From: Tubulanus polymorphus
Lineage: Eukaryota; Animalia; Nemertea
Length of the DNA stretch: 64,000 nt
Reading direction: 5' to 3'
NCBI RefSeq assembly: GCF_964204645.1
Contig: NC_134026.1
Location: 26,694,150 to 26,758,149 of the forward strand
Made by a program: the position numbers and the translations under genes. This document shows positions 1 to 64,000 of the stretch, piece after piece. The stretch's first letter is position 1. Every line of letters begins with the position of its first letter. Under the pieces are notes generated by a model, which was not told the DNA's origin, searched no databases, and saw nothing but the letters and a program-made list of their open reading frames with translations.

Positions 1-965
1 GTCACGTTCAGCGCCACGCGGCCAGAAAATGAGCCGGTACTTGTTTTTTGTTGTAAGGGTTGTTTTTGCCTGGACCGATGTACGGTTATGAGTAGAATCG
101 AATTGAATACGATCAATGCGAAGAAAGGTATGAAATATCCGATGGAATCTAAAGTATAAATCAACGGAAAATATTCTCTGTAGAACTGAGTCAGTTCGTT
201 ATAGACCATGATTCTATTCGTTTCGGGCACATAACAGGAAGAAGTCTTTATTACAAAGAACCGCGGTATGTTAATACTGGCTGATAAGATGACGATTACG
301 ACCATGGTTATATAGGCATTGCGAAGTTTAGCCCATTTAAGAACTTTATCCGAGTGACACACACGAATATACCGGTCGATTGTGATCGCTGTGATGACTA
401 ACATACACATCGTATTGACCATCATCCTTAGAGGCCAAATGTATGGTATCATGTACACAGAATCGCGGTAATAATTTTCCAGTAATCCCGTGTACGGATA
501 AATCGACGAAAAAGTGTGGTGTATTAACATCATCAGCAAAGATAGAATATCTGACAGGGCTAACGCTTTCAGGAAGAAATTGATGGTCGATTGGTTGTCT
601 TTGTTCAGCACGATAATTGAGATCGTATTGAAAATAATTCCGAGAAAACACATGATCCCGATCACGACGACGTAGACATAGAATCTGATATCAGCGAATA
701 GGAACGATACAGCAGTCGTTGTGACGTTAATTGACGGCGATAAAGTTGTAGTATTTTCAGTTATAGCTGGATCTGGTTTAGTCGTGACAGTCACGCGTTC
801 AGGTGGATGATAACTAGTCATAGTTGGTAACCTGCTATATTTGTATTCACGGGGAAAATGTGGCATCTCATGAAGGATCGGCACCTCCCACAGATGATAC
901 TGTTGATGAATAATTTCTACTAATTTTGATGTAGATTTGGCTATATCGATTACAGACAGGTTCAT
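1..965 (-). CDS. Class A (rhodopsin-like) peptide GPCR, FMRFamide-receptor-like; 3' end runs off the window start
   Basis: Open frame from ATG at 965 to base 1, missing from the ORF track because no stop lies in the window. Translation: MNLSVIDIAK... TM1 YVVVIGIMCFLGIIFNTISIIVL, TM2 FFLKALALSDILSL, TM3 ITAITIDRYIRVCH (DRY), TM4 ending NIPRFF, TM5 IPFFALIVFNSILL. Thr-rich N-terminus with N-glycosylation sequons. 5'UTR intron 987-1069 (GTAAGT...TAG). Confidence 0.9.
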   Translation of the reverse strand, partial: MNLSVIDIAKSTSKLVEIIHQQYHLWEVPILHEMPHFPREYKYSRLPTMTSYHPPERVTVTTKPDPAITENTTTLSPSINVTTTAVSFLFADIRFYVYVVVIGIMCFLGIIFNTISIIVLNKDNQSTINFFLKALALSDILSLLMMLIHHTFSSIYPYTGLLENYYRDSVYMIPYIWPLRMMVNTMCMLVITAITIDRYIRVCHSDKVLKWAKLRNAYITMVVIVILSASINIPRFFVIKTSSCYVPETNRIMVYNELTQFYREYFPLIYTLDSIGYFIPFFALIVFNSILLITVHRSRQKQPLQQKTSTGSFSGRVALNV

Positions 966-3900
966 TTTGCTTCCCCGTTTCGATGCCTACAAGTTAAAAG
1001 AAAATTAACCAGATTATAACTCATCTTTGTGAATCAAATGTATTGAAATGGCGATTTGAAAAAACTTACCTTGACTTGAGAATTAGCATTAGAAAACAGT
1101 TAAGTAGTAGCAGTAAGTAGCTCGAGAGTAGATTGCTTTGTAATCCGTGTAGATTCAGGTAAATTTTAGCACGAACACAACATCGGTTACTGACAGTTTG
1201 CCGCAGTTATAAACATAACATCAGAACATAAAAATGAATAGTAGTTTAGACTCTACCTGAATGAATTCTTCTGTTCGTATTTAGATTCTGATAACGTTAT
1301 CTTCAATCGCCGAACGCTATCGACTTACCGACCAGTCATAATCCTACAAGTAATTTCACACTCTGTTATGATGATGTTTAAACTTTCAATGTTGCGCGCA
1401 CGTAATGTAGCGGCATTGTTTAAAAGAAATGTCATCATCGGTCATCAATTGAACAATCCCGCCCGACGCTATATTCCTGTCTAACTTCACCGCAGTCGTG
1501 TTTATTCTCTGACAAATACAGTTCTATTTGTTCTGTTCTGTAATGTTTAGATTATGAATTTCTGTCATGCGTTCTCATTATGATTGGCTGCAGTAGGTTA
1601 TGATGGCGGTCAATACTGAATTGTATGATTTCAGTTTGCTCAATTTTATCATTCTATCACTGCAGATATATATACAGAAGACAATCAATTGTAACTGACA
1701 ATTGATGCTCCGTTGCTTAATATTTGATAGACATATTGCGATTATAACATCCATCCGTTCTGGTTTATAAGTCCTCTCTTGAGTATTCCTAAACATTTCA
1801 TCCATCTGTTGCCTGTCATTTCTATTTTTCATTAACCATCCATGTTAAGCTCATGAAGTGATATCATTACTAGAATGAATGCATATCCGTATTGTTCTGA
1901 ATGTATGAACAAGTATTTGAAAAATATCGTAAATTAGTTTGCCGACATCAATAAATAGATATTCGTCGTGCAATCGTTAGGTCAGACTAATATTATCGGG
2001 GTGTGGCTTGGCTCTATGAGGAGTGTTATACAGGCAGGAATAGAGTTGGTTGTATTTTAACAGCCTTCGCATTTTTGTGAGATACTATTAATCTGTTTAA
2101 AGCTGACGCTAAAATTTATCATTTCTAACTGTAAACAACCTCGTGTCACTGGTTTATCATGAGATAATTGAACTATTTGAAATATCAGGGTGATATATAT
2201 GTAGTTGAAATAGCGAATAACTGAATTTAGTTGGATCTGTATTTGTCAGTAGGCTGGTATTGTGATAAGTGCAGAGTTATATATTCCCAACATCGAATGA
2301 GTGAATATAAAGTCTTGATAGCCATGTGTTGCTATACTGTTATTAATCTAATTAGTGGACTGAAGTGATCTAGAAATGACTCCAGATGAATTACCATACT
2401 GATACTGCTCAGTATGAAAACAGAAATGATGTTATTTCACATGCGATGGAAACACTGAAAACCTGTAATTAGCAACAAGCGAATCTAGAAAAAATGTGCA
2501 TTAAACGTGTTTTTGTAAAGAGGTATTTGAGTAATATTTCATCGAAACATGGAATTTCTAGTGTTTTATGAGAGACGTATAGAAACTTACATTTATGGTG
2601 ATCCCCTCTTAGTGATACATGTGTGCAGGAAAATAAAGAGGTTTTTTATTGCGAAGTCTTTTGTTACCCAGCTGGTACTAGTAATAATGAAGCGTTACAG
2701 TCCCTATGCTGGTATAAAACTCATGTCAGATTGTAGCTGCTATGGGTTTTCAGTCATTTAATGATTGTTTATTGTTTGTCACTCATATTGTACTTTCCAA
2801 TGAGACACCAACAGAATTTGGCAATCAGAAAACTTGTGTCGACAAATTTAGTTGTTTACTGTAATTTCTGATTCCCAGTCACTGTTTATCATGGCATCCC
2901 CAGTCTCTTATTAATTGGATTGGTTTTTTGGCTCGAGGGAATTACTGCACATCTTTTTTTCAAAGAGTTGTCACGTAACAGCGGCAAGTGAATCAACTAC
3001 TTTTACCAGTACCTCGGCACTATCTTCTTGCTTCGCCGAGTGAGTGATACATGATTTCATCGTATAGTATCCGAAGCTATCATTACATTTTGATGAATGA
3101 GAAAATTAGAACTTGTATGGTAGAATGTTATCTATCATATTTCAGTTGGTCATGCAAGTTTCTCCTTTTCTTTTTATTTATTTACTCGTACACGTGTAAT
3201 GTGCTTTTCTTTGAACTAACTGGTACAAATAGAAAATGTCCCGACAGATCGAATTTAATCGGTTGATTAGATTTTGAAATTGCTTCACTACGTCGGGAGA
3301 GATTAATTACAAAGCGTTGAACACTTGAAATCAATTCGCGGAATTTGCATAAAACCCATAAACGGGAGTAATTCTTTCGTCTGTGGTTTGTAGAACATCG
3401 AGATAAATTGAATTAAACATAATCCGATGTATGCACCGCGCTAGTATTAGCGCCGCTATGGCTAATGTAGAGTGTCTCCTCACTAATAAGGTTAAAACCT
3501 GATGGGCATATCCAACTAGAGATTACACTGTAGAGCCCATAGACAGGATTCTCACCGGGGAAGCTTTAAAAGTACAGATTGTCAGTAGTGTTTTGTTCAT
3601 CGAAGCAAAGCAACTTTATTTTTTATTTTTTAAGACATCACAGAAATGAATCGTTTATATTTAGTCCAGAGTATCAATTCCATTATCATCATGAGAGGAC
3701 TGTCATCTTTCATTTATAAGTTGCCAATAGCTTCATATTCACAATTTATGAATTTGCAATTCTAATTGATATATTCTGATCATGTGTTCTGTTTAGTGTG
3801 TGAGAAGATGATTTGTATCAATATATACATCGTTTAGCTCAGCACATTTCTCAGTACGCTCCAATATCCCTAATGAGCTCTCAATCATAAGACTTCATAA

Positions 3901-6900
3901 ATATAATCATTCATAGCATCATTGCAAATTGATTCTGTATTAATTAGTTCGTGCCTTTAATGATGAAGTTTCAGTTTATATTTCTCATTGAATTGGGAGA
4001 AATAGTGTTTAATGATTTATAAAGTCGATATTGACTTGATTTAGGGACGGATCGCAACGAGGAGATCATTAACTTTACCGATATCTAATTTCCTGGAAAC
4101 ATCGATGTTTTTCAAAATTCATGATACTTTGGATCAGCCATCTATAAATCGAATATATAGACCAAAAATATGAGAGATTTGAATGTTTCGCTGGACATTA
4201 TGGTCAGAGTGAGTGAGCACGCATTCATTATGGTTTTATATTCATTTTATTACCCATTTATAGTCAATACACCACTAATGAAACATGTTCTTGCGGGGTA
4301 TCATTCAATTGTATTTGACATCATTCTGACTAAATTTCATGCTAAATTGCGTGAGCGTTCCAAAATACGAAGACCATAATGAACACATGAAAAAATGTGT
4401 ACATCGCTTGCATACTAGTTCTATGAGTGACACCGGATATTTTGTGACACTAGTTAGTCATCAATCTTAAACAAAAACCCAGTGACTCTAATCCCCTTAA
4501 CCAAGCAAGGAAGTGTTACTATACAGCTTCTTTTACTAATCATGCTTTAAGGCTTCGTTTGAGTTTCTTATCTTAATCTCATATTTATGAAAGGGATAAA
4601 AAGGCAATGATAACTGATGCATTTTTCATAAGCCGGAATAATGTTGCCTAGTGATGATGTGAGAAAATAAAAATATAGTAGGAAAGGCGTTACCTGCAGA
4701 AACCTTATACACTCATTATATATATGAGACACATACATTTATATATATCTAGTATGCTTTCTACATGATTGTATTGCTTTACAATTAATTAATTGTTGTA
4801 ATGATGATACCTCATTACTGTTTGCATCTCTATACCTCTATATCACCTTATGAACATGATACGCTAAAAAGTATTGCGTAATTTGATTAACTCTTGCAAG
4901 GTTAAACTTCGTGACCAATTTCAACCTGAATATTCACCTCAGTTAGTTACTTTGTAATGACTTACCCGTATGTGAAGTGAAACGAATATTCCGTGCACTT
5001 ATTTGAGATCATTGCCGATGCTGCGTATGAACACGACTGCTGATGGTGGCACTTTATGACTGAGACATTGTGCAGTCGTAGCTTTAACGAGTTTACCTTG
5101 TCTTTCTATTGGTTCTCAGAAGTTCACCATGTGAAGCTTACGATTCAAAGAACCCGAATCCTGTTTGCTGAGTTCAGTTATCTCGTGGATTGAGATATGT
5201 TTAGTATTGATGATGCACCTGTGTATCTCACCTATCTGTTACCAATGCGTAACAACAACATGCGATGCGTATAAATCTGAATTAACTTAATCTAGAATTG
5301 TAGTAGCTACAGTTGGTGGTAATCATTACCACTACAGTTTACTGCCACTATTTTCAGGTGATAGAGTACTTCCAATAAATGTGGTAACGAAAATCCATAT
5401 CACCATACAAAACTTCCACCCTCAATATCTGCATTGATGCTTTCAAAACAAAGGCATTTTCTAAACTAAGATTATACTTTTAAAGTATTGGGTAATGTCG
5501 GGTTCTGTGCGATATGTTTACGCCTCTTAAAAAAGATTCTATGTTGACAAGTAGTCACTGAATCAATATTGAAGTTAGAGACTTGACATGAAGTACAGCA
5601 TCGGTCTTCGGAGAACGGTTCTTCTTCTCGATGTCATTTCTGTGGAATGGTAAGTCTTAGAATTGAAAGACTTTTACTTCTTAGAAATATTTTGAGTTTT
5701 CGTATTACGGAATCGATGTCAAGACGTAACTTAAAGATTAGCAAAAATTTGTATACTTAATCGAATAAATTGTCAACACATGTTGCAAGAGAAATAAATT
5801 TCTATTTTATTATAAGTTTGATAGTGGTCGGGTACATATATTTTTCGCCCCAGCTGATATTGAATCAAGCTGTTGCATTTTGATGATTTTAATCTGGACT
5901 AGAGGAAAATGTTTATTGCTAAACGTGAAGTGAATACTGAAGATTCCACTTAGTTCATTGAGATCACAGCAATAATCAATTTTGCTCAAACCTAAACTGT
6001 TTGAATTGTTTTCTGGCTGAGAACAAGTTGCCGGTAACATAAGAAGACTTCTTGTTGTTGAATGAATAAAAGATGACGAATCTCCATGGAGAACTGTGTA
6101 CCCCTCAAAGATTGTTGATTCTTGTTGTATTCAGTCACTACCTATGCTTCACTATTCAGCATGCATGTCATTCTTGAAGTTTTTTGTTAAAACAGGATGA
6201 GCTATTTTCGATGGCAATATGGAAATTCCTTTCTTGTTTTCATCTGTTCTTCTAAGAACGTCTGCTATAAGATGCCGTTACGTACTGATTTAGAAGCAGC
6301 TATTGTTCTCGTTTCAATCATTGTTCTGTCATTTTTCATATATTCGCTGATGAGTCTGCAGAAAACTGCTGCCGATAATGACGAGCCGCCATCAAGTTGA
6401 AAACATCCGCTTTCTCATCTCGTATGTCTTTTTTCCACTAATTTACTTAGTGTTCATATATACTTCATCCATTATCGCAGTTTCCTGTGAGATCATGATT
6501 AGTAATTATTGTCACACTAACTATTCTATGTCTCATCTCTTCCTGCTGCTACCCTTGATTGGATGTAGCTTACAGTCCCGCCAAACATTGATTAGATTGT
6601 TTTAAACGACAGAATTCATGCATGAATCTATTCTGTCGTAGTAATTTTAAGTTGGCATGTTAATGGCATCCGTCCATGAATTTACGCGCCCTCTTTAAAG
6701 AATTCATCTTTCGGTTGATATCGGTTGGAGTTCTGCACTCCGATAAACTACAAATTATCGTCGGAGATAGTAATGAATTCTCAATTCCTCTCGGGGTCGA
6801 TGTGAAAAGTTACTTCAAATCATTTTTTTCTATCACTCCTCTGAGTGAAGCGGAGTTGTTGCGCAGTCATGTAAACCATTGAAAGAACTCGGGTAAACAA

Positions 6901-8659
6901 CTATTCGCGGAAGAGGTAATACATATTGCCTTATCGCGATCACTTTCTCGCTGATCCAGGAATTTGCCGAATATCAATCAATAATCAATTTCCTAGAGAT
7001 TCAGATCAATTTCGTGGAGATCAAAAAATGATAGCTCGTCGTGTAATGTCATATGGATTCTTTTACACGGCGATTCCCACCTCAAATGAGCAATATCCGA
7101 AATACCTAGCCATTTTGTCAGTTGCCGAGCCAGGAGGTATTTGTAAGCAAATATTGAATCGTGGATGAAAAAGATCAACCTATAAGCTTAAGTTTGGTCA
7201 TAAAGCTTAAGTAACGGTGTGAAGTTCGTCTCTGGTGATGCATTTCTACATCCAGGGTCTTCACTGTTCATCGACTCAATACAAATAATGAGCTAAATTA
7301 AAATACACACTGTACGGACCATTAAAATAGGTCCCCAGTTACCAGTAAGCCATACATCTAGGATCGTCTGAACAGTTGCGATCTAAGAAGGTGCCGGTTT
7401 GTCTTAGTTTCGGGACTCAAAGATGTCAGCCATTGATTGATCATTTGTTATTATAAACCCTATCAGAAAAAAATAGCATTTTCAGATTAAGTAGATTCAA
7501 ACGGATTGCCACAAGTCGAAGCAATTCATCATCGTAAGTGCACCAGTGACGTTAGATTTCAAAATTCTGATGTTTCACATAAGACACCTCACGAATAGAA
7601 TTCAACCATAATGAGTGCATGATTTCATTTATTTTTTAAGAGACCGGCTGCCTGTCTACCGAGTGCATTGAAATTGAATTCACATGAATTGATGTGAATT
7701 TAGTGTTTGTGTTTTTTTTCATATTCCCTGCCGATTCGGGCTTATTTATGCCATTTTCCCCATGAATACTGCATGGAGCTTATGATATGACTAAGAGTAA
7801 TCAACAGAAACCTTCAAAAGATGCACATATTAATGTTTCATGGGTTGATACTGCCAGTCATAGGAATACATAATCAGTGTGATACACCGTACCGCATGGC
7901 TTGACAATCAGCCTATTTTTCATGCATATATCGGTGAATTGTCAACAGTAACGTATAAATGCCTTATTTTTTTTTTACATGTGCCATTAGTGCGTTACTG
8001 TAATATACTTCGGTATGTTGTTCAAGTCAGAGCTCGGTCCTCAAAGGTAATACTTGTTAAAACAACGTGACCATCCAAGCGCAGGTAGGAAAGCATTGCC
8101 AGCCTTATTTTTGAAAGTTTCCAGTGTTAATAAATGGAGTGATAATTCATATTAAATGAATTAACTTTAATAATTGAATCCGTATGATGGATTTGTCAAT
8201 GAAATCATCTCATTAGTAACAAACAGTTATCTGTGTTCCTCTGTTTGAAGCCCTTGTAAATTTTATCCGTATAAAACATTTACAGATCATTTGCAAACAT
8301 TGATTTTATTAATCTTCTGTTTATTGTCGAGTGTTTAATTAAAATGTTTATAAATCACAACTAGTTGCTTTCAAGGTTAGGGTGAAATAGGAATGTTTTT
8401 TGAATATTTGATAACCAGGCATAAGGTCAGTGAGTACAGGAGGTGATCAGGTATTCTTACTTTATATTGGTATCCATTTTATGGACACTAAATGGACCAG
8501 TTTACTACTGATAATCTCAACGAATTGCTCCTATGAAACAAACCAGAATCAGTGGGGTCTCTCATGACCAAGTCTTTAGGTTCTGATCGTGAAAGTCACC
8601 AATGGTCTTTTGCTCCAAATGGATAAGTATTTTGATGTTTCGTCACGTTTCTAATGCCA

Positions 8660-8725
8660 GGGGCCAGTTTCCCAGGAAACCGTGTATTTCCAGATGACTC
8701 TGGTCGTTATTGTGAAACTAGTCCC
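8660..8725. mobile_element. Degenerate short inverted-repeat element (MITE-like), related to the one at 26436
   Basis: GGGGCCAGTTTC ... GAAACTAGTCCC terminal inverted repeat (10/12 match); no clear TSD. Confidence 0.4.
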
Positions 8726-11700
8726 TTACTGAGTATCTCACTGGCCTCCAGCATGTGTTGTAGGCTGATTAATTTGAATACCACGTCATAATGATCTCAG
8801 TTTTCATTTATGAAAATATTTTGATTATTCATACTGGTATAAACCCGTATAAGTCACTCTATCTTTCCTAGAATACCCAAGCCCTATACCACTCCTTGTT
8901 TTAAAGGACCAGTGAAGAAAAGTGACTTAGATATTCCAATATCATTTGCTGACCACTATTTACATGCACTTTATTTGTATCTCTACCCCAGTAAGCGCTT
9001 TCCAGATTAGTTGCACCGATTAATGGATCTGCATCTGTTGGGGGATAGCCTATCTTTTCCTCTGTTCTATCTAATGACAGTGTGGCCCGTGTAATTTCTC
9101 CAAGTTTAGCCGATGTTTACATGATTGCCTGGCTAATACTATGTCTTATCTAAGACTAGAAAACCCTGACAAGCATTCGCAATAACACACGATTGAAATG
9201 GCGACGCATTTGGTTCTAGTTGATTAGATTCAGGTGAAGACCAATGTTTAGGTGCCTGGTATGAGGTAACAGGTCCAAATCATTAGGTTCAGGGGATCGC
9301 ATATGATTTATAAAATATCTATGAGGCGCCAGCTTTGCGATCATGTTTTTTAGCCGATGATTGTAGATTTTGTATTATGTATGTTATTACCCCATTTCAT
9401 CATACTCAGACCTGATGAGCTGGATTGCGCTTGTCTTGTCATTTGTCAGGCACAAAATGGCCATTGTTTCTGTTTAAACTTCTCAGCATCGATCAATTAT
9501 ATTTCCATTTACGTGGTTCCTGTAGATGTACCATGTGAGATTAATGGTACTATAATGGCTTCACAATTCAATTAGCCAGACCTCACTTAATTCCTGATAT
9601 TGTTTTCACTCATTTATGCTATTAACTCGATTTTTGTGTCATTTCTAAAACTGATTCAGTGGAAAGAAATTATACATAATATATAAAAGATCGTCAATTC
9701 ACTGGCATTATGACCATTTTAGCTGTAGAGAAAATGACTGATATTACACACTTCAGTTGACTGTGAATAGATATGATACATCTTAAGCTAGTTATAATCC
9801 AAGTGGGAAGATGTGTAGGATATGGTTGAAATATTGTAAACCTTTCTGAAATTGGATACAATTTGCAGATTTGAAATGTGATATAACAACATGAGCAGCT
9901 TTTACATGATTGTATGCATTGATTAATTGAACTCTCACGAATCAACTATGATACTTTGATGGATTTTATTGATGAACACAAAACCAATCAATTTTCGTGC
10001 ACTATATCAACAAAAATGATGAAAAAGTATTAACGGTTATCAGATTTAGACATTCTAAGCTATAAAAAGGATTGGAAGCAATTATTAGAATCAACCTTGT
10101 ATACAGTTTTTGAATGATGAATGTTGATCTAAACTTTTCTAATTTCTAACTCTATTTTTTCCCTAGTTTTCAAACGAGAATGTCATTGAGATTCAATTTG
10201 CCTTTTAAGTGCATTCTAAACAGTAGGAGACAATAAGTCGCAAAAAACAATCAGCCAAGTGTACATGGGGGAAGTACATCACATTTATTGGTCTTGTGCA
10301 ACTGATGTTGGCTGACAACTCATGGTCGTTGTCACATTAAGAGTGTATGTAATCACTTGTTTTATAGATTCCATGGTGCAACTATATAGTATTATCCCAA
10401 ACAAACGGTTGTTCTCATGGATTGACCAAAAGGGGATCACTATTTCATAGATAAAGAGTAAACTCTAAGTAGAGGAGTTAACACTCGAAAGATTGGTACA
10501 ATTATTGGGAGTTTCAGCTAAAATTTTCCAGTTGCATGTGATAATTTGTGCGGTTATATGATAATCGTGTAAAGAATTAATAGAAATAAATCACTATGCT
10601 GATATTCTCATAAATGGGGTTTGCTAGACTAAGGGTGTTGTGTTGATGATTAGCAAAGTTATTTTATTTTCATACTCATGTTACTTGGAGCTCATCATTA
10701 GACAGAGAGAGATAAAGTTCATTTTGGATACTTTCCACGAAGCAAGGTTCTTGTTCATCTGCGTGGGATAAATTCATTTTGTTTGAAGTTATTAAATGAT
10801 ATCCTTCTGGTGGCAACTGAATCATGCATCACATCGTCAATCTTAATATCGCTAAGAGGTTTTCCTTAGTTTTAGCGATAAGGCTGAGATTGTTTGTCAG
10901 GTAGAGATGGCAGAGGTTAAATGAATGCTCTCATAGGGAAATATCCTCTTATCTTACAGTCAAGTGTCTTCTGACATCAATTCTGAGCATCCTCACAAGA
11001 CTTTTTTCTGTTTAGAAATATGGTTTTCTCTTATACTGACAGCATTTCTAGCCCCTCGTATATTCTGATATCTCCTTTTTTCCGTTGAATAGTTGAAATC
11101 AAACAGTAGCGAAATATTTTCCAGCGAGCATTCCGCTGGGGTTTGTCTGTATCTATTCTATAAATCATTTGTTCAGTGAAAATGATCGAGTTCACTCCAA
11201 TTCTCTAATGCAGTATGTAAAAATGTCAGTAAAATGAAGTACACACGGCTGATTATCTAAATGATTGAAAACCGAATGTAAATGTTTTTATGGAACCAGG
11301 AAAACAGAATATTTTTCATCATCTTCTGTGTTCATTCATCAATATCTCCACAATGGTTTGGCTTTGCTTAGTTTTATCAACTTGCTTCCATCAATTCCTT
11401 TGGTAATCTAGTAACTTGTTATTGTAAACTTCCATTTCAATTCAATCGTTCCATCTAGTGGTTTGACACACGAGTGGTTTGACTTCCTATTGCTTCGTCC
11501 TTGTGGACTGCAGTAAATTGATTAATGTATTGACTTACTACTGGACACTCCATGCTAAGTGAATGTCAAACATTAATGAAAGAGCCCAATTAAGTACCAC
11601 ATGCTTCTTCCCTCATATTTTCGAATATCTTATGGTCGAGACAATGGACCTCTATAATGCTTCTGTTAAGCATCAGTGTGCTGAGATAAATTGTTGTCCA

Positions 11701-13939
11701 GAAGAAACGTATTGCCACTGAAATCTTCAGATAAATGTGTCAACCACAGATAAGTCCGAAAGACATCCCTGGAGAATCTAACCAATGCAAATGAAAATTT
11801 CCGCTTTAAGGCTTCATACAGAATCTTTTTTTGTCGGTGAAATGCTCAGTATCATCCACAGATTCCTTGTCATCTTCATTAAATTCCTTCGGTTCTTCAT
11901 TGAGAATTTTCTATAAAGACAAAGTCGTTGCTTATCATCATGCATAATGTATGAGTTAATGAAGCAGACACTAGTGCTGTACATTAGACCTCTAAATGTG
12001 AGAGATATGCGTTGAAAATTCAGTGGTGCAGAAAATGCAATAGCCTTCCCAGATAAGTGTGGACGGATCATATTGAGATATCACGAATCACTTGAGAAAA
12101 TGTTCCTTACAACGTATGACATAAATCATGAATTATGTCGACAGTGATGTTGATCTAAACAAACCCCAACAAGTTCACCAGGGAAACCAGAATGATCTCT
12201 ATCTCGAGAGGCAATTTTTCATCCGATTAAAAATGCCTCAAGTATTATTTAGGATTTCCATATCATACATTGAGTACACTGAATGCAGTTGGTAATGAAG
12301 TAGCATAACTATATGATCTATCATAAGATTATGAGGGAAACCAATATTGTTTATTTCAGTTTTGTCCATTTAGCTGGTATTGAATGCTATTTGGACATGG
12401 TATGTACCGGTACTGTTCACTGATTGATCCTCTATCTACTCAGATCTATGGCTCTCGCTTTTCAGGACTGCTAATTGAATAAGATCATTTACTGCTGGCC
12501 CCTAGTGATATATTTTTCCTTTCATAGATTTCTGCAACATACTTGAATGCTCTCTCTCTCTCTCTGCAGAGTATTGTCAATCTTGTAATGACAGATGAGG
12601 GTATGTTCTGAGTGGGAATATGGAAATTTCTAATCCAGTCTTCACCAAATAGTTTACATGTATGGCTTATTGGAACATTCGACAGTCTCAGCAAATCGTC
12701 ATTGTTTTCAACTACCGGTATCATTTGCATTTAGTCGTTCGATATATGGTCAATATACAATCCCAGAATTCATATGGTTGGTTTTCATTATTTGACATGT
12801 TGATGAATTGTCCACTATTCCAGTGCGTATTGTGATGTATTAGATTCATTTGATTCGATTATTGAGAGATAAGACCAGCAGATTACTCTATCCCAGTGTG
12901 TGATTTATGGTCCATTTCAGGATAGAATTAGTTCCAATGCTTTGATGATTGGTGTAAATCTTCTAATGGCGATGTGTGTAGTCGGTGGTTTATAAATTTC
13001 TGAAGGACACCGTTCCTATGTCAATACTGAGTAATGCATTCATGATTATCCAGTCAGTGTAATTTGTGTAAAGGATTATAGATTTCTAATGTTTAAAACC
13101 AGGGATATATGATGTTTCGGTTTCACATGTGATTCTTGTATGTTCACTTGTTGCACCACAGTCCTAGTTAGGGGCATTTAGTGTGCCAGATTATCCCTAT
13201 TTGGGTAATTTTCTGATCTGGTGACAAAGTTTCAAAGGTGATTTCCTCCTGGTAACAAAAGTTGCTTCATAGTTGTTATGGCAACAGTCTGGTCGTAATT
13301 CTCTTCCCCTTCAGCAGACGTTGTTAGTCGAATTCATTTGAAAGCGATAAGATAAAATCTGAGAAATCCTGTGGTGGTTCATGTTCTATGTTTTAACATA
13401 TCTCGACTAGGTACACAATATTGGCAATTTTCATGAAAAAATCCAATTATTCTAAGAAAGCCTTCGATCTTTTCACTGTCTTTTTCATTTTCATCGAATG
13501 ATGAAGTAAAATGATATCTTACCTGCACAGAACCATGATCACATTCCTTCCTAGTCATGATTTATCAGTTGGAGCATTAATAAGCTATTGCACATTAGAA
13601 GCAGGGTTACTGATAACTATTATCAAACTAATAACCCCTGTGTATCTGATACATCTGTGCCATGATGTCTGGGGAATACAGCTAATACCATTGACTATGA
13701 GGCCACGATGCTACTGACGAAATATATCTTAGTTTTACATTTATAAGGAATGATGAATGTACAGTGCAATTGCCTTTTTCTACTGAGATGACCTTTCAAG
13801 GCTTTCGAACATTTCTGAGCGATATTGTTTTAGTTTGAGAAAAAGAAGATTTTAAGTTCCAATTTCCTGCATTTGATTTCAGGAACTTAACTGTTTACTG
13901 TCATTTCATATTCAAACTTCTTTTTATTTATCATTTCAG

Positions 13940-14596
13940 TTATACGAAGATTGTTGTTAAAGGAATGACTAGAGCTGAAATGATACTCAAGGTGAGATAA
14001 AATTGATGGTTTTGATTCGTCAAGATCGATATAATTAGCATATTGCATGTACTATTCATGAATTTCAATAAATACCGGCAGTTATGTGTTTCCCTATCGA
14101 TTTTTAGGTGGTTATGTCGCCAAGTGACCCACCCCAAAGCTTTGTTGATAATTTCTTGAAGTTATTAGCAGACAGAGATATATCAGACTTTCAGAAGGTT
14201 CTCGATATGAAGGTAAATATTATTTCATAATGAATGAATTGATAATTTATAGCTGGTGGCAATAAACACATAAACTTCCAATAACAATATTAGCATGAGC
14301 GGGTTAGCTTACAAATGGTTGATAAATGGTTGATTCAGGATTGGGTTGAGGACTAAGATGACATATGAAATCGATTAATTCTTTTAATCGTAGCTTTCTT
14401 TTGTTTCTAGGGACTGAAAAGAAGTGAACAAAATATGATGATTGAAATTTTCCGAACTCGAATACCTCAGATGCCGCCTAGTGGTAACAATGAGAATACT
14501 AATCATCAACTGCAACTAAAATCCAATGAAACATCTGTAGAACAAGAATCAAGTCGCATAAAAAAACTGGAGAAACTCATCAAAAAACGTTTATGA
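13940..14596 (+). CDS. VPS53: Vacuolar protein sorting 53 (GARP/EARP subunit), last three coding exons
   Basis: Exons 13940-13991, 14108-14212 and 14411-14596 give [17 protein letters not shown] / [35 protein letters not shown] / GLKRSEQ...[18 protein letters not shown], the characteristic VPS53 C-terminus. All junctions are GT-AG. No upstream exon was found in the window. Confidence 0.95.
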
Positions 14597-15230
14597 TAAC
14601 CTCATGAATGAAGTTAACCTGTTCAAAACTTGAAAAGTGAAAATGTGATGATCAGTTCTCAGTGTATGTTGATGTTGTTATGGAACAATTTTGTTAATTG
14701 TATATTGTATCAAATGTAAGAAAAATATTTATAATGCCGCCGCAAGACATCACTCATTGATTTTAAAAGTCTCTAGTCAAAAACGAAATAAAGAGAATTA
14801 ATTATTGTATATAAGTATATTTTTCTTGTATTTTCTTTAATGGAAAGGCACAAAGGAGTAGAACAGTCCTGAAGTAAACACTGGCATATCCTGCGATGCT
14901 TGATATGGGATGAGGGTATCCCAAGTTTGAAGCCCTGTTTACCGATAGGCTGAATCAAAAACTAAGCTCGAATAAAATCGCATCATCTATTTCTGATCGG
15001 CGGAGATAGGGCTGCCATCCTCGGCCCGCCCGCTGTCAGATACAATTGAATATTGAAGATCAGTTTCTGTCGGTAAATAGTTGGTTAATGGCGGCGCCCA
15101 TGAACCAGTGTACAACTCCCAAAAATCGGAATTAACAAGCATTTAGCCCAATCATAGACATTAAGAGATATAAATCTTGTAAATGCTAACAATATCGTTT
15201 GCTAAATTATCATAAAAGCTTATCCAAGGT

Positions 15231-16610
15231 ATGGTTTGGCGTAGGATAGCGTCAAAATTAGCGGCTACTGCCGGTTTAGTTTCTGGTGGAACTGCCATCT
15301 GGTGGTGTTCAGATAAAACTAAACAGCAAAACACTGTTTACGCTTCTTGGACATCAGGATTTGTACCAAGCGTCAAGTGGGACTTTAATTGGGATAGGTA
15401 AGTATGAAATGCTCAATGCTTCCTTTTATATTTGCCTATTAGGTTCTGGCAAGCCCTCGGCCTCTCTCAACAACATGTGAATACCACCATGAATTGTTTC
15501 ATTTGCAGACGGAATCCTGAAGACTTGGTGAAACCAGTAGAGGATAAGAATGACGAGGCTCAGATAGCGGAGCGAAAAAAGAAAATCAAGGAGCTAAAAC
15601 CTACTGCTGTGCGTCATTTGATATTGATAAGACATGGCCAGTATCACATGAATGGTTCAGACAAAGGAACATTGACATCGCTAGGTAGGCATTATACCGT
15701 ACTGCATGTAGATATATAATAATTGAAATCAAAAGACAAGTTTGTAACAGATGTTGATTATTACAGGTCAAGAACAAGCAGCTTTCACAGGGAAAAGATT
15801 GCAGGAACTTGGTTTTGATTATGATTTCATGGTATATTCTACTATGCCTCGAGCCACGGAAACCGCAGAAATCATTCATAAATTTCTACCTAATGTTGAA
15901 ATGACATCTTGTAATTTCCTACGAGAAGGATCCCCAATCCCGCCAGAACCACCAATAGGAAATTGGAAGCCAGAAGCACAAGTATGTTAAGTTAACCATA
16001 TCTATTATAATCAATCATCTGTATTTCTAAATCCTTGTTTTATTGATGCTAATTTTTAGGAATTCTTCGAGGATGGAGCTCGAATTGAAGCTGCATTTAG
16101 GAAATACATACATCGTGCTGATCCTAGTCAAACTAAAGACAGTTATGAAATTTATACTTGTCATGGGAATGTCATCAGATATTTTGTTTGTAGGTTAGTA
16201 TATATAGTTTATTCGTTGTTCTATAGTGTGTCCTATTTTCTCGTAGTTTTATGAAGATGGTGCTCGAATTGAGGCTGCATATAGGAAATATATTCATAGA
16301 GCTGATGCTAGTCAATCCAAAGATAGTTATGAAGTCTATGTATTTCATGCAAATGTCATCAGATATTTTGTGTGTAGGTAAGGTAATTAGCATTAATGTT
16401 GGTGTCTAAAACGATTTTGAAAGCATTCTGTTTATTTGTGCATGATTTATGTTTTTCAGAGCTCTACAATTTCCACCTGAAGCTTGGTTACGTCTTTCAC
16501 TACACAACGGTAGTATAACATGGTTGACTGTTAGACCTAATGGACGTGTTACATTACGTGAACTTGGTGATTGTGGACATATACCTGCAAATAAACTATC
16601 AACTTCATAA
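15231..16610 (+). CDS. PGAM5: Mitochondrial Ser/Thr/His protein phosphatase PGAM5, with a duplicated fourth coding exon
   Basis: Exons 15231-15397, 15509-15684, 15767-15981, [16060-16193 or 16247-16377], 16460-16610. Motifs: N-terminal hydrophobic anchor, WDFNWD, LIRHGQY (catalytic His), [43 protein letters not shown]. Confidence 0.96.
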
Positions 16611-16784
16611 CATTCATTGGTGATTTTATTCGGTGTACCATTTAACAGTGACGTGTATCAGATCTGTTCATTTTGTACTTAATTTGATCATGTAGAAATT
16701 AAAACATTTATGTTGTGATATGAATAAATATCTATCGTGGTTCTAAGCACGTCATATTTTTCTTATGGGGTTAATTTAATTGGC

Positions 16785-16840
16785 TTTTTGGAAAACTTTA
16801 AGGCCCTGATTTTTCCTTACTTTTCTTCACAACAATGTAA
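16785..16840 (+). repeat. Dispersed repeat fragment; second copy at ~43891-43945
   Basis: Shared TTTTGGAAAA...AAGGCCCTGATTT...TTCACAA.AATGTA. Both copies lie just past a gene 3' end (PGAM5, RIMBP2). Confidence 0.5.
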
Positions 16841-17629
16841 AAAGTCCTGAAAGAGCTACTTATTGACTTGAAGTAATCTGAACATTTTTTGTCGCAGGAT
16901 TCGTAATTACGTGTAGGTGTCATCAGTGCATTAACATAAACAATTAACATTTCCTAGTGTATGAATAACAGGTGAAATTTATTGGTCCGTGAGACATGAA
17001 GAAATTGCAAACCACTCACTTAGTAGAATATGGAATGTAAAGCGAAACATGGGGATTCTAATTTAGCAGGCCGGTGTGGGAGCTCAACAAAGAGTGAATT
17101 GAATTGAATAATTCGGAATAAGGTTGGACGGTCCGATCCATGTGTCCAACGGGCACTTGCCCATAGGAATCCCCGAATTACGTCATTGGGAAACTAACGC
17201 TCGTATCAACAAAACTAAAGTTATGAAGTTTTTCGGAAATATTTTACGTTAGTATTTGAAATAGCCTGTTGTTAATAGAATTATTTGAAGTGATTCTTTT
17301 TTGATTGAACATTGAAGAATAATGAAGTTAGATAATTATGCATTATATTATACCCTATCGAATGGAAACTGAACAGAAACAACCAGAATTCCTACTACTT
17401 ACCAGATGCCAGCAGAAGAAAGTTAAAATTTCCCCTCCCCCAACAATCAAAAAACCATGCTTACCAGTGCGAAAAATGAATACACCAGACAATTGAGATA
17501 CTGAACCAGAAATCACCATAACGTTACATTCTTATCAAACATTTGCCTCAAAATTGGTTCATTTAATATTCATTTCCAGGCTTAATAACAACTATTGATT
17601 AGCCTTTAGGGCTAGGCCTACTCCTGAAA

Positions 17630-42095
<24,466 letters not shown>

Positions 42096-43774
42096 CATTG
42101 TGCTACTGATTGCGTGATGATTGGATATACTTGAAATCAAGGTTAAAGATGAATCTCATCCACTGAAGATCAAACACATTATATACATATCACATATCAA
42201 TTAAGAGCGCTATCATCTAAGAAGCTACTTACAACCGAAACATTGTAGTAAAACCGTTGTGAGAATGTTTGTATGTGTAAATACGTATATACTGTATGTT
42301 TTATATACAAGTAGTAAAGGAATGAATGATGTGCCTTTATTGCAGATCCATTTACTGCATATATAAATAATAGTTACACTACCAACCGATATTGATAATC
42401 AACCAGCTACATGTAATCATATCTTATATGTATGTTGTAATAATGTCAGGTATTAGAATTTGTGTGAAAAGTTAGTTGATCTAGGACACTTTGAAATTCA
42501 TAATTCGAAAAAAGAGATGAATGAACATCTCTTTGTTAAAAGCACACGTGACAGTATATTGACGTATCCTAATACTTTATCATATGCATGCTAAATGTTA
42601 GCAAATACGTATTTGAATGTATGAAGGTGAATAGGTTCGTTATACAAAATTGGCTTCAATGGAATTCAACTGAAAATAAACTCTTCAAAAAGAGTGTGAG
42701 TGTATATATTAACATTCAGTATTAAATTTAACCATTCAACCTAACAAAAACAGCCTATTCCAGAATCTTCATTTGGGCTGAAATGTAATGAAACTAGGTA
42801 TGTAGTAATTGGTCATGTTAGGCTCTAGAATTCAAACTACATATGAATCTAGTCCTCATTGCAAGCAAATCAATAAATTCACAATGTGATGAAAAATGTT
42901 TAAAAAGTTATATACTACTAGTCAACTTACAGATTGTAAACATACATTAGACCTCAAACATGGTATATTTATTTGAAAATTTTCAGGAGCAAGGGATTTG
43001 CTTGTCTCAAATAATGTAGGATTATATATGATTGGATATTATTCTAGAATCATGTATATGATTGGGACCATGTTCATACATTCATAAAAATGTGAATGAC
43101 ACAATTAATTGTAATTTTATATTCATCACATAATCATAAATTATGTTACTAAGTATTCAGCAGTGGTCATTATCATGAGAGCAATTCAGATATCTAATTT
43201 TGCTTCTAATCTAGAAACGCGCAATTAGATTAGTTTATTTTCTGCATTATTTCCAGGCACGTAGCAGCATAAACCACGTAGTATAAAACCTTAAAAGGTA
43301 TGATTGGTATTTTAGTGTAGATCAATAATTATTAGCTGTGATATATCATTAGTGTATTGTATAGATGGTAATATATACAGAGTTTGTAAATAACTCAAGG
43401 AAAGATGTGGAGCAACCATTTTCTTCCATTATTAAATCATGGTCAGTTTATTGCTTGAATCACAGTTTATTTATCAAATGATGAAAATACATTATTGTTT
43501 CCAGTTATTGAATGAAATTATCATTGTTCGGTCACATAAAAAGTACAGCAAAGCTAAGCTAAAAACAGTAGCAAAAATCTCTCCATCTATCTGTTTGTAG
43601 CCTAGTTCCGCTGTATCTTTTAAATGAAATCAGATTATTTATTATTTATGTAGAAGTCTGCTCACCTGTTAAAAGATTGTTTGTTAGAGGATTTTATTTA
43701 TTACATAATTTGTACCATTAACGATAACTGTATGTACATGTATGTATAAACCCATCGAGGGATTAAATGTACCA

Positions 43775-43780
43775 ATAAAT
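43775..43780 (+). terminator. Candidate distal poly(A) signal of RIMBP2 (3'UTR about 1.7 kb)
   Basis: AATAAA preceded by several TGTA motifs at the end of an AU-rich UTR-like tract; earlier AATAAA hexamers also exist. Confidence 0.45.
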
Positions 43781-44436
43781 ATATTTTCTAGTAAAATATC
43801 AGTCAGAGTTCAATTCCTTCATTCATTGGGCGAATATAATTCCATGGGTATGGTTTTTAGCACGTCAATGTAGTGCCAATTCGTGCTTTCTTTTGGAAAA
43901 AATTTGTCAAGGCCCTGATTTCTGATAATTTTTCACAAAAATGTACGTCAAAATATGCACCTTTATCTTGGAAGTTAACTGAATATTTGTCATAGCATTT
44001 AAATAGTGGCCCGGAATAGTTGATACTCTGTATTGATCAGTATTGTAGTAGATGCATCTAGATCCAGTGATGATATCATTACTGAAGTAATTTTTTTACA
44101 CTTACTACCGGTATATATGAAATACATAACATCCAACTCCGATATCACTCGGACACATTTTATGGTCCCAAAAGATTTGACTTGAGCGAAGTCTACTGTA
44201 CATCACGACTGCGATGAGTAATAACTAATTCAATACTTAATCCTCACGTATTTGAGTTTACAATAAAGACACGATTTACATAAAATTTGTTTATTACTTC
44301 CAGAGATACTTTACAATGATAAATACAAAATGAGAAACAGTACAAAATTCAATTCACAATGCTCTCCCCATACTTTTACATGTAGTAAGATTGCACAAGC
44401 ATGTCATAATTCAGTGAGCGATTGTCTTTCAGTAGT

Positions 44437-47199
44437 TTACCATGAAGGTGCGGTGTTTGCTAATCGACGCATTCGCCTAAAAATATAAAATAGTTCGTAT
44501 TCAGAATTCTGAAAGGTATCAACATTCGACATGTCAGTACACAGTATACATAGAGGATGTACACACCTGGTGTTTCTGTCTTGATCTCTGATCTTTTTCT
44601 CCATCTCTGCATCTGTCAATGACTCGAGGAATGGGCACCATTGATCTGATTCATTCTGATTTCTAAATGCCAGTTCTATCTGTGGTAATGGCGCTTCACT
44701 GAAACATATTTACATTATTGTAATTAAATCAAATGTACTGTAGTTTTACCATTAATTCTACAATCATTCACTACTACTCTACCTAAATGCGTATGTTCTT
44801 TGGTGCCAGCTCAACTGTCCACGAATGCTGTATGCTATTGATGTTACAAATTCACCTCCAAGACCTAAATGGTTAATTACAATAAACCCTCGAGTTACTT
44901 ATTTCAAATATACAGAGTTAAAAGAATTTCTTAGTTCTTAATTACCTAATTCAGCACAGAGTTTAGTTGCAAATTCTTCGGGACTATTTTCTGGTTCAGA
45001 CATATCCCATTCAAATTGATCAACTAACGATATATTTCCCACATGGATGTTCAACTGAAAATATAGGTAACATACATCGAAAATGAATCTTCTAAAAAAG
45101 TGATATATGTGATACCATGGATTAGAGTCCATGGTGATACAAATGAAATTCGTCATTACTTTTAAGATAACCCTTTGATCCAACTGTTCTTCTATAATGT
45201 TATCTGCTGGAAATGCTTCAATCTGTTGTCTGATTGCCTGAGCTATGGCTGCCACAAAATTCATCGGATTTAAATCCAAATCATCGCATAGAATCTCGGC
45301 AAATTGTTCTGGAGTAATCAATGTTTCTAAAAATACAATCAATTTACATAAAATCAGGAACATCTTATACAATTAAATAAAACATTTCGAAATAAAATGC
45401 TTGTTGGTATTGATATATTATTACCATTTTTATTCCATGTGAAACAATCTCTGAGCTTTTGACCTTCAATTTCCATATCGAGTCTAATTGGTACAAGAAC
45501 CTCAGCCTGACGGGCATTTTCATGCATTGCAGCTGGATCCAAGTCATCAAAACTGTAAGAAACATAATATGACAACATAATGTCATTCTTCAACCAAAGT
45601 CAAGGTTTAGACCACTATGATACTTACCACAATGGGAATGTTCTCATCTTATTTTTGGACATTCGATTACGATTAATTGGCGTTGAACAAGGTACAGCAT
45701 CTAAATGATGTGAACTACTGGGGACAGTGGGCACCCAGTTATTACCACGTTTGTTTCTAGATTTACTATCGCTGAAATAAAGAAGCACAATTATCTCTCA
45801 TTATCATAGATTCATCTCTCTATAGAGAATGAGCATAATTGACAAATATACCTAGCAGGCGTCTGATCAGCTCCTACTGATACTGCCTTGTATTTATCAT
45901 CCCTTCCTTCGAATATCTCATCCACTTCAGACGCTTTTAGTAAAGTGATATTTGTAGCTAGGGTATGCTGACCAAAACCAGCTGCAAAATTAAAAGATAA
46001 GATTTACATATATTAATCTAATTGAAACAACTGAATGGGGTACAAAATACTGAATAACACAAGAAATGGAACAACAGAGGCTGAAAAAAAAACAGCTTAT
46101 CATGCTAGCTAATTACAGTCATACAGAACTGCTGAAATATTATTGGCTGCCCATTCCCATCTAATAACTAACTGTTGAATATATGATATTAAGAATTAGC
46201 GAAGCAATTGAATGACTACATCTTCAAAGACAAATATTCTTATGTTAGTAAAATAACCATCACTTTAAGATGATGCAGTTACTCAATAAGTAATACTTCT
46301 CAAGAAAAGACACCGGCTAATTGTTAGAAAGCAAGAAATAATGTTTAGCATTTGATGAATAACACTTGAATTTTACTGCTCTGTATAAAGAGAATCGGAA
46401 TGATGCTGTAAAAAAACTGGGAAATCTAGATTATAATAGACTTCAAAACATTATTTTCGTATCAACTGACAAGCAAAGGGATTGGTTAAGATACTAAAAT
46501 GTCTAGAGTAAGTAATATTGTGTGATATGTTTGACTTTAAACCTACCTGCAGCTTTAACTGATACACCTGTAAAATGAACATATGTCAAACCACAGCCAA
46601 CCAAGCAATAATAAAACAAAGTATATAGAAGCAGAAAACAAAACTTCTAACCATGCAAGTATATTCACATGCTGTGTATGAATATATTAGAATTCATTGA
46701 GGGAAATTCTATGTCGATTTGTTTTTTAAGATATTCCTCACATGCTGAACACACACATCAATGTGACAAATATAGATAGTTAAATGTCTGTACCTAAAGC
46801 GGCTATTCTTTTTCTTTCCTCAACTGAAACCAATCTTCTCCACAATGAAGGATAACGTTTATACAATGAACCTCTGAACATTCGCAAATAATTTCCAACC
46901 TGTCGACGAAATAGAAGAACAAAGTTATGAATAAACAAATTCTAACAAAAAACTTATCTTCTTAGTCAGACTTAACTGTTTCAGTTAGTAAATAGTACGA
47001 CTGTTTTATGAAAACAAAGACCTTTTATCGCTGGTCTTATCGTGTTAACGAATGAACCATAAAACAACATATATCAAAATTATCTGTTAGTTACCTCAGA
47101 TCCGATGTAATAATAATCGCCATCATCTTCGATCTGGAAAGGGATAGGTTTTTCACCGAAAGTTCGAGTTCCACAAATTAACGAATTCGGCGTCGCCAT
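44437..47199 (-). CDS. SMARCB1: SWI/SNF core subunit SNF5/INI1
   Basis: Exon 1 47199-47095 [35 protein letters not shown]; exon 2 46899-46794 [22 protein letters not shown]; microexon 46567-46547; exon 45981-45852 [13 protein letters not shown]; then [46 protein letters not shown] and the C-terminus [19 protein letters not shown]. Confidence 0.98.
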
Positions 47200-47659
47200 T
47201 TTGAACTGTAGGTGGCGCCACATACGAGTACATATCCTCACTTGCCACGCCAGCATAAAGTGTAGCCGTAGTTTAGAAACGACTGTCAAACACACCCTTC
47301 TTACGTGATGAAGCGAAAGCTCGTATCTTATACTTAAATAGTTTACGTCCTTATTATCTGCCTCCACGTTTTACTGAAACGTAGGATTCAAATTCTTTTT
47401 GCTGAGGTTCCAGATGATCAAAAGGAAAAAGGAGTGTGCTAAAAGTTTAAATCCGCTGAGATTTGTCCATTCATAAAAAGAATTGTTAGATTTTATTTTC
47501 TTAAAACACAACAATTTATTGGGCTGCATCTATAGCTAAATTATAAGTCCTCTAATCGTACATTTCTATGACACAAATCATAGTTATCTTAATATCAACA
47601 CACTCTAGGTCAATTCATATTTTACAAAATGTTCATATTTTTGAAAAAAGTATCTTTGA

Positions 47660-48341
47660 TTATTCATCTAGTGATTCAGTACTTTCTTTCAGTGCCTTTC
47701 TCTTCGCTCTTTCCAGAAGTCTCTTCTCCCTTTCAAATTCTTTCATTCTCATTATAAAACTGAAAAATTCAAAATGTTTAGACATTTCAATCATAGTTCA
47801 GTACATGCAAGAGCCTGTTGTTTACTTGTGAACTTGAAAACATGAACTTGTAAAGACTTACATATTCGCAATTATCGAACAAGATTTTTCAAATAAAAAC
47901 TCACTCATTATGTTGACATGTTTCCCATTCATGTAATTCATGTTTACATTTTATATTCCAGGGCATATTCTCTTTTTTGCATCTCATGAAATCAATGTAG
48001 AGATGAGCACAATAATCTCGTTTATCTAGTGGCAAATTAGCAGCTTGCATTTCTTCATAAGATGCGATACAAACTGAAAATACAAAGTACGAGAAATGAA
48101 TGCGGAGCTACAAACTCTACCGTTAATGGCATATCAGAATAACAGCATTAAAAGATGCCTGAAATCATTGAAATATAATGCATTGATGATTGGAATTGTC
48201 ATTGACTTGACAAATTTAAATAGGCCTACCTCTTTCTTTCCTGCCATTTGGAAATCCATACATCGCATCAAATGTTGGTTCTTCTTTATAATTAGGAGTT
48301 GTATCGGGGTGGCTTATATACGACGAGTACCACTGTCCCAT
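47660..48341 (-). CDS. NDUFB7: NADH:ubiquinone oxidoreductase subunit B7 (B18)
   Basis: Exons 48341-48230, 48073-47905 and 47759-47660 (absent from the ORF track): MGQWYSSY...PTFDAMYGFPNGRKERVCIASYEEMQAANLPLDKRDYCAHLYIDFMRCKKENMPWNIKCKHELHEWETCQHNDFIMRMKEFEREKRLL...; twin CX9C motifs and N-terminal Gly. Confidence 0.96.
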
Positions 48342-48577
48342 TTTGGTTACTTTTAAAATCAAAGCCGAAAAAACCTATTAACCCAACAACACGGAAGTGA
48401 ACGCACTGGGTAACAACATTCTGCGGGTAATTCCAAACCCGTGTAGTAGTGTTTCCCGAAAAGTATCGTATGCGTAACCATACATTTTTTTAATTTAATT
48501 TCCGGGTTCCGAAAAATAGAAATGGAAAAGTAAACTGTAAAGTAAACTTAGATACTCCTGCAAGCTGTCTGGAGATA
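48342..48577. promoter_or_regulatory. Bidirectional promoter NDUFB7 / NEK8
   Basis: Divergent start codons only 236 bp apart; ETS/GABP-type CGGAAGT at 48392-48398. Confidence 0.7.
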
Positions 48578-51500
48578 ATGGAGAAATATGAACGCATCAG
48601 AGTAATTGGTAGAGGTGCTTACGGGTATGTAAAGCTTTTCATATTCAAAATTACTTATTGGTCACAAACAATACACATATCTGCTTGTTGGTGACGAACG
48701 AAGTTGTTGTGGTTACCCCCCCCCCCTTCTGGTAATAATTAAATTGTCCACCAATTTATTATATTTTCATATTTTCATAGTTCTAGAATGAATACTTTGA
48801 TATGTTACAGCACTGTTTACCTAACAAAGCGTATACATGATGGGAAATTAGTCATCGTCAAACAAATACCAGTTGAACAAATGACTAAAGATGAACGGCA
48901 AGCAGCATTAAATGAAGTGAAAGTTCTATCAATGTTGTCTCATCCGAACATTATTGAATATTATGAAAACTATTTAGAAGATAAAGCATTGATGATTGTA
49001 ATGGAATATGCTCAAGGAGGAACATTGTTTGAGTATATCCAACAGAGGAATGGTAATCTGATGGAAGAGGAGGTATCTATATTGAGCTTATAAGAAATTC
49101 TAACAATTGTTTAATCATGACTCATGATCCCCTAATTCGATTTTAAATTTTAGGATATCCTGAAATTCTTTGTGCAAATGCTTCTTTCACTGCATCATGT
49201 GCATTCAAAGCAAATTCTGCACAGAGATTTGAAAACGCAAAACATATTACTTGACAAGAAAAAGGCTGTTGTAAAGATTGGAGACTTCGGCATATCAAAA
49301 GTGTTAAGCAGCAAAAGTAAAGCGTATACTGTAAGTTGATATAAGTTGATATTAACTATTTCGAAGTTTTCACTAAACGTTTTTTTTCCTACTGTGCAAT
49401 AATCTTTTGCTCAAATTAATATATTGTAGGTAGTTGGAACTCCATGTTATATTTCTCCAGAACTATGTGAAGGCAAACCATATCCTTTAATAAAATGAAT
49501 AATGCTGTTGAAGCATATTGTGGAGTCTAGTTTAGAGAGTTATAACGAAACCTGTAAATTCTTTAACTTAAGTACATATAATCAAAAGAGTGATATATGG
49601 GCGTTAGGATGTGTTTTATATGAAATAGCTAGTCTCAAGAGAGCATTTGAAGCTGCTGTAAGTATTTTCTTCCTTATACAGCTTTTATCAATGTGCTGAT
49701 AGCTATGCATTAATTGTCCATGTCGTTGTTTATTGTCTAGAATTTGCCAGCACTTGTGTTGAAGATTATGCGTGGCACTTTTGCGCCCATATCTGAACAT
49801 TACAGCGAAGAACTGAGATCCTTAATCCTTAGTATGCTTCATCTCGATCCGAACAAACGACCAAACATTAATCAAATCATGGCTCAGCCCATTGTGATAA
49901 ATCATCTAATGAATCTTTACACTGATATGGGGAAGGTACCATCCACTCGGTAAGAACCTCGAACATATAACAGGGCATATAGTATGACTACAGATGAGTT
50001 ATGTTTTTTAAAAATGATTTAAACGATTTCAGAATCCATCATCCAATAAATGTCTCATCAACAAAAGTTAACAAACAGAAAAGAGTAGCAATTGCATCTC
50101 AACAGAAAGGTACTTTCAAAATCATCATTCTGTTTCTAAGATAATCCTATTACCTTCATATTATCGAGATACTGGTAACTATGTTTTCCTTTATTTTTTA
50201 GGGACAACTCAGAGCATTATGTCAGAATCTGAAGTAGTGAAGTACTTTACTCATTGTTCGATTTTCACTTGGGGTAATGGCATCAATACTCCTTTTCAAT
50301 TGCCTCTTCCGTCAGCTGAAATAGAGATTACCCAAGTTGCTGCTGGCCGAACTCAAAAAGCTGCTGTTACTAAGAGTGGAAGAGTTATCATCTGGGAGGT
50401 AGTCACGTTAAATTTTTGTCTGCATTTTATCGTCATCGAATACACAGTACTCGATACATTGTATCAAAATTTCAGGTATCTAGCATTGATTCTGAATCAC
50501 CATTACCAGGATCGAGTTATGTTGGACCTACATATATACCAAGATTTCTTGAGGGTCAATCTGCAGTTACTATTCAACATGTAGCTTGTGGAGACCTGTT
50601 CACCGCTTGTTTGACTGGTATGTGGATGAAATTTCCTACATTAATGCCAAATATTGAGACATATTCTTTATCAAACCATGATTTGTAGATCGCGGCATAA
50701 TGATGACATTTGGTAGTGGGGCTAATGGCTGTCTAGGTCATGGAAATTTTCATGATATCTCTCATGTAAGAAATCTTTCTACTGTTTGCTTCTTATTCGA
50801 CTGAAGATTGATGTTTCTATGCTTTATTCATTAAAATGTCTTATTTCAGGCTAAAATTGTGGAAGCGTTACTTGGATATGAAGTTGCTCAGGTTTCATGT
50901 GGAGCATCACATGTGTTGGCAGTCACAAATGACCATGAAGTATTTGCTTGGGGACGTGGGGAACATGGTATGTGTAAAAATGTATATTCTTTTGAGAATC
51001 AATTTTTTCTCCTTAAATTCAAACTTCTCCTTTATTAAACTGTGTTTTCATAGGTCGTCTCGGGCTTGGAAATAATGAATCATGGTCTGTACCTCAGTTG
51101 GTGGTTGTGAATGGAGATTTTGAACCTCAATCAGTGCAATGTGGTGTGGACTGTTCAATCATGATTACTACTGGTGGTCGGCTTCTATGCTGTGGTAGTA
51201 ACAGGTAAAAATTATCGAATTATATGACAAAATCAACGCAAAAATGTATTACATCAATGGGTGAGTATCAGGTACCAGTAATTCTTTTCTTAAAAGATTC
51301 AATAAGTTAGCATTAAATGGAGAAGAACAAGAATCAGTGGGAGCAAATTATTTCACACCAGTTTCTTCAAGAGGCTTCGATGATTTAAAAACTAAATCTG
51401 TTGCCATTGGTACATCACATACTGCTGTAGTTACAGGTAAAAATTTCATCATTCAGCTTTTGATTTGTCCTGCAACAAAGCTCAACGATGCAATGAATTT

Positions 51501-52087
51501 GTCTTTCTAGAATGTGGACAGTGTTATACTTTCGGTTCAAATCAATTTGGACAGCTTGGACATGATAATCCATATCCAAGTATAGTTCCTACACTTCCTA
51601 CTGAAGACATTACTATGGTTTCGTGTGGAGATACATTTACAACTGCTGTTACTAATGGTAATCAGTTTCGCATCATTCGTTTCAGCAAGATTTTTAACTA
51701 AACTTTAATCCATTGAAAAATCTTTCAGATGGCAAAATATATTCATGGGGCAAAAAATCAAGAGGAAGGCTCGGACGTGGCAATGAAAATATTACAACTC
51801 CGTCCGAAGTGAAATTACCAGTCAAAGAGATATTTGTAGTTGTTGACATGTCGTCAAGTCATAGCAGTACATTAGCAGCTACAAAACGTAAGTTCTCAGA
51901 TCACAATTATCACCGATATTTTTGGAGTTTCTGGAGGTTTTTTATCTCTTGTTTTGATATTTCAGCCGTCAATCGGTTAGTATTAAATGCCCAAATGCCA
52001 GTTGAAAATCACAAGCCAACACAGCACATTTCAACAATTACTGGCACGCAGTCTGATGATTTGGAAACTGTTTACGAAGTACACTAA
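48578..52087 (+). CDS. NEK8: NIMA-related kinase 8 (kinase domain plus RCC1 repeats)
   Basis: [112 protein letters not shown]; RCC1 repeats ([46 protein letters not shown]). Contains one AT-AC intron. Confidence 0.96.
49480..49575 (+). other. U12-type (minor spliceosome) AT-AC intron in NEK8
   Basis: 5' site ATATCCTTT, branch TTCTTTAAC at 49559-49567, 3' AC; removal restores CC|A (Pro) in [11 protein letters not shown]. Confidence 0.95.
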
Positions 52088-53128
52088 CCACCAATGCTCT
52101 ATCAATTGTCCATCCATTTTATAGCAGTTTATCTTTATCTGTATTAATGTATCAATATATTTTAGTTAAGTCAATACCGGTAGTTAAGTTCATTTCATAT
52201 TAATAGCTCAAAAAGGTATGGCAAATGCAGAGGCACTTCTATGAGGTGGTCTCGGGGATTCCAGACCCCTGCCTTCCCAAAGAGGTTTGCCATTTCAAGA
52301 CAGATATACCGGTAGTTTAAGTGACACTCATCCTCTCGGAATTCTTATCTTTAGAAAGTGTTTCTTTAGAAATAGTGGCCTTTGACATGGTTGCTTGCAG
52401 AGAAATACAATTCGTTTCCTTCTGGACCCCGGCCTTCCAATTTCCCTAGATCCTTTTCCTGGGGAGGTTTGCCTGTATAGTCCTGGATACACCCAAAAAT
52501 AATTCAAAGCAATCCACAATATAAAAATGAATAAAAATTTATTTGCCGACTTTTACAACAAAATGCAGATAGCTCCTTTATGTTCATCGTTGCTACAACT
52601 TCAAAATCTGAAAAATAACAAGACAATCGTTCTGCCCACTACAGAGCTTACAGAGGTTAGTCTCACAAGTATTCACCATTTCCTATATCAAGTAACATTT
52701 GCTTACTTACCTTATTGAATTAGAAAAAATTAAATTACTACCATTTCAGTATTTCGCTTCTCAACCTTTTATTACAAAAGACAAATGCAAAACATTATTT
52801 CTACAATTTGTATGTTTTTGAATTCACACCCTCTGAACTCTGATGCTGAATCAAATAGTTTTGTTCAGAGTAATCCAAGTGTATAAGTGTGGTATCATAG
52901 TTTTTATCAGTCTTAATATTAGATACAAAGTTAATACATGGAGCAGCTCTGGTATATGCAGTACATGGACTTGAATTGCTGAAAAAGTAAAACACTGAAT
53001 TCATAAGATGATCCAGAGACTTGGTTTCACGCGGGGACACCATATTCGCAAGTTATAGATCACAGTATCTATAACTTCTATGATGAAACGATTGAAATTT
53101 TCAGAGTCTATTCCACAGATAATTTTCA

Positions 53129-54734
53129 CTACATATTGCTTTCATATTCCATTTCTTCATCATCTGAAACGATTGAAAGCAAATTCATTAATTGATCAAA
53201 ATTCGGTAATACAAAACATAAATCAATGGATACCGGCAAGGCTACCAGGGGAGCACTGCATTCAGTGATAATCCGCCAGGATCGCTAGTGGCATCGGGTT
53301 GCCGCGCTTCAATTTTTTTCTGTATTTCAATTAAATTGGAATCAACTTAATCGATTTTCAGTGAAATCAATAACATACACTGAGTGAGAAAGGGAATGTA
53401 ACATCCGATAACAATTACCGTAATTTGACAATTTTCAGATTTGGAAGCCTAAAAATCAAGTTCAAATTTCATTGAAAATCAATTAATTTTCACTACGAAT
53501 AACTCGGTGTTGTGTTGCGCCATCTGTTGTTGCTGGTATCACATTGTTCAATATTATCTTCACTAACCTGCATGTCTGTTAAATGATGCTGATCCATTTG
53601 TGTGACTGCCGGGTACCTGACCAGATCGCAGCAGTTGTGTCAATCGTTCCACTTCTTCCAATGTCGTAGCATTAGCTATAGCATGTTTAATAGCACTGAT
53701 TTCTTCCTCTGATGGCCCAGTTTGTATTTCTGGTTGCTTCTTCTCTTGAATTGTGGCTCCAGGAACAAACGTCTTTGTTTTCTTAACAATATCTTGCACA
53801 AGTTTCTGACCGCGTTTTCCTTTGAACATCTGAGTTGCTGCTTCTCTTTCCTTCAAAAACAAAGCAAATTTCTCAAGAAACTTGGAAACATATTTTCGTA
53901 GCTTACAGTGGAATATAAACTGTACTTACCTTCATTTTTATCTTCCGGAAATCCAACAGCCTTAATTGTGGTAATTTATGTATCACGTACAATCTGTAAT
54001 GTTTCTTAGTTGACACTGGATTTCGCATTAAACTAAAATAACATACAACATTAATGGAACATATAATGACATGGAAAATATACATTTCATTCGTAGTTAT
54101 ATAAACCTTAGAGAGCTGAGTGTTTTTACTGTTGATAACACATCTATATCTCCCAGCTCTTGAATGTTGTTATTCGTGAGAATTATTGAATCAAGATGTG
54201 GCAAACATTCTTCCAAATTTTCACCGATTCGACTGAAAAAAGTCACAACATCTAGAGAACGATATGAAGCATTTCCGACAATGAAGCGATATAATATGCA
54301 TGATACATACACAACTCTGTTATTATTCAGCAGAACCGTTTTGAGTCGGTTGAGGAGTGGAAAACCATCTACTTTTCTGATATCATTATCTGACAAGTCT
54401 ATAGTATCGAATTGATCCTGTAAATGAAAATGAAAGAAGTCGATCAATTGACTTGTCAGCATTTTTTACTACATCGCAATCATAAATACAGAGTGAATAC
54501 ATACAAGCGTCGCTCCTAGATTTTCAATCACTGGAATTTTGTATCCTGAAATGACAATAATAAGCGTCATCGAAGTAATGTTAAATCGGTTTCGTTCAGT
54601 AATTAGTGCAACCGAAAACAATAACCGGCCGCGTTAGCTGGTCGAATCTTACCTCGTAAATCAAGTTCCCGGTCTCTGACTGGATTTGTGAATTGAGCAG
54701 ATTGTTCAATCAATTCAGGAGTTAATTTAACCAT
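53129..54734 (-). CDS. SNRPA1: U2 snRNP protein A' (leucine-rich repeat)
   Basis: MVKLTPELIEQSAQFTNPVRDRELDLRGYKIPVIENLGATLDQFDTIDLSDNDIRKVDGFPLLNRLKTVLLNNNR...HYRLYVIHKLPQLRLLDFRKIK...AIANATTLEEVERL; last coding exon 53163-53129 (DDEEMEYESNM*). Confidence 0.97.
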
Positions 54735-55232
54735 CGTGGAATATATCTAGTTGCCTTTTTAGTGCTGTTATTTCGTTCTGAAAACGCGCCGTGTTGTTCG
54801 GTGCGTGCACAATTCAAATCTTCTTTATTGCGTATCTACAGTGCTGCCATCTAGATAACACTATAATCGGTAACTAGACTTAAATTGGACTGGATTGGCA
54901 AACTAATGGATCAATATTCTCACAAATTAGTGTGTTTATAGCCTATTGGAAGGACAAAAATGCTTCACCTGCGTCTTATTTAATAAAGCTTGGTTAAGCG
55001 CATAGTTGATAGTGTCTGAAAATAGGTGTTAAGATCCAATATAAGGCAATAAAGCGTTGTTATACCCTTACTTTTTTTCCTAGGGGAGATTAGGCCTAGT
55101 GTGAAATCTATTTGGTAATCTTTTTCTTGTCAAAACTGAGATAATTGTCAGGCTTTCTTCCAAAGAACTTAAGTTTAGTAGAAATTTGCATGTATTTCCA
55201 GTTTTTTACACGGACACCTCAATTAGAAAAAG

Positions 55233-56737
55233 ATGATCCGTCGAATGAGAAATTATAGCGAAAGCAAGATGATTCAAAATCCTCACCTTCAGATACCAAC
55301 ATTGAAATGTACACTATGGACAGCTGTGGATTTACTGTTGATTTTGATTAGTAGGTTTTTCTTTGTTTATCAAAGTGTAATATATTTGCTGTTACCAAAA
55401 CATAAGTTTGATACCTCTGGCAATTCAGGTATATCCCCAATTATAGGTCAATCAAATTTATAAAGCTTAGCACCAACCATAGGTTGCTAACTAGTTTCTC
55501 ATCAGTGCTCTGGTATTATTCCTCATTTCCTACTATGTTCTTTTTCAGTGTTGTTGCTTCTGGCAGCCCTTGTTAATTGGACTACTATTGGCACAGTCGA
55601 CTTCCCATGTCAAAATCGTCAGAATTTACAGTATCCTTACATGGGAGATACAGTATCGCATTCATTGTTGTACGTAGTTGGATCTGTTGTCCCTGTTACG
55701 TTTGTAAGTGTTGTTGTATCGATTTGAAATTCCATCCAATTATTTGGATGCAGAAAATGCAATGTCAATGAATGATCAATTTCTTTTAAAGTTTTATGTC
55801 ACAGAATTAGCATCTGAATCTCACAGAGCGAGTAAAGATTATATTTGTGTCAGTTTAACTGAAGTTATACGAGTGACTGTATTATACACATTTGGTGCGG
55901 CTGTGACATTGATTTTTACTCATATTGGAAAAGTGAGTACGATGCGATTGCAACCAAATTTTCTGGCTACATGCAAACCAAACATTACCTTCTCAAATTG
56001 TACTAAAGGGTATGTATGTTTGTTGCAAGTTACTGTAATGTTGGTCAATTTATTTGGATCCATCTCATATTGTATTGTTTATTTATCTGTCTTTTAGGTT
56101 TACAAATCTAAGTATCGACAATTGTCAAAATAAGCAAGTCTACGCTTGGGAAATAAAATCTTCCTTTTGTTCATTTCCATCCGTGCATGCCGCACTTTCT
56201 GCTTACTCTATGGTGTATTTGGTTGTACGTATTAAGAGCATTCTGTAAATAGGAACTGCACACAAACCAGATGCTAAATTTTTTTTAAATTTTGTCTTTG
56301 TAGATATATCTTCAGGCTAGATTAAAGGTGACTTTTTCAGTCCTGTTCTGTCCCCTCCTGCAAGCTGGAGCAATATGCGTTGCGTACTATATTGCACTGA
56401 CAAGAATATCAGACTACAAACATCACTGGGTGGATGTCATTGCTGGTAGTTTTTTAGGAATATTGCTTGGAGTCTATGTGGTAAATTTGATGTTTTTCTT
56501 CATTTATTAGGTGAAACAATTTTTTTCTGTTTCAATCATTCCAATAAAATATTTATATTTTAACAGGCTGTCAAAGTAACCAACCTTTTTTACAAGAAAA
56601 CTAAAGCAGAAACCAAGACATCGAAATCTGTGGCAGTGTCGACGAATACAAGAAAAATGGGTAGTTCTATAGAAATAGGCGAGCATACACATCTGTTTGA
56701 TACTGTTGAATCACTGGAAGTTGAACATCCAGTTTAG
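55233..56737 (+). CDS. PAP2-family lipid phosphate phosphatase-like (PLPP/PLPPR-like) membrane protein
   Basis: Six exons; FPCQNRQNLQYPYMGDTVS, C1 KVSTMRLQPNFLATCKP, C2 SFPSVH, C3 TRISDYKHHWVDVIAG; multiple transmembrane segments; ends EHPV*. Start codon uncertain (several in-frame ATGs). Confidence 0.88.
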
Positions 56738-57251
56738 ATTTAAGATATATTGTCTCAACTAATAGAAATATGTAATCTAAATGTACAAACGGTATATTCT
56801 GGTTGTACACAATGTATAGTTGCTTTTTATATATGTAAGTTAATACATCATCAGGTTATTACGTGTATTATGAAAATCAGTCTGAACAGTGTGGGGTACT
56901 CATACGATATATATCTGTGTATTTTATCTTTCATTTTGGTGTAATTGATTTAATGGAAATAAGTATTATAAATATCGTTGTTTTTATTGCTGGAAATGTT
57001 TTGAAAATCAAAAATAATATTGTTTTAAAGTGTTATGTATAGTGTTGTATCGCATGTATTTGTATTTTAATAGGAAGGTGCTATCAATGATTAAATATAA
57101 TGGATGCATTTTATGTTGTACACTTAGTTGATTACACAAGAAAGTATTATATACATATATGGATTATTTCTTGTTTTAAATTATACTCATGGATTCCACA
57201 TTCAAAATTCAAGATTTCCACTTTTTCCAGATTACACAAAATAGTGAAGTA

Positions 57252-57427
57252 CAGTTAACCCCCGATATACTGCCCTCCTATATACCGCCACCCCTGCCTA
57301 CTGCCAGGTTTTCTCAATGTACATCTCAATATAAATACATAGTAAAACACCCTCGATATACCGCCATACTCCCTTTACCGCCAAAATCGTTCTGCACCGA
57401 TGTGGGCGGCATATCGGGGGCCAACTA
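57252..57427. mobile_element. Tc1/mariner(pogo/Tigger)-like MITE
   Basis: TA|CAGTTAACCCCCGATATACTGCC ... GGCGGCATATCGGGGGCCAACTA imperfect TIRs; internal repeated TACCGCC/TACTGCC motifs; GC-rich against the AT-rich flanks. Confidence 0.7.
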
Positions 57428-58155
57428 TTTCATATTTGATGAAGCTTCAAACTTCACGGTGACGAGTTGGGGCCCAGGATGAAAGCCATGTCCAATCTTC
57501 AACTACCGGTATCATTTTCTTTACTCTGTTCACACAGATCTTACCTAGATGATCAAATCAATATCCGTAGAACAGGAAAAACCCATGAAGAAGTCAATTT
57601 ACTCAAGGTGTGTATTTATTTGACTTTAAAACTAACACTAGAACACGGCAAAATACATATTAGATATATTAGATACAGTTATCACATCAGATGGGAAGAT
57701 AAAGTAAATAGTTGATTAAAACATAAGCAGGATACAAGAGCAATAAATAAATGTAAAAAATATATTTTTCAGTTATATTTCTAATCTACTCATATAAGTA
57801 CTACAATTGCATCACTGACTTTAACCTAAGAAAATAACACCCATGCTTTATATTTAGCATACATGGTAAACTGAATGAATACTGATATAGATCATGTTTT
57901 AAAACAGCATGTATTCTATACATACAATTAACCGGTAGCTGCATGAGAAATACTTCAGGCACAGCCTGATCCCTGATCCAGATTTGAATTTCATAATGGA
58001 AAGTCAGTAAATATTATATATATCATTATTGGTATTTCTAACACCTTGAGCGTTAAGCCATTTTATTGTTCATCCAGAATCATTCTTTCAGCGCAATTAA
58101 TGAATGAAAGCACGTAGAAAGTACACATCCTTATTGAGCACGTACAGTCAATCAT

Positions 58156-61357
<3,202 letters not shown>

Positions 61358-61749
61358 CGCGCAGACCCGGAAATGAAGGAAGGGGTGTGTGGCTATGGCC
61401 TAATGCCAGTCACTAAATCCTGATTTGAACGTTGCGATCAAATGAATCTATCAGGCTCGAATCCCACGTAAATCATCTACCTGGCTGGTCGTTCAGTGAA
61501 GGGAAGAGTTGAAGGTTTTGCTGCTGTTTTTGTTTCGAATTACAGAAAACATTACGTTTCATAGCTGCACTTCCTTCCAAACAAGTCATCTTTTGCAGCT
61601 GTTCGACGCCGACGGTACACACCAGCGCGTCATGGAAACGTCCAGGTCGTAGGGTTGCCATGCATAAGAAAAATCCATCAATTGTCATTCATATATATAT
61701 TAAGTGTATAATAAGTTGTAAGCTTATTTATTTCTATACCAATTCAAGT
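61358..61749. promoter_or_regulatory. Divergent promoter region CTH / CCDC169 with partial X-box motifs
   Basis: Start codons 392 bp apart; CATGGAAAC (~61631) and GTTGCCATG (~61654) lie on the CCDC169 side. Confidence 0.5.
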
Positions 61750-62717
61750 ATGGAAGACTTCGATGAATTGCAATTACGGGTTCAAAAAGGGCGTGAAAAG
61801 TTGAGTATAATAAGAGAATCAATCAATAGATGGAAATTGAATAATGCAGAAATTGAAAAACAAATTGTGCTTATTCCCGAGGACGAGAACGAATGGAAAG
61901 CTAGGTGAAACATAATTCTGTGCATGTCACGGTTTCTTTTTGAAGTTCAATAACTGTGGTTTGACTTTTGTTTGTAAATGAAGGTATGCAAATCAGTTGG
62001 AATATAATAACTTTCTACGAGATCAGTTGTCAACAGTAGATGAACTGATCAAAGAGGAAAGAAAACACATCAAAGAGCACGCTCCATCAAACTTCATAGA
62101 TCTCAACGATACGGAATTAAAGAAAGAAATAATCAGACTAAACAGGGAGAAAAACAGCTTGGAAAGTAATGGAAAATGATTCAGTAATATCTGGGGTTCA
62201 ATTCGCACAATGAAATAAACAATAATCATTAGATAGTTTCACATTACAATTTAAGGATATCTAATTCGTGTAAATTCTCAAAAATTACGTAAACATTTCA
62301 GGCCAATTAAAAGATTACGTTTGGCGAACAGATCAAGAATCGAAAACATTTCACAGAATCGACGAAAAACGTCGTGAGATGCTAATAGATGTTTCAACGG
62401 CCAGGCTTTCAGCATTCGAAAGCGAACTTAATGAAAGTTTAGAGGCTGAATCACGTGCTTTACGGAATATCGAGAGGAATTTCACGATAAAACACCAGCA
62501 TAATGCAAGCGTTGGTAGCGGCCAAGGTAGCAGTCGAAGAATGTCGATGCATCAGCAACCCGCAAATACCAGACGATCCAGTGTCACTGGTTACGCCGCC
62601 AGAGCACAAAAATACGGTTTACGTAATATTCCATCCCATAAAAGAATCTTCGATCCAAGTATGGGTCCGGTGAGACAAGAGGTGATGAAAACTCTCCCAA
62701 AATTGAAGAATGATTAA
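61750..62717 (+). CDS. CCDC169: Coiled-coil domain-containing protein 169-like
   Basis: Exons 61750-61904, 61984-62165 and 62302-62717: NEWKARYANQLEYN, EKNSLESQLKDYVWRTDQESKTFH and C-terminal RIFDPSMGPV...LPKL match recalled CCDC169 motifs (EWKTRYETQLELN, LEQESKAY). Confidence 0.78.
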
Positions 62718-63400
62718 ATTGGTTGCAAAATCATCGATTTATTAAGAGTTTCATAAAATCAAGATCTATATATATATATATATTCTGATTGATAATATAT
62801 TTTTCATCTCAAGAATGCGTATACCGATACGTTTCTTCTCACATGGACTATAAAACGATTTAGAGTCCATCGTTTTCATAAGGAATCCTATTCGACTTAA
62901 CTCAATTATCTTGCCCCCCGAATTGCATAATCTACGTGAATGCATTCTTGTTATTTATCGCGTATTATGGCTTAGTGTAAATATATATAAGTTCCAGGAG
63001 ACATCAACCCAAGGAAACAATTTGCAGACTGCTTTGTATGACATGTTCCATTCAAACCAGTACTTCGTCTTAGTACCTGAAGTAGTTAAACGAAAAATAC
63101 GTCATAGCTATGATAAATTTAACCAACATTCAGGATATTATGAATACATGGCGATTACGAATGTCTTTTTGAAACATTAAATCGAAAAAAGCTTATCATT
63201 GGCTTGTACATGATATCTAGTCATCGTACATAATTCGATTAAAAAGCCATACACACGCTACCAAATTATGCCTGATTATTAAGTGCTAAATTCATATATA
63301 TATACAAAGCAAATGTCGTAGCAGTTAAAGTCAATTCTTTAGTGCTGAGTTATCCACCAGAAGCAGCAAACGAGTCTGTTTAAGCTTGGTTACGTGTAAG

Positions 63401-64000
<600 letters not shown>

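Follow-up and report, generated by a model that had tools for sequence, protein, structure and literature searches.

Exons 2 and 3 of alpha-tropomyosin are mutually exclusive through steric interference. Homologous mutually exclusive exons of this kind have also been described in OGDH (exons 4a and 4b; PMC7969005) and as an under-50-nt class (PMC5740500), and the accessible portions of both papers give the steric rule as a donor-to-branch distance under about 50 nt. In PGAM5, human and mouse transcripts vary at a NAGNAG acceptor that adds or omits Gln196 (PMC3250501, PMC2875228, both available in part). Human PGAM5 is named as a 3' wobble gene in PMC2875228, and the available part of the PMC3250501 supplement (Bradley 2012) gives the AVQYY/AVYY pair psi values of 0.35 to 0.72 over 16 human tissues (p 0.0089) and of 0.32 to 0.54 over 8 mouse tissues (p 2.2e-7). 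PGAM5 was not found under that name in the Drosophila table of the same source, as far as that table was available. The enzyme belongs to branch 1 of the histidine phosphatase superfamily (PDB 5MUF, 6CNL). The solved human chain that was aligned (3MXO, 6CNI) is the Gln196 long form, and no short-form or FHAN structure was present among the four PDB sequence matches.

The locus described here is the PGAM5 gene, encoding a mitochondrial phosphatase, of the ribbon worm Tubulanus polymorphus, in which the exon carrying the second catalytic His is present as two tandem copies, A and B. Like OGDH 4a/4b, as far as the available text on the latter goes (PMC7969005), this is a tandem duplicated exon of a mitochondrial enzyme, with apparently one copy per mRNA, a branch site that would be too near the upstream donor, and exons whose lengths are not multiples of three. 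Unlike the steric class as it appears in the accessible text of PMC5740500 and PMC7969005, in which the branch point is distant, the whole intron between the Tubulanus copies is short (53 nt); in addition, the pair is so far known in one genus, fixes an older switch of plus or minus one codon, and has the stop of the A+B product in the last exon. At the exon boundary, the likeness is to the mammalian NAGNAG, which lies at the same boundary, produces the same one-residue pair, and has both forms abundant (PMC3250501, PMC2875228, in part). However, the mammalian case consists of one exon with two adjacent acceptors and proteins that are otherwise identical, whereas in Tubulanus each form has its own exon and eight further substitutions separate them.

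The sequence-only reading of this DNA knew of no described PGAM5 exon pair of this kind. A full-text literature search, within whose reach most subscription papers did not fall, found no paper on a mutually exclusive PGAM5 exon pair, nor any cross-phylum account of the PGAM5 NAGNAG or of a NAGNAG split between duplicated exons. However, RefSeq lists both products, so the pair already exists in automatic annotation. As read from the sequence, what is new here is that the exon starts at the ±1-codon tandem-acceptor site, with A fixed long, B fixed short, and divergence around the second catalytic His.

Layout of the PGAM5 locus

The window, meaning the whole 64,000-nt stretch analyzed, contains the PGAM5 gene at 15231-16610 on the forward strand. 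The translated model is letter-identical to RefSeq isoforms X1 (P0131, 280 amino acids, exon A) and X2 (P0035, 279 amino acids, exon B), and it has the hallmarks of the PGAM5 family, namely the RHG motif, the second His, the WDxNWD motif, and the PGAM fold. The RHG motif, His230, and WDxNWD are common to isoform A and the branch 1 structures, and the predicted model of isoform A matches 5MUF with an E value of 1.2e-29 and an rmsd of 1.1. From their open reading frames, we take the neighboring genes to be Vps53-like (14100-14600), RIMBP2-like (17629-41000), SMARCB1 (44400-47200), NEK8 (48578-51895), SNRPA1 (53500-54740), PAP2-like (55400-56100), cystathionine gamma-lyase (58500-61360), and Src-like kinase (63400-64000).

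Six runs (X1 to X6), all in the form of contigs, were compared with the locus; contig depth is a poor measure, holes in contigs prove nothing, and rare variants are dropped from them. X2 and X5 are taken to be RNA on account of their GT..AG joints. Intron boundaries were taken from the contig joints, which place the end of intron 1 at 15508 (length, 111 nt) and correct an earlier boundary. An AG farther upstream in intron 1 (15408-15508, +), at 15441-15442, is in frame with exon 2 and unused, the contigs using 15509 only. The features of the gene are as follows.

15231 to 15397, forward strand: coding exon 1, from the start codon at 15231, N-terminal anchor to WDxNWD motif (joint 15397>15509 in X2 and X5; RefSeq isoform X1/X2 identity)
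15509 to 15684, forward strand: coding exon 2, with the RHG catalytic motif (joints in X2 and X5; RefSeq identity)
15767 to 15981, forward strand: coding exon 3, ending in the beta3-alpha3 loop, with the phase-0 donor common to A and B (joints; RefSeq identity)
16060 to 16193, forward strand: exon A, the long form, with an additional Glu187 where the human protein has Gln196, a CHGN pocket, and single acceptor TAG/GAA (joints 15981>16060 and 16193>16460 in X2 and X5; RefSeq isoform X1)
16194 to 16246, forward strand: spacer intron, 53 nt, likely too short for splicing, retained in some contigs, and required to hold the branch point of B (no joint across; X2 pieces run through)
16247 to 16377, forward strand: exon B, the short form, without a residue at the Gln196 position, with FHAN pocket, Tyr at human Phe208, and single acceptor TAG/TTT (joint 16377>16460 and loose ends matching 15981>16247, X2 only; RefSeq isoform X2)
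16460 to 16610, forward strand: shared last coding exon, with the alpha4-beta5 loop carrying the dimer-interface Phe, the C-terminal tail, and the stop ending at 16610 (contigs and RefSeq identity; interface from the available part of PMC5501728)

AG/GT ends and phases 0 to 2 are common to exons A (134 nt) and B (131 nt). The two differ by 9 synonymous and 8 nonsynonymous codons, which amount to 24 of 131 nt, and A has one extra first codon. The coordinates, splice sites, phases, codon-difference counts, and 53-nt gap of the sequence-only reading were all reproduced. The copies are adjacent, homologous, similar in length, equal in phase, and intact at their splice sites, as tandem-duplicate exons are; a comparison of the introns on either side of A and B turned up no leftover similarity (P 0.24 and 0.86). 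That both copies are maintained, as had been suggested, is upheld by two results. When 24 substitutions were placed at random, 8 or fewer amino acid changes without a stop occurred in 0 of 20,000 trials (mean, 16.7 changes), and the proposed dN/dS check, run as a pairwise comparison of A with B and not per copy, gave 0.14 (codon bootstrap, 0.05 to 0.31), with a dN of 0.108, a dS of 0.76 (bootstrap, 0.36 to 1.85), and no stop. Judged from these codon comparisons, both copies are under purifying selection.

Splicing of exons A and B

In runs X2 and X5, which come from two studies, GT..AG joints cover introns 1 and 2 and also connect 15981>16060 and 16193>16460, the latter two corresponding to the use of A alone. 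The joint 16377>16460, from B to the last exon, is present in X2 only. In the same run, the exon 3-to-B junction (15981>16247) appears as exact loose ends of 14 and 16 letters, equal to 16247-16260 and 15966-15981, and is broken by a synonymous T/A variant at 16261, inside exon B. B-only splicing thus comes from one run, with its upstream junction seen as loose ends only. Neither the A-to-B joint 16193>16247 nor the joint 15981>16460, which would skip both copies, was found in the six runs, two of which gave spliced contigs; X3 and X4 contained unspliced pieces only, and X6 contained nothing matching the locus. In the contigs, exon 3 therefore leads to A or B, and each leads to the last exon. 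The mutually exclusive use claimed in the sequence-only reading agrees with these junctions, with the use of A alone in two runs and of B alone in one, and with the listing of both products by RefSeq, and we hold it to be very probable that the exon pair is real, expressed, and mutually exclusive. X2 pieces at 16164-16260 and 16231-16276 pass through the spacer, and no X2 contig lies inside the flanking introns. The rough contig depths in X2 (exon 3, 87.6; A, 44.7; A-to-last, 32; retained spacer, about 25; B, 74.8) suggest that the A, B, and spacer-retained forms are all common in this run.

The spacer had been described as the shortest credible intron, and this held against a larger sample: its 53 nt lie below all 42 other introns measured inside the window (minimum, 71 nt), 4 of which were checked against RNA. 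These comprise the 4 other PGAM5 introns and 25 neighbor introns, which together range from 73 to 885 nt with 19 of 29 at 73 to 90 nt, and a further 13 introns from a spliced alignment of NEK8 to two homologs. The neighbor introns were anchored by reading-frame continuity in six genes, 25 of 26 being resolved and one SMARCB1 intron being left out. Two apparent NEK8 introns of 47 and 43 nt were left out, since the sequence itself shows them to be one 96-nt AT-AC intron wrongly divided. This U12-type intron of the NEK8-like gene (window 49480-49575, +) starts with ATATCCTTT, has the branch-like motif TTCTTTAAC, and ends in AC, and its removal restores the NEK8 kinase sequence seen in homologs.

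Since the spacer is shorter than all 42 introns and is retained in one run, it is likely unspliceable, and it is this that probably enforces the exclusivity of A and B. Against this, some animals do splice introns of Drosophila size, about 55 nt. Leaving aside that of the acceptor, all adenines of the spacer are at most 42 nt from the donor of A, which is under the limit of about 50 nt given for the steric class, so that A and B would probably not be joinable through any candidate branch adenine in the spacer; no YTRAY branch motif was found there. The acceptor of B scores 3.1, just below the range of 29 introns (3.5 to 13.0), and its donor is strong. Three other ways of keeping the exons apart were considered and found no support. 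U2/U12 incompatibility fails on donors of GT types without a U12 motif, and docker-selector or competing RNA pairing fails on intron duplex energies that fall within the range of shuffled sequences. The third, the frameshift-plus-NMD class, bears on an earlier statement that inclusion of both exons shifts the frame. The shift was reproduced, but the resulting stop at 16516-16518 (293 amino acids) lies inside the last exon and not upstream of the last junction; decay of the junction-based kind would therefore neither police nor remove double inclusion.

The one-codon switch at the exon start

The one-codon length difference between A and B, given only in passing in the earlier reading, was reproduced and is read here as part of an ancient, conserved splice switch. 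A one-residue isoform pair falls exactly at the exon start in 23 of 30 protein clusters, one other cluster being that of Tubulanus and 6 having no such pair; the clusters were mostly picked for "isoform" in the name and so are not a random sample. With two genera from search hits, the ±1-residue pattern extends to a total of 29 genera, Lineus among the ribbon worms being one of them, which from their phylum labels we take to span 8 phyla; it reaches from insects to humans. Of the 54 one-residue pairs among all the proteins collected, 52 have their difference here (41 Gln, 8 Lys, and 3 Val). In metagenome DNA, the motif was present in 64 of 80 loci, of which 6 have the preceding intron and represent 5 distinct gene copies; NAGNAG (CAGCAG or TAGCAG) was found in 4 of these 5, and two transcript contigs differ by the three NAGNAG bases. 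A fungal origin of the metagenome NAGNAG loci was dropped, as the loci look animal-like.

Neither Tubulanus copy has the tandem acceptor that is present in relatives. Each has a single AG, the acceptor of A (TAG/GAA) being without the second AG and that of B (TCG TAG/TTT) without the first. By its acceptors, the exon pair works like a NAGNAG but is not one. An ancestral NAGNAG start would have given both forms at Gln196, with A then losing the second AG and B the first, and we have good confidence in the resulting pattern, in which A appears locked long and B locked short and the pair fixes both forms of the ancient switch. Opposite locking has about even odds by chance and is therefore suggestive of selection, not proof of it.

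Other variants at this junction were observed. Metagenome locus L068, an animal-like contig, contains a tandem whole-gene PGAM5 duplicate (1577-3407 and 4510-5438), of which copy 1 keeps CAGCAG and copy 2, with TAG/GTG, is fixed in the long form; here too, in parallel, the switch was lost following a duplication. In ticks (P0233/P0325 and P0313/P0314), the two forms differ at this junction by a Val, a residue that has no NAG codon, so tandem GT donors are likely on the protein evidence; in ticks the switch may have been rebuilt by another route. In a further splice variant, Lineus isoform X1 (P0241), a basic insert of 20 residues sits at this junction, where the catalytic loop ends.

Divergence of the two forms and its likely explanation

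Human numbering follows an alignment to a 289-residue macaque sequence, which matches the human papers. The swapped exon corresponds to residues 196 to 239, that is, helix alpha3, strand beta4, His230, and helix alpha4. It does carry the second active-site His, as had been proposed, Tubulanus H221 aligning with human H230. A and B differ at the positions of residues 196, 198, and 208 and at four sites around His230. According to the available text of PMC6355839, Y198, E199, R209, and R214 contribute to the ring interface at alpha3, and Y198E yields mostly dimers with broken rings and halved catalytic efficiency; in the accessible part of PMC5501728, the loop, alpha3, and His230 shift in concert as the enzyme passes between its on and off states in catalysis. 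The motifs at the His site in 403 sequences are CHAN (336), CHGN (49), CHDN (8), FHAN (5), THAN (3), and CHSN (2). Several frog PGAM5-like paralogs (Pelobates and Leptobrachium; P0012-P0021, P0070, P0001) have CHDN, with Asp directly after the catalytic His.

The explanation that we consider likely is that the exon for alpha3, beta4, and the second His was duplicated in tandem, with either-or splicing likely due to the 53-nt spacer, A long, B short, and predicted differences in ring assembly and catalysis. Freed from one shared sequence, the forms would have become different at the Y198 and F208 positions of alpha3 and in the surroundings of His230, with A changing more than B. The subunits would co-assemble via the shared dimer surface, tuning dodecamer formation and activity. 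That the A and B enzymes are functionally diverged seems likely, at slightly better than an even chance, and this one gene likely gives the worm two enzymes that are tuned differently.

The best-surviving alternative, to which we give a minor but real share of probability, accepts the either-or splicing and regards it as functionally near-neutral, such that each copy supplies a needed share of the enzyme, the differences are tolerated drift, and chance accounts for the long/short split. The two isoforms share one fold in their AlphaFold models (pLDDT, 83.1 each), which do not demonstrate a functional difference, and Lineus lives with FHAN in all four of its listed isoforms. Four of the eight changes lie within six codons around the His, with a P of 0.007 for a window chosen there and a nonsignificant 0.15 for any window. 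Some authors regard NAGNAG splicing as stochastic, within a long-running dispute over whether single-codon NAGNAG splicing is functional or noise (PMC3250501, in the text available). However, the changed columns are almost invariant elsewhere: among full-length non-nemertean sequences, the Thr before Cys of A occurs in 0 of 334 and the Tyr208 of B in 1 of 334, Phe208 being present in 333. Likewise, the ±1 form is kept over what we take to be 8 phyla, and in mammals it is tissue-variable according to the accessible part of PMC3250501.

It is also possible, although unlikely, that the pair is older than the Tubulanus-Lineus split, with A having kept Cys, B having gained Phe, Lineus having lost A, and gene conversion keeping the copies alike. 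The five FHAN sequences are Tubulanus B and the four listed Lineus isoforms, for which FHAN is the sole form, and B equals Lineus at all four differing sites around the His, which an old pair would explain without a reversal to Cys. Evidence against this age includes a rare Tyr three residues before the His that A and B share (2% of others) and Lineus lacks, a dS of 0.76, which is unsaturated, and the ±Gln switch, which Lineus retains and B is without. The match of the Cys-to-Phe change of B to Lineus instead suggests that A is the derived copy. The form ancestral to ribbon worms is probably that of B, with A as the innovating copy, which probably regained Cys by one base change; convergence, like an older pair, would be a less likely source of the match with Lineus. 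The earlier idea that each copy keeps a different ancestral neighbor of the His gives way to this polarity. A tree of the 43-residue exon with 19 rows, in which Lineus is the one other nemertean compared, does not settle the order of events. Apart from Phe itself, the shared core showed no nemertean-specific residue that might compensate. Among 362 proteins with both flanks, no second exon-swap pair was found in the best 25 of 36 flank-matched pairs; only Tubulanus has 8 differences, and the others have 2 or 3 and are cross-species, allelic, or annotation pairs by name.

A redox switch, with the Cys beside His230 acting as an oxidation sensor in A and being lost from B, had been put forward in the sequence-only reading. 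This Cys adjoins a catalytic residue and stands beside the His in 334 of 334 full-length non-nemertean sequences. However, the literature search found no redox role for it, and in the available text of PMC11873611 human C229A keeps phosphatase activity that is still inhibited by punicalagin and the reactive Cys is C239, whose equivalent is kept in both Tubulanus copies. The proposed role is unsupported, and we consider it improbable.

Dose control or a truncated product is very unlikely to be the main explanation of the pair. In this reading, the spacer-retained transcript (16194-16254, +), common in X2 contigs despite its predicted decay signal, would be degraded or would yield a 250-residue protein ending where human PGAM5-S does. 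If both exons were kept, the spacer would stay in, with a stop at 16252-16254, 123 nt before the last junction, making the transcript a predicted decay substrate. The contig depth of the retained spacer, about 25 compared with about 45 for A, favors such a product, as does the human short isoform record P0366, which diverges right after the same exon: with reference to human PGAM5-L/PGAM5-S, the retained form would part from the full-length protein at this same junction, following the Cys of alpha4. Unlike PGAM5-S, it would arise by intron retention, carry a predicted decay signal, and encode a putative protein. Moreover, retention may reflect unfinished pre-mRNA. A designed membrane tail was rejected, because its hydrophobicity, rare against random windows (0.5%), is ordinary for read-through of real introns, where 5 of 55 stop-free intron frames match or exceed it. 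Finally, an assembly artifact or pseudo-exon is practically negligible, given that both copies are spliced and show the dN/dS above, that an unspliced 30-kb contig of X1, with 8 single-base differences, spans the whole stretch in one piece and so makes assembly error an unlikely cause of the tandem, and that X2 and X4 also bridge it.

Returning to the tandem duplication of a switch-bearing exon, the pair alone is an ordinary kind of splicing in one genus. Its interest is that it ties the NAGNAG of what we take to be 8 animal phyla, whose two forms are each used at about 50% in human and mouse tissues, to an oligomer interface that has been mapped, in an enzyme that has a simple assay and regulates mitophagy and cell death in humans. 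The locus is a natural experiment in which the long and short forms lie on separate exons and have diverged at the active site. More tentatively, and with less than even confidence, we propose that the ±Gln196 switch may have been a functional tuning device since the bilaterian ancestor. It would shift the loop-to-alpha3 register that controls ring assembly and activity, mixed rings would set the output, and the switch would have been rebuilt by donor shift, probably, in ticks and by exon duplication in Tubulanus, letting the long and short enzymes specialize their pockets. If this is true, about half of human PGAM5 would be a structurally uncharacterized short form with different properties.
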